From the NCBI GenBank assembly GCA_044224515.1, contig JBGAKH010000012.1, forward strand, positions 12,363-76,362: DNA of 64,000 nucleotides. The letters run 5' to 3'. Shown one piece after another: positions 1-64,000 of the stretch. The stretch's first letter is position 1, and every line of letters starts with the position of its first letter. The notes under the pieces were generated by a model. It was not told where the DNA came from and did not search any database. It was given only the letters and a program-made list of their open reading frames with translations. The DNA comes from Chlorobiota bacterium. Lineage in GTDB: Bacteria; Bacteroidota; Ignavibacteria; Kapaibacteriales; NICIL-2. The position numbers were made by a program, and so were the translations under genes.

Positions 1-381
1 GACCTCATCGTTTAAATCAACGGCATTGTTGGATCCCATGTTGATATTGAAGGAGCGTTTGACATGCACTTTGGCATCCGCTTCACGATCGCGCAGCAAG
101 AAACCAATGCCAAACAGGATGAGACCGAGAGGTAAGGCTGTAGCCCAAAAATCAGTTCCCGTCAAGTGATTGGCTATAAGCAAGCCACCAAGTCCGATTA
201 GAACCAGACCACCCATCAACTTGTTAGGTCTGTTGATGATCTGAACCACGCCCACCGCCACTAGTATCAAGGGCCACCATATTTCGAATACTTCACCGAA
301 TGGAAAGCCAACCGTGTTTTCCAGAAGAAAGCCGGCGCCAACCGCAATTAAAATCACACCAACCCAAATCCGTGATTTCAT
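1..381 (-). CDS. LiaF/LiaI-like (DUF5668-type) membrane protein, 3' end runs off the window
   Basis: Not in the ORF track (truncated). ATG at 379-381 with SD GGAGG upstream; translation MKSRIWVGVILIAVGAGFLLENTVGFPFGEVFEIWWPLILVAVGVVQII..., four hydrophobic segments and the xWPLILI-like motif typical of LiaF-TM/DUF5668; open to base 1. Confidence 0.6.
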   Translation of the reverse strand, partial: MKSRIWVGVILIAVGAGFLLENTVGFPFGEVFEIWWPLILVAVGVVQIINRPNKLMGGLVLIGLGGLLIANHLTGTDFWATALPLGLILFGIGFLLRDREADAKVHVKRSFNINMGSNNAVDLNDEV

Positions 382-407
382 AGGACCTCCTGTTTGTTCC
401 CCTTCAC

Positions 408-433
408 TACGTCGCAGGACTACTGATGTTGCA
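408..433 (-). promoter_or_regulatory. Candidate ECF-sigma promoter TGCAAC-N16-CGTA
   Basis: Minus strand TGCAAC atcagtagtcctgcga CGTA, ending 26 nt before the LiaF-like start; resembles the sigmaW-type consensus TGAAAC-N16-CGTA. Confidence 0.4.
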
Positions 434-531
434 GCCTGCCCAAAGAAAAGCCCGGGCTAAGCCTGAATCTGTCAAAAAGAATCAATTTGGCAAAATATGA
501 CACGTAAGCAATGCAAGAATAGTCCGAAAAC

Positions 532-1446
532 TCAAAGCAGACATTGCCACGCATCGTCGATACGGTCGAGCATTAGACAGAGCTTTGCGGCTCGGTGCGC
601 GACAAGTGTATCGTCCCCTCTTTCTAAACCTCGAAGAATGGCATTCAGTTCCGGCACCAGCCCATCCGGTAGCTGCATACGCACGGACCTAAGGCAGGCG
701 TCCAGCGAAAAGCCGCTCGTGGGACTTGGTATGGACGGAGACATGGCGAGTCGCGCACAGTCATTGGCACTCAAGACGCTACTCAGGCGAATGTGCTCCG
801 GTAGTTGGTCCATACCCATGCCACGACTTCGTGGTTGTGCTGCCTCAAAACAGTCTTCCTCTCGTATGCGGGCATACCATTTATAACCCATACGGGCAAC
901 TAAGTCCATTTTTCGAGGATCAATGGTCCCATTGGTCATAACCTCTTCTTTTACATGCAGGCGCAGCACTTTCAACAGCATGATATTGCCGTTTCCACCA
1001 AGTTCTCGAAAGAGCTCAATGTTCTGGATCAGCTCGCATTCCATCGAAAAGCAGGATTCCGCCACATATGGCACGGGCACCACATCACCCATGCACTTTG
1101 TCAAGCCGGACTTCACATACTCGTCAACACCGTACTCGTAGTCGGTGGATGCCAGGTTCATTTGATGAACAAATGAGTGACTTACCATACTGATAGTACA
1201 CTGACCCGTTTGCAGAATATTTAGGAGAGTGTCTTTTTCACGTCCACTAGCCGCGGCGATAGCCGGGCCTATGGCCACCACAGGGGGCTTCGAGGCAAAA
1301 GAGTTGAAAAAGCTAAATGGAGCTAGATTTACTTGTCCGGAAGCGTTCACGGAACTGACGAAGGCTATGGGACGTGGCGCAACACCGCTTAATAGAATCT
1401 GGTGAAAATCGCGGTGGGCTATGGTAGACGGATCGTAGTGGATCAT
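532..1446 (-). CDS. Flavin reductase-like (DIM6/NTAB) family protein
   Basis: PRPIAFVSS...NLAPFSFFN, KDTLLNI and DLVARMG motifs; C-terminal GMDQLPEHIR extension as in long Bacteroidota members. Confidence 0.85.
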   Translation of the reverse strand: MIHYDPSTIAHRDFHQILLSGVAPRPIAFVSSVNASGQVNLAPFSFFNSFASKPPVVAIGPAIAAASGREKDTLLNILQTGQCTISMVSHSFVHQMNLASTDYEYGVDEYVKSGLTKCMGDVVPVPYVAESCFSMECELIQNIELFRELGGNGNIMLLKVLRLHVKEEVMTNGTIDPRKMDLVARMGYKWYARIREEDCFEAAQPRSRGMGMDQLPEHIRLSSVLSANDCARLAMSPSIPSPTSGFSLDACLRSVRMQLPDGLVPELNAILRGLERGDDTLVAHRAAKLCLMLDRIDDAWQCLL

Positions 1447-1753
1447 GCGCTCTGCAACCGATCAATGATGAAGGAATCAGATACAAAGATATCACCAAGA
1501 GCTGTGCCGCTCATCCGGGCAACACACTCTACATTAGGCACGGACGGCTATTTTCGGAACAGCTATTCCTATGACAACACCGACATCTTCAGTCTGACGA
1601 CATGAATCTTAACTTTTTTGTGACAACTCTTCTGGCTGCGAATCGCACAAGTCCGTAATTTTACACGATGCTTTTGCTATGCATCGGCCTACGGCCGCTG
1701 CCGGGGAAGCAAAAACAATAGTGAACCTTCACACCTTTTTAAGGATCCTTTCA

Positions 1754-3700
1754 ATGCGTACAAGCACCTCGCTTCTACTTGTAACGCTTGCATTGCTCTT
1801 TACCATGAGCTGTAAACGCAAGCAAGAGTACAAAATGCCGCCAAGCAATTCGAAGAATTTCTCTCTTTGGCACAAAGTCGACACTCCTGCGGGAGCTGAC
1901 CCAAGCGTCGCGGACAGTTTAGGCGGCAACGGTTTCGAGAAGATTGCAGATAAAATGGGTTTTGTTACCTACGTACCCAAAGACGATGAACTCAAGTACT
2001 TCGGAGATTCGCGCGCTGTGAAAGGTGGCGAGTTTCGTATTGTGTCCGAGCAATTTCCGGCTACCTTTCGTCCGGAAGGACAAAACTCCACCAGCGTCTA
2101 CAATCAAGACGTCAAAGCCATAGTCTATGAAACATTGCTCGGCACGCATCCTCTAACCAACGAGTACATGCCCAGCTTGGCTTCGCACTGGAAAATCAGC
2201 GAAGACAAGATGACCTTTACCTTCCGTATCAATCCGAACGCGCGCTTCTCGGACGGCAATCCGGTGACTTCGGAAGACGTGATCGCTTCCTACAAGCTTC
2301 AAATGGACGAAACCATATTGGAACCCTCCGCTCAGCTTGTGTACTCGAAGTTTGAAATGCCTGTGGCAATTTCGAAGTACATCGTTCAGGTTCGCACAAA
2401 GACTTTGAACTTCCGCAACCTTCTGTACTTCTCAGGAATGTTGATTCAGTCATCGAAGGAAATTGGCAAGCTGACCGGTAAAGAGTATTTGGAAAAGTAC
2501 AACCAGGTGATGCCGGTAGGTTCAGGTCCGTATATTCTTTTGACCCAAGACATTAAAGATGGTGTTCAGTATATCATGACACGTCGTGACGACTACTGGG
2601 CAAAAGATGACCCGGTGAACAAGTATGCCGGTAACTTCGACCGAATTGTCTATGAAGTCGTCCGTGATAACCCGACGCTTCAATATGAGAAGTTCAAGAA
2701 CGGCGAAGGTGACTGTTTCCGTTTCAACATGGCAACCACTGAAAAGTGGATTAAAGACACCGAGTACGATGCAATCAAGCATGGCTGGGTGAAGCGTATG
2801 CGCGTCTTTAACGAAGCACCGATGGGTACTGCCGGATATGCGTTCAACATGCGCAAAGAACCGTGGAACGACATTAAGGTTCGCGTTGCATTTGCTCACC
2901 TCGTTCCTCGCAAGCAAATCATCGAGAAGCTGCTCTACAATGAGTATGAGCCCTACGATACAGAGTATCCCAATTCTGTCTACGAATGCCCGAGCAACGA
3001 AAAGATAGAGTACGACCCCGCACTCGCAAACAAATTGCTCGATGAAGCCGGTTGGTCACAACGAAATGCTCAGGGTATTCGCGTAAAGAACGGCAAAGCG
3101 TTGTCTTTCGAATTGGCTATCACCAAACCTGTTGAGCGTTTTGTGACTCCAACTCAACAAGAACTTCGTAAAGCCGGTATCGATATGCAGCTCAAGTTCG
3201 AAGACTGGCCAACAACCATCAAGAATATCGACGCACGTAACTTCGAGGTCTTCTACTTTGGTTATGGTGGATTGGTTATTCCGAATCCGGAAACCTCTAT
3301 GAAGTCAAGTCTAGCCGACAAGAGTGACAACAATAACATCCAGGGCATCAAGAACGAGCGCGTAGATCAACTCTGCGATGCTTATGACAAAGCCTTCGAT
3401 GTAAAAGAGCAGATTAAGATCATCCGCGAGATTGACTCCATTGCCGCATCGATCCATTACAATGTTCAGCAGTGGAATCCCCGCGGCATTCGCTTCGCCT
3501 ACTGGGACAAGTTCGGCATGCCGGAGTTTGTGGCTCCGCGTCTGACCCAGTTATCGTATCTCTATCGTACTCTCGCAATGACCTGGTGGTACGATCCTGA
3601 GAAGGCAGCAGCCATCGACGCAGCGAAAGCAGCAAAGAAAGACGTTGACGGACCGAAGACGATCCAAGAGAATCGCTTCTGGAAAGAACACAAGTTGTAA
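1754..3700 (+). CDS. oppA: Peptide ABC transporter substrate-binding lipoprotein (family 5, OppA/YejA-like)
   Basis: Start taken at MRTSTS (1754); lipobox-like TMS-C; GDSRAVKGG, LASHWKISEDKMTFTFRINPNARFSDGNPVTSEDV, PVGSGPY motifs; followed by oppBCDF. Confidence 0.9.
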   Translation: MRTSTSLLLVTLALLFTMSCKRKQEYKMPPSNSKNFSLWHKVDTPAGADPSVADSLGGNGFEKIADKMGFVTYVPKDDELKYFGDSRAVKGGEFRIVSEQFPATFRPEGQNSTSVYNQDVKAIVYETLLGTHPLTNEYMPSLASHWKISEDKMTFTFRINPNARFSDGNPVTSEDVIASYKLQMDETILEPSAQLVYSKFEMPVAISKYIVQVRTKTLNFRNLLYFSGMLIQSSKEIGKLTGKEYLEKYNQVMPVGSGPYILLTQDIKDGVQYIMTRRDDYWAKDDPVNKYAGNFDRIVYEVVRDNPTLQYEKFKNGEGDCFRFNMATTEKWIKDTEYDAIKHGWVKRMRVFNEAPMGTAGYAFNMRKEPWNDIKVRVAFAHLVPRKQIIEKLLYNEYEPYDTEYPNSVYECPSNEKIEYDPALANKLLDEAGWSQRNAQGIRVKNGKALSFELAITKPVERFVTPTQQELRKAGIDMQLKFEDWPTTIKNIDARNFEVFYFGYGGLVIPNPETSMKSSLADKSDNNNIQGIKNERVDQLCDAYDKAFDVKEQIKIIREIDSIAASIHYNVQQWNPRGIRFAYWDKFGMPEFVAPRLTQLSYLYRTLAMTWWYDPEKAAAIDAAKAAKKDVDGPKTIQENRFWKEHKL

Positions 3701-3728
3701 TCCCTGTCTCATCGCTTTTCTTCCGTTC

Positions 3729-3764
3729 AAAGAGCCGCTTGTAGCCAAGCGGCTCTTTTTTTTT
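3729..3764 (+). terminator. Intrinsic terminator between oppA and oppB
   Basis: AAAGAGCCGCTT-gtagcc-AAGCGGCTCTTT perfect 12-bp stem with a T-run. Confidence 0.85.
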
Positions 3765-4079
3765 GGAAACAGGCAAGTCACATACAACGCCACAAGCACA
3801 GACTGCACCGCCGCAAGCATTTGTGTATTGAATGAGTAGGTTATACGAACGATACATGATCACAAACCGAACTACAGCACCTGGACTAGCATTTGGCAAC
3901 GCGTTGAGAAGAAAGCCTAAATGGCTCAAAAATTCTCAAGAAATGCCTTTCCGAAAGCCTCGCAGATACTATTTTTACGCAGACGGGGACTGACTGTTCA
4001 CCTCGAACACGATGCAAGACTCCACGACACTCTTTTCGCAGCCTCTGCGGAAGAACGAAACACCATATTTGGCTGAATC

Positions 4080-5315
4080 ATGTTCTCATACTTTGTACGA
4101 CGCATCCTTCTAACCATTCCGACCTTTATTGGCTGCACCCTGGTCGTGTTCTGTATTGTGCAATTGGCGCCGGGAGGACCTCTTGAGCAGCAACTGATGG
4201 CACTCAAGCGTGGAAGCACGGAGTCCGGTGGTGCATCGAACGTACAAGGACAAGCATTGCCGACCGAGGCATTGAATGAACTAAAGCGATTCTACGGCTT
4301 CGATAAACCCCTCCACATCCGTTACTTAATCTGGTTGGGAGTCTGGAAACGCGAAGCGGAGTCGTACAACCTACAACCGGAGACACGGCGCCTGGTTGGC
4401 GACGGCAAGAGTGTTATGATCAAGGGCAGTCCGGGTAATTGGAAAGTCTACGATGCTGACAGCCCCGAAACCGAGGTAGCAGGCTGGCAGATTGGGCAAA
4501 GCACGAACGACAGCGGACAGGTATCCTTCCGTGTGTTTCGTGAGGAGTTTAGTGGAATCTTGACCGGCAACTTTGGAAAGTCCTACACCTATCGCAAACC
4601 CGTGTTGCAGCTGATTGAAGACCGAATGCCGATCTCGATACAGTTTGGGATTATCAGTTTCATTCTCACCTATATCGTGTGCCTGTATCTGGGTATTCAG
4701 AAAGCGCTAAACCACAACTCGACCTTCGACTTCATTTCTTCATCCATCGTTTTTATTGCCTACTCCGTGCCCGGATGGGCATTGGGCGCGGTGCTGGTGG
4801 TACTTCTTGGCACTAGTAATTTCTTGGCCATATTTCCCTTGGGAGGGTTCCAAGACAAGATGTACAGTGAGCTTCCGCTGCTCGACAAAATCATAGACCG
4901 AGCAAGTCACTTTGTTCTGCCCTTGGTTTCCTACTCGCTGGGAGGCTTTGCCACACTTACCATGTTGATGAAGAATTCTCTGCTCGAAAATTTATCGCAA
5001 GACTATGTACGCACAGCCTTCGCCAAAGGTATCCGTGAGCAACGAGTGATTTGGCTGCACGCAATGCGCAACTCTATCATTCCAAGCGCTGCGGGCATTG
5101 GCTACGTGATTGTCTTGTTTGTTACGGGATCCTATCTTATCGAGTCGGTCTTCAATATCGATGGCATCGGCAAGCTGTCGTTTGAAGCCGTAGTAAGCCG
5201 CGATTATCCTATTGTCTTCTGTTTTACCGTGATTTCGGTAACGATAACCCTGGTTGGTTCCATTTTGTCGGACCTTGCCGTTTCGCTCGTTGACCCACGT
5301 ATTCGCTACCGCTAG
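4080..5315 (+). CDS. oppB: Peptide ABC transporter permease (OppB/YejB-like)
   Basis: MFSYFVRRILLTIPTF N-terminus; EAA loop DYVRTAFAKGIREQRVIWLHAMRNS; C-terminal DPRIRY. Confidence 0.92.
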   Translation: MFSYFVRRILLTIPTFIGCTLVVFCIVQLAPGGPLEQQLMALKRGSTESGGASNVQGQALPTEALNELKRFYGFDKPLHIRYLIWLGVWKREAESYNLQPETRRLVGDGKSVMIKGSPGNWKVYDADSPETEVAGWQIGQSTNDSGQVSFRVFREEFSGILTGNFGKSYTYRKPVLQLIEDRMPISIQFGIISFILTYIVCLYLGIQKALNHNSTFDFISSSIVFIAYSVPGWALGAVLVVLLGTSNFLAIFPLGGFQDKMYSELPLLDKIIDRASHFVLPLVSYSLGGFATLTMLMKNSLLENLSQDYVRTAFAKGIREQRVIWLHAMRNSIIPSAAGIGYVIVLFVTGSYLIESVFNIDGIGKLSFEAVVSRDYPIVFCFTVISVTITLVGSILSDLAVSLVDPRIRYR

Positions 5316-5357
5316 GCATCGAGTACGGCAGATTCACAGAATTCAACTCTTGATCTT

Positions 5358-6497
5358 ATGTCAAAAAACAACACTGCAGCTCCGGCACAGAAAATTCTGA
5401 GCATTAATCAAAGACGATGGAAAAAGTTTAAGACCATTCGTCGTGGTTATTTGTCGCTGATCATTCTGCTCAGCCTCTATATTCTGTCGTTCTTCCTTCC
5501 AATTGTCATCAACAACAAGGCTCTGTACGTTTCATACAACGGCAACAGTTACTTCCCGGCATTTCGGGATTTGTTGGACATACCCGTTATCGGAGCGATC
5601 GGTGGCCCACCGTTTATTAGTGGTGAGACCTTAGGGCAAGTCGGTAACAAAGCCGAATGCACCTATCGTGAATTGCAAAAGCAGTACAAGGAGCAGGGCG
5701 GACAGAACACGGTCATCATGCCGCTATACCCTTTCAGTCCTATTGAAGACATCTCCGTACCGGGCAATGAGACCTTCGTAGCACCCTTTGCTACCAAAGA
5801 CGGAACAACGCTCCCGCGCCCGCTTGGCACCGACGATCGCGGTCGCGATGTGCTCGCACGCCTGGCTTATGGCTTTCAAATCTCCATGTCATTTGCTCTG
5901 CTCGTTGCAATTATTGAGTATTTGATCGGCATTCCAATTGGCGCATTCATGGGATACTTTGGCGGCAAGTTCGACTTGTTGATGCAGCGCTTCATTGAAA
6001 TTTGGCAGTCACTGCCCTTCCTTTTCTTGATTATTATCCTCGTTTCCATCTTCCGTCCGAGCTTCTTCCTCCTTGTGTGCATTTTGTCAGCCTTTGCTTG
6101 GATCAGCATCGCCGCTCAGATGCGTGCTCAGTACTACAGAGAAAAGACTCGCGACTACGTATCGGCAGCTGTCTCTATCGGTGTTCCCACATGGTCAATC
6201 CTGATCAAGCACATTCTGCCAAACACTTTGGTTCCCATCATCACTTTCTTCCCCTTTGCAATCGTTGGGGGTATTGGTTCTCTCGTGAGCATTGAGTTCT
6301 TGGGTTTCGGACTTGCGCCGCCCACTCCAAGCTGGGGCGAAATGGTGGGTGTGGGCTTGCGTGAAATCACAAGCGGATACTGGTGGATGGTACTTGTACC
6401 ACTTGGCGCCATGTTCGTGACCTTGCTTTTGGTGGTCTTCATTGGCGAAGCGGTACGTGAAGCATTTGATCCTAAAACATTCAGCAGACTGCGCTAA
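5358..6497 (+). CDS. oppC: Peptide ABC transporter permease (OppC/YejE-like)
   Basis: PLGTDDRGRDVLARL, RDYVSAAVSIG...KHILPN, PSWG, GEAVREAFDP motifs. Confidence 0.92.
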   Translation: MSKNNTAAPAQKILSINQRRWKKFKTIRRGYLSLIILLSLYILSFFLPIVINNKALYVSYNGNSYFPAFRDLLDIPVIGAIGGPPFISGETLGQVGNKAECTYRELQKQYKEQGGQNTVIMPLYPFSPIEDISVPGNETFVAPFATKDGTTLPRPLGTDDRGRDVLARLAYGFQISMSFALLVAIIEYLIGIPIGAFMGYFGGKFDLLMQRFIEIWQSLPFLFLIIILVSIFRPSFFLLVCILSAFAWISIAAQMRAQYYREKTRDYVSAAVSIGVPTWSILIKHILPNTLVPIITFFPFAIVGGIGSLVSIEFLGFGLAPPTPSWGEMVGVGLREITSGYWWMVLVPLGAMFVTLLLVVFIGEAVREAFDPKTFSRLR

Positions 6498-6530
6498 GCG
6501 CTCTGTGATTCGAGAACAACATTTCCGTTC

Positions 6531-7544
6531 ATGACGCACGAAAAACTTTTCGAAATAAAGAATCTCAAGACCTACTTCAACATTGAAGGCACCTGGGCTA
6601 AAGCGGTAGATGGAGTCAGTTTCGACATCTATAAAGGCGAAGTACTTGGTATCGTGGGCGAATCCGGCTCCGGAAAATCCGTTACAGCATTGTCGTTGAT
6701 GAAGCTGATACCGGACCCTCCCGGACGCATTATGGATGGCTCCATCATGTACCAAGGTACCGACATCGTCAAGCTCACCTATGAGGAGATGTACAAGATC
6801 CGCGGCAAGCAGATTGCCATGATCTTTCAAGAACCCATGACCTCGCTCAACCCTGTCTTCCGTATTGGAATGCAGATCGCCGAAGTGCTTATGGCGCACG
6901 AGGGCTTGGATGAAAAGGTTGCACACGAGCGGGCCGTTGAAATGCTGCGCTTGGTTGGTATTCCTGACCCGGAGAAACGCGTTCTCGATTACCCTCACCA
7001 GTTCAGCGGCGGCATGCGTCAACGGGTGATGATTGCCATCGCTCTGGCCTGCAACCCGGCACTGTTGATTGCCGATGAGCCCACAACTGCATTGGATGTG
7101 ACCATTCAAGCGCAGATTATCGACTTGATGTTAGAGCTGAAAGAGCGCAGAAAAGAAGCTGCCATTTTGCTCATCACACACGACTTGGCGGTCGTGGCCG
7201 AAACATGTCAGCGCGTTATCGTCATGTACGGAGGGAAGATTCAAGAGATTGCTGAAGTCAGTGAGCTCTTTGCCAAGCCTCTTCACCCTTACACGCGCGG
7301 ACTCATGGGTTCGATTCCACGTCCGGAAGATGAAACAGTTCGTCATGAACGCTTGCAAGCAATTCCGGGCAATGTACCAAGCATCATGAATCTGCCGGTG
7401 GGCTGTAAGTTCTGCACGCGTTGTGCGGAGAAAATCGACTCATGCGATACCGTTGAGCCGCCATTGGTTGAAATCACGCCGGACCACTTCGTGCGCTGTC
7501 ACTTAGTAAAGCCGACCATGGAAGGAGCTCGTAGCCATGAATAA
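6531..7544 (+). CDS. oppD: Peptide ABC transporter ATP-binding protein
   Basis: Walker A GESGSGKS, YPHQFSGGMRQR, DEPTTALDV, C-terminal CKFCTRC...VRCH. Confidence 0.95.
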   Translation: MTHEKLFEIKNLKTYFNIEGTWAKAVDGVSFDIYKGEVLGIVGESGSGKSVTALSLMKLIPDPPGRIMDGSIMYQGTDIVKLTYEEMYKIRGKQIAMIFQEPMTSLNPVFRIGMQIAEVLMAHEGLDEKVAHERAVEMLRLVGIPDPEKRVLDYPHQFSGGMRQRVMIAIALACNPALLIADEPTTALDVTIQAQIIDLMLELKERRKEAAILLITHDLAVVAETCQRVIVMYGGKIQEIAEVSELFAKPLHPYTRGLMGSIPRPEDETVRHERLQAIPGNVPSIMNLPVGCKFCTRCAEKIDSCDTVEPPLVEITPDHFVRCHLVKPTMEGARSHE

Positions 7545-8613
7545 GAATGACACCATGAACAACACGCAGTCTGCAAACGCAACCGACATTCTCTTAGAAG
7601 TCAAAGATCTGAAAGTTTACTTCCCGGTATATAGCGGCGTGTTGCAACGCAAAACTGCCGATGTCAAAGCCGTTGATGGCGTATCCTTCACCATCAAGCG
7701 CGGTGAAACACTTGGCTTGGTTGGTGAGTCCGGTTGCGGAAAGACAACGGTTGGTCGCGCTATTATCAATGTCTTGCGTCACGTCTCTCCCGATGTTCAA
7801 CTCTCCGGTGAAGTTAATCTCTACGATGAGAAGACCGGAGCGAAGACTAATCTTTTGAATCTGAGCACATCCGCCATGCGCCCCTACCGCAGCAAGATTC
7901 AAATGATTTTCCAAGATCCTTTCTCGTCGCTCAACGCTCGTATGAGTGTAAAGCAAATCGTTGCGGAACCACTGGAAATACATCGACCGGAGATGTCGGC
8001 CAAAGAAGTTGACGAACGCGTGAAGTGGCTGCTCGAAAAAGTAGGTCTGCAACCTGAGTATGCGGCCCGTTTTCCGCACGAGTTCTCGGGTGGTCAACGG
8101 CAACGTATTGGCATCGCACGTGCATTGGCAACGAACCCTGACCTCATTATTTGTGATGAACCTGTGTCGGCGCTCGACGTATCTGTTCAGGCGCAAGTGA
8201 TCAACCTCATGGAAGATTTGCGCGAGGAGTTCAAGATGAGCTATCTGTTCATCGCTCACGATCTCTCGGTTGTCTATCACATCTCGCAACGCATTGCCGT
8301 GATGTACCTGGGCAACATGATGGAAATCGGCGCCAACGACCAAGTGTATTTCGACCCAATGCACCCGTACAGCCGCGCATTGCTTTCGGCTGTTCCCGAA
8401 CCAAATCCGGAGCGTAAAGGAAAGTCACGCATCATTCTTAAGGGAGACATTCCCACCCCGCTGAACAAACCCAGCGGCTGTCCCTTCCGCACTCGCTGCC
8501 CTATCGCTCAAGCACGTTGCGCAGAAGGTGTCCCCACAACCATGACCATGCCTGACGGACGCGGTGTTGCCTGCCCCTTCACGGAAATGGCAGCCAAAGA
8601 GATGGCTCGTTGA
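7537..8613 (+). CDS. oppF: Peptide ABC transporter ATP-binding protein
   Basis: [38 protein letters not shown]; overlaps the oppD stop. Confidence 0.95.
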
Positions 8614-8674
8614 TCGTGCAGGATTTGAAATAGATACGAAGTGAAAAGTACATCGTTAAAGACACACCGGAATT

Positions 8675-8701
8675 AAAAGGCGCTTCGCATAGCGCCTTTT
8701 T
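8675..8701 (+). terminator. Intrinsic (bidirectional-looking) terminator after oppF
   Basis: AAAAGGCGCT-tcgcat-AGCGCCTTTT followed by T. Confidence 0.85.
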
Positions 8702-8771
8702 CGTTTCGATAGAGCTTGGAGCATTTTGTAGAAGACCTCAAGCTATACGCATCATGGATAGAGCAGTGTTT

Positions 8772-8809
8772 TTTTGTCAAGCGCAGGCCTAGGCCTGCGC
8801 TTGACAAAA
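8772..8809. repeat. Perfect 38-bp zero-spacer palindrome
   Basis: TTTTGTCAAGCGCAGGCCT|AGGCCTGCGCTTGACAAAA; the two 19-nt halves are exact reverse complements. Confidence 0.95.
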
Positions 8810-8944
8810 GAAATCCTGCAGAATTGTTTCCGACTCGCCTCCACTTTTGACCGGAGCTGACGATACAGAAGAAGACAACAAGAATTCAGCTTTGGTGCGC
8901 GCTTGTACGAGCTCCGCGCTTTTTAATGAAGCCAAGAAACAGGG

Positions 8945-8975
8945 TTGTACAGTTCAAAATCTGCACCTATCTTTG
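8945..8975 (+). promoter_or_regulatory. Candidate housekeeping promoter for tRNA-Cys/efp
   Basis: TTGTAC-N17-TATCTT; the -10 part extends to TATCTTTG, matching the Bacteroidota TAnnTTTG element; about 30 nt before the tRNA. Confidence 0.5.
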
Positions 8976-9006
8976 TGTTCTTGATTTTTGACGTCACAGA
9001 ATATTT

Positions 9007-9077
9007 GGTCCCGTAGCAAAGTGGCTATGCAGAGCTCTGCAAAAGCTCCTACGGCGGTTCGAGTCCGTCCGGGACCT
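9007..9077 (+). tRNA. tRNA-Cys (GCA)
   Basis: Acceptor GGTCCCG/CGGGACC, anticodon arm GAGCT-CT GCA AA-AGCTC, T-loop TTCGAGT; CCA not encoded. Confidence 0.95.
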
Positions 9078-9157
9078 CTCTTCTTCAGCGCGATTCCTCA
9101 CCGAATCGCGTTTTTTTATTAGTAGATAGTAGGTATCATTATTTCCTTCGTGCACTC

Positions 9158-9721
9158 ATGGCAACGACTTCTGATCTCAAAAACGGCATTTTTATCAAGT
9201 TCAACAACGAACTCTGTCAAGTGCTGGAATCGGAACACCGTACACCCGGTAACCTCCGCGCGTTTTATCAAGTAAAGCTCCGTGTTATTCGTTCCGGAAA
9301 GCTCTTGGAAAACCGCTTCCGCTCGGGCGAAACCATCGACATCGTGCGCGTCGAAACACGACCATTCCAGTATCTCTACCGTGACGGCGAGTTTTTCGTA
9401 TTCATGGAAAACGAGACCTACGAGCAAATCACCGTCGACGCCAAAATTGTCGGAGATGCCTCAAAATTCATGAAGGAAAGCCAAGACGTCCAGATTTCCT
9501 TCGAAGAATCCACCCCACTATCCGTCGAATTGCCGGCGCACGTCCAACTGCGTATCACCTATACCGAACCCGGTTTTAAAGGCGACAGCGCCAACAACGT
9601 GTTGAAACCCGCCACTATCGAGACCGGAGCGCAAATCAGCGTTCCCACCTTCGTAAACGACGGCGAACTCATTCGCATCGACACCCGCACGGGTGAGTAC
9701 ATCGAGCGCGTTAAGGAGTAA
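9158..9721 (+). CDS. efp: Translation elongation factor P (tip loop PGNLR)
   Basis: [64 protein letters not shown]. Confidence 0.96.
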
Positions 9722-9900
9722 TTTTTCCCTTTCGGTCTTTTGCGAGTTTTGGCGAAAAAGTGACAGAAGTTGGGAGGATTTTGTCGAAAACGACCAAATT
9801 CTACTCAACTTTTCACGTTTTTTGCCCATTTTTTTTGTTTGCTATTCACTCGCCTTCGCGTAACTTGTGTAAGAATTCTGACACTTTAGGAGCCTGTTCA

Positions 9901-10389
<489 letters not shown>

Positions 10390-10439
10390 GTTCGGATCGC
10401 ACCTCTGCACTGATTCTTGTTTCACCCACAGCACCACCG

Positions 10440-11786
10440 ATGAAAAAGATCCTGATCGCCAATCGTGGCGAAATTGCATTGCGAATTATACGCGCTTGTC
10501 GCGAAATGGGCATAAAGACCGTCGCTGTTTATTCAGAAGCGGATCGCTCTTCATTGCACGTTCGCTTTGCCGATGAGGCGGTTTGTATTGGCCCGGCTCA
10601 AGGACGTATGTCGTACCTGAAGATTCCGCACATCATTGCAGCCGCCCAAGTAACAAACGCCGATGCTATCCATCCTGGTTATGGTTTTTTGGCGGAGAAC
10701 GACACCTTTGCGGAAATCTGCACGGATTGCGGAATTACGTTCATTGGGCCGACCCCGGATCAGATTATCAAGATGGGCAATAAATCCATCGCCAAGGATA
10801 CAATGATCGCGGCGGGTGTTCCTGTCGTTCCGGGCAGCAAAGGCATAGTGCCTTCACTCGAGGACGCCTACGAAGCTGCTGAGCAAGCGGGCTACCCTGT
10901 AATGCTCAAGGCAGTGGCCGGTGGTGGAGGTAAGGGAATGCGCTACGTGGAAACCAAGGCCGATTTGGAAAAGGCTTTCATCACAGCACGCAACGAAGCC
11001 GAGGCGGCCTTCGGCAATGCCGATGTGTACATAGAAAAGTTTGTGGAGGAACCGCGACACGTTGAAATCCAAGTCTTCGGCGACTCCTTCGGCAACGTGG
11101 TGCACTTGAATGAGCGCGAATGCTCTATTCAACGACGTCACCAAAAGCTTATCGAAGAAGCTCCCTCCCCTATTGTTAGCCCCGAACTGCGCAAAGCAAT
11201 GGGTGAAGCGGCAGTCAAGGGAGCCAAAGCCGTGAACTATGCAGGTGCAGGAACTGTCGAATTCCTCGTCGACAAGCACCGCAATTTCTACTTCATGGAG
11301 ATGAACACGCGTATTCAGGTTGAACATCCGGTAACGGAACAATCACTCGATGTCGACCTCATCAAAGAGCAGATCCGTGTCGCAGCAGGCGAAAAGCTTA
11401 GCCTGAAAGAGCAAGCGCCAAAGTATCACTCCATCGAATGTCGCATTAACGCAGAAGATCCGTTCCATGACTGGCGTCCGTCTCCGGGTATGATCACGTC
11501 CTTGCACTTCCCGGGTGGACACGGCGTTCGTATAGATTCCCACGTCTATCAGGGTTATACTATTCCGCCCTATTACGACTCTATGATTGCCAAACTCATC
11601 ACTTTCGCAGACACTCGCAATGAAGCCATTGCCAAAATGCGTCGTGCCTTGGATGAGTTGACCATCGAGGGAATTCATACAACCATTCCTTTCCATCGCG
11701 CTATGATGGACAACCCTGACTTCATCGCAGGAAACTTCGATACGAAGTACTTGGATACAAAGGGCTGGCGTCGCGATGAAGCCTAA
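10440..11786 (+). CDS. accC: Acetyl-CoA carboxylase biotin carboxylase subunit
   Basis: [59 protein letters not shown]. Confidence 0.97.
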
Positions 11787-11876
11787 GTGGGCGTGTCCGT
11801 TGTCAACACGCGTGAAATAGATTCTGGTCGTGAGCTAAGAGCCAACGCATGTAGTACAAACGCACATTGATAAAGC

Positions 11877-11908
11877 AAAGGCACTCCGCATAGCGCGAGT
11901 GCCTTTTT
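11877..11908 (+). terminator. Intrinsic terminator after accC
   Basis: AAAGGCACTC...GAGTGCCTTT stem followed by a T-run. Confidence 0.8.
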
Positions 11909-11960
11909 CGTTTGGACACTGAGAGGCTCAGCGTAACCTAAGCACTCCGTTCGCGTAGCT

Positions 11961-12004
11961 GAAGGTTAGACTAAGGTTAGACGAAGGTTAGACGAAGGTT
12001 AGAA
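11961..12004 (+). repeat. Four tandem 11-bp direct repeats (GAAGGTTAGAC)
   Basis: gaaggttagac / taaggttagac / gaaggttagac / gaaggttagaa. Confidence 0.9.
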
Positions 12005-12085
12005 GATGGTGAGTAGGCGGCGAGCAGATGGCCAATTGATTACACGCTAGTGGCGGGTTCATTCCATATCACTTCTTTTCTGAAT

Positions 12086-12565
12086 ATGAGCACGGTAGTC
12101 GACAACGAAGCTAAAACGCTACATCTTATCGCCGGATTGAAAGTCCTGAAGGGATGCGTCTTGCTGGCTATCGCAGCCTCCTTACTGATTCTTGAGAGTC
12201 GTCCGGAATGGCTGAGTGCACTCATCGAATGGGCTGAGGATGAATTGTTGTTGATGCATTCTCCAATCCTGATGTGGTTGTTGAATCGATTGGATGTCAT
12301 GTTACAAGCACCGAACTTGAAACAGACCGGAATTCTCGCCTTGATCTACGCCATCGTACTCCTTGTTGAGGGCGTCGGCGTCTGGAAACAACAACGTTGG
12401 GCGGAGTGGCTCATGATCTGTGCAACTTCGTCTCTTATACCCCTTGAGCTAATGCACATGATCCACAAACCCAGTATGTTTAAGTGCATCGTGATTGTGG
12501 TTAATGCTGCCATCGTGTGGTACCTGTGGCGCACCCTGAAGCGACACCGCCCGACCTCACACTAA
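12086..12565 (+). CDS. DUF2127 family membrane protein
   Basis: LHLIAGLKVLKG, YAIVLLVEGVGVWKQQRWAEWL, SLIPLEL, VVNAAIVWYL motifs; start taken at MSTVV (12086). Confidence 0.8.
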   Translation: MSTVVDNEAKTLHLIAGLKVLKGCVLLAIAASLLILESRPEWLSALIEWAEDELLLMHSPILMWLLNRLDVMLQAPNLKQTGILALIYAIVLLVEGVGVWKQQRWAEWLMICATSSLIPLELMHMIHKPSMFKCIVIVVNAAIVWYLWRTLKRHRPTSH

Positions 12566-12696
12566 GTTCGCCGCCTGACAGCATCTCTCGCTCTCGGTGT
12601 CTCCGGCTGCGCAGGATACAATACCATCCAACGCATTGATTCATCGCGGCCTGCTTCGTAGCTTGTGCTTGGTCTCCACACTTTCAGAATGCGGCA

Positions 12697-15489
12697 ATGC
12701 ACAGCACCACACCATTTTGCAGCTCCGTCAAACACAGGACCTTGATTGGCAATGCACTCAGCATAGATAGGACATCCCCATCAACGGAACAGAGTCTCAT
12801 CGTGTTCTGTGTTGTCTTTGTTTGTGCCCTTCTCCCGCTGCAGGCGCATTTCATTCCGAAACGTGGCGGAAGCTCGGGTGCTTTCATCAAACAAGTACAA
12901 CACTTCGAAACCTTCCGCCGGAGTCATAGCTTAGATACCATTCGTGGTTGGAAGTACTACAAGCGCTGGGAGCATGAACAACTCCTCCACAGTGGCAGCT
13001 TTGGTATGCTTCCCGAACCTGAGGATTACCATCAAGCTTTGCTCGAGGCCGCTGATCGAAAAGAACGATCTCGATCGCTGTTTGATAATGATTCTTGGAC
13101 CTGCATCGGACCCTTTAATCGTCCGACTCCCGATGATTCCACCATGCAAAACGGAATGGGACGTGTCAACTGCATCGCTTTCCATCCAACGGATTCATCT
13201 GTGTACTATGTTGGTGTGGCACAGGGAGGCGTATGGAAGACGACCGACGACGGAAAAAGCTGGCGGGCGCTGACCGATAACCTGCCGATCATTCGTATCT
13301 CTGATATTGCGGTAGACCCAATAAATCCATCGACGATCTACATAGCACTCGGCGATTACGAATACATACAGTTTGGGATGCTTCAGTATGGACGCAAACG
13401 AAACACCTACTTCGGCATTGGCATCTACAAAAGTATCGATGGTGGAGAGCATTGGAAGGCCACAGGTCTCGGACGTAGCCTGTACCAGGGCGAAGCGTCA
13501 CTGATGTGTCGCATTCTGATCCACCCCACTCAGACCAACCGATTACTCGCTGCGGGAACTACCGGTTTCTTCACGAGCAACGATGGCGGTGACCATTGGG
13601 TTCAACGCGACAGCTCGCTGGCATGGGACCTTGTGGCTGATCCTTCCAATTCTGAAACAGTCTATGCTACCGCAGGCCACCTGCTGCTCTCAGGTCTCGG
13701 ACGTGCCGGCATACTCAAGTCAAGCAATTTTGGTCAAAGCTGGCGACGTCTCAACAGTGGAATTCCGGAGCGCGACAGTGTTGAACGAATCAAGATCGCC
13801 ATCTCGCCTTCGAATCCAACCGTGCTCTATGCTATCGCCACGAATGCCGGTTACGGTATGTACGCATTCTACCGTTCAACAGATGCAGGTGAACATTGGA
13901 CCATGCGCTGTCGCACTCCAAACGTACTTGATGCCTACATGGGAGCAAATGAATACTCAGGTCAAGGCAGTTACGACCTCTGTATGATGGTCAACGCACA
14001 AAACCCGGATGAAGTCTACGTTGGCGGGATCAATGTTTGGGGAAGCTCGGATGGTGGACTTAGTTTTCGTCCCATCGCGTTTTGGACCGGTGATTACGGA
14101 CGCAGCATTCATGCGGATCATCACTACATGAGCTATCGCAGCTTAACAAGCGACTACTACATCTGCAACGATGGTGGTGTCGTGCGTTCGAAAAAACTCA
14201 TTAGCTCATCGTGGGATTCATTACAGGCAGGAAAAGCTTTCAAAACGTTGTGGACCGACGTCACAAAGAACATGAGCATCACCTCATTTTACCGAGTCAT
14301 AAGCTCGCACATCAAGGACAATCGCTTGGCAGCCGGTGCGCAGGACAACGCTACAACCTACATTCATGCCGGCATGACCCAAGGAGTAATTGGCGGCGAC
14401 GGCATGGACAGCTGGATTTGTCCCACCGATACACAAAGCTTCATCGGAAGTTGGCAGTACGGTGCATTCGCACGCACCTTGGACGGACGCACCTATGAAG
14501 GATTTCGTCTCAACTCCGAGTACGGTGATTGGACCGCGCCTATAGTCGGAGATTATAGTGGCAACGGACACGTCTACGCGGCCGCCGTCAACGTGTTTCG
14601 CAGCACTGATAAAGGCCTAAACTGGAAACAACTCTCATCTTTTGCGGTCGATACGAATTCACACACCGGACAAGAAGCTTGCGCTCTGGCAGTATGTCAC
14701 TCAGACACCCGAGTCATGATGGTTGCCCGACGACTGCACATTGAGCGCAAACAAGCCGGCTCGGTGTACCGCAGCTCGGATGGAGGTGCGAGTTGGACTA
14801 ATGTCAGCAAAGGTCTACCGGACTCGCTCTTTCTGACGTCACTTGAGGTAGCCGATGACAACCCGCTGATTGCTTGGGCAAGCTTTGCAGGTCTCGTCCA
14901 GGGTCTCAAAGTTTATCGTACGGAGGACGGTGGCGAGAGCTGGCAAAACATTTCCTATGATCTCCCAAATCTTCCGGTGAACTGCGTGCGCGTTATCCCG
15001 CAGTCACAGCACCACCTTCTCATGGTTGGAACCGATGTCGGCATTTTTGTCACCAATGATTCCTCCACTCGCTGGGCGAGTTACTCTACTTCGTTACCAA
15101 ATGTCATCGTGAGTGATATCGACGTGAATCCGGCTACCGGACTGCTAACAGCTGCAACATTCGGACGTGGTATGTGGCAGACAGAGATGATATACGACAT
15201 GCCACCCCTAGCCGGAATTGAAGAACAGGAACTCGCGAACGGTCTGCAACTCTACCCTGTTCCGCTGACAGCCGGCTCCATGCTCCATTTCAAGTGGGAT
15301 CCAGACTGCTCTGAAACCGTCTACGTCGAACTCAGCGACTCCCGTGGTAAACTCCTCCATCGTATGCAGTCTCAACTCAATTCAGGCGGTGTAGATGCAG
15401 TGCTTGACATACCGCTTCGTCCCGGAAGTTACTTTCTTCGCTGTCGCTGTAGCCATTCCCAAGCGCTACAGAAGTTCGTTGTGCACTAG
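12697..15489 (+). CDS. Secreted Asp-box/BNR beta-propeller protein (VPS10/sortilin-like, putative glycosyl hydrolase) with T9SS-type CTD
   Basis: About nine S/T-x-D-x-G-x-S/T-W Asp-box repeats (e.g. KTTDDGKSW, RSTDAGEHW, RTEDGGESW); GRVNCIAFHP, ATFGRGMW; C-terminal LQLYPVP...GSYFLR...QKFVVH. Start uncertain. Confidence 0.8.
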   Translation: MHSTTPFCSSVKHRTLIGNALSIDRTSPSTEQSLIVFCVVFVCALLPLQAHFIPKRGGSSGAFIKQVQHFETFRRSHSLDTIRGWKYYKRWEHEQLLHSGSFGMLPEPEDYHQALLEAADRKERSRSLFDNDSWTCIGPFNRPTPDDSTMQNGMGRVNCIAFHPTDSSVYYVGVAQGGVWKTTDDGKSWRALTDNLPIIRISDIAVDPINPSTIYIALGDYEYIQFGMLQYGRKRNTYFGIGIYKSIDGGEHWKATGLGRSLYQGEASLMCRILIHPTQTNRLLAAGTTGFFTSNDGGDHWVQRDSSLAWDLVADPSNSETVYATAGHLLLSGLGRAGILKSSNFGQSWRRLNSGIPERDSVERIKIAISPSNPTVLYAIATNAGYGMYAFYRSTDAGEHWTMRCRTPNVLDAYMGANEYSGQGSYDLCMMVNAQNPDEVYVGGINVWGSSDGGLSFRPIAFWTGDYGRSIHADHHYMSYRSLTSDYYICNDGGVVRSKKLISSSWDSLQAGKAFKTLWTDVTKNMSITSFYRVISSHIKDNRLAAGAQDNATTYIHAGMTQGVIGGDGMDSWICPTDTQSFIGSWQYGAFARTLDGRTYEGFRLNSEYGDWTAPIVGDYSGNGHVYAAAVNVFRSTDKGLNWKQLSSFAVDTNSHTGQEACALAVCHSDTRVMMVARRLHIERKQAGSVYRSSDGGASWTNVSKGLPDSLFLTSLEVADDNPLIAWASFAGLVQGLKVYRTEDGGESWQNISYDLPNLPVNCVRVIPQSQHHLLMVGTDVGIFVTNDSSTRWASYSTSLPNVIVSDIDVNPATGLLTAATFGRGMWQTEMIYDMPPLAGIEEQELANGLQLYPVPLTAGSMLHFKWDPDCSETVYVELSDSRGKLLHRMQSQLNSGGVDAVLDIPLRPGSYFLRCRCSHSQALQKFVVH

Positions 15490-15992
15490 AATCTAGAAAG
15501 ACTTCAAGCCTGGAAATCCTTAGACGTGGACGTACCTTGAGACTTCGTCAAGGAGACTCTGCTTCAAGCGGGCGCTTTGCGCCCGCATAATAAAAGTCAC
15601 TTTTTGCGATCCAATCTCCGGTGTAGAGAGTGAATCTCCGTTACTCTCGGAGTAGTACAGCGCACCACTCGAGGGCTACTGGTAAGCACTTCTTGAGGCG
15701 CAACTCCTGCAGGCAGATAGGACGATGTGCCGCACACTCCAATCGATTCATGTTTAGACATCAATATCCTCAAAAAGGCGCATTCTCAGTCGTCTCAGAC
15801 GTTGTACTTTAGTAGGGTTCAGAGTCTCACAGAAGAGACAAACTGTGCGATTGGCGCTACGGGGACGGGAAAGTTTTGGGGCTTAACGAGACAAATAGCT
15901 AAGTGTTCGGGACAGCTTGCGATAACCGCTCTCGTGGTGGTGTTCGTCCATGCACGGATTACTATTCTTAGTCATTCTCTTTAGGGGGTTTT

Positions 15993-16928
15993 ATGCCGGG
16001 TCTTGGGTTAATCTTTCTCATCCTCATTGCTCTCACCATTTTTTTGGGCATTACAACCGTATCGCAGGGCTACGTAGCTGTGGTCACAATGTTCGGCAAG
16101 TATAGACGCGTCATGCTTCCGGGGCTCAACTTCAAGATCCCATTTCTTGAAACGATTATGCGTCGGATTTCAATTCAGAATAGATCCGCAGATCTTGAGT
16201 TTCAAGCGATCACGGGAGATCAAGCAAACGTGTACTTTAAGGCTATGATCCTCTACGCCGTACTCAACGCCGAAGAGCAGGTCATCAAAAACGTTGCCTT
16301 TAAGTTTATTGACGATCGCAACTTTATGCAGGCTCTGATTCGAACAGTGGAGGGAACGGTTCGTTCATTCGTAGCAACCAAGAAGCAAGTGGAGATTCTC
16401 TCTTTGCGCAATGAAATCGTCGCGGAAGTAAAGCACCACTTGGATGCATCCTTGGAAGAATGGGGTTATCATCTCATTGACCTGCAGATAAACGACATCA
16501 CTTTCGACAAAGCCATTATTGAATCGATGGCTAAAGTTGTTGCTTCGCAAAACTTGAAAGCAGCCGCTGAGAATGAAGGTCAAGCCTTGTTAATTACACG
16601 CACTAAGCAAGCTGAAGCCGAAGGTAACGCTATCAAGATCAGTGCAGAAGCGGAACGTATGGCTATGCAGATGCGCGGTGAGGGTGTAACCCTATTCCGC
16701 GAATCCGCTGCACGCGGTATTCGTGACTCCGCTCGTGAATTGCAAGAGTCGGGTCTGGATGCATCGATGATTTTGTTCCAGATGTGGACGGAGACCATGA
16801 AGCATGTTGCTGAGTTCGGAAAAGGCAATGTGATCTTCTTTGACGGGACTGTTGAAGGCATGGACAAAACCATGAAACAAATGATGTCATTGGATATCCA
16901 ACGACGTAGTCCCGAAAAACGAGCTTAA
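15993..16928 (+). CDS. SPFH/band-7 (stomatin/prohibitin, QmcA-like) membrane protein
   Basis: N-terminal TM, FGKYRRVMLPGLNFKIPF, ITGDQANV, coiled-coil AAENEGQA...AEAEG. Confidence 0.9.
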   Translation: MPGLGLIFLILIALTIFLGITTVSQGYVAVVTMFGKYRRVMLPGLNFKIPFLETIMRRISIQNRSADLEFQAITGDQANVYFKAMILYAVLNAEEQVIKNVAFKFIDDRNFMQALIRTVEGTVRSFVATKKQVEILSLRNEIVAEVKHHLDASLEEWGYHLIDLQINDITFDKAIIESMAKVVASQNLKAAAENEGQALLITRTKQAEAEGNAIKISAEAERMAMQMRGEGVTLFRESAARGIRDSARELQESGLDASMILFQMWTETMKHVAEFGKGNVIFFDGTVEGMDKTMKQMMSLDIQRRSPEKRA

Positions 16929-16970
16929 TGACAGAAACTTTTAAGAGTAAGGTTTGAAATTGAAAAGTAG

Positions 16971-17005
16971 GTGTGCGACGTCACTGTGAGGTCGCACACT
17001 TTTTT
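16971..17005 (+). terminator. Intrinsic terminator after the SPFH gene
   Basis: GTGTGCGAC-N11-GTCGCACAC followed by TTTTTT; argues against the GTG start at 16973. Confidence 0.75.
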
Positions 17006-17029
17006 GTACCACGCATACTTCTATCGTTC

Positions 17030-19144
17030 ATGACCATGAAGAGAAGCTGTACCATCCTTCGTTGTGTAGTCCTGTTGTTTTGCGCACTGTCGCTCAGTGA
17101 GGCATTGACGGCTCAGGATCAAACCTGGTTCAAAGATGTGACCACCGCGTTGCGCATGGATTCGGTTCGAAGCGGACAAATCTCGACCGCCGATTTCAAC
17201 GGTGATGGATTTCCGGATTTGTTCTTTACCAACCTGTCCTACAACCGCTCGATGAAGTCGCGCCTCTGGTTGAATCTTCACAACCCGGACTCAGCAAATC
17301 CTGCTGCGCGCATCTATGTTGATGTGACAGATTCTTGTGGCATGTACGAAAATCGTGACTCAAACATCAAAGGTCGAATCGCCGACACATGGGGTATCGC
17401 AGATTTCAATAATGACGGCTACCCGGATCTTATCAGCGGCATCTTTTACTTCAACGTGAGCACCTTCACGGATCTTGGCGATAGAGTGGAAGTCTTGTTG
17501 AACGATGGCACCGGTCATTTCCATCTTGTAAAAGAAAACGGTATCGAAGAAATAGGAGACCTCTACTCCGAGCCTATCGGAAAGTTTCCGGCAACGAGCT
17601 TCTGTTTTCTTGATTACAATTTGGATGGCATCATCGACATCTACGTCGGCACCTTCAGTGCCGATCACCAACACGATGTGTGGCTTCCGGGGTACCTGCT
17701 CAAAGGAGAGGGCGACGGAACCTTCACCAATGTTACGGACATCAGCAACATTGCCACTGTTCAAGAACCAACCTACGGTGCCACAGTCTGTGATTGGAAT
17801 AACGACGGATATCCGGACATCATGACTTCTCCCTATTGTCGCACCGAGGGAACTCTGTGGAAGAACAAAGGCGATGGCACCTTTGAAAATGTAACGACCG
17901 ACATCGGCTACACCTCAAAGAACAACATGCACGGCAATGTCGACCTTGCACCCAAGGGTAGCGCCACCAGTTGGTTCCCACGTGAACTGTGTCAGTGGGA
18001 AGCGCTGCCGTGCGACTACGACAACGACGGCGATTTGGACATTGCTCAAATGCTTGTTCATGGTGGATTAGATCCGCAGGAGGGACACTCGCCGCTAACG
18101 ATCAATGCGGGGGCAGCCGGAGGATACAAGCTTAGCTGGGACCTAAAGGCTTTTGATCGTCCGCTGATTAACGGGACAATTGCACGTCGTGATACCGTAA
18201 AGAACGACACGACCTGGTCGAATGACTACGGCTCATTTTCTTTGGACAAAGGCTCCATTGTATGGGTCAGCAATTACGGTCATTTGGGCGACCAAGCCGG
18301 TGCCTGGTTCGATATGGACAACGACGGCTTACAAGACTTCCTGTTGAGCGCAACTGGCTATGACCAAACCAATGATCGCTGTTACATTCAACATCAGAAT
18401 CCTGATCACAGTTTTACTGAGGTTGCTCTTAAGCTAGGCTTGCGTACGACATTACATGAAACCCATTCAATGCGTCCTCTTGACTTCGATCTGGATGGTG
18501 ATGATGATTTTGTGATTGAGTACGCTCCTCGCACAGCGAATGCAAAGTCCGGACGCGTCTGGATGCTTCGCAATGACGTCGGAAACACAAACAATCACAG
18601 CTCAGTTGTCTTGCGTACACCGGCCGGGTGTAATAAGTCGGCAATAGGTGCTCGCATCTACGTCTACAGCGGCGGAACAGTACAGATGCGCGAACTTGCT
18701 TCAGGCATTGGACGCTGGGGTATGTCGCAACAACTCATGCAAAATTTTGGTCTGGCAAAGAACGAGAGTATCGACTCCATTGTCGTGCGTTGGCCAATGA
18801 AGGGTCTCCCCACAACGACAGTTGTTAGTCCTCCCATCAATAAAACTCTGTACATCTCCAAAGAAGGTTTGGTTAACGGTGTTGCGGACAACGATGCTCC
18901 GGCGAAACTCGATATTGAACCCAATCCCGCGCATGACAGACTTCGCATTCACATTCCGGCGGAACTTCGTGGCGGCGCGATCCTTGAGGTCTATTCCATG
19001 CAATCGCAACGTCTGCTTCAACTTCAACTCGGCGATGAAGCAATTACATCTCTTCCGGTCAACACTTTCAACAATGGCGCATATTTTCTTCGCGTGCAGC
19101 GCGGTGAACGCTTCTATTCTAGCAGTTTCGTGATAGCTCGCTAA
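17030..19144 (+). CDS. FG-GAP repeat / ASPIC-UnbV (CRTAC1-like) protein with T9SS-type CTD
   Basis: Signal peptide; seven DxxxDGxxD repeats (DFNGDGFPDL...DFDLDGDDDF); SAIGARIYV...FGL...IVVRWP UnbV segment; IEPNPA...GAYFLRV CTD. Confidence 0.88.
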   Translation: MTMKRSCTILRCVVLLFCALSLSEALTAQDQTWFKDVTTALRMDSVRSGQISTADFNGDGFPDLFFTNLSYNRSMKSRLWLNLHNPDSANPAARIYVDVTDSCGMYENRDSNIKGRIADTWGIADFNNDGYPDLISGIFYFNVSTFTDLGDRVEVLLNDGTGHFHLVKENGIEEIGDLYSEPIGKFPATSFCFLDYNLDGIIDIYVGTFSADHQHDVWLPGYLLKGEGDGTFTNVTDISNIATVQEPTYGATVCDWNNDGYPDIMTSPYCRTEGTLWKNKGDGTFENVTTDIGYTSKNNMHGNVDLAPKGSATSWFPRELCQWEALPCDYDNDGDLDIAQMLVHGGLDPQEGHSPLTINAGAAGGYKLSWDLKAFDRPLINGTIARRDTVKNDTTWSNDYGSFSLDKGSIVWVSNYGHLGDQAGAWFDMDNDGLQDFLLSATGYDQTNDRCYIQHQNPDHSFTEVALKLGLRTTLHETHSMRPLDFDLDGDDDFVIEYAPRTANAKSGRVWMLRNDVGNTNNHSSVVLRTPAGCNKSAIGARIYVYSGGTVQMRELASGIGRWGMSQQLMQNFGLAKNESIDSIVVRWPMKGLPTTTVVSPPINKTLYISKEGLVNGVADNDAPAKLDIEPNPAHDRLRIHIPAELRGGAILEVYSMQSQRLLQLQLGDEAITSLPVNTFNNGAYFLRVQRGERFYSSSFVIAR

Positions 19145-19286
19145 AGTAAAGAGTGAAGGGATCAGTACAGTCCTTGTGACGTTGAAGCTGAGAGGACGCA
19201 GATCGGGAAAGCCACTCTGCAGCACATAATGCTTGGAATCTCAGTGTCCTACTGATTGTAGGTTTTTATCTAGGGAGCTTAGTATC

Positions 19287-20420
19287 ATGGCGACTCACCA
19301 TCTACCCAAAACCCACTATACTACGTGCTTGTTAGCTCTTTTTGTTGTTGTATCCACACTGATTGTTGCAGGAGACACGCAGGCCCCACAACCAACGTAC
19401 CATCAACAAAACGGTTTGGAGTTCGCAACGGGAGTAGTGTATGATATGCCTGAAGATATCACCGAACGCTCAAACCTTGCACTGGTCATGGCAGACTCTC
19501 TCAGAAACTGTGTGTTTTGGCATGACTCGGTGCAATCCGGACAAACGCACGGTGCTCGGTGGAACTTGAAGTTTTTGTGTAGCGGAGAAGCGGCGTATGC
19601 TCGGCTTCGCTTCGTTGACCAGGCTGGCAACGACACTGTTCTCGTAATTCATCAAGACTACATCTCGCCATATGTTCATACCCAAGGACCATTTGTCCGC
19701 TGTGCCGGTGCGCCGTTTTTCCTCTTCACAAATTCAGACTACTCTCAGGTAGAGTGGTCAACGGGAGCACATGGAGCAATGGATACCGTAGTGGCAGGAC
19801 AAAACGGTATGTCAATATGGGCAATCCTCACCACACCCCTGGGCAACATTCGTTACACCGACACATTGTTCCTTAGAAACAGGGCGGCGTTGCGTTTCTC
19901 CATTCGCGTCAAAGACACGGTAGCCACTGTAGCCTTCGACTCTGCCATTCTGAATCGTAGATGGTTTCTTGATGGAAGCCTTATTTACAGTGGTCCGGAT
20001 ACGAGTGTGAGCTTGAATCTTCATTTCAGCGCCCAAAAAACATCCTATACGCTGGAGGTCATGGCTACCGATACGAATCTCTGCAGCGGACGATCAACCA
20101 TAGTCATTAGTGAAGCGTCTTCTGTGGAGCAAGAGTTTGACCATACTATTGGAAATAGTATCACGCAATTCGGAACAGGTATACGATTGTGGCCGCAACC
20201 CTCTTCGCAAAATGTGCAGCTCGAGAACAAAGGCTCGGCAATAACAGCCTATCGTATTTATGACACTTTCGGGCGGGTACTCATTGACAAAAGCTGTGAG
20301 ATCGAATGCAACTCGACGTGTAGTATCGACCTTCGCGCTTTGTCTGAAGGGAGCTATCTATTAGAGCTTCATCGCATGGACGAACGATCAGTGCAGTCGC
20401 TCGTAGTCATTCGCGAGTAG
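19287..20420 (+). CDS. Secreted protein of unknown function with Ig/PKD-like modules and T9SS-type CTD
   Basis: SD GGGAG before ATG 19287; hydrophobic signal; YTLEVMATDTNLC PKD-like strand; LWPQPSS...GSYLLEL...VVIRE CTD. Confidence 0.65.
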   Translation: MATHHLPKTHYTTCLLALFVVVSTLIVAGDTQAPQPTYHQQNGLEFATGVVYDMPEDITERSNLALVMADSLRNCVFWHDSVQSGQTHGARWNLKFLCSGEAAYARLRFVDQAGNDTVLVIHQDYISPYVHTQGPFVRCAGAPFFLFTNSDYSQVEWSTGAHGAMDTVVAGQNGMSIWAILTTPLGNIRYTDTLFLRNRAALRFSIRVKDTVATVAFDSAILNRRWFLDGSLIYSGPDTSVSLNLHFSAQKTSYTLEVMATDTNLCSGRSTIVISEASSVEQEFDHTIGNSITQFGTGIRLWPQPSSQNVQLENKGSAITAYRIYDTFGRVLIDKSCEIECNSTCSIDLRALSEGSYLLELHRMDERSVQSLVVIRE

Positions 20421-20513
20421 TGACGACTACGTACATGGCAACTACGTATAGGCTCGCTCGTGCTCCTCAAGAGCTTGTCTCCACAGTAGTGTTCGGACTT
20501 GGAGCTGCTCTGA

Positions 20514-22907
20514 CTACCCAAGTACTTCCAACTTAGCGAACTTGACCATTAGGTTTTTACGTCCTGCACCGGGGAAGATCACGGAGACTTTTTGGTTTTG
20601 TCCTTCACCAACGACGATTTCCACTTTTCCTTCACCAAACAGTTTGTGTCGGACCATCATTCCTCGCTTAAGAGGTACATCTGCATGCGATGGCTCGATC
20701 TGTGAGTAGTTCTCAGATGGTGGCATGTCGTCAAAATTCTTCCGGGGCGATGGAGTTTGACGGTATGGAGTGGAAGGACGTGATTGTGCTGCGTCCGATC
20801 GATTTGAAGTTGCGCCGGGCGCCGATGAGCGCGCCGCGCCGTAGCGCGAAGGACCGGAGTTTGAACTTGATGCTTCGTCGAAACGGGTGCGTTCCTGAAC
20901 GTTTTCGCGACGTCCCTGCCAGTTAATCGATTCGGCGGGAAGTTCGTGTAAGAAACTTGAAGGTCGCGTGTACTCAACGTTCCCAAAACGTAAACGCCGT
21001 TCTGCATAGGTGATATAGAGGCGCTTACAGGCGCGTGTAATACCCACATAGAACAATCGACGTTCTTCTTCGCGCTCATCGGGATGCGAGTTGTCTTTCA
21101 CGAGTGGTAGCAATCCCTCCTCCACACCGGTGATAATCACACTGGGATACTCGAGCCCTTTGGCAGCATGCAGCGTCATAACCGCTACACGGTTCTGCGA
21201 AGTGTCGGCTTCGTCAACATCGCTGACAAGAGCAAGTTGTTGGAGATACGCTTCAAGTGAAGGATCTTCTTCGCGCAGTGTGTATTCACTAATGTCCGTG
21301 AGCAAGCGGACGATGTTATTCAGTCGGTCCTCAGCATCCTCGGTTTTCATGAGTTCGTAGTGACGCATGAGTCCGGTTGCTTCGATGTACTGCCGAGCCA
21401 AATCATCGGGCGCCATAGAATCCAGCTGCGAGCGGAAGTGCTCGACGATGCCTACGAATTCTCGGGCGGCTTTAGCCGCACGTTTCATCAAGCCTTCTAC
21501 ACTGTCGGCTTGTTGAAAGGCTTCGAAGAGTGTCGTGCCCCGATCACCGGCATAATCGCGCAAACGTTGCAAACTGGTATCTCCGAGTCCGCGAGCAGGC
21601 TCGTTAACTACGCGAAGCAGAGACTCCGCATCGCTCGGGTTGATGAGCAGACGCAGATAGGCTGCGGCATCTTTGACTTCTTTACGTTTATAAAAGGAAA
21701 TTCCGCTGACCATGGTGTAAGGAACCGCTGAGCGCCGTAGTGCATCTTCCAGTGCCTGAGATTGAGCATTGGTCCGATACAGAATAGCGATGTCATTGTA
21801 CTTTGTACCATGCGTGCGGGCGTCCATTTCGATGATCTGTAATACACGCTCTGCCTCTTCTCGGTCATCACGATTTGAATAAATCGAAATGACATGTCCT
21901 TCCTCATTATCCGTCCACAAGGTCTTCGGAATCTGCTTTCGATTGTTTTTAATCACTGCGTCCGCTGATGCAAGAATATGCTTCGTACTACGGTAGTTCT
22001 GCTCCAATCGCACAACTTTGGCTTCAGCATAGTCTTTTTGGAAGTCCAAAATGTTACGAATGTCTGCACCGCGCCAGCGATATATACTCTGCGCGTCGTC
22101 ACCGACAACGCAAAGGTTTCTGTGTCCGCCCGCCAGTAGCTGTACGGCCACATATTGTGCGCGATTCGTATCCTGATACTCATCAACAAGAATGTGTGTA
22201 AATCGTTGTTGCACAGCCACCAACATCTCATCGCTGTGACGCAGCAAACGAATCATGTTCAACAACAAGTCATCGAAGTCCATTGCGTTGTTCTTATGCA
22301 ACTGACGTTCGTAGGCCTCATAGACTTTTGCGATTTGTCGTTCACGAAACTCCGCTGCCGTATTTGAATACTCCTGCCAACTCGTCATCTGATTCTTAGC
22401 TGCCGAGATCGCAGATCGTATAGCTGAAGCGCTAATCATCTGCGAGGAGATGTTCAGCGAATTCATCGCTGCACGAATCACACTCGTCGAATCATCCGTG
22501 TCGTAAATCGAAAAACTATTCGTGTAACCTAACACATCCGCATAACCGCGAAGCAAGCGGGCAAAAATCGAGTGAAAAGTTCCGGCCCATACTTGGCGGG
22601 CAGCCTTTTCACCACAAATGTGTTTAATGCGCTCCTTCATCTCACCCGCAGCCTTGTTAGTGAAGGTCAGCGCCAGAATATTCCACGGTTTTACACCCTT
22701 TTGGATCAGATGCGCAACACGAAAGGTCAATACTCGTGTTTTACCGCTACCGGCACCTGCCACAATGAGTAAGGGACCATCAACGGTCGAAACAGCTTCA
22801 GCTTGCGAGGGATTAAGACCGGCCAAGACATCCGTCACGGTATTTTCGGCGGCACTGTCTTCCTGCGAAAAAAGATCGTTCGTCGTTTTGACGAGTTTTA
22901 ATGACAT
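20514..22907 (-). CDS. uvrD: ATP-dependent DNA helicase UvrD/PcrA
   Basis: AGAGSGKTRV, DEYQDTN, VVGDDAQSIYRWRGA, LEQNYRS, MTLHAAKGLE, EERRLFYVGITRA; C-terminal Tudor-like VRHKLFGEG domain. Confidence 0.96.
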   Translation of the reverse strand: MSLKLVKTTNDLFSQEDSAAENTVTDVLAGLNPSQAEAVSTVDGPLLIVAGAGSGKTRVLTFRVAHLIQKGVKPWNILALTFTNKAAGEMKERIKHICGEKAARQVWAGTFHSIFARLLRGYADVLGYTNSFSIYDTDDSTSVIRAAMNSLNISSQMISASAIRSAISAAKNQMTSWQEYSNTAAEFRERQIAKVYEAYERQLHKNNAMDFDDLLLNMIRLLRHSDEMLVAVQQRFTHILVDEYQDTNRAQYVAVQLLAGGHRNLCVVGDDAQSIYRWRGADIRNILDFQKDYAEAKVVRLEQNYRSTKHILASADAVIKNNRKQIPKTLWTDNEEGHVISIYSNRDDREEAERVLQIIEMDARTHGTKYNDIAILYRTNAQSQALEDALRRSAVPYTMVSGISFYKRKEVKDAAAYLRLLINPSDAESLLRVVNEPARGLGDTSLQRLRDYAGDRGTTLFEAFQQADSVEGLMKRAAKAAREFVGIVEHFRSQLDSMAPDDLARQYIEATGLMRHYELMKTEDAEDRLNNIVRLLTDISEYTLREEDPSLEAYLQQLALVSDVDEADTSQNRVAVMTLHAAKGLEYPSVIITGVEEGLLPLVKDNSHPDEREEERRLFYVGITRACKRLYITYAERRLRFGNVEYTRPSSFLHELPAESINWQGRRENVQERTRFDEASSSNSGPSRYGAARSSAPGATSNRSDAAQSRPSTPYRQTPSPRKNFDDMPPSENYSQIEPSHADVPLKRGMMVRHKLFGEGKVEIVVGEGQNQKVSVIFPGAGRKNLMVKFAKLEVLG

Positions 22908-23392
22908 AGGTGAATTCCTTCAGAAATAGGCCAACAAGCCGCAATTCGAAAAGTTGCTATCGGGCAAAACTGCCCGGATAGATGGTCAGGCGGAAGTGGA
23001 CCACAAAGATACTGCCTGCTCTGAGCATGGATTGAGGAAAGTATGCACAGCCTCGGCGAGTGTTGCTGACGTTTAATGGTTATAATCGACGCTATATGAC
23101 TTCACGCTCGTGCAAGAACGCAGTTTAACACACTGCATCCTTTCGCAAGCGCACTACGGAAACCCAGCACGAGAATTTGAGGTTTATCGTCATTCCTACC
23201 CTGAACGTGTCTTTTCTATAGTCGGCTTCAGCACAGCAATGGAACTCGTGATGTCGCAAGTGTGCTGTAACAGGGCATTCGGGTGTTCGTGTTAGAACCC
23301 GAAAGACCGTTTTTGAACGTCGGTTGTCTATAAACCAGACCGGAACCGGAGTATTAGGCTCAAAGCCTCGGTAGACCGTATATTGCAGACTG

Positions 23393-24214
23393 ATGAAAAA
23401 GATCCTCGGAATATTCAGCCTTGTGCTGCTAAGTCTTCTGGCACCCGGGTGTTCAACCACCTATGATGCCACGAACAAGACACCGGAAGATATCTTCGCG
23501 CGTGCCGTCAAGGAGTTTAACGGAAACGACTTGTTTGAGTCGCAGCGCCTACTCGACATTATTCGATTGCAGTACCCTACAAGTCAGTTGGCAGACGACG
23601 CCCAATACTATCTGGCTGAGATCAATTATAAACGACACGAGTATATCTTGGCTGCGTACAACTACAACTACTTGCGTCGCATGTATCCGCAAAGCGAATT
23701 CGCAAAGCTCAGTATGTACAAAGCCGCTCAGTGCTATGTCGAGATGTCGCCTCCCTACGATCGCGATCAGAAGTACACCAAAGAAGCGATCGTTGCCCTC
23801 AGTGAGTACCGAGAACGCTATAAAGACGACTCTACTGCGGCTGATAGTTCTATTAAAATCCTGCGCACAAAGTTGAGCGAACACGACTTCAGAATTGCAG
23901 AACAATACCGTACACTGCTCTCCCCTAAAGCCAGTCTCATTTACTTTGATGCAGTGATCGACGATTATGCCGACACTGAATTCTGTGAACCCGCCCTGCG
24001 CGCTAAAGCCGAGATCTTGACACAGCTTAAGCGCTACGATGAAGCACTGTCCGCATGCTCCCTCTACTCTCGTTTCTTTCCCAATGGTCCCTCCACAGGC
24101 GTTCTCAAAGAGCTGCAACTCAAGGCGAGCGCTCTAAAAGAAGCGGCTGATCGTGATGCCGCAGCAAAGAAAGAGAGCCAGAAGGACACGAAGGAAAACA
24201 GCGATAAAAAATAA
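23393..24214 (+). CDS. bamD: Outer membrane protein assembly factor BamD (TPR lipoprotein)
   Basis: Lipobox APG-C; QYPTS..ADDAQYYLA, SPPYDRDQKYT..A, IAEQY...AS..YF motifs. Confidence 0.9.
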   Translation: MKKILGIFSLVLLSLLAPGCSTTYDATNKTPEDIFARAVKEFNGNDLFESQRLLDIIRLQYPTSQLADDAQYYLAEINYKRHEYILAAYNYNYLRRMYPQSEFAKLSMYKAAQCYVEMSPPYDRDQKYTKEAIVALSEYRERYKDDSTAADSSIKILRTKLSEHDFRIAEQYRTLLSPKASLIYFDAVIDDYADTEFCEPALRAKAEILTQLKRYDEALSACSLYSRFFPNGPSTGVLKELQLKASALKEAADRDAAAKKESQKDTKENSDKK

Positions 24215-24483
24215 GGCCGTTAAGACCCACACCTAGACCTCGGTATCTTCACTATCAAACATTTCCTCCGAGTGCACAGTATTGTACGGTTGTTACGATG
24301 TCCGGACCCTGCATGTCTACCACCGATTCCGACCAAGCCTGAATCTCGGGATAGAACAGAGTGATGATTCGAAGTGATGATACAGGGTATTCACGGAACG
24401 CGGCTCTTCGGTCATTCACGAAGAGACGGTTTACAATCGACGAAGCTCTAGGTATTGCAATGCTGAAGCTGCGCTTCAGCGAA

Positions 24484-25425
24484 CTAAGGACGTAGCACGG
24501 GATGTGGTAGAGAGACTTTAAGGCGTGCCGCGTCGATACGACAATGTGCCCCATAAGGTAGTGTGAGTTTTTTGGCGGTGTGCCCATACAGAATATTCGC
24601 AATTGAAGCTTTGCCGGACCGCTGAGTGTAGTCGCGAAGAACATCGATGATGTCTCGCGATGCCGTCGCGCTCTTGCGATTCAGGTCTTGCGTAAACTGT
24701 CCAAAAAGCAGAGCGGAACTCTGCTTCAGCGCGCCGCTCAACTCGAGCTGACATAACAATCGGTCGACTTTATAACTCTCCTCACCGATGTCCTCACACA
24801 GCATGACAGAATTGGCATAACGCGGACTAAAAGGAGTTCCGCTGAGGGCGGCCAGCATGCTGAGATTACCGCATACAAGTGGTCCCTCTGCTTTTCCGGA
24901 TGCCAGACACTGCATTTCCAGTGACTGCTTTATGAGGCCCGGAGCTCTCGTCGAGGTCAGCATTTTCCAGAATTGTTCTTCGCTCTCGGCATCAAAATCA
25001 GACAGATCCACGCCGACCATGGCACCGCTGAAGCTCAGGAGTTTAGTGCGACGTAGTAGTGCAGCACTCACTGCGCTGAGGTCAGAAAATCCAACAAAAA
25101 TCTTGGGATGCTTTGCGATGCGTCGGTAATTCAAGCTCTGCAGGAATCTCATGGATCCATATCCGCCGCGCGTACAAAAAATTGCATCGATGCGTGGATT
25201 GCAGAACATGGACTCCAAATCTGAAGCGCGCAACTCGTCACTTCCGGCCAAATAGGCATCCGAAGCACGTGTCGAATCACCCAATTCTACTCGATAACCC
25301 AAAGTCTCAAGATAGCGTACTCCGCGATCCAGTTTGCTCGCATCGCGCATCGGCGAAGCAGGAGCTACAATACCAATCGTGGCACCTTTGCGCAATACAC
25401 GAGGAAGAACGAGGTCTGTGGCCAT
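24484..25425 (-). CDS. ldcA: LD-carboxypeptidase (peptidase S66)
   Basis: IGIVAPAS, RGGYG, GFSDLS, GNLSML, CEDIGE, YGHT catalytic motifs; start taken at MATDL (25425). Confidence 0.92.
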   Translation of the reverse strand: MATDLVLPRVLRKGATIGIVAPASPMRDASKLDRGVRYLETLGYRVELGDSTRASDAYLAGSDELRASDLESMFCNPRIDAIFCTRGGYGSMRFLQSLNYRRIAKHPKIFVGFSDLSAVSAALLRRTKLLSFSGAMVGVDLSDFDAESEEQFWKMLTSTRAPGLIKQSLEMQCLASGKAEGPLVCGNLSMLAALSGTPFSPRYANSVMLCEDIGEESYKVDRLLCQLELSGALKQSSALLFGQFTQDLNRKSATASRDIIDVLRDYTQRSGKASIANILYGHTAKKLTLPYGAHCRIDAARLKVSLPHPVLRP

Positions 25426-25567
25426 AGCTGAACTATACAGCGTGAAGACGCATCGCAAGCGCACAGAGCGAGTCCTGCGAAGCACGTACTGATAAAAACT
25501 CGGAATGAATACGGAGCTCGAATAGGAATGCAGATGCACTCCGTGTGCGCAAAGCCCACTATAACAA

Positions 25568-26428
25568 CTAGGAAAGCAACAAGAGCACGCGCGACAAAGT
25601 CTGCTTCAGTTCACGGCGATGCACAATCATGTCTGCAAAGCCATGTTGCTGCACAAACTCGGAACGCTGGAATCCTTCGGGAAGCTTCTTGCGAATAGTT
25701 TGCTCAATAACGCGCGGTCCGGCAAAACCAATCAAAGCTTTGGGTTCGGCAATGATGACATCTCCCAACATGGCATAAGAGGCACTCGTGCCACCGGTGG
25801 TCGGATCCGTTATAATGGAGATATAGGGCAATCCTGCTTCAGCAACTTCCGTGAGCGCAGCACTTGTCTTAGCCATCTGCATAAGGGAAAATGCTGCTTC
25901 TTGCATTCGAGCGCCACCCGAGGCGCTGATGACGACCAGCGGAACATTCATACTAATGGCACGACGCGCCGCACGAGAGAACTTTTCACCGACAACGGAG
26001 CCCATCGAGCCTCCAATGAAGTTGAAGTTCATGCAGCCAAACGAAATCATGTGTCCGTGCACCGTACCATAACCGATGGTCAAGGCATCACCGTGTCCAC
26101 CGCGACGATAAGCCTCCGTTAAGCGTCCGGCATAGGGTTTCGTATCAACGAACTCCAAAGGATCGGCACTACGCACGCTGCCGTCGGTTTCGACCCATGA
26201 TCCTTCATCAAAGAGAATCTGGGTATACTGGCGTGAACCGACGCGGAAGTGGTTGTCACACTTTGGACAGGTAAAAGCCAGTTCTTCGAGCTGTTTCTTG
26301 TAGATGATTTCCCCACACTCCTCGCACTTCGTCCAAAGCCCATCAGGCATTTCACGAGGTTGGGTGAGTTGAATATTTTTCGATTTACGTTGAAACCAAG
26401 ACACAGGTGTTTTGCTAAAGTGTAACAT
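25568..26428 (-). CDS. accD: Acetyl-CoA carboxylase carboxyltransferase beta subunit
   Basis: C4 zinc finger CEEC...CPKC, FIGGSMGSVVGE, SGGARMQE, PTTGGTSAS, GFAGPRVIEQT; true start may be the GTG at 26404 (SWFQRK). Confidence 0.97.
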   Translation of the reverse strand: MLHFSKTPVSWFQRKSKNIQLTQPREMPDGLWTKCEECGEIIYKKQLEELAFTCPKCDNHFRVGSRQYTQILFDEGSWVETDGSVRSADPLEFVDTKPYAGRLTEAYRRGGHGDALTIGYGTVHGHMISFGCMNFNFIGGSMGSVVGEKFSRAARRAISMNVPLVVISASGGARMQEAAFSLMQMAKTSAALTEVAEAGLPYISIITDPTTGGTSASYAMLGDVIIAEPKALIGFAGPRVIEQTIRKKLPEGFQRSEFVQQHGFADMIVHRRELKQTLSRVLLLLS

Positions 26429-26462
26429 GCGTTGGCTGCCGTATGACGCGGCAACACAGCGC

Positions 26463-26786
26463 TTAGTGCTGATCTTCCCAGATATGAAAGCGCATTCCGT
26501 AGGGATCTATGACAAGATAACTCTTTTGGAGATGTGTTCGCTGTAGGACGCAGCCGGCAGCCTCCAAACGGGTTTTCAAGATATCCACGTCATCCACGCG
26601 AAATTCGAGCCATGTATGCTGCTCGGCACTGTTGTTTTCGATGTGGATTGTCGCGCCGTCGACCGATAGTTCCGACTCATGATCCTGATGCTTGGTCATA
26701 GTCAAACCCAGAACCTTCGTATAAAACTCCACGGCGTTTGTGTAATCACGAACGCCAACGGCAATGTGTGGACTAAATCGTATCAT
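26463..26786 (-). CDS. VOC/glyoxalase family protein
   Basis: HIAVGVRDY..AVEFYTKVLGL, FRVDDVD, DPYGMRFHI. Confidence 0.85.
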   Translation of the reverse strand: MIRFSPHIAVGVRDYTNAVEFYTKVLGLTMTKHQDHESELSVDGATIHIENNSAEQHTWLEFRVDDVDILKTRLEAAGCVLQRTHLQKSYLVIDPYGMRFHIWEDQH

Positions 26787-26845
26787 ACTCTCACTTCTTT
26801 CTCAATTCACGTTCGATGCTGCTCGCACGAAAGTTTCAGGGAACA

Positions 26846-28528
26846 CTAGGCTTTACAGCGACGACTTCCCAAGACATTGTATCGTCCGCTGATGAAACTC
26901 AAATCCGCAAAAGAAGCGTTGCCTGCGGGATTCGAGCCGGCACCGTGAAAATCACTGTAAGCAGACGATTGGTTCACCCAAATAGGTCCAACAAAGTTGA
27001 AGGCAATCGAACAGCCGGCGTCCATGACCTTTTCTTCTGCCAATCGCATGACATCTTCGCTACTAGAATAACAACTCACCGTCAACGCTCCTTGGGTACG
27101 CACCGATTGAGCGATTGCATCAAGTCCGGCCTCGACGTTGTCGACCGGGATGACGAAAGCAATTGGACCAAACCACTCTTGCGACGTTATATCACGCTGA
27201 GAAGCATCTGCTTGTAAGAGCAATGGGCTCAGACTACGCGCATGCTCGTGTCCGGGCTGGCTGATTCCTTCGGAAGCAAGGAGTTGTTTCAAGCCCAAGG
27301 CAGTTGCGGCTTCAACACGGTCTTTTGTCTGCTGGCTCTGGAGCGCACCGAGAGTTGAGGGTCCCATCTTCTCATTGTGGGCAATGTCGCGAATCTTCGC
27401 AGCAAGTCGAGCACCAAACTCGTCGACGCTTACCGTTGTGTCGCCATCAAGTACCCCGCTTTTCGGAATGTAAATGTTCTGCGGTGCAGTACACATCTGT
27501 CCGCTATACAAACTCAAACTAAATGCAAGGTTATCCAGTACGGGTTCGAGCTGTGGCGCGCTTTCTACGATAACGCAATTGACTCCGGCCTTCTCGGTGT
27601 AACAGACCTTGTGGAGTCGGTGACAGATTGTTTCGACTTCAGTACCGAAGTGTGAAGAGCCGGTATAATCAACAGTACCTACGAGAGGATGTTCAATCAA
27701 GTCGTGAGTGATGCGGTGCTCCTGATTGGCAACGGCAAGCTGCACGATATGCGGATTCAAACCTAGATCCTTCAATGTTTGCTGCATGGATGCTACGACG
27801 ATTGCAATCGGATACACAACCTTGGTGTGTGCTTTGGCAATAGTGGCAGCTCCAGTGATCAGCGAAGCAAACATTCCCGGAACACTGTTCCACACAGGAA
27901 AGGTTGAACAACCGATAGTGACGTTGACTCCTTTGGGACGAACGCGATAGTGTTTGTCCAAGGTCACACTCATTTTGCCCATGGGCTTCACCCATTCATG
28001 AGCCGAATCAAAACACTGCAAAGCCGTCAAACCGGTTGCGATGGACTCAAGTGCGCGGTCGAACGAATGGGGACCGCTAGCTTGGAAAGACATCACGAAT
28101 CCTTGTCCGGTTGTATGCTGCGTGGCATAAGCAATCTCAAAGAAATGACGAGAAGCTTGTTCCAAACACTCAACCAATACTGCAGCGCGTTCCAAACTTG
28201 TGAGGGCTGACCACTGCTGTTGTGCGGTATGCGCATGCGTTACCAGATGGTCGGCTGAGCTTACCGGATAGCTTATGCCCAATGGGAAGCCATATGGCGA
28301 TTCTTCCTCACCATGCCAGACTAAGGCAGAAGTCTGCAGCAAACGGTCAAAGGGCTTCGTGAGCTGACGCCGGAATGCCAATTCTCCATCGGCATTGGCT
28401 GTCTCTCCATAAATCTTGCCGCTAGGTGCTTCGGGCCAATGTGCCCAAAATTCGCGTGTTTTAGTTGCTTTTTGGGCTGCTTCTAAGGTTTCTTGATGTT
28501 TTTCGATGAGGTGCTGAAATGCGCTCAT
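26846..28528 (-). CDS. paaN: Phenylacetic acid degradation protein PaaN (aldehyde dehydrogenase-like)
   Basis: N-terminus LIEKHQETL...WPEAPSGKIYGETA, QHTTGQGFVMSFQASGPH, GCSTFPVWN, TEKAGVN, LYSGQMCT, EWFGP, SDFHGAGSNPAGNA. Confidence 0.85.
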   Translation of the reverse strand: MSAFQHLIEKHQETLEAAQKATKTREFWAHWPEAPSGKIYGETANADGELAFRRQLTKPFDRLLQTSALVWHGEEESPYGFPLGISYPVSSADHLVTHAHTAQQQWSALTSLERAAVLVECLEQASRHFFEIAYATQHTTGQGFVMSFQASGPHSFDRALESIATGLTALQCFDSAHEWVKPMGKMSVTLDKHYRVRPKGVNVTIGCSTFPVWNSVPGMFASLITGAATIAKAHTKVVYPIAIVVASMQQTLKDLGLNPHIVQLAVANQEHRITHDLIEHPLVGTVDYTGSSHFGTEVETICHRLHKVCYTEKAGVNCVIVESAPQLEPVLDNLAFSLSLYSGQMCTAPQNIYIPKSGVLDGDTTVSVDEFGARLAAKIRDIAHNEKMGPSTLGALQSQQTKDRVEAATALGLKQLLASEGISQPGHEHARSLSPLLLQADASQRDITSQEWFGPIAFVIPVDNVEAGLDAIAQSVRTQGALTVSCYSSSEDVMRLAEEKVMDAGCSIAFNFVGPIWVNQSSAYSDFHGAGSNPAGNASFADLSFISGRYNVLGSRRCKA

Positions 28529-28850
28529 ATTCCCTGTGTCGTATGAAAATGGTATACAAATGTAGGGAGTTTTTACGTGCGCTCGTTGCTCTCCGTGCGA
28601 GCCTTGGCAGACTGCGTCATCACCCTTCAGGACTACGTTTTTGGTTGCTCCATGAACGCCAAAATTCTCAAACGGAGCAAGACCATACCATACATTTCAC
28701 AACTCTTAAAATTTTTGGTGTACGCAATGTTTGCATGTGCTAAAGCAAGGAGTTCTCGCGCATGCACACTCTCTTGAAGTAACCAATTTCTCCCAATGCG
28801 CATCTACACGACAAGAACGGTTTTCTCGCACTAATGTAATGGAGGACATC

Positions 28851-29759
28851 ATGAACCGCTTCGCTCCTTCCTTCGTGGTTATGGCCTTGGTTATTTTTGG
28901 CATCTTGTTCATGTGGTCACAGCTTTTTTCCGCTGAGCCGTCGGATCAGGGCAAGCGCAACACATCAAGCATGTTGGTGCGCGTTGTCGACAACAAGGGA
29001 GAACCCATAAGTCGCGCAACTGTGCACCTTCGAGAAACATCGAGAGGAGCCTACAGCGACAAAAACGGAATAGCCCTTGTGAAAGGTTTGCCTGACGATA
29101 GTTTCAAGGTTTCAGTCAGCTTTTGCGGCTATTACAATGCTGAGAAGATCGTCATTCTCCGCGCAGACAAACAGACACGCTTACTTGCTACTCTTCAACC
29201 GCGGTGGCGGCGGCTTAGCACCACCTACGGATCGAGTGTAGGCGACGCGGCTCAACGAGGAACACAAAGTCCGCCGCAAAGCGATTCTTCCGGCGCTCCC
29301 AATGCGCGGCGCATAACACCGATGGTCACGTGTGGACTTGCTAACGGATGGAAGGAATTTGAGGACGACGATACGATTGCCGTGTCTGATCAATGCTCAG
29401 TCGATAAGCAGCAGCGAAGTCAATTGTCGCGACAGCACTCGACCCTCGAAATCATCGAGGATGATCCGGTAGTCGTGGCCGACACACTTTCGCGCGTACT
29501 CCCGGTGTTGGTGTATCCAAATCCTATTCGACAGGTCTGTACAATGAGCATCGTTATTGAGCAACGAGCTCAGCTCAGTGTAGCTTTCTACACACTGGAT
29601 GGCAAACTGTTGCTGCAGTTTGATATTGGTGACGTAGATCCCGGACTATTTGAACACAAGCTCAATTGCTCGGATCTGGAAGCCGGAACATATCTGATGG
29701 CATTCCGCTGTTCCAACGGACAGAACGCAGTGATGACCGTTTCAAAATCAGCGAACTAA
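28851..29759 (+). CDS. Secreted protein with carboxypeptidase-regulatory-like domain, low-complexity linker and T9SS-type CTD
   Basis: SD GGAGG before ATG 28851; VRVVDNKGEPISRATV...SDKNG...VSFCGY domain; VYPNPI...GTYLM CTD. Confidence 0.75.
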   Translation: MNRFAPSFVVMALVIFGILFMWSQLFSAEPSDQGKRNTSSMLVRVVDNKGEPISRATVHLRETSRGAYSDKNGIALVKGLPDDSFKVSVSFCGYYNAEKIVILRADKQTRLLATLQPRWRRLSTTYGSSVGDAAQRGTQSPPQSDSSGAPNARRITPMVTCGLANGWKEFEDDDTIAVSDQCSVDKQQRSQLSRQHSTLEIIEDDPVVVADTLSRVLPVLVYPNPIRQVCTMSIVIEQRAQLSVAFYTLDGKLLLQFDIGDVDPGLFEHKLNCSDLEAGTYLMAFRCSNGQNAVMTVSKSAN

Positions 29760-29836
29760 GTTCGGTGGACTGAAATGCGCCCAAATGAATCGCTCCCTGT
29801 ATATTTACGCTGTCACATGGTCTCTCCGCGTACTCC

Positions 29837-30391
29837 ATGCTCAACAGCTCGCGACTCATTCTATACCAGCCTTCGGAAGTCACAGCAGCACAGATGCTGG
29901 ACTATGAACTTCGCAACAAGAGCTTTTTCACTCCTTGGGTCCCTGAACGCCCGGATGAGTGGTTTAGCGTAGATGCCCAGGAACTGCGGCTGCATCATGA
30001 ATGGCAATTGCAAAAAGAGACCGGCTCTTATCGCTTTTATCTTGCGACGCAAGAGCAGAGTCAACTGATTATTGGAGACTGTGGACTAAGCAACATCGTT
30101 CGCGGGGCATTTCATTCAGCCTATATGGGATACAAGCTTGATGAGCAGTCTCAAGGACAAGGCTATATGCTTGAAGCCCTCGACGCTCTCCTGCATTTCG
30201 GCTTTGAGACCTTGCGCCTTCACCGCGTGGAAGCTAACATTATGCCTCACAACACACGCTCCATTGCAGTTGCCGAGAAACTGGGCTTGAAGCGTGAGGG
30301 CTATTCTGAAAAATATCTGTGTATCAACGGTACTTGGGAAGATCACCTTCGCTACGCGATCATTCGCGAGAACTACTGTGGCAAGGCATGA
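29837..30391 (+). CDS. RimJ/RimL-family GNAT acetyltransferase
   Basis: NKSFFTPWVP, SNIVRGAFHSAYMGY, GQGYM.EAL, LHRVEANIMPHN.RS, EGYSEKYLCING.WEDH. Confidence 0.88.
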   Translation: MLNSSRLILYQPSEVTAAQMLDYELRNKSFFTPWVPERPDEWFSVDAQELRLHHEWQLQKETGSYRFYLATQEQSQLIIGDCGLSNIVRGAFHSAYMGYKLDEQSQGQGYMLEALDALLHFGFETLRLHRVEANIMPHNTRSIAVAEKLGLKREGYSEKYLCINGTWEDHLRYAIIRENYCGKA

Positions 30392-30512
30392 AGCGGGATT
30401 TCTTTTTTGCAACTAGCTAACAGCACATTCAAACTCCGCAACGATGTCCATACCAAGGTCCGCCTCAAACTCGTTTGACACAAGCGATAGTGATAACATC
30501 ATCACCGGCGAG

Positions 30513-31988
30513 CTAGCGATTTTGAAAACTCTTGTAGAAGGCTTGCACATCCTTGGTGAACTGCACCAATGATTCCTTATGGACATACATCATGTGTCCG
30601 GCCATATAGTAAGTCATCGTCACACGACGAAGTTCTTCGCTCTCCACTTCTAAGTGGTCAAAGGTAAACTCTGTGCCGTAGAACGGTGTTGCCAAATCGA
30701 AGTAGCCATTGGCAACAAAGACTTTCATGTGCGGATTGCTGCGTAAGGCGGCAGCCAAATCATCAGCAACGTTGGTGTATCCGCGATCTGCGTCTCCCCA
30801 TTTCCAGGGGTGCACTTTAGGAGTCAGCACTTCGTAGGTCATCGGCGTCTCATAGCCCAAATCACGACGTATATAATCATAGACCCCGGCGGTGTATACG
30901 CCCAAGATGTTGCTGTAACTTGGGTCTTCCGAGGGGAGCTCCCCAGCAGCATCGACGTCACGTCCGATAAAGCGAGAGTCCAGGCGGCCGACAACGCAGC
31001 GCTCCGCTCTCATTATTTCTTTCATGTAGCGCATTGGGTGAATGCGAAGATTGCAAGACAAAATATACGCCGCGCTCAATCCCGTCAACTCACTCAAACG
31101 ATCCGCCACTACGCGTTTGTCTTTATCACGGAGACGATGACCTGCAGTCAAAGCAAGCAAATATTCTTGGCCTGCGTATGCTCTAACTTCCTTCATGAGG
31201 AGCTCAAAGTTCTTCTGATATCGACTCGACAGTTTCTTATGATACCATGAAGTAGCCGCGATGGCAGGAAGAAAGCACACATACGGCAAGTCGTTTACGG
31301 TTGAGTTCTCATGCGCGATGGTCTGAAACGACAACACGGCTGAAATCAATACAACACCGCTAATGTTCATGCCGTGCTTGACCTGCATGAAGTTTGCGAG
31401 AGCCGCTGCACGTGTAGTTCCGTAACTCTCTCCGGCGAGAAACTTCGGCGAGAGCCATCGACCGTGCTCGCTCGTCCAACGACGAATAAACTCAGCAACC
31501 GAGGCCACGTCCTCAGCCACTCCGTGAAACTCTTCACGCTTTGCGTCACCGGCTGTGCGAGAGTATCCTGTGCCGACCGGATCAATAAAAACAAGATCGG
31601 TCCATGCAAGCCAGGTTTGCGGATTGTCTTCAAGTTGATGAGGAGCCGGCAGCGGATTGCCCTGCTCATCCATCACAACTCTACGAGGACCAAGCGCACC
31701 CATGTGAAGCCATACAGAACTGCTACCCGGACCGCCATTGAAGGCAAAGGTTATAGGTCTCCGTGCCCGCGCGTCTGCCGTTCCTTTGAGAGTGTAGGCA
31801 ACGTAGAACATGTCGGCGCGATGCTTTCCATCGTCGCTCTCAATTTTCATGGTTCCGCTCACGCTCGTGTACTGAAGACTGCGAGATCCAATCTTCAATG
31901 TGTGATTCTTCGTTACCGGTGGAGGTGGTGCCGGTCTTGTTGCTTGTTCCTTACCTGCCGTCGCGTTGTCGCCCGCTGCCTCAGCCAT
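30513..31988 (-). CDS. Serine carboxypeptidase (peptidase S10)
   Basis: FNGGPGSSS, FIDPVGTGYS, GESYG, GYFDLATP, AGHMMY; ATG 31988 (TTG 31997 is an alternative). Confidence 0.92.
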   Translation of the reverse strand: MAEAAGDNATAGKEQATRPAPPPPVTKNHTLKIGSRSLQYTSVSGTMKIESDDGKHRADMFYVAYTLKGTADARARRPITFAFNGGPGSSSVWLHMGALGPRRVVMDEQGNPLPAPHQLEDNPQTWLAWTDLVFIDPVGTGYSRTAGDAKREEFHGVAEDVASVAEFIRRWTSEHGRWLSPKFLAGESYGTTRAAALANFMQVKHGMNISGVVLISAVLSFQTIAHENSTVNDLPYVCFLPAIAATSWYHKKLSSRYQKNFELLMKEVRAYAGQEYLLALTAGHRLRDKDKRVVADRLSELTGLSAAYILSCNLRIHPMRYMKEIMRAERCVVGRLDSRFIGRDVDAAGELPSEDPSYSNILGVYTAGVYDYIRRDLGYETPMTYEVLTPKVHPWKWGDADRGYTNVADDLAAALRSNPHMKVFVANGYFDLATPFYGTEFTFDHLEVESEELRRVTMTYYMAGHMMYVHKESLVQFTKDVQAFYKSFQNR

Positions 31989-32034
31989 AATCTTCAAAGA
32001 GTAAAATGTCGTGAATACAAGGTCTCTATACCGG

Positions 32035-32059
32035 AAGCGCAGGTCGAAGACCTGCGCTT
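32035..32059. repeat. Intergenic hairpin with GAA triloop sharing arms with the 8772 palindrome
   Basis: AAGCGCAGGTC-GAA-GACCTGCGCTT, perfect 11-bp stem, no T-run. Confidence 0.85.
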
Positions 32060-32122
32060 AACACCTAAATCTGTGTGTCGTCCCAATGAAACGCGTCCGC
32101 CAAAAAAAAATCGAGCATCCAT

Positions 32123-32959
32123 CTACTCGAATATGGCGTCATCAACGCGAATACGTCCATACTCGAAATCATCTTCTTCCAGGTTCCACTCAATACGAAC
32201 CGTCGTTGGAATTTTGATTCCTTGGAATTCTTTGTAGTCACTGCAGTACATGGTACACTGCTCACGTTCGTAAGCGGTTTCGGCATCGCGATATTTATCC
32301 CGTGTTACCACGCGCTCGACTTCGTTGCGTTCATTGAAGTAGAAAGTGGCGGTGATGTTTTGTCCATGGTCCATCAATACAGCCCGTGCGGAGTGTGCAT
32401 CAACCGCTTCCCAGCGCATGGAGCCACTAGGAATCAGCGAGGTTGGAAACCACACGGCTTCCATGAGAATTCGAGAGAGCAGTGCTGTGCCCACTTCAGG
32501 TCCCTGAGGGTCGAAGAGCGTTACCATTCCCAGATACTTTACAAAGCCACTGCCCTTGCCGTCGTTGTACAAGAGTTGCGCATCGGTCCACATAAAGGGC
32601 GACGACTTAATCATGGCATGCCACACAAGACCGGGGTGCGTGCCTGTGTAGTGGGCTTTAGCTTTTAGCTTGCCCCATTCCGGTTGTGAGAGAGCGCGCC
32701 ACTCTCCGGACTGGTGTACGGTAGCAAATCGAATTTGCTCGGTACCGTCTTTGATTACATGTTCAAGGTACTGTTGCACCGGTCGCGGCAGAGTTGCAAC
32801 GATTTCATGTCGCATCTTTTTATGCGGACGTGACCACTCAGCTTCGCGTAGCGACTTCACGGTACGCGAGCGGTTCATAATAGCCCGAACGATGCTGAAA
32901 ATCACGACCACGGCAATCGTAATGACGATCACCGATGGAATAAACGTCATCTTATCCAT
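32123..32959 (-). CDS. DUF6544-like membrane-anchored protein
   Basis: N-terminal TM; LPRPVQQYL, Q.GEWR, W+AVDAHSARA, FYFNE...RY, G.KIPT motifs recalled for this family. Confidence 0.7.
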   Translation of the reverse strand: MDKMTFIPSVIVITIAVVVIFSIVRAIMNRSRTVKSLREAEWSRPHKKMRHEIVATLPRPVQQYLEHVIKDGTEQIRFATVHQSGEWRALSQPEWGKLKAKAHYTGTHPGLVWHAMIKSSPFMWTDAQLLYNDGKGSGFVKYLGMVTLFDPQGPEVGTALLSRILMEAVWFPTSLIPSGSMRWEAVDAHSARAVLMDHGQNITATFYFNERNEVERVVTRDKYRDAETAYEREQCTMYCSDYKEFQGIKIPTTVRIEWNLEEDDFEYGRIRVDDAIFE

Positions 32960-33168
32960 AGTGTCCTGACCAATGGTAGTCTAGCTGTCCCCTTAGGATC
33001 AAATTGCATTTTTTTTCGCAATAGGCAAAGAGGCGATCGCAGCTTCCTGCCGCATGATACTCATTTGTCGTAGAGACAACAGAGCCTGGCACGATTGACT
33101 CATAGACTGTTCGTACGGCGTATTTTGCACGATATATATCGCTGTTTATCACGCCATCGTAACGACTT

Positions 33169-34515
33169 ATGAAACGCCAGCACCGCTACCACTGCTTGAC
33201 CTCGGCTTTGTTGCTGATTGCTCTCTCCTCAGCTCTGTTCAGTCAAAAGCTCCTCCGGTCGGGTCCGATGGTTGGCTACACCGAAATGCGCGAAGCCATG
33301 CTCTGGGTTCAGACCACCGGACCGGCCACGGTGCACTTTGTGTATTATGACGATAAAGACCCCGTTCGACGTCGTACATCCACGGTTACGACTACGGCAT
33401 CTGAAGCGTTTACAGCCCACTGTGTGGCAGATTCGCTGGAACCCGGGCTCACATATTTTTACGAACTCTATATAAACAACGCTCAGGTCAAATTGCCCTA
33501 TAGCTGTTCGTTTCGTACTCCTCCACTGTGGCAACATCGTAGCGACCCGCCCGGCATTCGCATACTCTTTGGCTCTTGCGCTTACATCAATGAGACAAAG
33601 TATGATCGCCCCGGCACTCCCTATGGCGCGGACTACCAGATCTTTACTGCCATGGCGGCTACAAAACCGGACGTGACCTTGTGGTTGGGCGACAATGTGT
33701 ATTTGCGTGAGGCGGATTGGAATTCCCGCAGCGGAATCCTGCATCGCTATACCCACACCCGCTCCCTACCCGAAATGCAAGCTCTGCTTGCAAACTCCGC
33801 TAACTACGCCATCTGGGATGACCACGACTACGGTCCTAATGACTGCGATCGCGCCTTCTGGAATAAGGAACTCACCTTCGAAGCGTTTAAGTTGTTCTGG
33901 GCGAATCCTCGATACGGGATGGATAACACGAGTCGCGGCATTAATTCCATGTTTTCATGGGGCGATGTCGACGTCTTCTTGTTGGATGACAGGTGGTGGC
34001 GCAGTCCTGATAAACGCAAAACGGGCGAGCGAACAATTCTAGGCAAAGAACAGTTTGAATGGCTCATCGATAACCTGGCAAGTTCGACGGCTCCCTTTAA
34101 GCTCGTGTGCATCGGCGGACAAGTCCTCAACAGCGAGGCATTGTTCGAGAACTTCTCTACCTATCCCGAAGAGCGCAAGCGTCTCATCGAGGCCATCCAA
34201 GCCGAGAACATCAGTGGTGTCATTTTCCTCAGCGGTGATAGGCATCATACGGAGCTCTCCATGCTCCATGAAGCCGGACATTATCCTATATACGACATAA
34301 CCTCATCGCCCATTACCGCGGGTCCCAATCCAAAAGCCGACAAGGAGGCTAACGCAAATCGAGTACCCGGAACCTTTGTGGGCCAACGCAATTTCGCTTT
34401 ACTGGACTTCAGTGGAGCAAAAGAGAACCGAGCTCTCACGGTGTCTGTGTACGACTCGAATGGAAAGCAGTTGTGGACTAAATCGATCAGTCTCAAAGAA
34501 CTACGCACGAAGTAA
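33169..34515 (+). CDS. phoD: PhoD-like alkaline phosphatase/phosphodiesterase
   Basis: Signal peptide; SGPMVG, FGSC, WLGDNVY, WDDHDYG, LLDDRW, LSGDRH. Confidence 0.92.
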   Translation: MKRQHRYHCLTSALLLIALSSALFSQKLLRSGPMVGYTEMREAMLWVQTTGPATVHFVYYDDKDPVRRRTSTVTTTASEAFTAHCVADSLEPGLTYFYELYINNAQVKLPYSCSFRTPPLWQHRSDPPGIRILFGSCAYINETKYDRPGTPYGADYQIFTAMAATKPDVTLWLGDNVYLREADWNSRSGILHRYTHTRSLPEMQALLANSANYAIWDDHDYGPNDCDRAFWNKELTFEAFKLFWANPRYGMDNTSRGINSMFSWGDVDVFLLDDRWWRSPDKRKTGERTILGKEQFEWLIDNLASSTAPFKLVCIGGQVLNSEALFENFSTYPEERKRLIEAIQAENISGVIFLSGDRHHTELSMLHEAGHYPIYDITSSPITAGPNPKADKEANANRVPGTFVGQRNFALLDFSGAKENRALTVSVYDSNGKQLWTKSISLKELRTK

Positions 34516-34521
34516 TCACGC

Positions 34522-35763
34522 ATGACGCGCCTTTTGCATAGCATCCTAGACTCTCGTTTGCGCATCGTTGTACTCGTTGCACTCGTGTTACGATTTTCCC
34601 TGTGGCTTTTCATGACAGACCACAGCTCGCTGCGGGCTATGGAATATGGTGTCATCGCGGATAACATCATCCACGACAAAGGCTATGGCTATTTCTGGAA
34701 AGACTCATCACGGCTTCGTAGCGATGTGCCTCCGTCAAGCGTCATGCCTCAGCCTTCAGCCTACATGATGCCCGGCTATACTTGCTTCATTGCAACGCTC
34801 CTAACCATTGAATCACCGCTACTGCGTTCACTTCTCTTGGTTCTGCTACAGACTAGTGCGAGCTTGATAAGTATTGTGCTAGCGTGGCACTGGCTCCGGC
34901 GACTCCACAGTGAGCGTCTGGCTCTCATCGTATGTTGGTGCATCGCTGTCCTGCCCGAGTTTGTCTACGCATCGACTTTAGCTGCTTCCGTCAACTTCGT
35001 CCAGGTGCTTTCTTTGGCTTTGTGCTCGGTTGGTAGCTGGTACCGTCAGGCGCGAACGCAACGTTTCCTCCTCATGCTGTGCAGCGCAGCGTTGCTAAGC
35101 ATACGCGCGGAAGCAGCGTTGTTTCTCCTAGCTTTGTCCGTCGCGTACTTGATGCACGCATCGACGCGAGAGCGAAGTCTGTGGATCGCCTGCGGATGTT
35201 TGGTGGTGCTTGTCCCGTGGACAGTGCGCAACGCTATTGTCTTTGATGCATTTGTCCCGCTCACGACGAGCGGAGGTTTGAACTTCTATCGCGGACACAA
35301 TCCCTATGCGCTCGGCACGTGGTCCGATGCACGCATTGATGACGCTGTTCAGCAGCTACCCTTTGACCGACAAATCGAATTGCGACTCGACTCACTATAC
35401 AAGGCAGAAGCTATGCAGGCAATCAGCGGCAGAGCTAGTCAGGAGCTCGAAGGCACTGTTCTAAAGCTTGTACAGCTTTACGTGTATGACAGCAATGATG
35501 CCAGGTCCGGAAATGCTCTGTATTGGATACCGAGTGTTCTCATTGGCGTCAGTGCTTTGATTGGACTTTTCTTTATCCGCGGGCTGCGCCCGCGCTTCGG
35601 CAGAGAAACGCTCTTGTATATAGCCGTGAGCAGTCTGACGACAATGATGTTCTTTTGTCTGCCGCGTTATCAGAGCATGCTGCGCATTATGCTGCTACCC
35701 TACGCTGCGGCACTTTGGCTACTGCCGCTCGATGCACGAAGGCGCAGAAAATCAACACCGTAG
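34522..35763 (+). CDS. Multi-TM glycosyltransferase (GT39/ArnT/PMT-like)
   Basis: Many TM segments; PSAYMMPGY, PWTVRNAIVF..FVPLTTSGGLNFYRGHNP, PRY motifs. Confidence 0.7.
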   Translation: MTRLLHSILDSRLRIVVLVALVLRFSLWLFMTDHSSLRAMEYGVIADNIIHDKGYGYFWKDSSRLRSDVPPSSVMPQPSAYMMPGYTCFIATLLTIESPLLRSLLLVLLQTSASLISIVLAWHWLRRLHSERLALIVCWCIAVLPEFVYASTLAASVNFVQVLSLALCSVGSWYRQARTQRFLLMLCSAALLSIRAEAALFLLALSVAYLMHASTRERSLWIACGCLVVLVPWTVRNAIVFDAFVPLTTSGGLNFYRGHNPYALGTWSDARIDDAVQQLPFDRQIELRLDSLYKAEAMQAISGRASQELEGTVLKLVQLYVYDSNDARSGNALYWIPSVLIGVSALIGLFFIRGLRPRFGRETLLYIAVSSLTTMMFFCLPRYQSMLRIMLLPYAAALWLLPLDARRRRKSTP

Positions 35764-35860
35764 TTCTTGTATCCGGTACAGACACATAATGGGGAAGCGT
35801 CGCGGATACCGGAGCATCGAGTATCCTTGCACTCGGAGCCTAAAATCGGACGTGACTCGA

Positions 35861-37999
35861 CTAGTATGCTACGAGCCGCATTGAAGACTGTGTGCTCAGA
35901 CTTTCTTCAGCTGCCAAGGTAGCGGCAGTCACGGCTCGGATGACGTCGTATGAGATTGGCATGGCGCTACCATTTCGAATGGCATCCATAGTTGCTTTGA
36001 CTTCTTCATTGTGACCTTTGCTGCCGTCGAAGCTCTTCACGCTCTTCTTTTTTCCGCTATACAATTCAAGACTCTTGAAGTTGTTCATGATCGCGGAGCG
36101 TTGCTCGCAATGCGCCTCACAGTACTCCTTTGCTAAAGCCCCATCGCCTGATGCTGTATAGATCACGGTGCCTATCGATCCGTCGCTAAAGTGGATGACG
36201 ATGCTGACGTTATCGTGATTCACGCCTTGAGTGTTAGACGACACAGTCGAAGCGGCATACACGGTGGTTGGCAGAGCATCGCTAAGAAAAGCCATGCAGT
36301 CGATGAAGTGACAGGCTTCTCCAATGATTCTTCCACCTTGATCTGTAGCCTGAATCCAGTGTGTTTTGGGTATGAACCCGGCATTCACGCGGTACACCAT
36401 ATTCAGTGGATCCTTCCGTTGCGCAAAGAACTTCTTCATCGCGACGAAGGAGGCAGAGAAGCGTCGATTGAAACCAACCATAACACGTCCACCCGTCGAC
36501 TCCACAAGCTCATCGATACTGATAAGCTCCTCGGTAGTAATGCACAGTGGCTTTTCTACAAAAACTGCTTTTCCTGCACGAAGTGCAGATTGGACATAGT
36601 GCGCATGCGAACTATGCGGAGAAGCACAGACAACCAAGTTTACATCAGGATGAGCAACAAGCTCAGCACCATTCGTCGAAGCCAGGGCAAAACCATATCT
36701 CTTCGCAACGGAGTGCGCGTTCGCCGGAGTAGATGTCGAAACGGCGATAAGCTTTGCTCCACCGGAGACTAAGGGAGGCAGCAGCATCGACTGAGCGAAG
36801 CTACCGGCACCAATGAGTCCGACATTCACGGAATCTTTCGCAACTGCAGCACGTTGCACACTACGCGACGAACCCTGGTTGCGCTCCGGATAGTGCAATA
36901 CGATACCCAGACTTGGAGATGAATCCTTGCCTGTTACGAGATCGTACGCTTTGTGCGAGTCGCGAATGTCAAAGTGATGCGAGGTCAATGACTGAGCGTT
37001 GATACTCTTACGGTCGATGCAGTCCAAAAAAGCCTGCATGTTCCGATTCTCCGTCCACCGCACATATGCGGCAGGATAGTCAACGCCTCCCTCTTCGTAC
37101 AGCGGGTCATACCGTCCGGGTCCATAACTACAGGAAATGCGTATGTCAATTTCCTTTTCGTAGAAAGGCGATCGCTGAATGTCCATACCCGTTACACCAA
37201 CGATGACCAACTTCCCTTTCTTACGCAACATTTTCATGGACAGTTGTACGGGTTCGTTCGAGTTCGTACTGGCCGTAATGATTACAGCATCCACACCTAG
37301 CCCACGTGTAAGCGCTTGAATGGTGGGAAGCGCATCTGCGTTGCTTGCCAAGGTTGCATCTGCGCCGTTGGTTCGAGCACGCTCGAACAGTGCTTCATTG
37401 ATGTCCATGCCAATTACATGACATCCTGAAGCTTTGAGTAACTGCACGGTGATTTGTCCAAGCAAACCCAAGCCAATCACTGCTACAGATTCTCCCAAAC
37501 GTAGGTCAGCTTGGCGCACCCCTTGAAGAGCAATCGCACCTACGGTAGTGTAGGCAGCATCGTCAAAACCTACATTGTCGGGTATGCGACAGACCAGATT
37601 CTTTGGAACGGAGATATACTCGGCATGGTGAGCGAACTGAGCGCCCGCGCAGGCAACACGATCCCCCACGGCAAACTCATCGCAGCGAGATTCGACAACG
37701 ACGCCAGCAGCACTATAGCCGAGTGTTTTATAGGAGTCTAAGCGGTTAAGTACTTTGTTGACGGTTGTCATCAAGCCGTCTTTTTTTACCATCTCGAAGA
37801 CCTGCTTTACTTGATCAGGTTGTTTTCGAGCGCGATCGAGAAGTGATGATTGTGCCGAGCTGACAGAACTACGCTCAGTGCCGGCCGAAATGAGAGAGGC
37901 CACTGTGCGGACAAGGACCCCGCCGGGACGACATCCCGGTGCCGGGATTTCCTCGATGATCAATTCGCCTGTTTTAAGATGCTGAAGAACCTGGAGCAT
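35861..37999 (-). CDS. Bi-domain oxidoreductase (Zn-ADH-like MDR plus Gfo/Idh/MocA)
   Basis: SLISAGTE, LGYSAAG, GLGLLGQ, SCSYGPGRYD.YEE.G.DYP..YVRWTENRNM; second Rossmann GLIGAGSFA, VFVEKP, VGFNRRF. Confidence 0.88.
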   Translation of the reverse strand: MLQVLQHLKTGELIIEEIPAPGCRPGGVLVRTVASLISAGTERSSVSSAQSSLLDRARKQPDQVKQVFEMVKKDGLMTTVNKVLNRLDSYKTLGYSAAGVVVESRCDEFAVGDRVACAGAQFAHHAEYISVPKNLVCRIPDNVGFDDAAYTTVGAIALQGVRQADLRLGESVAVIGLGLLGQITVQLLKASGCHVIGMDINEALFERARTNGADATLASNADALPTIQALTRGLGVDAVIITASTNSNEPVQLSMKMLRKKGKLVIVGVTGMDIQRSPFYEKEIDIRISCSYGPGRYDPLYEEGGVDYPAAYVRWTENRNMQAFLDCIDRKSINAQSLTSHHFDIRDSHKAYDLVTGKDSSPSLGIVLHYPERNQGSSRSVQRAAVAKDSVNVGLIGAGSFAQSMLLPPLVSGGAKLIAVSTSTPANAHSVAKRYGFALASTNGAELVAHPDVNLVVCASPHSSHAHYVQSALRAGKAVFVEKPLCITTEELISIDELVESTGGRVMVGFNRRFSASFVAMKKFFAQRKDPLNMVYRVNAGFIPKTHWIQATDQGGRIIGEACHFIDCMAFLSDALPTTVYAASTVSSNTQGVNHDNVSIVIHFSDGSIGTVIYTASGDGALAKEYCEAHCEQRSAIMNNFKSLELYSGKKKSVKSFDGSKGHNEEVKATMDAIRNGSAMPISYDVIRAVTAATLAAEESLSTQSSMRLVAY

Positions 38000-38162
38000 A
38001 GCTGCCGTTCGTTGTGGACATGGTACGAAGCGGCAAATTACGATGGAAAGGGCAAAGCCTTAACAGTGACTGCTAAGGCTGAATGAGATTTAAAAGAAAC
38101 CTGAGACCTTGCATACTGAGGGAAAGCTGAAATTGAGGTGCACACAAGGTTGACCGTGTTTC

Positions 38163-38522
38163 TTACGCAAAAACCGGCGCACTTCTTAGCTCACTTACCT
38201 CTATGGTGAGACCTTCTATGTAATCTAGTGCTGGATTCTTGCTTGCTATACCAAGTGCCGCGTTCATGTCCGGAGCGTTAATGATATAGTAGCTCCGGAT
38301 AAGCGGTGTTTCGGGGTCAATCTGCTTTAGACTCCATCCATGCTCAGCTCGCGCTACGATGAGACCGTAGGGCTCCGTTGTTTGCGAGCTAACAAAATAT
38401 CCTTCACGTCGAAGAAAGTCGCCGTACTCCCGACAGCGCTCGACAAAGTGCTTGTCGTTATTCATGGAATCGGGAGCTAACTGGGGTCCGACTTTTCGCA
38501 CACACAACAAAAACTGCTTCAT
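38163..38522 (-). CDS. YciI-like protein
   Basis: YYIINAPDMNAALGIASKNP...IEVSEL C-terminal pattern; SD GGAG. Confidence 0.6.
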   Translation of the reverse strand: MKQFLLCVRKVGPQLAPDSMNNDKHFVERCREYGDFLRREGYFVSSQTTEPYGLIVARAEHGWSLKQIDPETPLIRSYYIINAPDMNAALGIASKNPALDYIEGLTIEVSELRSAPVFA

Positions 38523-39415
38523 GAGGCTCCTACCTTAAGACTTTTCAAACCGTCGCAGCTACACATCGCATGTTCGTAATGTGCAGTGCGTATCACATGC
38601 ACCGCGTATGTGGGAATACGCTCCGTGCCATGACGCCATGCGAATGAGAAGCGCGTCGGACCCCGCACTACTCACATACAGCATTCACTTTTCTACCTGA
38701 AATTTTCGTAACGAGTGCCTGAAGTGTGTGGAGAGCATCTCGCTACAATTTCGTTCTCGGCTGTTTCCTAGCTATACTATAATAGTGATTTCTGTTTTGA
38801 AAATGAGAAATTAATTAACGCAGACAAAAAGACCTCTTTAGACTAAAGCAGTTAAAGAGTTTCAAGTCTTGTTTGTAACTATTTCAGCTATACACAAAGT
38901 ACTACAATGCACATTATCATGATCCGGGATCAGCAACACAGTGTCCGATGCGACTTGGTCCCTATGTCTAATGCTATAAACTGGTATCGGTCTCGTCGGC
39001 AGCAGAACTGATTCTCGGGCCATTTGCTTTGCTAGCTCAACCACGCAACCTGCGAGTGTTAGCGACAACAAATGATTGGCGTCGCCAAACTATGTTCTAT
39101 CTCCTCTTCTGACTTTTAATCCTTTTGCTGAATTAGTTCAGATATATGGAGTGATTACTCGACAAAATAGTTACAGAAAAACTTCATGAAAACACACAAA
39201 AAACACTCATTGACAAGAGAAAGTCTTGTCCCGGAATCAGTCCCAGAGATCGGAGTTAAATGCGCAGGATGAATTTGATCCTAATAAAACACAGGTTGAA
39301 CGTTGGGAGTTGCCTTACTCTCCACTCATCGAAGCCGGTTGCGAAAACATTGCGGAGTCTGCATACTTCGGTGTTATAAGACACGCTGACATCAGCCTGC
39401 CCGAAGGGCAGGCAT

Positions 39416-39446
39416 AAAAAAAGCCGCCCTAAATAAAGGACGGCTT
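39416..39446 (-). terminator. Intrinsic terminator after rpoC
   Basis: Minus strand AAGCCGTCCT-ttattt-AGGGCGGCTT followed by TTTTT. Confidence 0.85.
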
Positions 39447-39471
39447 TCTTATACGAACACTGACTCAGCGA

Positions 39472-42400
39472 TCAAATGGTAGCTTTCTTAGCCGGACGTT
39501 TCAGTGGAATTATCGGTGCCGGCTCTTCGCTGGTGATTTCAGGAAGAATGGCATCGTGTCCAAAGATATTTCCAACCGAGCTCTTCACCAGCATGTCTTG
39601 ATAACGACGCAAACCGGTACCCGCCGGGATGAGCTGGCCGAGAATAATATTCTCCTTCAAGCCGTGCATGTGGTCGATCTTGGCGGAAGCAGATGCATCG
39701 GAGAGAACGCGAGTGGTCTCTTGGAATGAAGCTGCCGAGAGCCACGATTCCGTTGTCAAGGATGCTTGAGTGATACCCAAGAGGAGTGGCTCGGCGATAG
39801 CAGGTTCAGCCTTGCGAGCCTTTGCTGCTTTCTTATCCTTCTTTGCCAACTCATCTGTGACTTCCTTGAGTTTCTTACGAGTGACAACTTCGCCCAGCTT
39901 GAACTTTGAGTCACCCTTATCGGTAATGACAACACAGCTCTTCAGGTGTTCGTTTTCATCGTTGAACAGAATACGATCCACTTGGTCATTCTCGAGGTAG
40001 CGGCTGTCACCACCGTCGGTAATGCGCACTTTTTGCAGCATCTGGCGCACGATAATTTCAATGTGCTTGTCATTGATCTTCACACCCTGCATACGGTACA
40101 CTTCCTGAATTTCATTTGTCAGGTAGCTTTGTACTGCTGCATTACCTTTAATTGCCAAGATGTCGTGCGGGTTAATAGCACCTTCCGTTAAACGCTCGCC
40201 GGCACGTACAAGATCACCGTCTTGCACAAGTATGTAACGACCTGATGGTGCCGAATATTCTTTACGCGTTTGTCCGTCAAGTGAAGTAACGTAGATAGTA
40301 ATAGCACCACGTTTCGGTTTCGGATCCTTTGATATGATACCGTCGATTTCGGCAATTACGGCGGGGTTCTGCGGTGAGCGAGCTTCGAACAACTCGGTAA
40401 CACGCGGAAGACCACCTGTGATGTCACGAGTACGACCCAAGTCACGAGGCATTTTTACGAGCTTACCACCGACGCCGAGAAGTTCGTTCTCGTCGACAAT
40501 AATCTGAGCGCGTGAAGGAATGCTGTACGTTGCAAGTACCGTTCCGTCATCACCGACAACTTCAATAGCCGGGAATTTGGTCTTGTCGCGGGAATCGATA
40601 ACCATCTTTGCGATGTGACCTGTTTGCTCGTCATTCTCTTCGCGATAGGTAACGTTTAGGACAAGATCCTTGTAACGAACACGACCTGCACGCTCAGTAA
40701 TAATAACAGCGTTATAGGGGTCCCACTCATACAACAGATCTCCCTTGTGGATTTCCTTACCGTCGTGAACCTTAAGCACAGCACCGTAGGTTACGTCGTA
40801 GCGGGTGATCACACGTGTTGAATCACGCTCAATAATGTTGATCACACCGGAACGGCTTACTACCACTTCAACATCGTTCTCATCGTCGTCAATGAAGCGA
40901 ACCGTGCGAATGTTTTCGAAGTTGATCAAACCATCTGCCTTGGATTGCACGGTCGACTGCGAAGCAACGAGAGATGCAGTACCACCGGTGTGGAAGGTAC
41001 GAAGCGTAAGCTGTGTACCGGGCTCACCGATAGACTGAGAAGCAATAGTACCAACAGCTTCACCGGTGTCGACAATCTGGCCTGAGGCAAGATTACGTCC
41101 GTAGCACTTAGCACAAACACCGTGACGGGCTTCACACGTAAGCACCGAGCGAATCGTAACCTCTTCGATCGAAGCTGTCTCAATTGCTGCAGCCTTTGCT
41201 TCATCGATCAACTCACCCTTGCGAACGATGACGTTCTTTTGGTTTTCCGGATCGACGACATCATTCAAGGCAACGCGACCGAGTATACGTTCTGCCAAAG
41301 GCTCTTTCACTTCCTCGCCATCCTTCAATGCACGTGTCGGCACACCACGAATGGTACCGCAGTCAGGCATGGTAACGATCATGTCTTGAGCCACATCGTG
41401 CAAACGACGTGTCAAGTATCCTGCGTCAGCTGTTTTCAACGCTGTATCCGCAAGACCCTTACGAGCACCGTGGGTTGAAATGAAGTACTCAAGAATGGAG
41501 AGACCTTCACGGAAGTTCGAAATAATCGGCGTTTCGATCAACTCGCCCGTTGAACCGGTAATGGACTTCTGCGGTTTCGCCATAAGACCACGCATACCGG
41601 CAACCTGACGAATCTGCTCTTTTGAACCCCGCGCCTGTGAATCCAACATCATCCAGAACACGTTAAATCCGTCTTTGGCCTTCTGCAACTCATTGTAGAG
41701 GCGATCAGCCACTTGATTCGTTGCTGTTGACCAGGTATCGATGATCTTGTTGTAACGCTCACCGTTGGAGATAATACCGTTCTCATAGTAGGAACGAATA
41801 CGATCCACTTCCTTTTGAGCCTTGCCTACAATCTCGTCCTTGATCTGGGGAACCACGAGGTCATGGATCGACACAGACAAACCACCACGCATAGCGTAGC
41901 TGAATCCCATGTCCTTCAAGTTGTCAAGGAACTCAACTGTCTTTGCCAAACCTACAGAGCGGAAACAATGTCCGATGATTTGCTTCAAGCGCTTCTTGGC
42001 CAACAACTCATTCAAGAAGCCGATTTCCTTGGGCACGATTTGGTTGAAGATGATACGTCCGGTTGATGTCTCGATCATACTGCCATTGATACGCACTTTG
42101 ATTTTAGCGTGCAGATCAAGCTTGCCATTATTGTGGGCGATCAATACTTCGCTCGCTGAGGAGAAGACTTTGCCTTCGCCAAGAGCGCTCGGACGAATCT
42201 TGGTCAAATAATATGCACCCAAGACCATGTCTTGAGAAGGTACCGCTACCGGCTCACCATTCTGGGTGTGCACGATATTGTGCGGCGCGAGCATGAGCAA
42301 CAATGCCTCAAGCTGAGCTTCGTGACTAAGAGGAACGTGAACAGCCATCTGGTCACCGTCAAAGTCCGCGTTAAACGCCGTTGTTACCAGAGGGTGCAGC

Positions 42401-43770
42401 TGAATAGCCTTACCTTCAATCAAGCGAGGCTGGAAGGCCTGAATACCCAAGCGGTGCAGTGTAGGAGCACGGTTGAGAAGGATTGGGTGACCGTCGATCA
42501 CCTTTTCCAAAATGTCCCACACTTCGTTGGTTTTGCGTTCAACCATCTTCTTGGCGCTCTTCACTGTCTTCACGTGTCCGCGCTCAATGAGCTTGCGAAT
42601 AATGAAGGGCTTAAAGAGCTCAACAGCCATGTCCTTCGGCAGACCGCAATCGCTGATGCGCAATTCCGGACCAACCACAATAACGGAACGACCCGAGTAG
42701 TCTACGCGCTTACCAAGCAAATTCTGACGGAAGCGACCGGTCTTTCCTTTGAGGGTGTCGGAGAGTGACTTCAAAGCACGTTGTGACTCCGAACGCACGG
42801 CGCGACGTGAGTTGTCGAACAAGGCGTCGACAGCTTCCTGAAGCATACGCTTTTCGTTGCGCAAAATCACTTCCGGTGCTTTGATGTCGATGAGGCGCTT
42901 GAGACGATTGTTACGGATGATCACGCGACGATACAAGTCATTCAAGTCAGATGTCGCGAAACGTCCGCCTTCCAAAGGCACGAGAGGACGCAAATCCGGC
43001 GGGATAACCGGGATGACGTCGAGCACCATCCACTCAGACTTATTCGGGCTGCGTCCATCGTTGGGTGAGCGGAACATGTCAAGAATACGCAGACGCTTGA
43101 GCAAATCAGCTTTACGCTGTTGCGATGTTTCATCGGCGAGCAATTGCTTCAGGCGCGGATACTCTTCATCTGCATCGGTTCGACGCAACAATTCCTTCAC
43201 AGCTTCACCACCGATGAGAGCAATGAACTTGTTTGGATCCTCGTCATCGAGTTCGCGCTCTGCCTTCGGCAGAGACGCTAGCACATCCAAGTATTGTTCT
43301 TCTGTCAACAAATCTTTGAATTGCAGACCCGTTGAGCCCGGTTGAATAACCACGTATGATTCATAATACACGATACGTTCTGCGTCCTTGGTAGGAATAC
43401 CAATCACACCACCGATTTTACTCGGCAGGGAACGCAAGAACCAAATGTGTACAACCGGAACCGCCAGCATGATATGTCCCATGCGTTCGCGGCGAACCGA
43501 TTTCTGCGTGACTTCCACTCCGCAGCGGTCGCACACAATTCCTTTGTAACGAATTCTCTTATACTTGCCGCAGGCGCATTCCCAATCGCGGATCGGACCA
43601 AAGATCTTTTCACAGAAAAGACCGTCTTTCTCCGGACGGAAGGAACGATAGTTAATCGTTTCCGGCTTCGTGACTTCACCATGTGAACGATTCAGGATAT
43701 CGTCTGGTGACGAAATGCGAACCTGAATCTGACGAAATCCACGGCGCGGTATGCTTAAAGATTGCATCAT
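39472..43770 (-). CDS. rpoC: RNA polymerase beta' subunit
   Basis: [11 protein letters not shown], CxC...CDRC zinc site, NADFDGD catalytic motif, [17 protein letters not shown]. Confidence 0.99.
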
Positions 43771-43902
43771 AATGTTGTTTCTCCTGTTTGGGAGTCTGTT
43801 TGTATTTCAGTTTTGTAAACCCGTCGGTGGCTGAGGTCCTGCCTCTATCGACCTTCTGCCTTTAGGCTCAAGGTCGGGAATGCTTTACGCAGTGAAGCTG
43901 AC

Positions 43903-46900
43903 TTAGTCGATCTTCACGTCCAAACACAAGCCTTGAAGCTCGCGTACCAAGACGTTGAACGACTCAGGGATGTTCGGGTTCGGCATGTTCTCACCCTTCA
44001 CGATGCTTTCGTACATTTTAGCACGACCCTGAACGTCGTCCGACTTCACGGTAATCATTTCCTGCAGAGTGGATGCGGCACCGTATGCTTCCAGTGCCCA
44101 CACTTCCATCTCTCCCAAACGCTGACCACCGAATTGCGCCTTACCACCCAACGGCTGTTGGGTAATGAGCGAGTACGGTCCAATGGAACGAGCGTGGATC
44201 TTGTCTTCCACCAAGTGAGACAGTTTGAGCATGTAGATCACACCAACCGTTACTTCGTGATGGAATGCATCACCGGTACGTCCGTCATAGAGGACAGTTT
44301 TACCGGTGTTCGGGAGACCTGCCTTGTCGAGATACTCGGACACTTCTGCCCAAGAAGCACCGTCGAAAATCGGTGTCGCAAAGTGCACACCCAGCTTCTT
44401 GGCAGCCCAACCCAAAGCGGTTTCGTAAAGCTGACCGAGATTCATACGAGAAGGTACGCCTAGCGGATTGAGAATGATATCAACCGGTGTTCCATCCGGC
44501 AAGAAGGGCATGTCTTCGACGTTTACGATCTTGGATACGATACCCTTGTTACCGTGTCGACCTGCCATCTTGTCACCAACCTGCAGCTTGCGCTTCTTAG
44601 CGATATACACCTTAGCCATCTGCAGGATACCCGGTTGCAATTCGTCGCCTTGTGCAATCTTATTACGATCAACTCGAGCTTGACTTTGGATCTCAGAGCG
44701 ACGCTTGAGATAGTTCTCAAGCAATGACGTGGTCATCTTCATAGCCTTCTTGTCAGCAACCCAAGGATGCTCGGTTGTGAGCAGCTCGGGAACCAAATCA
44801 CCCTTGTCATACTTCTCGCGAAGATTGGCAGCCGTAATCTTGGAACCACTGGAGTAAATACGCTTGTCATCGCTGGAGCGAACACCCATGCTGGTCTCAC
44901 CGTCAAGGATACGTCCAAGACGTTCAATGAAGTCTCCATCCAAATCGCGAAGCTGATTTGCTTCACGACGATTGATAGCTTCTTGACGCTTCTTCTCTTC
45001 AGCGCGGAACTCAGTATCCGTTGTTACCATGCGGCGCGCGAAGACCTTCGTATTGATGACCACACCACCGAGACCCGGAGGTGCCTTCAACGATACGTCC
45101 TTCACGTCTCCTGCCTTGTCACCAAAGATTGCGCGCAAGAGCTTTTCTTCCGGCGTCGGATCTGATTCTCCCTTGGGAGTGATCTTACCGATAAGAATGT
45201 CACCTTCTTTAATCTTGGTTCCGATGTTGACGATACCGCCTTCATCCAGATCCTTTGTGGCGTCATCGCTCACGTTGGGGATTTCACGTGTAAACTCTTC
45301 TTCTCCGCGCTTAGTATCGCGCACTTGAAGAGTGTATTCTTCAATGTGAATGGAAGTAAAGACATCGCGTGCAACCAAACGCTCGCTGATAATGATAGCA
45401 TCCTCAAAGTTGTAACCGCGCCAGGGCATGAATGCCACCAGCACGTTACGACCCAAGGCCAATTCACCCATCTCTGTCGATGCACCGTCAGCCAACGGCA
45501 TACCCTTCGTCACGCGTTGACCACGCTTAACAATAGGTCGCTGGTTGATACAGGTATCTTGATTGGTGCGGTAGTACTTGAGCAACGGATAGGTGATCAT
45601 GTTGTCACCACCAAAAGATGTCAGTCGCTCATCCTCCGTACGCTCGTCATCATAACGAACCCGGATAAAGTCTGCGCAAACGTAATCGACAACACCTTCA
45701 TCCTCGGCTAGGAGCATAGCGCGTGCATCACGAGCAACGCGCGATTCCATGCCGGTACCGACAAAGGGTGCTTCAGGACGCAACAGAGGCACGCCCTGAC
45801 GTTGCATGTTTGAACCCATCAATGCACGGTTAGCGTCATCGTGCTCAAGGAATGGAATCAATGAAGCAGCCGGTGATGTGATTTGGTCTGTGGTCATGTC
45901 CACATAGTCGATCTCATGCGGCTCTACCATGACGTAGTCACCGCTCTGACGAGCGCGGACGCGACTTTCAACGAAGTTGCCATCTTTGTCGATGCGTGTG
46001 GATGCCGGCGCGATAATCTTGCCGTCTTCACGTTCAGCCGGAATGAACTCGATATCCTTTGTCACTTTGCCCTTTACAACCTTGCGATACGGCGTCTCAA
46101 TAAAGCCGAAGGAATTGATGCGGGCATGCATAGCAAGTGATGAAATAAGACCGATGTTCGGACCTTCAGGAGTTTCGATGGGACAGAGGCGACCGTAGTG
46201 TGTGTAGTGAACGTCACGCACCTCAAAGCCTGCGCGCTCACGGGTAAGACCTCCCGGTCCAAGGGCGGACGTACGACGCTTCATCGTGATCTCGCTCAAT
46301 GGATTCGTTTGGTCCATGAACTGCGATAGCTGGTTGGTACCAAAGAATTGGTTCACAACTGAGGTAATGGTACGAGCGTTGACCAACTCGGCGGGTGTTA
46401 TACTCTCACCGTCGTGGATCGACAGACGCTCTTTAATTGTACGCGCCATACGAGTGAGACCGGTGTTGAACTGAGTGGTCATCTGTTCACCAACGGTACG
46501 CACACGGCGATTACCCAAGTGATCGATGTCGTCGACAGGTTTCTTCATGTCGCGCAAATCGATGAGGTAGCGGATAATCTCAACGATATCCTCTTTGGTC
46601 AAGGTGGTCGTGCGATTCTCTTGCGTCAACTTGAGCTTATCGTTAATACGGTAGCGTCCAACGACTCCCAAATCATAGCGCTTCTCATCGAAGAAGAGCT
46701 TGTGGATGAGACCATATGCGGTATCCATATCAGGCGGCTCTGAGGAGCGCATTTGACGATAGATAGCTTCAAGAGCATCTTCGCGGTTGCGTGAGCTATC
46801 CTTTGCAATGGTCTTGGAAATGATCGGCTCGTCGCTCGCTTGCGTATACTTATAGAGCTCGATTTCTTCAATGCCCGATGCCTTCAACACGGCAAACAAA

Positions 46901-47742
46901 GGCTCATCGATGATCTGCTCACGAGTAGCAACGATTTCACCGGTATTCATATCGATGATATCTGCAGCGATCTTGCGACCAATCAACTCTTGGGTAATCT
47001 TCTTGCGCGGCATCTTGACCGTCAAATCAAAGAGATTCAAAATCTCTTCGTCGGTCGAATAACCCAAGGCACGCAACAATGTGGTTACAGGGAACTTCTT
47101 CTTACGATCGATATAGGCATACATCACATCGTGAATGTCGGTCGTAAACTCGACCCACGAACCCTTAAAGGGGATGATACGTGCCGAGTAAATCTTTGTG
47201 CCATTGGGGTGCAATGCTTCATCGAAGAACACGCCCGGTGAACGGTGAAGCTGAGATACGATAACACGTTCGGCACCGTTGATAATGAAGGTTCCGCGCG
47301 GTGTCATTGCCGGAACGTTACCGAGATACACTTCTTGCTCTACGGCTTCGATATAATCTTCCGAGCTTTTGTCAGCCTTGGAAGACAAGCGAAGCTTTGC
47401 CTTCAACGTCTTGGCAAAGGTGAGCTCACGCTCACGACATTCTTCTTCCGTGTACTTGGGCTTCTCAATGATGTACTCGAGAAACTCAAGTTGGAACAAT
47501 TCGGATTGATCCAAAATCGGGAAGTTGGTAAGGAAGGCACCTTGCAATCCCTTGTTCAAGCGATCCTGCGACGCATTGTCTTCCTGCAGGAAATCGTTGT
47601 AGGACTGGATTTGTACGCCAAGCAAGTCAACGTATGATCCTTCCTCCGGTACTTTGGCAAAGGAAATACGATTGCGCAGGTGGACAATACCACCATCGTC
47701 ATGCGATACAATCGATTCGCCTTTTCGATGCGTTTTAGCCAT
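43903..47742 (-). CDS. rpoB: RNA polymerase beta subunit
   Basis: SQLHRSPG, HYGRLCPIETPEGPNIGL, GDKMAGRHGNKG, GQRLGEMEVWALEAYG; start taken at MAKTH (47742) with GAGGT SD. Confidence 0.99.
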   Translation of the reverse strand: MAKTHRKGESIVSHDDGGIVHLRNRISFAKVPEEGSYVDLLGVQIQSYNDFLQEDNASQDRLNKGLQGAFLTNFPILDQSELFQLEFLEYIIEKPKYTEEECRERELTFAKTLKAKLRLSSKADKSSEDYIEAVEQEVYLGNVPAMTPRGTFIINGAERVIVSQLHRSPGVFFDEALHPNGTKIYSARIIPFKGSWVEFTTDIHDVMYAYIDRKKKFPVTTLLRALGYSTDEEILNLFDLTVKMPRKKITQELIGRKIAADIIDMNTGEIVATREQIIDEPLFAVLKASGIEEIELYKYTQASDEPIISKTIAKDSSRNREDALEAIYRQMRSSEPPDMDTAYGLIHKLFFDEKRYDLGVVGRYRINDKLKLTQENRTTTLTKEDIVEIIRYLIDLRDMKKPVDDIDHLGNRRVRTVGEQMTTQFNTGLTRMARTIKERLSIHDGESITPAELVNARTITSVVNQFFGTNQLSQFMDQTNPLSEITMKRRTSALGPGGLTRERAGFEVRDVHYTHYGRLCPIETPEGPNIGLISSLAMHARINSFGFIETPYRKVVKGKVTKDIEFIPAEREDGKIIAPASTRIDKDGNFVESRVRARQSGDYVMVEPHEIDYVDMTTDQITSPAASLIPFLEHDDANRALMGSNMQRQGVPLLRPEAPFVGTGMESRVARDARAMLLAEDEGVVDYVCADFIRVRYDDERTEDERLTSFGGDNMITYPLLKYYRTNQDTCINQRPIVKRGQRVTKGMPLADGASTEMGELALGRNVLVAFMPWRGYNFEDAIIISERLVARDVFTSIHIEEYTLQVRDTKRGEEEFTREIPNVSDDATKDLDEGGIVNIGTKIKEGDILIGKITPKGESDPTPEEKLLRAIFGDKAGDVKDVSLKAPPGLGGVVINTKVFARRMVTTDTEFRAEEKKRQEAINRREANQLRDLDGDFIERLGRILDGETSMGVRSSDDKRIYSSGSKITAANLREKYDKGDLVPELLTTEHPWVADKKAMKMTTSLLENYLKRRSEIQSQARVDRNKIAQGDELQPGILQMAKVYIAKKRKLQVGDKMAGRHGNKGIVSKIVNVEDMPFLPDGTPVDIILNPLGVPSRMNLGQLYETALGWAAKKLGVHFATPIFDGASWAEVSEYLDKAGLPNTGKTVLYDGRTGDAFHHEVTVGVIYMLKLSHLVEDKIHARSIGPYSLITQQPLGGKAQFGGQRLGEMEVWALEAYGAASTLQEMITVKSDDVQGRAKMYESIVKGENMPNPNIPESFNVLVRELQGLCLDVKID

Positions 47743-48361
47743 TAGAAAATACCTCGATGTAAGTGATAATGTTTGTCGTTCTATTCTAAGTTCTGTCTTC
47801 GTGTCGAATTCTATTCTAAGCCTCTGCTTAGATTCTCGCATCGACACAGTGGAATCACGTTCTATACCTCTGCAACACTACTACGCTGAACATCCGCAGC
47901 ACTAACGATAGCTTGTTGTATCTGCTCTGCCCAGCTACGATTACTCTGAATTGTTCCTGACCATACATGATTCTTTTTTCGTATGTGTCTTGAGTCAGTA
48001 TTTATAACTGCGTGTATGACACCTACGAAAAAACATCAGGTTGTGGAAGGCTTCAAAGTATCGAGCAGGTCCAAAAACGAAAAAAGGACTCAACGGCGCC
48101 GATCGCAGCCGAAAAATCCTTGGGTTCACTCGTACTCTACACAAAACAGATAATGCACCACGAGGGTGCTGCGATCAACAGGAGTCTCGGAGCCATACAG
48201 CTGTATGACTCCGAGCTCGATGTTGCAAGAAGACGATTGCGATGCGGCGTCTTGGCACGCATTGCGTAGCATCTTCCATAAGTTATTGACGATAACAAGC
48301 GATAGAAAACCAACACCTGCTATCCGGAGATCGAATAAAGAAAAAATGCCCGCGGCAGAGA

Positions 48362-48742
48362 TTACTTGAGGGTAACCTTTGCGCCTGCTTCTTCGAGCTT
48401 CTTCTTGAGAGCTTCTGCATCTTCCTTTGTTGCGCCTTCCTTGATGACCTTCGGTGCGCCTTCAACCATATCCTTAGCTTCCTTCAAGCCAAGACCGGTT
48501 ACTTCGCGTACAACCTTGATCACGTTGAGCTTTTGTGCGCCACCGTCGGTGAGCTCAACATCAAATTCGGTCTTCTCTTCAACCGGTGCTGCAGCTGCAG
48601 CTGCACCCGGCATAGCACCCATCATCATCGGTGCTGCTGCTGTCACGCCAAACTTGTCTTCCAAAGCCTTCTTGAGTTCAGATGCTTCACCAAGTGTAAG
48701 CGCGCTGATCTTCTCTACCAATTCTTCAATATTTGCTGCCAT
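48362..48742 (-). CDS. rplL: 50S ribosomal protein L7/L12
   Basis: [10 protein letters not shown]...[19 protein letters not shown]; start MAANI (48742). Confidence 0.98.
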
Positions 48743-48835
48743 GAGATACTCCAAAAAAAATGTTAGTGTTCAAATAGAGACTGACTTGTTGTTATGCCGT
48801 CGCTTTGCGCCGGCGTACTCTCGCGTGTGACGAGA

Positions 48836-49363
48836 TTATGCCGCTTGCTTGCGAGCAACTTCTTCAATAACTGAAGAGAGGTCGCGCATAACAGCATTGA
48901 TGGAGCCGACGATACCGGAGATCGGTGCGTCGATGCTGCCAAGAATACCCGCGATGATTTCTTCGCGAGTCGGGAAATCGGCAATGGTCTTGAGCTGTGA
49001 ACCATCGTACACAACGTTTTCGACCACGGCAACTTTCAAGCGGGGCTTTTCAGATTTCGCTGAAAAGTCACGCAGAATCTTTGCCGGTGAGATGGGGTCT
49101 TTTTCCGTAGCGAAGATAACGGCGGTCTGGCCGAACAACTGCTTAGCAGTGATCTCCGGTCCACCGGTTTCTTTCAAAGCGCGGAGAATAAACGTGTTCT
49201 TTGCAACACGATATTGAATTCCCTTTGCCTTGAGTTCCTTACGAAGAGCCCAATCTTGGTCGACCGTCATGTGCGCAAAGTCTACGAAGTACAGTGCTGA
49301 CGCACCGCGCATCTTTTCGCCCAATTCAGCCACTACCTCTTTTTTCTGCTCTTTGGATACCAT
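48836..49363 (-). CDS. rplJ: 50S ribosomal protein L10
   Basis: YRVAKNT, GQTA, FPTREE; canonical position between rplA and rplL. Confidence 0.97.
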   Translation of the reverse strand: MVSKEQKKEVVAELGEKMRGASALYFVDFAHMTVDQDWALRKELKAKGIQYRVAKNTFILRALKETGGPEITAKQLFGQTAVIFATEKDPISPAKILRDFSAKSEKPRLKVAVVENVVYDGSQLKTIADFPTREEIIAGILGSIDAPISGIVGSINAVMRDLSSVIEEVARKQAA

Positions 49364-49535
49364 AAAATACCTTTAAGTAATCTGCTTGGACATCAAGCCG
49401 GTAGAAGCCCGCTTGAGAAGCGATGTCCGTACAGGATCGCGTAATAGCCAATAGTTAATTAGTACTGTACTGCAATTGCGTAGGTTAAAGAAGTTGTAGA
49501 GCCGGGCTCCACAATCAATCTTAGCCTTCCGTCTT
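49364..49535 (-). ncRNA. Candidate L10(L12)4-binding leader RNA
   Basis: Minus strand AAGACGGAAGG ... 9-bp hairpin TTGTGGAGC/GCTCTACAA ... TTAA-CCTACGCA, in the order expected for L10 leaders; pairing imperfect, judged by eye only. Confidence 0.3.
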
Positions 49536-50231
49536 CATACCCAGTGATGCCTCGGCAACTTTCACGCTCGGACCCATGGTTGAGGAGAAATACATGCTCT
49601 TGATGTACTTGCCCTTTGCCGTTGCCGGCTTTGCGCGCACGATGCTCTGGAAGAAACTCTGGACGTTCTCAGCGAGTTGTGCTTCGTTGAATGAGCACTT
49701 ACCTACCGCTGCCTGAACATTTCCTGCCTTGTCAACACGGTATTCAATCTTACCGGCCTTGACTTCTTTTACAGCCTTTGCCACGTCGAACGTTACGGTA
49801 CCGGATTTCGGGTTCGGCATGAGACCACGCGGACCGAGTACACGACCGAGCTTTCCAAGCTCACCCATGACATCCGGTGTTGCGATGATCACATCAATTT
49901 CTGCCCAACCTGCCTGGATCTTCTCGAGATACTCGGTAAAGCCGGCATGATCTGCGCCTGCTTCCAAAGCTTCTTTGTCTTTCGGAGCCTTTGCTACAAC
50001 CAACACGCGTACAGTCTTACCGGTACCATGCGGAAGAGATACGGTTCCACGAACCAATTGATCTGCTTTGCGAGGGTCTACTCCAAGGCGGAGGGAAACT
50101 TCGAACGACTCGTCGAATTTTGCCTTGGCTGTTTCTTTGATAGCAGCAATCGCTGCTTTGTAATCGTACTCTTTTTTGGCATCGATCTTCTTGATCGCCG
50201 CGCGATAGCGCTTACCGTGTGCTTCAGACAT
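49521..50231 (-). CDS. rplA: 50S ribosomal protein L1
   Basis: [40 protein letters not shown]; start MSEAH (50231) with SD GGAGG. Confidence 0.98.
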
Positions 50232-50598
50232 AATGTCCTCCTGTGCTCCAAACGACGTTGGCATGTCTGTGTCTTTCAACACCTCCTCATCCGCGGTCTC
50301 ACACTTTAGTGAATAAAAAAATTGTCAAACTGCAAGTACTTCTCGTCTTAAGCCTGTCACGTACAACGCCGGTATCTCATTTGATCAACCGATCTGTTTA
50401 CTCGTCGAATCGGATCGTGCAAAAGCTTCAGCTCTCACTCCGACTCAGCCTGAGAATGTCGTGACTGCGTTTCTCCTTACGCCGGCTTCTAAAACATCAC
50501 GCGTTGAGCGTGAGTGTTCTCGTGAGCGCGCATGGTTTGCCTAAAGCGGAGCGAACGTGAGGAAGCTTTAGAACCGATCCCTCAAGTCCGGACCATGC

Positions 50599-50645
50599 GA
50601 GAGAAACAGCAAACGCAACGGAGACAAGGTCGCCGTTGCGTTCGC
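50599..50645 (-). terminator. Candidate terminator directly after rplK
   Basis: Minus strand GCGAACGCAACGG...CCGTTGCGTTTGC 13-bp stem followed by TGTTTCTCTC. Confidence 0.5.
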
Positions 50646-50660
50646 AATCATTGCATCGTA

Positions 50661-51089
50661 TTAGAGTCCTTCGACTTGCAAGCCCATGCTGCGAGCAGAA
50701 CCTGCGATCATCGAAACAGCAGAATCCATGCTATCACAGTTGAGATCTGCCATCTTGATCTTGGCGATTTCTTCAAGCTGCGCACGCTTCACGGTACCAA
50801 CCTTGTTACGGTTCGGTTGACCCGATCCTTTTTCAATTCCAACAGCCTTAGCAAGCAGAACTGCTGCCGGCGGTGACTTTACCACGAAGGTAAAGGTCTT
50901 GTCGGAAAAGAAGGTGATCTGAGCAGGAACGATCATTCCTTGCTGCTTTGCTGTACGTGCGTTGAATTGCTTGACGAATTCAGAACCGTTCAAACCACGT
51001 TGACCAAATGCAGGACCTACCGGCGGAGCCATTGTAGCTTCTCCAGCCTTCAGCTGCAACTTGAACGATCCCATTACCTTTTTAGCCAT
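50661..51089 (-). CDS. rplK: 50S ribosomal protein L11
   Basis: [30 protein letters not shown]. Confidence 0.98.
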
Positions 51090-51214
51090 TGCGAACTCAC
51101 TTCAATAAATAAGAAAATGTTCTGTGCTGTGTGTGTTGTTTGGAATCTCAGCCTGTGCTTTTACTCATGTGCATCTGATGAACAGACAGTAGCATGAGGC
51201 CCAAGGAGTTTCTC

Positions 51215-51781
51215 TTACTGCGGACGCTCAATCTCCACCTGATCAAAATCCAATTCGACCGGCGTACGACGTCCAAGAATACCAACTTCCACTTTCAGCT
51301 TCTGCTTTTCATTGTTGACCTCTTTTACCAAACCGCTAAAGTTTGAAAAGGGACCTTCAATGACTTTGATCGGATCACCGATCTGAAAGGCATGCTCGAT
51401 TGTAGCAACGTCCTTTCGTTCTTCAACTCGACCTAAAATGCGAGCTACTTCATCGGGCTGCAGGGCCTGCGGCTCTGACTTCGCATTTGCAGCCAAGAAA
51501 CTCACAACACCCTGGATACTTGTGATGATGTCGTGCACCTTTTTGTCGAGGGCCACTTCAATCATAATGTATCCGGGCAAGAAGTTCTTGACGCGCTGAC
51601 GTCGCTTGCCGTTGCGCACCTCAAACACCGTTTCCTGAGGAATGACGATGCTGAGAATCTTGCCTTCCAAATACGGCAGACGTTTGATTTCAGACTCCAA
51701 CGCCGACTTCACCTTGGCTTCATGCCCGGTGTAGGTACGCAATGCGTACCACTTCGGTGTATGTTGTTGCGCTGCTTCCAT
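51215..51781 (-). CDS. nusG: Transcription termination/antitermination factor NusG
   Basis: WYALRTYTGHE, FLPGYI, KOW motif IGDPIKVIEGPFSNF.G. Confidence 0.97.
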   Translation of the reverse strand: MEAAQQHTPKWYALRTYTGHEAKVKSALESEIKRLPYLEGKILSIVIPQETVFEVRNGKRRQRVKNFLPGYIMIEVALDKKVHDIITSIQGVVSFLAANAKSEPQALQPDEVARILGRVEERKDVATIEHAFQIGDPIKVIEGPFSNFSGLVKEVNNEKQKLKVEVGILGRRTPVELDFDQVEIERPQ

Positions 51782-51783
51782 CT

Positions 51784-51978
51784 TTAGAATTTGGTGTAGA
51801 TGATGTTCATTCCTTTTTGCATCACCACGTCCACCGCAAAGACGAAGACCGAAATCAAGATACAGGTGACTGCAACAACGATCGTTGATTCACGAAGTTG
51901 CTCACGAGTCGGCCACGATACCTTCTTCATCTCCTTGGAGACTTCGTTGAAAAAGGATTTGATTGCTTCGATTGCCAT
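51784..51978 (-). CDS. secE: Preprotein translocase SecE
   Basis: EMKKVSWPTREQL motif plus one TM; start MAIEA (51978). Confidence 0.95.
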   Translation of the reverse strand: MAIEAIKSFFNEVSKEMKKVSWPTREQLRESTIVVAVTCILISVFVFAVDVVMQKGMNIIYTKF

Positions 51979-52005
51979 AACGAATCTAATGTTTAATGTA
52001 TGGAG

Positions 52006-52078
52006 CAGGGGCGGCAGGAATCGAACCCGCAACCAACGGTTTTGGAGACCGCTACTCTACCAGTTGAGCTACACCCCT
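52006..52078 (-). tRNA. tRNA-Trp (CCA)
   Basis: Acceptor AGGGGTG/CGCCCCT, anticodon loop CT CCA AA, T-loop TTCGATT. Confidence 0.96.
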
Positions 52079-52085
52079 AATCTCG

Positions 52086-52158
<73 letters not shown>

Positions 52159-52169
52159 AAACTCGATTG

Positions 52170-52241
52170 AGCGGGAAACGGGGATTGAACCCGCGACCCT
52201 CAGTTTGGGAAACTGATGCTCTACCACTGAGCTACTCCCGC
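52170..52241 (-). tRNA. tRNA-Gly (CCC)
   Basis: Acceptor GCGGGAG/TTCCCGC, anticodon arm TCAGT-TT CCC AA-ACTGA. Confidence 0.95.
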
Positions 52242-52505
52242 AATACCGGCGAAACGACTGTCGTACGACTGCCTGCTTTCTCGCTGTTTCCCTAATCTGT
52301 GCTTTACCAACTTGACGATACTAACGTGACTAACGTGTCCTTAGCAGTTTATCACCGAGCTCTGACTACCGCTACGAAGTGTACAACTCCATCGCTCTTG
52401 CCGCCTCTTGTGTTTCAACTCGCGACTAAATCTCTTCTTGGTACTGAAGAGTTCAGCCGACTTCTTCAACAAAGCCAACAGTTCCCTGCTGAGCTTCGCT
52501 TCCTG

Positions 52506-52577
52506 AGCGGGAGACGAGGCTCGAACTCGCGACCAACAGCTTGGAAGGCTGTGACTCTACCACTGAGTTACTCCCGC
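52506..52577 (-). tRNA. tRNA-Gly (TCC)
   Basis: Acceptor GCGGGAG/CTCCCGC, anticodon arm ACAGC-CT TCC AA-GCTGT. Confidence 0.96.
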
Positions 52578-52694
52578 AGGTGATCTCGCATCTACGACAC
52601 AAGACTCTACATTTTTCGCTTTCAACGATCCCGGAAAAACGAAGACTCTCCGCAGTCCGGAATCCTTTGGAGATCCGCATGCAGAGAGTTCCAG

Positions 52695-52776
52695 TGGGCA
52701 GGGACGGATTCGAACCGCCGAAGTCGAAGACAGCAGATTTACAGTCTGCCCCTGTTGGCCACTTAGGTACCTGCCC
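52695..52776 (-). tRNA. tRNA-Tyr (GTA)
   Basis: Acceptor GGGCAGG/CCTGCCC, anticodon arm GCAGA-CT GTA AA-TCTGC, long variable arm. Confidence 0.96.
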
Positions 52777-52792
52777 TGGATATTAGCCCGCT

Positions 52793-52820
52793 AAAATAGC
52801 GCAAAGAAGGAATTTGGCAA
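52793..52820 (-). promoter_or_regulatory. Candidate housekeeping promoter of the tRNA-secE operon
   Basis: Minus strand TTGCCA-N16-TATTTT ending 16 nt before tRNA-Tyr. Confidence 0.5.
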
Positions 52821-52849
52821 GCGAAAAAATGCTCCGGCTGTGGAAAAAA

Positions 52850-53983
52850 TTAGCCGCGAGCCCTCTGCATCAGGTCGCAAAAGTCCTCAAAAAGGTAGTC
52901 CGAATCATGAGGACCGGGTGAACTTTCCGGGTGGTACTGAACGCAAAACACGGGTAACTCACGGTGCCGAAATCCACTTAGTGTTTGGTCGTTGAGGTTG
53001 ATGTGGGTGGCTTCCAACTGCTCGGGTAAGCTATCACGATCGACAGCAAATCCGTGGTTCTGGGAGCTAATTTCGATTTTTCCGTTGCGTAAATTCTTCA
53101 CAGGATGGTTGGCGCCGCGGTGTCCGAATTTGAGCTTGTAGGTCTTGGCACCAAAGGCCAATCCCAGAATCTGATGTCCCAAACAAATGCCAAAAACCGG
53201 CTTCTTGCTCTCAATCAAGGCTTTTGCACTCTCAATGCCATAGTGCACAGCGGATGGATCGCCGGGTCCGTTCGATAAAAAGAAGCCTTCGGCACCGCTA
53301 TTTAACAAAACTTCAGCGGGAGTGTCCGCCGGGAAGACCTGCACGTCACAACCATAATGATGCAAACGACGCAAAATGTTGGTTTTAATGCCAAAGTCCA
53401 GCGCGGCGACTTTATAGCGCTTTTCCCTTTGACGCGGCTCCTGAAGCAAATCTCCGTCTACACGGGAATCTTGGTAGGTGTATGATTGCGTACTGCTTAC
53501 GAGCGGACACAAATCCAAGCCATTCATGGACGGTAAAGCACGCACTCGAGCAAGCAACTGCGCTTCGTCTTCCGTTGTGCAACTCACGATGCAGCGCATC
53601 GCGCCTTCGCTGCGCAATACCCGAACCAGACGCCTGGTGTCAATCCCTTCAATTCCGATCTTGCCCACGTGTTGCAAGTACTCAGCCAATGATTGTGTCG
53701 CTCTCCAGTTTGAATAGTTCTTCGAGTACTCTACAACAACAAGTCCTTCTGCCTGCATTCCCGATGACTCAAAGTCATGCGGATTGATGCCGTAATTGCC
53801 AATATGTGGGTAGGTGAAGGTGACGATTTGTCCTTTGTAGCTGGGATCGCTCAAAATCTCCTGATATCCGCTCATCGCAGTATTAAAGACGATTTCTCCC
53901 TTCGCCTCAACTGTGTGATCGCCAAAGGCGGTTCCTCGGAATATCATTCCGTTTTCAAGTGCTAAAACAGCGGGTGTGTGCAT
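52850..53983 (-). CDS. carA: Carbamoyl-phosphate synthase small subunit
   Basis: GEIVFNTAMSGYQE, SNGPGDP, FGICLGHQ, QYHPESSPGPHD; start MHTPA (53983). Confidence 0.97.
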   Translation of the reverse strand: MHTPAVLALENGMIFRGTAFGDHTVEAKGEIVFNTAMSGYQEILSDPSYKGQIVTFTYPHIGNYGINPHDFESSGMQAEGLVVVEYSKNYSNWRATQSLAEYLQHVGKIGIEGIDTRRLVRVLRSEGAMRCIVSCTTEDEAQLLARVRALPSMNGLDLCPLVSSTQSYTYQDSRVDGDLLQEPRQREKRYKVAALDFGIKTNILRRLHHYGCDVQVFPADTPAEVLLNSGAEGFFLSNGPGDPSAVHYGIESAKALIESKKPVFGICLGHQILGLAFGAKTYKLKFGHRGANHPVKNLRNGKIEISSQNHGFAVDRDSLPEQLEATHINLNDQTLSGFRHRELPVFCVQYHPESSPGPHDSDYLFEDFCDLMQRARG

Positions 53984-54409
53984 GAACGAGATGTGTCGGT
54001 TGTCAACTGTGCGCAGACGCAAAGATACGAAGAACTCAAGATTCGTCTGTCGTTGACAACTCCGCCAAGCCCGATCCTCCACTTCCCACTACCGTCTTTT
54101 CAGTGTCGGCAGCTCGATACAATTGAACAGAGCTGCGCCCTCCGGCCCCTGCGGCTCTTTCCCTCCGATCCAAACACGAAGTTCTACCCCTGCTCGTCTG
54201 CTCCTGCACGCTATCGTTAGCGCATGCTATCTTCGCCACAGATATCTGCCAGGCTCTACTGCAGATATCGAGATGATCAGATCGAAGGCAGCCTCTCGAG
54301 GAATGAGTCCACAAGCTGTTTAATCATTGAGTCTGTTACCCGCTTGACACTTGAGGTGTCTGAGAAAACGAGCAGTAACACTTCTTCTTTTGTTTCGATC
54401 ATGTTTGCA

Positions 54410-55084
54410 ATGAACTATATGGCACGTCACATTTTGCTCTCGTGTACGTTGATACTCCTCAGCGGGCTGGCTTCCTGCGCTCGTGCACAAGAGACAAATT
54501 CCTCGGTTCCTCCACTACGTACTTCTACTCCACATCCTATGAATCAATCTCTCGACACAGCAACGTTTGGCGCCGGTTGTTTCTGGTGCGTCGAAGCCGT
54601 CTTTCAACAGTTAAACGGAGTGCAGAGTGTTCGCTCCGGCTATGCAGGCGGCACCATTCGTAACCCCTCGTATAAAGAAGTCTGCAGCGGCACGACAGGC
54701 CATGCCGAGGTCTGTCAGATCGTCTACGATGCATCCGTTATCAGCTACGACGAACTCCTCCAAGCCTTTTGGCAGACACATGACCCAACGACAATGAATA
54801 GACAAGGACACGACGTCGGTACGCAATACCGCTCGGTCATCTTCTATCACAATGAGCAACAGCGTGCGCTCGCCGAGAACTACAAGAAGGAATTGAACGA
54901 GCAAAAAGTATGGCCCGATCCAATCGTGACTGAAATAAGCGCTTTTAGCGTATTCTATCCGGCTGAAGATTATCATCAGAATTACTTCAACCAAAACGGT
55001 GACCAACCCTATTGTTCGGTCGTGATAAAACCCAAAGTCGAGAAGTTCCAAAAAGTCTTCAAGGCAAAACTTAAGCAGCACTGA
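54410..55084 (+). CDS. msrA: Peptide-methionine (S)-S-oxide reductase with N-terminal signal/lipoprotein peptide
   Basis: GAGCFWC, SGTTGHAE, HDPT..NRQG.DVGTQYRS, AEDYHQNY; preceded by hydrophobic LILLSGLAS-C. Start could be 54401, 54410 or 54419. Confidence 0.95.
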   Translation: MNYMARHILLSCTLILLSGLASCARAQETNSSVPPLRTSTPHPMNQSLDTATFGAGCFWCVEAVFQQLNGVQSVRSGYAGGTIRNPSYKEVCSGTTGHAEVCQIVYDASVISYDELLQAFWQTHDPTTMNRQGHDVGTQYRSVIFYHNEQQRALAENYKKELNEQKVWPDPIVTEISAFSVFYPAEDYHQNYFNQNGDQPYCSVVIKPKVEKFQKVFKAKLKQH

Positions 55085-55210
55085 TAGGCACCGCAACCAC
55101 GGTCGCTGCATGTGACTCGCCTTCGCAGTATTTTGCACCAAGGCTGTGCCGCAGGCACAGCCTTGACAATAAATCCGTCAGAAGGACACTTCTTCCCAAG
55201 CTTCGCTTCT

Positions 55211-55768
55211 ATGCTCAGACTTCTCAACACGCACAGTCAAGGTCTCCTCTTGCCGCTCTCAATGGCACTCTTCATCGTAGCCTGTGTAGCGCAGATACCG
55301 AGAAGCCAAAACACTGCTAAGAACGCGGAAGCTGAGCGCAACTCGAGCACGTCAACCATGGCAGCCGCGAGAGTCGAGTCGCTCGTACAAGACGACACAG
55401 AAGGAGCAGACTCCACTGCTCTCAAAGGACAAGCTGAGATAGCTATCGTACCTCCGGTGTTGCAACTAACGAAAGACAGCACGTTGTGGCTAAGTTATAA
55501 GGTGAAAGTCTTAAACCGAGGCTCTGCCCCATTGAGTTTAAAAAGTGTCAAGGGTTCGTGCGGATGTGCGTCGGCAACAGTTCTGAAGAACCCCATACAC
55601 CCCATGGATGTCGGTGAGATCTTGTTGAAGATTAACACCACGACCTTGCGCGACAGTTTGAATTTGATTGAATACAGTATCGAGAGCGATGCCCGAGTAT
55701 CACCGCTTATTTATAGAGTCTATGTGCGTCACCCGGGCTTTTCTGCGGCACAGCATCCAAAGAATTAG
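55211..55768 (+). CDS. DUF1573-domain putative lipoprotein
   Basis: Hydrophobic N-terminus ending IVA-C; N.G..PL.LKSV.GSCGCA motif typical of DUF1573. Confidence 0.7.
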   Translation: MLRLLNTHSQGLLLPLSMALFIVACVAQIPRSQNTAKNAEAERNSSTSTMAAARVESLVQDDTEGADSTALKGQAEIAIVPPVLQLTKDSTLWLSYKVKVLNRGSAPLSLKSVKGSCGCASATVLKNPIHPMDVGEILLKINTTTLRDSLNLIEYSIESDARVSPLIYRVYVRHPGFSAAQHPKN

Positions 55769-56021
55769 CATTTTACTAACAGATCGGACGAAGGCACATT
55801 CTGGCAGCTCTTTATCTTTGCGCTGCTTCTGCCGATCTAGTAGAAAGATAGACCCGCACTTCTTGTGTACTCTTTGACTCTGGTGTCTCAAATCGAGATG
55901 CCCGGGTGTGCGATAAGCTACACGCGAAAGCTCGACTATACGTCTGTTCGGCAGTACAACAGCAGGTCTGCACGTCGCGTCAACGACGTTCATCCACTAA
56001 CCACACACTCGTACTTTTTGC

Positions 56022-57638
56022 ATGAAAAAGTTTAGTCTTCGCGCCACTCTCGTTGTCGCAGGTCTTCTTCTCGGCGGCACTGCCATCGGCACCATGATTG
56101 GTCCGCATTTACTCGGCGGCGATAACATCTACGAACAAGTCACCAAGATTAGCCATGTCCTCAATATGGCGTCAAAGAATTACGTCGACGATGTCGACAC
56201 GCAGAAGCTTACCGAAGCTGCTATCAAGGGAATGCTTGGTGAGTTGGATCCTCACTCCGTGTACATCTCTGCCAAAGAAATGCAGAAGGTGACGGAGGAC
56301 TTCAAGGGTAGCTTCGACGGAATCGGCGTTGAGTTCGATGTTGTACATGATACCATCACTATTGTCACGGCTATTAATGGCGGACCTAGTGAAGCCCTCG
56401 GAATCTTAGCCGGTGATAAGATTGTAAAGATCGACGGACAAAGTGCCATCAAGCTTACGCGCGAAGAAGTGCCAAAGAAATTGCGGGGTCCGAAAGGCAC
56501 ACAAGTCACAGTAGAAATCTTGCGCGAAGGCGAGTCCAAGACCTTGGAGTTCACTATCACTCGCGACAAAATTCCTCTGTACTCAGTTTCTGCCGGATTC
56601 ATGATTGAAGGCACCAACACAGGCTTCATCTCTGTTAATCGTTTTGCAGAAACCACCGCCTCCGAAGTGATCGAAGCGGCCCGCCGACTGAAAGCGGAAG
56701 GCATGAAGAAGCTGGTGCTTGATTTGCGCGGCAACCCCGGTGGCTACATGGAACAAGCGACTTTGATTGCAGATCAGTTCCTAGATGGCGGACATAAAAT
56801 CGTCTACACAAAATGTCGCCGTCCTGAATGGGAAGAAACAAAATATTCCGTCAGTGGCGATGAATTTGAAAAGCTCCCACTTATTGTTTTGATCAACGGT
56901 GGCTCTGCGTCGGCAAGTGAAATCGTATCCGGTGCGATCCAAGACTTGGATCGTGGCTTGATTGTAGGCGAGACATCCTTCGGCAAAGGCTTGGTCCAAA
57001 AGCAATTTGATTTGGGCGATGGCTCGGCGTTCCGTTTGACAATATCGCGCTACTACACCCCGTCGGGTCGTACGATTCAGCGCGACTATAAAGACAAAAA
57101 CAAGTACTATCAAGGTGTAGGACGCGAGGAAGGCGAAGAGGGTGATAACATAGCTCACAGCGTTGACTCAAAAGACACCAATCGTCCGCTCTTTAAAACT
57201 GTCGGTGGACGCAAAGTATTCGGCGGTGGGGGCATCACGCCGGATTACATCGTGAAACCGGATACCATCAACATGCTGAGTCGCAAACTCCGCGCAAAAA
57301 ACGTGTTCGCCGAGTATGTGGTGAGTACGTACATGAAGGATCACGGTCCAAGCCTACGCACAAAGTATAGCTCCATGCAACAATTCGTTCGCGATTTCAC
57401 GGTTGACAAACAAATGATCAACGGCATTAAAGAACTCGCTAAAGCCAAAGGCGTTGAGTGGAACGACAAAGAGTACGAGCAAGATGAAGACTTTATCCTT
57501 ACAGAGCTCAAAGGACGCGTTGCCTACGGCATCTGGGGTACAAACGGTTTTACCGCATGCTATGTAAAGTCAGACAAACAGCTGCAAAAAGCGCTGAGTC
57601 TCTTTCCGGAAGCAATGCGAATCGCTCATCTGAACTAA
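56022..57638 (+). CDS. ctpA: Carboxy-terminal processing protease (S41A, CtpA/Prc-like)
   Basis: LDPHSVY, PDZ GIGVEF, DLRGNPGG, SASASEIVSGA, FGKGLVQ, RYYTPSGR. Confidence 0.93.
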   Translation: MKKFSLRATLVVAGLLLGGTAIGTMIGPHLLGGDNIYEQVTKISHVLNMASKNYVDDVDTQKLTEAAIKGMLGELDPHSVYISAKEMQKVTEDFKGSFDGIGVEFDVVHDTITIVTAINGGPSEALGILAGDKIVKIDGQSAIKLTREEVPKKLRGPKGTQVTVEILREGESKTLEFTITRDKIPLYSVSAGFMIEGTNTGFISVNRFAETTASEVIEAARRLKAEGMKKLVLDLRGNPGGYMEQATLIADQFLDGGHKIVYTKCRRPEWEETKYSVSGDEFEKLPLIVLINGGSASASEIVSGAIQDLDRGLIVGETSFGKGLVQKQFDLGDGSAFRLTISRYYTPSGRTIQRDYKDKNKYYQGVGREEGEEGDNIAHSVDSKDTNRPLFKTVGGRKVFGGGGITPDYIVKPDTINMLSRKLRAKNVFAEYVVSTYMKDHGPSLRTKYSSMQQFVRDFTVDKQMINGIKELAKAKGVEWNDKEYEQDEDFILTELKGRVAYGIWGTNGFTACYVKSDKQLQKALSLFPEAMRIAHLN

Positions 57639-57664
57639 TACTCGATTCCAATCGCAGAAACAAC

Positions 57665-57700
57665 AGCGTCTTCCTCTCCTCGAGCAAGGCGCTTTTTTTT
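57665..57700 (+). terminator. Candidate terminator after ctpA
   Basis: AGCGTCTT-N13-AAGGCGCT followed by a T-run. Confidence 0.55.
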
Positions 57701-58171
57701 GATCAACCTTCTAGTATAAATAAGTCAGCTGTTTGTATTGAAGCAGTATTAGCTAACTGCACACCATACTGTGGCCCATCTTCAAAACTCTCCATACTCC
57801 ATTCGGCACATCAAGAGTGACCGGAACAGTTTCGCATGCTAAGCTCAACTAGGCGTGCACGTTGTTTACACTTCAACACACTACATCTTGGAATCACGCA
57901 CTTGGTCCAAACAACCAATCGGACATTGCTGACTACACTGTTCTTAGTACCAATGAACACGACAATGATAGGTTTGAAACGTGTCGGACCTAGAAGCAAT
58001 GCGCTGCGCACGACAATCACAGAAACTCTCACGAGTAACGCAAAGCGTATTCGATGATCAGCTGCTACGCGGTCGCGTGATTTTCAGATCGATAACCTTC
58101 GATCGATGACGAGAGCGTGCAACACGTTACCTAGGGCATTCAGCTAGGGCTGACACGCGTGGAATTACAAT

Positions 58172-58206
58172 AAAAAAGCCTTCTTCAGCTGAGTGAAAGA
58201 AGGCTT
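58172..58206 (-). terminator. Intrinsic terminator after the anti-sigma gene
   Basis: Minus strand AAGCCTTCTT...AAGAAGGCTT followed by TTTT. Confidence 0.8.
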
Positions 58207-58233
58207 AGTAGACGGACAGACAAAAAGCAATTG

Positions 58234-59598
58234 TTACCAGTTATACCCGAGACCTATTACAAATGAAATCTTCGTGTCTTTTGGTCCAATGCCACTGCTT
58301 TGCGTTTGATACCAAAAGGTTTCGAATGCCATGCCGGTGTTGAGTTGAAGGAATGCGACCGGGAAACTGAGTCCCACACTGCCATTCAACAAACCAAGTG
58401 TAGCTCCGGAATTCCAACTGAGACCGCTTCCAACTTTGGCAAAACCTTGTGCGCCAAGCATAAACTCCTCAGCGCTGATACGTTGGTATTCTATTGTCCA
58501 ACAACTCAATTTCGGGTTCTGCAAAGCCTCGCCTGATTTTGTAATATTCGAAATTGCATAGCGTCCACTCGTAAAGCCTGCTCCAATCGAAGCGTTCTCG
58601 TTGAGGTTGTAATACACGCTTAAAGAAGGTTCGGCGACGAAAGCGATATTCGAGTTGCCCGGCACAACACCTTGCACGCTAGCCGATGCAAGACGATTTA
58701 ACTGCAACGTGAAGTCACTCGTCTTTCCCGCATTAAACGGACTCACCGGTACGTTAACCATACTCAGTTTCTTTGAGTACGAAGTGTTCTCATACGCTGA
58801 AACGTTTTGAATAACTGCCGGAGGTGGTGCCCATGGCTCGTTGATCCCTTCGCTTTGACTTACATCGTTTGCACCGGCATTCATGTTCTCAACGTTAACC
58901 TTAGGAGCTGCCTGCTGGGCCACTGTTTTCGATGCCGCGGAATTCATCTCGTTTGGTATCGCGATGGACTTGCTTCGAGCGGCACCGGCAGTACTAACAT
59001 GGCTCGCTGCACGATAGCGTGCACGATCGGACTCGACAGTTGAAGAACTATACGTTGAGTTTGCAGCGCCGGCAGATGCCGGTGAAGCAAAAGCTGAAAC
59101 ACCATTTGATGCTTGATATGAATTCTGATTTGAGATCGTATTGGATGCGGATGCACTCGATGTTTGTGTCGCAGATTGTTCGGCAGTCTTGTTTCGCAGT
59201 TCAGACGAAGATTGTTCCGTACGAGCGCGGTCGGTGTTTCCGGTGTTTGAAATCCAGTTCATGGCGAAAAATGTCACCGCAGAACCAAGAAGCAGCGATC
59301 CAACCGGTAAGGCAGCTTTGCGCAGCCACATCATAAGTCCACCACCCAATGCACCAACACCAAGCGCTTTGGGCAAAACGCCGGCATCCTGCATGACACG
59401 GGTCGTCAGGTACAATGGTGGCTTCGCGTTCGAACGCTCATGTTCGAATGCACGACGCATGGACAGAGCTTCGCTGAACTCTTGCTGGAGCTCAGGATCT
59501 GAAGCAAGCGCAGCGAACATCGTTGTTTGCTGCATCGTATCCGCCTCTCCATCTAAGTAGAGGTAGATAAGATCTGCCGGTGTAAAGTTTTCAGTCAT
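58234..59598 (-). CDS. Putative dual-membrane-spanning anti-sigma factor (anti-sigma head, TM helix, disordered tether, C-terminal beta-barrel)
   Basis: Start MTENF (59598), 454 aa, 19 nt after the ECF stop; LIYLYLDGE...ELQQEF head; hydrophobic segment ~aa 97-116; S/A/T/N/Q-rich aa ~117-293; alternating beta-strand C-terminus ending FVIGLGYNW. Confidence 0.7.
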   Translation of the reverse strand: MTENFTPADLIYLYLDGEADTMQQTTMFAALASDPELQQEFSEALSMRRAFEHERSNAKPPLYLTTRVMQDAGVLPKALGVGALGGGLMMWLRKAALPVGSLLLGSAVTFFAMNWISNTGNTDRARTEQSSSELRNKTAEQSATQTSSASASNTISNQNSYQASNGVSAFASPASAGAANSTYSSSTVESDRARYRAASHVSTAGAARSKSIAIPNEMNSAASKTVAQQAAPKVNVENMNAGANDVSQSEGINEPWAPPPAVIQNVSAYENTSYSKKLSMVNVPVSPFNAGKTSDFTLQLNRLASASVQGVVPGNSNIAFVAEPSLSVYYNLNENASIGAGFTSGRYAISNITKSGEALQNPKLSCWTIEYQRISAEEFMLGAQGFAKVGSGLSWNSGATLGLLNGSVGLSFPVAFLQLNTGMAFETFWYQTQSSGIGPKDTKISFVIGLGYNW

Positions 59599-59617
59599 GG
59601 ACCTATGATCCTGAAGT

Positions 59618-60190
59618 TTATTTTCTATAATCCATCCAATACTGTTCCAGTGACTCTCGCAGCTTGCGCTTGGCACGTACAATCCAGTTACGAACCGTCG
59701 TCATTGGGACATTCATTAAGTCGGCGATTTCTTGATACGACATATCCTCGTAGGCTTGTAGAATCAAGGCTTCTCGCTGATCGTCAGGCAATACGTCGAG
59801 GGCCATGCTCAACAACTTCGACAACTCAGCCTGCTCCAACGCGCTGGTCTCGGCGGGGGCTGCCATGAAGTGTTCGTTGAACATTACCTCCGAGTGATTC
59901 TGTGTTCGCTGACGCATGCGCAGGCACACGTTACGAGCAATGCGAATAAGGAAAGCAGGAAGATTTGTCATCTCCTTTTCCGGACTCGCCGATTTTAAAA
60001 AGAGTGCATAGGTTTCTTGAAAGGCATCATCGGCTGCATGAACAGAGCCCAGGATTTTGCGACAATACATGAAGATCCGATTCGATGTACGATCGTAAAT
60101 CTCCTGGAATGCCGCATCTTTCTCGCTCTTTGATCCAAAGAGTAAGGCGTAGAGTTCGGCCTCCGTATATGTGCTATAATCTTGCGCCAT
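59618..60190 (-). CDS. ECF-type RNA polymerase sigma factor
   Basis: Region 2 AFQEIYDR...ADDAFQETY...FLIRIARN; region 4 LPDDQREALIL...MSYQEIADLM.VP..TVRNWI.RAKRKL; start MAQDY (60190). Confidence 0.93.
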   Translation of the reverse strand: MAQDYSTYTEAELYALLFGSKSEKDAAFQEIYDRTSNRIFMYCRKILGSVHAADDAFQETYALFLKSASPEKEMTNLPAFLIRIARNVCLRMRQRTQNHSEVMFNEHFMAAPAETSALEQAELSKLLSMALDVLPDDQREALILQAYEDMSYQEIADLMNVPMTTVRNWIVRAKRKLRESLEQYWMDYRK

Positions 60191-60635
60191 GAAGCGTTTC
60201 GGAAGAACACTGTTGCACAACTCACCGGCTATGTAGACAATAATCAGCACCTCGGACTTCTGTTTCACCCAAGGGACTCTTTTTTCCACATGATGACTTT
60301 GTAACTCAAAATAGGCTAAAAAACGACCTATAATCGATCTAAATCCACTCTAAGAGCCTGTCCATTAAAAAATCTCTGCCTAAAGAAGCTAAATCTGCAG
60401 CGACTCAGACGCTTAAAAACCTTCCATTCGCCCACTAGGAGTCCCACTACTACGAAGCCGGACCTAAGCATGTTCTCGTTGTCGCTTTAATACAAGGGCA
60501 CACCACTCGCAGCGTCGTGTAGTCAATTCGTAGGGTTGATGAGACAGCCAGCATCAATTTTTGGCGAGAAAGGCCGATACACTGGAAAAGAGTAGGCACT
60601 ATTGGCACGAATTACGACGACGAAGGAGTTTGCGT

Positions 60636-61271
60636 ATGAATCCCGAACATCGAGATCCGGAAAACGAAAGAGATATTCGACTGAAAACCATGCTGGTGAT
60701 GACCGGGATGGACCACTTAGTCACTGCTATGGAACAGCAGCGAACGGCTCTGGAACAGTCTGACAATCCGGAAAGTGCTGCAGCTCAGCAAATGCGCGAA
60801 CAATTGGATCAAGATTTCATCAGTCTGTTCAATGGCCTATTGGAAAAATTCAACGCGATTGATGACAAACTGCGCTCTATTCAGACTGCGCACTTCGCAC
60901 TTCAACATTCGTGCAGCTCTGCAACCGAAGTTGCTCAAACGGCACTACGCAATGTTCAACGCGGCAATCCTTATTTGTCGAAGATCGACGACATCTTGAG
61001 CTACCACTCAGAGCTCGACACCACGGAAGCCATTATCAACTCAGCCACCGATATGATAAAGGTGGCGCGACGTGACACAGAACATGTTCTGAGTTCACTA
61101 CGCTTCCCTACTCGCACAGACCATAAGCATCAGTCTACAACGAATGCGGACGCTCCGCTCGTTCACCACACAACGCAGAACACATCTTCGGGTGATCATT
61201 CAGAACATCGGCATTCGAACGACAGCTATTCCGAAACTCATCACCTTAGTCCGGCTCTATTAGGAGTGTAA
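60636..61271 (+). CDS. Hypothetical helical/coiled-coil protein with His-rich tail
   Basis: SD AAGGAG 7 nt before ATG 60636; helical heptad-like core; C-terminal H/S/T-rich tail. No family recognised. Confidence 0.6.
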   Translation: MNPEHRDPENERDIRLKTMLVMTGMDHLVTAMEQQRTALEQSDNPESAAAQQMREQLDQDFISLFNGLLEKFNAIDDKLRSIQTAHFALQHSCSSATEVAQTALRNVQRGNPYLSKIDDILSYHSELDTTEAIINSATDMIKVARRDTEHVLSSLRFPTRTDHKHQSTTNADAPLVHHTTQNTSSGDHSEHRHSNDSYSETHHLSPALLGV

Positions 61272-61273
61272 GT

Positions 61274-61630
61274 ATGGCACGCGCAAAACCCCTAGACTAC
61301 GAAATAGCTGAGTTCTCGCGCGAAGCAGAACAAAACCGCTTAGTCGGTGCTTTCGCCGACTTCTTATCCCTCAAAGGAATCAGCGGTACGGAGAACTCTC
61401 AGGTGAGTCGCTCGTTGCTACCGGCTGAAATGATCGTCGACAAAGCCAGCACGGTCGAAGTCATGAAAGATGACGCACTCAACGGTCATGATCACGGAAC
61501 AGCAATGACCTTCCTCGTTCACCGTGATGAGCACAACGACATCCGCTCTATTGAGGTTCTGTGCTCTTGTGGGAAGCGCGCCCTTCTTGCGCTGGATTAT
61601 GAGGAAGAAGTAGATCCCAACGAAGACTAA
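61274..61630 (+). CDS. Hypothetical protein with His clusters and CSCG motif
   Basis: SD AGGAG; starts 2 nt after the upstream stop; GHDH, HRDEH, EVLCSCG motifs. No family recognised. Confidence 0.65.
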   Translation: MARAKPLDYEIAEFSREAEQNRLVGAFADFLSLKGISGTENSQVSRSLLPAEMIVDKASTVEVMKDDALNGHDHGTAMTFLVHRDEHNDIRSIEVLCSCGKRALLALDYEEEVDPNED

Positions 61631-62020
61631 GCATCGGTCTACCGAACTCAGGTATCAGAGATCGATGTCTCGACGCCGATATTTCGACACAATACTCCAC
61701 AACAAACTGCGAGTAGCGCCAAAAGCCGCGTAGACTGTATAAACTCCTCATCCAACACATCGTCGGCATCAACTCGATGATACGTCCGCACCGGTGTTTT
61801 TCGTAACCGCAGCCTTCGGCTGCGCCGGCTACCGCGCTCAGCGACAAATGTCTTCGTAGTTTTGCATTGTATCCACGGCACACAAGCATCGCAGCGACAG
61901 TTCTTTACGAACGAATCATCCATCAGAACAAAACTCCGGGATGTAACTCGTACCGCGCAGGCAGAACTGTCAGCAGGCAGTGAACATCCGATATTCCGAC
62001 AGAACGCACTCGACTCTATT

Positions 62021-63328
62021 ATGTCTGACACCACAAACAACACAACACTTCCATCCGTTCACATTGTGACTCTGGGATGTAGTAAAAACACGGTCGACTC
62101 AGAACTCCTTGCCGGGCACTTGCATTCGAACTCAATGCGCTTGGCCCCAAGTGCTGAGGAGGCAGATGCAGTGGTGATAAACACCTGTGGCTTCATCGAC
62201 GCCGCGAAAGAAGAGTCCGTCAATACTATTCTACAAGCCGCTGAACTCAAGCGCAGCGGATCATTGAAGAAACTCATCGTCGCCGGTTGTTTGTCCGAAC
62301 GCTATGGCTCAGAACTCCAAGATGAGATACCTGAAGTGGATCACTTCTTTGGCACTGAAGCGTATCAGAGTATCTTACAAGCCCTCTCCCCCAACCTCAA
62401 ATACTCTTTACTTGGTGAGCGCATTTTGTCAACACCTGCGCACTTTGCCTATCTAAAAATCAGCGAAGGATGCGATCATCCTTGCTCTTTCTGTGCCATT
62501 CCCTTGATGCGTGGTAAACACCGCTCTAAACCTGAAGAGCAGATTGTAGCGGAGATGGAGTCGTTGGTGAAACAGGGTGTTAAAGAGTTTGTCGTCGTGG
62601 CACAAGACCTCACGTACTACGGCATGGACACCGGCGGCAAGCGTTCACTCGCAGACTTGCTGAAGCGCATGAGCGACGTGCGGGGCGCTGAGTGGATTCG
62701 CCTTATGTACGCCTATCCTGCGAAATTCCCGATGGAGATTCTTCCGGTCATTGCCGAGCGCGATAACATCTGCAAGTATTTGGATATGCCCTTGCAACAC
62801 ATCAGCACAAACGTGCTCAAGTCCATGCGTCGCGGTATGACCGCACGTAGTACCGAAGAATTGCTCGGCGAAATTCGCGCCGCAGTTCCCGGAATAGCAC
62901 TACGTACAACATTTATTGTAGGCTATCCGAACGAAACAGAGCAAGACGTTGATGAACTCTGTTCCTTCATCGAGCGAACCCGCTTCGATCGACTCGGAGT
63001 GTTCACCTACTCGCAAGAGGATGATACCTATGCCAATATCCTTGGCGACCCAATTTCGGCAGAGGTCAAGGATCAGCGTCGCACAAGAGTGATGGACATT
63101 CAGAAGTACATTTCGCTCGAACGCAACCAATCCTTGGTTGGCAGTACTCAACGAGTACTTATTGACAACGTAATTAATGGCGAGTATCAAGGTCGCACGC
63201 AATTCGATGCCCCGGAAGTCGACAACGAAGTGTTTATTCGCACTGAGAAACAACTTCGCGTAGGAGACTTTGTCGAGGTGGAAATCGAAGACGCTGCAGA
63301 ATTCGATTTGTTTGCATCCTTAAGCTAA
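62021..63328 (+). CDS. rimO: Ribosomal protein S12 methylthiotransferase
   Basis: TLGCSKNTVDSE, NTCGFIDAAKEES, radical-SAM CDHPCSFC, GRTQFDAPEVD TRAM end; start MSDTT (62021). Confidence 0.96.
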   Translation: MSDTTNNTTLPSVHIVTLGCSKNTVDSELLAGHLHSNSMRLAPSAEEADAVVINTCGFIDAAKEESVNTILQAAELKRSGSLKKLIVAGCLSERYGSELQDEIPEVDHFFGTEAYQSILQALSPNLKYSLLGERILSTPAHFAYLKISEGCDHPCSFCAIPLMRGKHRSKPEEQIVAEMESLVKQGVKEFVVVAQDLTYYGMDTGGKRSLADLLKRMSDVRGAEWIRLMYAYPAKFPMEILPVIAERDNICKYLDMPLQHISTNVLKSMRRGMTARSTEELLGEIRAAVPGIALRTTFIVGYPNETEQDVDELCSFIERTRFDRLGVFTYSQEDDTYANILGDPISAEVKDQRRTRVMDIQKYISLERNQSLVGSTQRVLIDNVINGEYQGRTQFDAPEVDNEVFIRTEKQLRVGDFVEVEIEDAAEFDLFASLS

Positions 63329-63338
63329 GCATCAAAGA

Positions 63339-63358
63339 CTCGTGCTTCTGAGCACGAG
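63339..63358. terminator. Hairpin between convergent rimO and the T9SS gene
   Basis: CTCGTGCT-tctg-AGCACGAG perfect 8-bp stem; weak U-tracts. Confidence 0.4.
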
Positions 63359-63379
63359 GTTGTTGTAGACGACTCCTAT

Positions 63380-64000
63380 CTACGGGGCTACCACGACTAG
63401 CAGCGCTCGTGAAGTTGTGCTGCCTGTACTCCGTAGGTAATACATTCCCGGCGACAAGTCACGGAGTTTCCAACTGTGCAGTCCGTCCTCGAGACTATGC
63501 TCTGCAGACCGCATATCAACAGGTCTGCCGAGTGCATCAACAAGCTCGACTGTAGAGGAACTACGAATAGTTACCTCCGTGCCCGCAGGGTTGGGTGCTA
63601 CCTGTAACACATCGCGGTTGAACTCTAGATTCAACAATTGACTTCCGCACATGGAAGCCATATGTATTACGCATTCTGCCTCAGCGATCTCAGCACACTG
63701 TGCATCAAGTGAACTCGAGACCTGCGTGCAGCGCAGAATTCCATCTTCCATATTTCCGGCTAGTACTCGTGCGTAGACTCTCCGAACCAAGGTCGGCTGA
63801 CTCTCGATATCGACAAGGGTGTCGAGCGTTACGACCAAATCAGCACCGCTGGACAACGCTCCTTCTATTGTAAGAATTTTCTTCGGTACTCGCAGTTGGG
63901 CTCGAAGTCCAACACTCTCCTGCGACTGCGAGGCAGAAAGTAATAGATCAAGTGCTACTACATCTCCCGGCAGCACAGAATCTGCACTTGGCTTGATCTG
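63380..64000 (-). CDS. C-terminal part of a secreted protein with cohesin-like domain and T9SS-type CTD (5' end outside the window)
   Basis: Frame stays open to base 64000; VAPNPAG.E...VDALGR...PGMYYLR...LLVVVAP CTD. Confidence 0.75.
   Translation of the reverse strand, partial: QIKPSADSVLPGDVVALDLLLSASQSQESVGLRAQLRVPKKILTIEGALSSGADLVVTLDTLVDIESQPTLVRRVYARVLAGNMEDGILRCTQVSSSLDAQCAEIAEAECVIHMASMCGSQLLNLEFNRDVLQVAPNPAGTEVTIRSSSTVELVDALGRPVDMRSAEHSLEDGLHSWKLRDLSPGMYYLRSTGSTTSRALLVVVAP

Follow-up and report, generated by a model that had tools for sequence, protein, structure and literature searches.

The locus raises the question of whether a single protein can hold an ECF sigma factor in the cytoplasm and at the same time sit in the outer membrane (OM). 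In the window, by which we mean the whole 64,000-nucleotide stretch of DNA analyzed here, an ECF sigma gene is followed by a gene for a 454-amino-acid (aa) protein that the original prediction took for a single-chain anti-sigma factor like the Dma/Reo proteins of Bacteroides. Structural modeling and family comparison make it probable that the pair is a two-gene sigma/anti-sigma operon in which the anti-sigma factor spans the entire envelope as one polypeptide.

Read from the sequence, the sigma open reading frame (ORF) runs on the minus strand from an ATG at 60190 to a stop codon at 59618-59620 and encodes 190 aa, and the ORF of the 454-aa protein runs on the same strand from an ATG at 59598 to a stop codon at 58234-58236. 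The latter product begins with MTENFTPADLIYLYLDGE, a start point that alignment finds in common among all homologues. One metatranscriptome fragment, spanning 59611-59753, reaches the gap between the two genes. Downstream lies a hairpin (−13.6 kcal/mol, z = −3.1) whose 12-bp stem contains a single bulge and leads into U6; a simple terminator scanner missed it. The predicted arrangement of sigma gene, 19 nt, 454-aa gene and closing terminator thus stands, with its coordinates:

59618 to 60190, minus strand: ECF sigma gene, from Pfam, TIGR02937, PDB relatives and 190-aa homologues of full cover
59599 to 59617, minus strand: sigma/anti-sigma intergenic gap of 19 nt, read off the sequence
58167 to 58206, minus strand: intrinsic terminator ending the two-gene operon, from free energy, z score and U tract

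By sequence, the 190-aa protein is classed as an ECF (group 4) sigma factor. It contains the sigma-2 and sigma-4 domains only (Pfam Sigma70_r2 and Sigma70_r4_2), scores 87.3 bits against TIGR02937 sigma70-ECF (cutoff, 42.9 bits), has SigW and SigE as its best PDB relatives and is covered fully by homologues of 190 aa. Among the organism-named hits of the homologue search there was no named member of the Bacteroidia; all were Kapabacteria, Ignavibacteria, Chlorobi or unclassified Bacteroidota metagenome-assembled genomes (MAGs). The two most distant homologues each adjoin proteins of 439-451 aa that have no Pfam match.

The 454-aa protein was modeled with AlphaFold2 (AF2) from an alignment of 72 family members, and four consecutive parts were delimited:

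59374 to 59598, minus strand: anti-sigma head, aa 1-75, four helices (AF2, hhalign against RseA, weak Pfam matches)
59248 to 59316, minus strand: single transmembrane (TM) helix, about aa 95-117, predicted to act as a signal anchor, N terminus inside (hydrophobicity, AF2)
58729 to 59238, minus strand: disordered periplasmic tether, aa 121-290 (pLDDT, composition, length variation)
58237 to 58713, minus strand: eight-stranded OM-type barrel (AF2, Foldseek, C-terminal motif)

In the head, where conservation in the family alignment is highest, helices at residues 7-16, 21-33, 35-57 and 62-71 were modeled at a pLDDT of about 96, so that the confident region is aa 7-71. When the family profile was aligned with residues 1-70 of E. 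coli RseA by hhalign (RseA sequence verified against 1OR7_C), a probability of 89% and an E value of 2e-6 were obtained, and residues 10-56 of the family were paired with RseA 4-47, the sigma-E-binding helices. The RseA link was seen by hhalign alone; a HMMER search of PDB sequences with the family profile returned only low-complexity noise. Matches of the head to Pfam models lie below the curated cutoffs, with zf-HC2 found in 24 of the 72 members and RseA_N in 5 of 72. Residues 1-120 hold no cysteine and one histidine; the zinc motif HxxxCxxC is accordingly absent, as had been noted from the sequence, and the protein does not belong to the ZAS subclass. Beyond the head, Pfam gave no match to RseA_C or another RseB-binding periplasmic domain. 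An anti-sigma-like helical head had been proposed, and the evidence now argues moderately for a class I anti-sigma domain that resembles RseA, lacks zinc ligands and would sequester the sigma factor.

The membrane segment and tether also emerged much as first described. Hydrophobicity peaks at aa 95-113 (Kyte-Doolittle, 1.77), within an AF2 membrane helix of aa 86-120, and in most of the 72 members the peak falls on an equivalent segment, usually near residues 92-125. Its N-terminal flank is richer in lysine and arginine across the family, giving a positive-inside bias. The helix lies too far from the N terminus to be a cleavable signal peptide. It is preceded by a Gly/Ala-rich, weakly hydrophobic stretch at aa 72-92; the topology would invert if this stretch were membrane crossing as well. 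The roughly 170 residues of the tether (aa 121-290) have a pLDDT below 50 and consist to 59% of Ser, Ala, Thr, Asn and Gln. Across the family the tether ranges over 107-198 aa, and its sequence is unconserved.

In the C-terminal part, AF2 placed eight long strands, antiparallel and each 10-16 residues in length, between aa 296 and 453, at a pLDDT of about 90 or more. Foldseek matches in the PDB were Ail (E = 9.5e-5), the OprF N domain, NspA, OmpA, OmpX, PagL and OmpW; TM-scores on target length were moderate overall (0.45-0.68), the highest being those of the OprF N domain (0.68) and NspA (0.65). The top matches, with a probability of 1.00, are mainly eight-stranded OM barrels together with some larger OM porins, and a shallower model agrees. 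The window protein ends in FVIGLGYNW, in keeping with the family consensus K-hydrophobic-G-hydrophobic-T-Y-G-hydrophobic-S-hydrophobic-x-F. The terminal residue is Phe in 55 members, Leu in 11, Trp in 2 and Tyr in 2, together 70 of 72, and conserved positions of this beta-signal are Gly at −6 and −10, Tyr at −7 and Lys at −12. We considered that this region might instead be a soluble periplasmic beta-domain, a sandwich or lipocalin-like sensor, which would make the protein a conventional single-membrane anti-sigma factor. Consistent with such a domain, the Foldseek E values are modest (1e-4 to 1e-3), and no Pfam OMP family was matched above threshold by the window protein or the 72-member family, PF13505 (OMP_b-brl) giving a weak match in 5 of 72. 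However, nearly every top Foldseek match is an integral OM barrel, the modeled strands are long and antiparallel, and the alternating hydrophobic residues with a terminal Phe form a canonical BAM beta-signal; a soluble domain is therefore very improbable. The structural model thus favors the predicted barrel of eight strands with a BAM-type end, its closure being judged by secondary structure and fold matches rather than from coordinates.

The closest known design is that of Dma1 of Bacteroides thetaiotaomicron, which was shown by fractionation and dual-tag western blots to be one polypeptide that binds the sigma factor Das1 through its N terminus, the first 40 residues sufficing, and places its barrel in the OM and in vesicles (PMC10927553). 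Its sequence was recovered from tryptic peptides in Table S5 of the bioRxiv supplement followed by a metagenome scan (locus L043). Dma1 and the window protein share the operon order of sigma before anti-sigma, the same order of domains and a similar size (417 versus 454 aa). The barrel of Dma1 is likewise described as eight stranded (PMC10927553), so that the "compact" barrel of the original prediction holds as a strand count and fails as a contrast to Dma. In other respects the two differ. The cytoplasmic part of Dma1 comprises about 47 residues and matches neither zf-HC2 nor RseA_N, whereas the family has an RseA-like head of about 75 aa. Dma1 matches PF13568 (OMP_b-brl_2) at 35.7 bits (E = 1.2e-8) and is borderline on PF13505 (28.1 bits; cutoff, 28.7); in the Kapabacteria/Ignavibacteria family neither model is matched above threshold. 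For PF13568 specifically, the window protein has no match at E ≤ 0.1, none of the 72 members reaches E 0.01, and the model does not rank among the 25 families with the most matches at E 10. The flanking gene of das1 in L043 was taken as NigD2-like solely by position and by the numbering of the published work (PMC10927553), whereas no NigD-like gene lies beside the pair in the window. Dma members were identified by tblastn with 95% query cover, and their cognate sigma factors belong to ECF group 21 (PMC10927553). The window sigma factor is 22% identical to Das1 (E = 3e-7), which by sequence appears to be the ordinary similarity among different ECF sigma factors.

A direct profile comparison had been suggested as a check of the Dma-like identity. 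Aligned by hhalign against the single Dma1 sequence, which limits sensitivity, the family profile gave a probability of 0.1% (E = 0.56) with neither head nor barrel aligned. Of that identity, the four-part architecture and the pairing with a sigma factor stand, and the relationship by sequence does not: the protein would work like Dma by design, with no relationship detectable in the sequences. A highly diverged true orthologue of Dma1/Reo, inherited as a module from a common ancestor of Bacteroidia, Ignavibacteria and Kapabacteria rather than assembled independently, is nonetheless a possibility that we hold as doubtful. It would account for the identical domain and operon order and for eight strands in both barrels (PMC10927553), and the hosts are sister groups within FCB and GTDB Bacteroidota. 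The borderline PF13505 score of Dma1 alongside weak matches in 5 of 72 members points the same way, as do the similar scores of the window sigma factor and Das1 on TIGR02985 and NF058625, both below cutoff. Weighing against descent from Dma are the hhalign result, the PF13568 score of Dma1 set against a family in which no member reaches E 0.01 on that model, the different heads and the low identity of the sigma factors.

A profile search found the family in 677 representative clusters at E ≤ 1e-3 and in 260 at E ≤ 1e-10, mostly as full-length matches of 400-460 aa, and in all 36 genome loci examined a homologous ECF sigma gene lies immediately upstream on the same strand. In a further explanation the fusion is a precursor: a constitutive cut in the tether would yield an independent OMP and a plain RseA-like stub, leaving the two membranes unlinked. 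C-terminal fragments of Dma1 do occur alone in Bacteroides OM vesicles (PMC10927553), and the long, unconserved tether is likely to be protease sensitive. Full-length Dma1 was, however, detected in Bacteroides membranes (PMC10927553), and the family alignment shows no conserved cleavage motif in the tether. Retention of the fusion across the 677 clusters, most of them matched at full length, also speaks for the covalent link being functional, and we regard the precursor explanation as quite unlikely.

Among the genomes sampled, the family is confined to the Kapabacteria and Ignavibacteria. The genomes closest to this one are MAGs of Kapabacteria or "Chlorobiota," which places the protein outside the class Bacteroidia as predicted, and family loci are labeled Kapabacteria, Ignavibacteria or Chlorobiota MAGs apart from some labeled Alphaproteobacteria or Hyphomicrobiales. 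Kapabacteria and Ignavibacteria are classes of the phylum Bacteroidota in GTDB, so that "outside Bacteroidota" is valid only in an NCBI-style taxonomy. The Alphaproteobacteria label of the MAG that carries L015 and L038 is doubtful because T9SS sorting-domain proteins flank both loci; two further loci, L010 and L017, carry Hyphomicrobiales labels, and the scrutiny of labels covered L015 and L038 only. An apparent Dma3-like fusion of sigma and anti-sigma factors in L011 was rejected, as the ORFs lie in different frames and the long ORF is an open upstream extension. A literature search found no paper on such proteins in Ignavibacteria, and among later papers citing the Dma work none concerned distribution outside Bacteroides.

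A promoter conserved across the orthologous upstream regions, where flanking DNA diverges, suggests that the operon is controlled by its own sigma factor:

60239 to 60267, minus strand: predicted autoregulated ECF promoter, TGAAACA-16 nt-ATTATT, about 50-77 nt upstream of the sigma start codon

The family form is TGAAACA, about 16 nt, and GTnATT or ATTATT. Within 200 nt upstream of the sigma gene, TGAAAC occurs in 32 of 37 family loci; shuffled controls averaged 1.8 and reached at most 8, with 0 on the antisense strand. We thus predict that the sigma operon is autoregulated through a group-specific promoter. Its own promoter is the sole exact match to the family motif in the window. The LiaF-like promoter at 408-433, which had been proposed as a target, reads TGCAAC-N16-CGTA, lacks the family −10 element and was rejected for want of a match to the TGAAACA motif.

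On the preferred reading, that of a trans-envelope anti-sigma factor, the RseA-like cytoplasmic head would hold the sigma factor, one helix would cross the inner membrane with the N terminus inside, the disordered tether would cross the periplasm, and BAM would insert the C-terminal barrel into the OM. Disturbance of the OM, or failed assembly of the barrel, may then expose the tether or the free C terminus to periplasmic proteases; site-1 cleavage followed by site-2 cleavage of the RseP type would destroy the anti-sigma factor, and the freed sigma factor would transcribe its own operon from the TGAAACA-N16-ATTATT promoter together with a further regulon. The specific proteolytic trigger is put forward far more tentatively than the architecture and role.

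Several established systems share parts of this scheme. As in RseA/sigma-E of E. coli and MucA/AlgU, the head aligns to the sigma-E-binding helices 1-3 of RseA, a single TM helix has its N terminus inside, and release by regulated intramembrane proteolysis would be expected. The sigma-E pathway is triggered by the C-terminal aromatic motif of unassembled OMPs, and a motif of this type forms the anti-sigma factor's own C terminus here. Unlike RseA, the family lacks the RseA_C/RseB-binding domain, its periplasmic part consisting of the disordered tether before an OM barrel, and the window sigma factor is not an RpoE equivalog by NCBIfam comparison. FecA-FecR-FecI resembles the proposed system in that an OM barrel signals to a cytoplasmic ECF sigma factor through an inner-membrane anti-sigma factor; there, however, receptor and anti-sigma factor are separate and the receptor has 22 strands, whereas here one chain carries an eight-stranded barrel, and Pfam found no FecR or TonB-box domain in the 454-aa protein. 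The OmpA N domain, OprF-N, OmpX, Ail, NspA and OmpW come closest in structure to aa 296-454 and share the beta-signal, but these small OMPs stand alone with cleavable signal peptides, whereas the present barrel lacks its own signal peptide and forms the end of a regulator anchored in the inner membrane.

The single-chain trans-envelope design was previously known only from Bacteroides Dma and is predicted here in a large family of apparently unrelated sequence, where, judged by profile matches, an RseA-type head is joined to a barrel that Pfam does not recognize. A second family with the same design and no detectable relation to Dma1 suggests that tethering an anti-sigma factor to a barrel may be a more general solution to sensing the OM. 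This second family brings hundreds of sequence clusters, a recognizable RseA-type head and a promoter motif of its own. The head's mode of sigma binding is open to modeling on the RseA/sigma-E structure, the motif can be used for regulon prediction in Kapabacteria and Ignavibacteria genomes, and the two families offer a natural comparison of how a single chain may belong to the inner membrane and still serve as a BAM substrate. The hosts are uncultured or little-studied members of wastewater communities, so that practical impact hangs on heterologous tests.

The family might even have evolved independently as a "self-reporting" sensor of OMP assembly, uniting in one chain two elements that are separate in the sigma-E pathway of E. 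coli, the RseA head and the C-terminal aromatic signal by which unassembled OMPs activate a PDZ protease, an idea we consider rather unlikely. The anti-sigma factor would itself be a BAM substrate; while BAM works, its C-terminal Tyr/hydrophobic-x-Phe end would be buried in the OM and the sigma factor bound. Should assembly fail or the envelope be pulled apart, a PDZ protease would seize the free C terminus and tether and trim the chain to the membrane for RseP, releasing the sigma factor. Such a protease could be of the DegS/HtrA type or the S41 protease CtpA encoded next to the operon:

56022 to 57638, plus strand: S41 C-terminal processing protease of the CtpA/Prc type with PDZ, convergent neighbor, candidate partner only
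60561 to 61630, plus strand: two divergent genes of 236 aa and 118 aa, in synteny with the sigma/anti-sigma pair in close orthologues

In cell-surface signaling of Pseudomonas, the S41 protease Prc is the site-1 protease. The CtpA neighbor has Peptidase_S41, PDZ and CtpB_N-like domains in Pfam and scores 298 bits on TIGR00225 (prc). Its proposal as the activating protease did not extend to the family: it lies near the pair only in the closest orthologues, L001/L003, L004, L005 and L007, is absent near it in the remaining loci, and is convergent and not co-transcribed. As a family-wide partner it was rejected, and the linkage is local synteny only, which leaves CtpA a local candidate. The 236-aa and 118-aa divergent genes have no match above Pfam curated cutoffs and none in NCBIfam; they are kept beside the sigma gene in L001/L003, L004, L005 and L007.

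The best-supported reading of this locus is an autoregulated ECF pair in which the predicted anti-sigma factor combines one inner-membrane helix, approximately 170 disordered residues, and its own eight-stranded outer-membrane barrel. As originally predicted, an ECF sigma gene is followed after a 19-nt gap (sigma stop to anti-sigma ATG) by the gene for a 454-amino-acid protein, and the operon closes in a terminator:

60239-60267, minus strand: promoter copy TGAAACAGAAGTCCGAGGTGCTGATTATT, kept among orthologues as its flanks diverge
60190 (ATG) to 59618-59620 (stop), minus strand: ECF sigma ORF, 190 amino acids
59598 (ATG) to 58234-58236 (stop), minus strand: anti-sigma ORF, 454 amino acids
Operon end, minus strand: intrinsic terminator, a 12-bp hairpin with one bulge, then U6

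The terminator hairpin (−13.6 kcal/mol, z = −3.1) was absent from the output of a simple terminator scan. Longer TTG or GTG starts from the ORF finder are unsupported for both genes. For the 454-amino-acid protein, every homologue begins at MT(E/D)NF; for the sigma factor, homologues of 190 amino acids cover the window protein fully, and the conserved promoter motif falls within the putative 5′ extension. The 190-amino-acid protein carries Sigma70_r2 and Sigma70_r4_2 (Pfam), scores 87 bits on TIGR02937 (cutoff, 42.9), and has SigW and SigE as its closest solved structures; by sequence, it is an ECF sigma factor. The window sequence is present in bioreactor and activated-sludge metagenomes, and one wastewater metatranscriptome contig fragment matches 59611-59753, spanning the sigma 3′ end and 7 nt of the intergenic gap. 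This fragment is weak evidence of transcription in situ and is compatible with co-transcription of the pair.

A word-indexed search with the 454-amino-acid protein returned four close relatives only, probably as a result of its low-complexity tether crowding the candidate list. Exhaustive profile searching yielded 677 representative clusters at E ≤ 1e-3; with the threshold at E ≤ 1e-10, the count was 260. The proteins are mostly 400 to 460 amino acids long and match end to end. A scan of species-representative genomes located 36 family loci. All but four lie in metagenome-assembled genomes (MAGs) labelled Kapabacteria/Kapaibacterium, "Chlorobiota," Ignavibacteria, or unclassified Bacteroidota; those four are in MAGs labelled Alphaproteobacteria (L015 and L038) or Hyphomicrobiales (L010 and L017). 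Type A sorting-domain proteins of the type IX secretion system (T9SS), a hallmark of the Bacteroidota/FCB lineage, adjoin both L015 and L038; the "uncultured Alphaproteobacteria" label of their MAG is therefore doubtful and looks wrong. The window itself holds such an ORF (63380-63976, minus strand; TIGR04183, 24 bits versus a cutoff of 23), as would fit an FCB-group host.

At all 36 loci, a homologue of the window sigma factor (E 1e-38 to 1e-117) lies directly upstream on the same strand. On the sense strand, the 200 nt preceding the sigma gene contain the hexamer TGAAAC in 32 of 37 loci (shuffles: mean 1.8, maximum 8; antisense strand: 0), with GTnATT or ATTATT approximately 16 nt downstream. 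TGAAACAGAAGTCCGAGGTGCTGATTATT is the sole exact match to this family motif within the 64-kb window. Judged from sequence, an autoregulated ECF operon would be expected to look like this. Two paralogous pairs occur in several genomes, and individual Kapabacteria-type genomes hold at least two sigma/tethered anti-sigma pairs each (L003/L026, L004/L027, L005/L022, L006/L033, and L013/L019). Their promoters have slightly different −10 variants, ATTATTG versus GTCATT or GTTATT, a hint that the circuits run in parallel and are insulated from each other.

No significant match to the 454-amino-acid protein was obtained from Pfam or NCBIfam. AlphaFold2 with only five homologues gave a weak model (mean pLDDT, 52); with the 72-member family alignment the mean rose to 72, and the parts were sharply delimited:

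Residues 7-16, 21-33, 35-57, and 62-71: head helices, pLDDT approximately 96
Residues 86-120: a single long helix
Residues 121-290: linker or tether, pLDDT below 50
Residues 296-453: eight long strands, pLDDT approximately 90 or above, with an extra short hairpin in one loop

Foldseek searches of the PDB matched almost exclusively integral outer-membrane barrels, led by small eight-stranded ones, among them Ail (E 9.5e-5), the OprF N-domain (TM-score normalized to target length, 0.68), and NspA (0.65), as well as OmpA, OmpX, PagL, and OmpW; the shallower model gave an agreeing outcome. The modeling supports the predicted C-terminal barrel. Its terminus, described earlier as an aromatic one of BAM type, is conserved in the family as K(−12), hydrophobic, G(−10), hydrophobic, T/S, Y(−7), G(−6), hydrophobic, S, hydrophobic(−3), x, F(−1), which is the canonical BAM β-signal of outer-membrane protein biogenesis; 70 of 72 members end in F, L, W, or Y. 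The transmembrane segment placed at about residues 97-116 coincides with the most hydrophobic window of the protein (residues 95-113). In most family members the strongest hydrophobic segment holds an equivalent position, mostly near residues 92-125, and its N-terminal flank is richer in K/R than its C-terminal flank. Since some 90 residues of conserved helical domain precede it, this helix acts as a signal anchor rather than as a signal peptide that is cleaved off. The linker, anticipated as an S/A/T/N/Q-rich tether of about 175 residues, consists to 59% of these five amino acids and is unconserved across the family, where its length varies from 107 to 198 residues.

The head yielded weak zf-HC2 matches in 24 of 72 members and RseA_N matches in 5 of 72 at lenient thresholds. 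Residues 1-120 contain no Cys and one His only, which makes the head a non-zinc anti-sigma domain, in keeping with the claimed lack of an HxxxCxxC motif. When the family profile was aligned by hhalign to the first 70 residues of Escherichia coli RseA (identical to PDB 1OR7 chain C), a probability of 89% (E 2e-6) was obtained, with RseA 4-47, the helices binding sigma-E, paired to family positions 10-56. On this profile evidence, the head is an RseA-like anti-sigma domain, and sigma binding is predicted.

The protein had been proposed to be Dma-like. In the Dma papers, the family is defined by a sigma-binding region at the N-terminus, followed by a transmembrane helix, a tether that is long and disordered, and an eight-stranded barrel at the C-terminus (annotated OMP_b-brl_2), with an ECF21 sigma gene alongside; similar proteins are reported not to have been found outside Bacteroidota (PMC10927553, PMC13088901). 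The Bacteroides thetaiotaomicron reference, Dma1, was recovered by scanning its tryptic peptides (preprint Table S5) against metagenome contigs, with 100% matches on human-gut contigs, including L043 (1483-4192, B. thetaiotaomicron-like):

L043: Das1, the cognate sigma factor, 186 amino acids
L043: Dma1, 417 amino acids, with approximately 47 cytoplasmic residues ahead of the transmembrane helix
L043, 1483-2202, minus strand: presumed counterpart of NigD2 (BT_4719), taken as such from its position beside das1 and the paper's gene numbering alone

By prediction, the window's protein is Dma-like in every architectural respect, but sequence-based membership fails. Dma1 matches PF13568 (35.7 bits) and, borderline, PF13505 (28.1 bits versus a cutoff of 28.7), whereas no family member matches PF13568 at E ≤ 0.01, nor is PF13568 one of the 25 families matched most often at E 10. 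The two sigma factors are 22% identical, the family head is of another kind than that of Dma1, and hhalign of the family profile against the single Dma1 sequence gave 0.1% probability. With one Dma1 sequence as the comparison, the family may have arisen either by deep divergence or by independent assembly. The tethered design is not categorically new; what is new is a sequence-distinct version of this recently described dual membrane-spanning design, seen in a family of considerable size among Kapabacteria and Ignavibacteria. The L043 Dma1 differs from VPI-5482 peptides in the tether (e.g., DKLHIPTEK versus DKLHIPAEK) and by one residue just ahead of the barrel (VVDMKHH versus VVDMEHH), while barrel peptides are exact; fast evolution of the tether is therefore seen in Dma1 as well.

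In the proposed mechanism, the head would sequester the sigma factor as RseA does. If RseA and Dma1 are a guide, proteolysis would first cut the periplasmic part and then the membrane helix, releasing the sigma factor. In one attractive specific model, the anti-sigma factor, itself a putative BAM substrate, would report on outer-membrane protein assembly when its own aromatic C-terminal motif becomes exposed.

A convergent S41/PDZ protease of the CtpA/Prc type adjoins the pair and had been suggested as the activating protease. S41 proteases act on anti-sigma factors elsewhere, examples being Prc, in Pseudomonas cell-surface signalling and on truncated MucA, and CtpB in Bacillus. CtpA is therefore a reasonable local candidate. 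Its synteny is limited to the closest orthologues (L001/L003, L004, and L005; farther off in L007), and the 4-kb flanks of the remaining loci lack it; a conserved partnership is not supported by the family. Other neighbours are as follows:

60561-61271, plus strand: divergent gene, 236 amino acids
61274-61630, plus strand: divergent gene, 118 amino acids
1-381, minus strand: truncated LiaF-like multi-transmembrane gene starting at 381, N-terminal region MKSRIWVGVILIAVGAGFLLEN

The two divergent genes, which had no Pfam match above curated cutoffs and no NCBIfam match, stay beside the pair in the close orthologues (L001/L003, L004, L005, and L007) and may either belong to the regulon or be unrelated neighbours. 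The element at 408-433, upstream of the LiaF-like gene, reads TGCAAC-N16-CGTA; because the family −10 element is missing, its proposed role as a target promoter is unsupported, and from its sequence it resembles a generic promoter of ECF type that would serve a different sigma factor. The stretch of some 600 nt that separates CtpA from the anti-sigma terminator (57640-58230) holds only short overlapping ORFs, 73 amino acids on each strand; at the same place in the related genome L001, two small genes without Pfam matches are called, encoding 109 and 129 amino acids.
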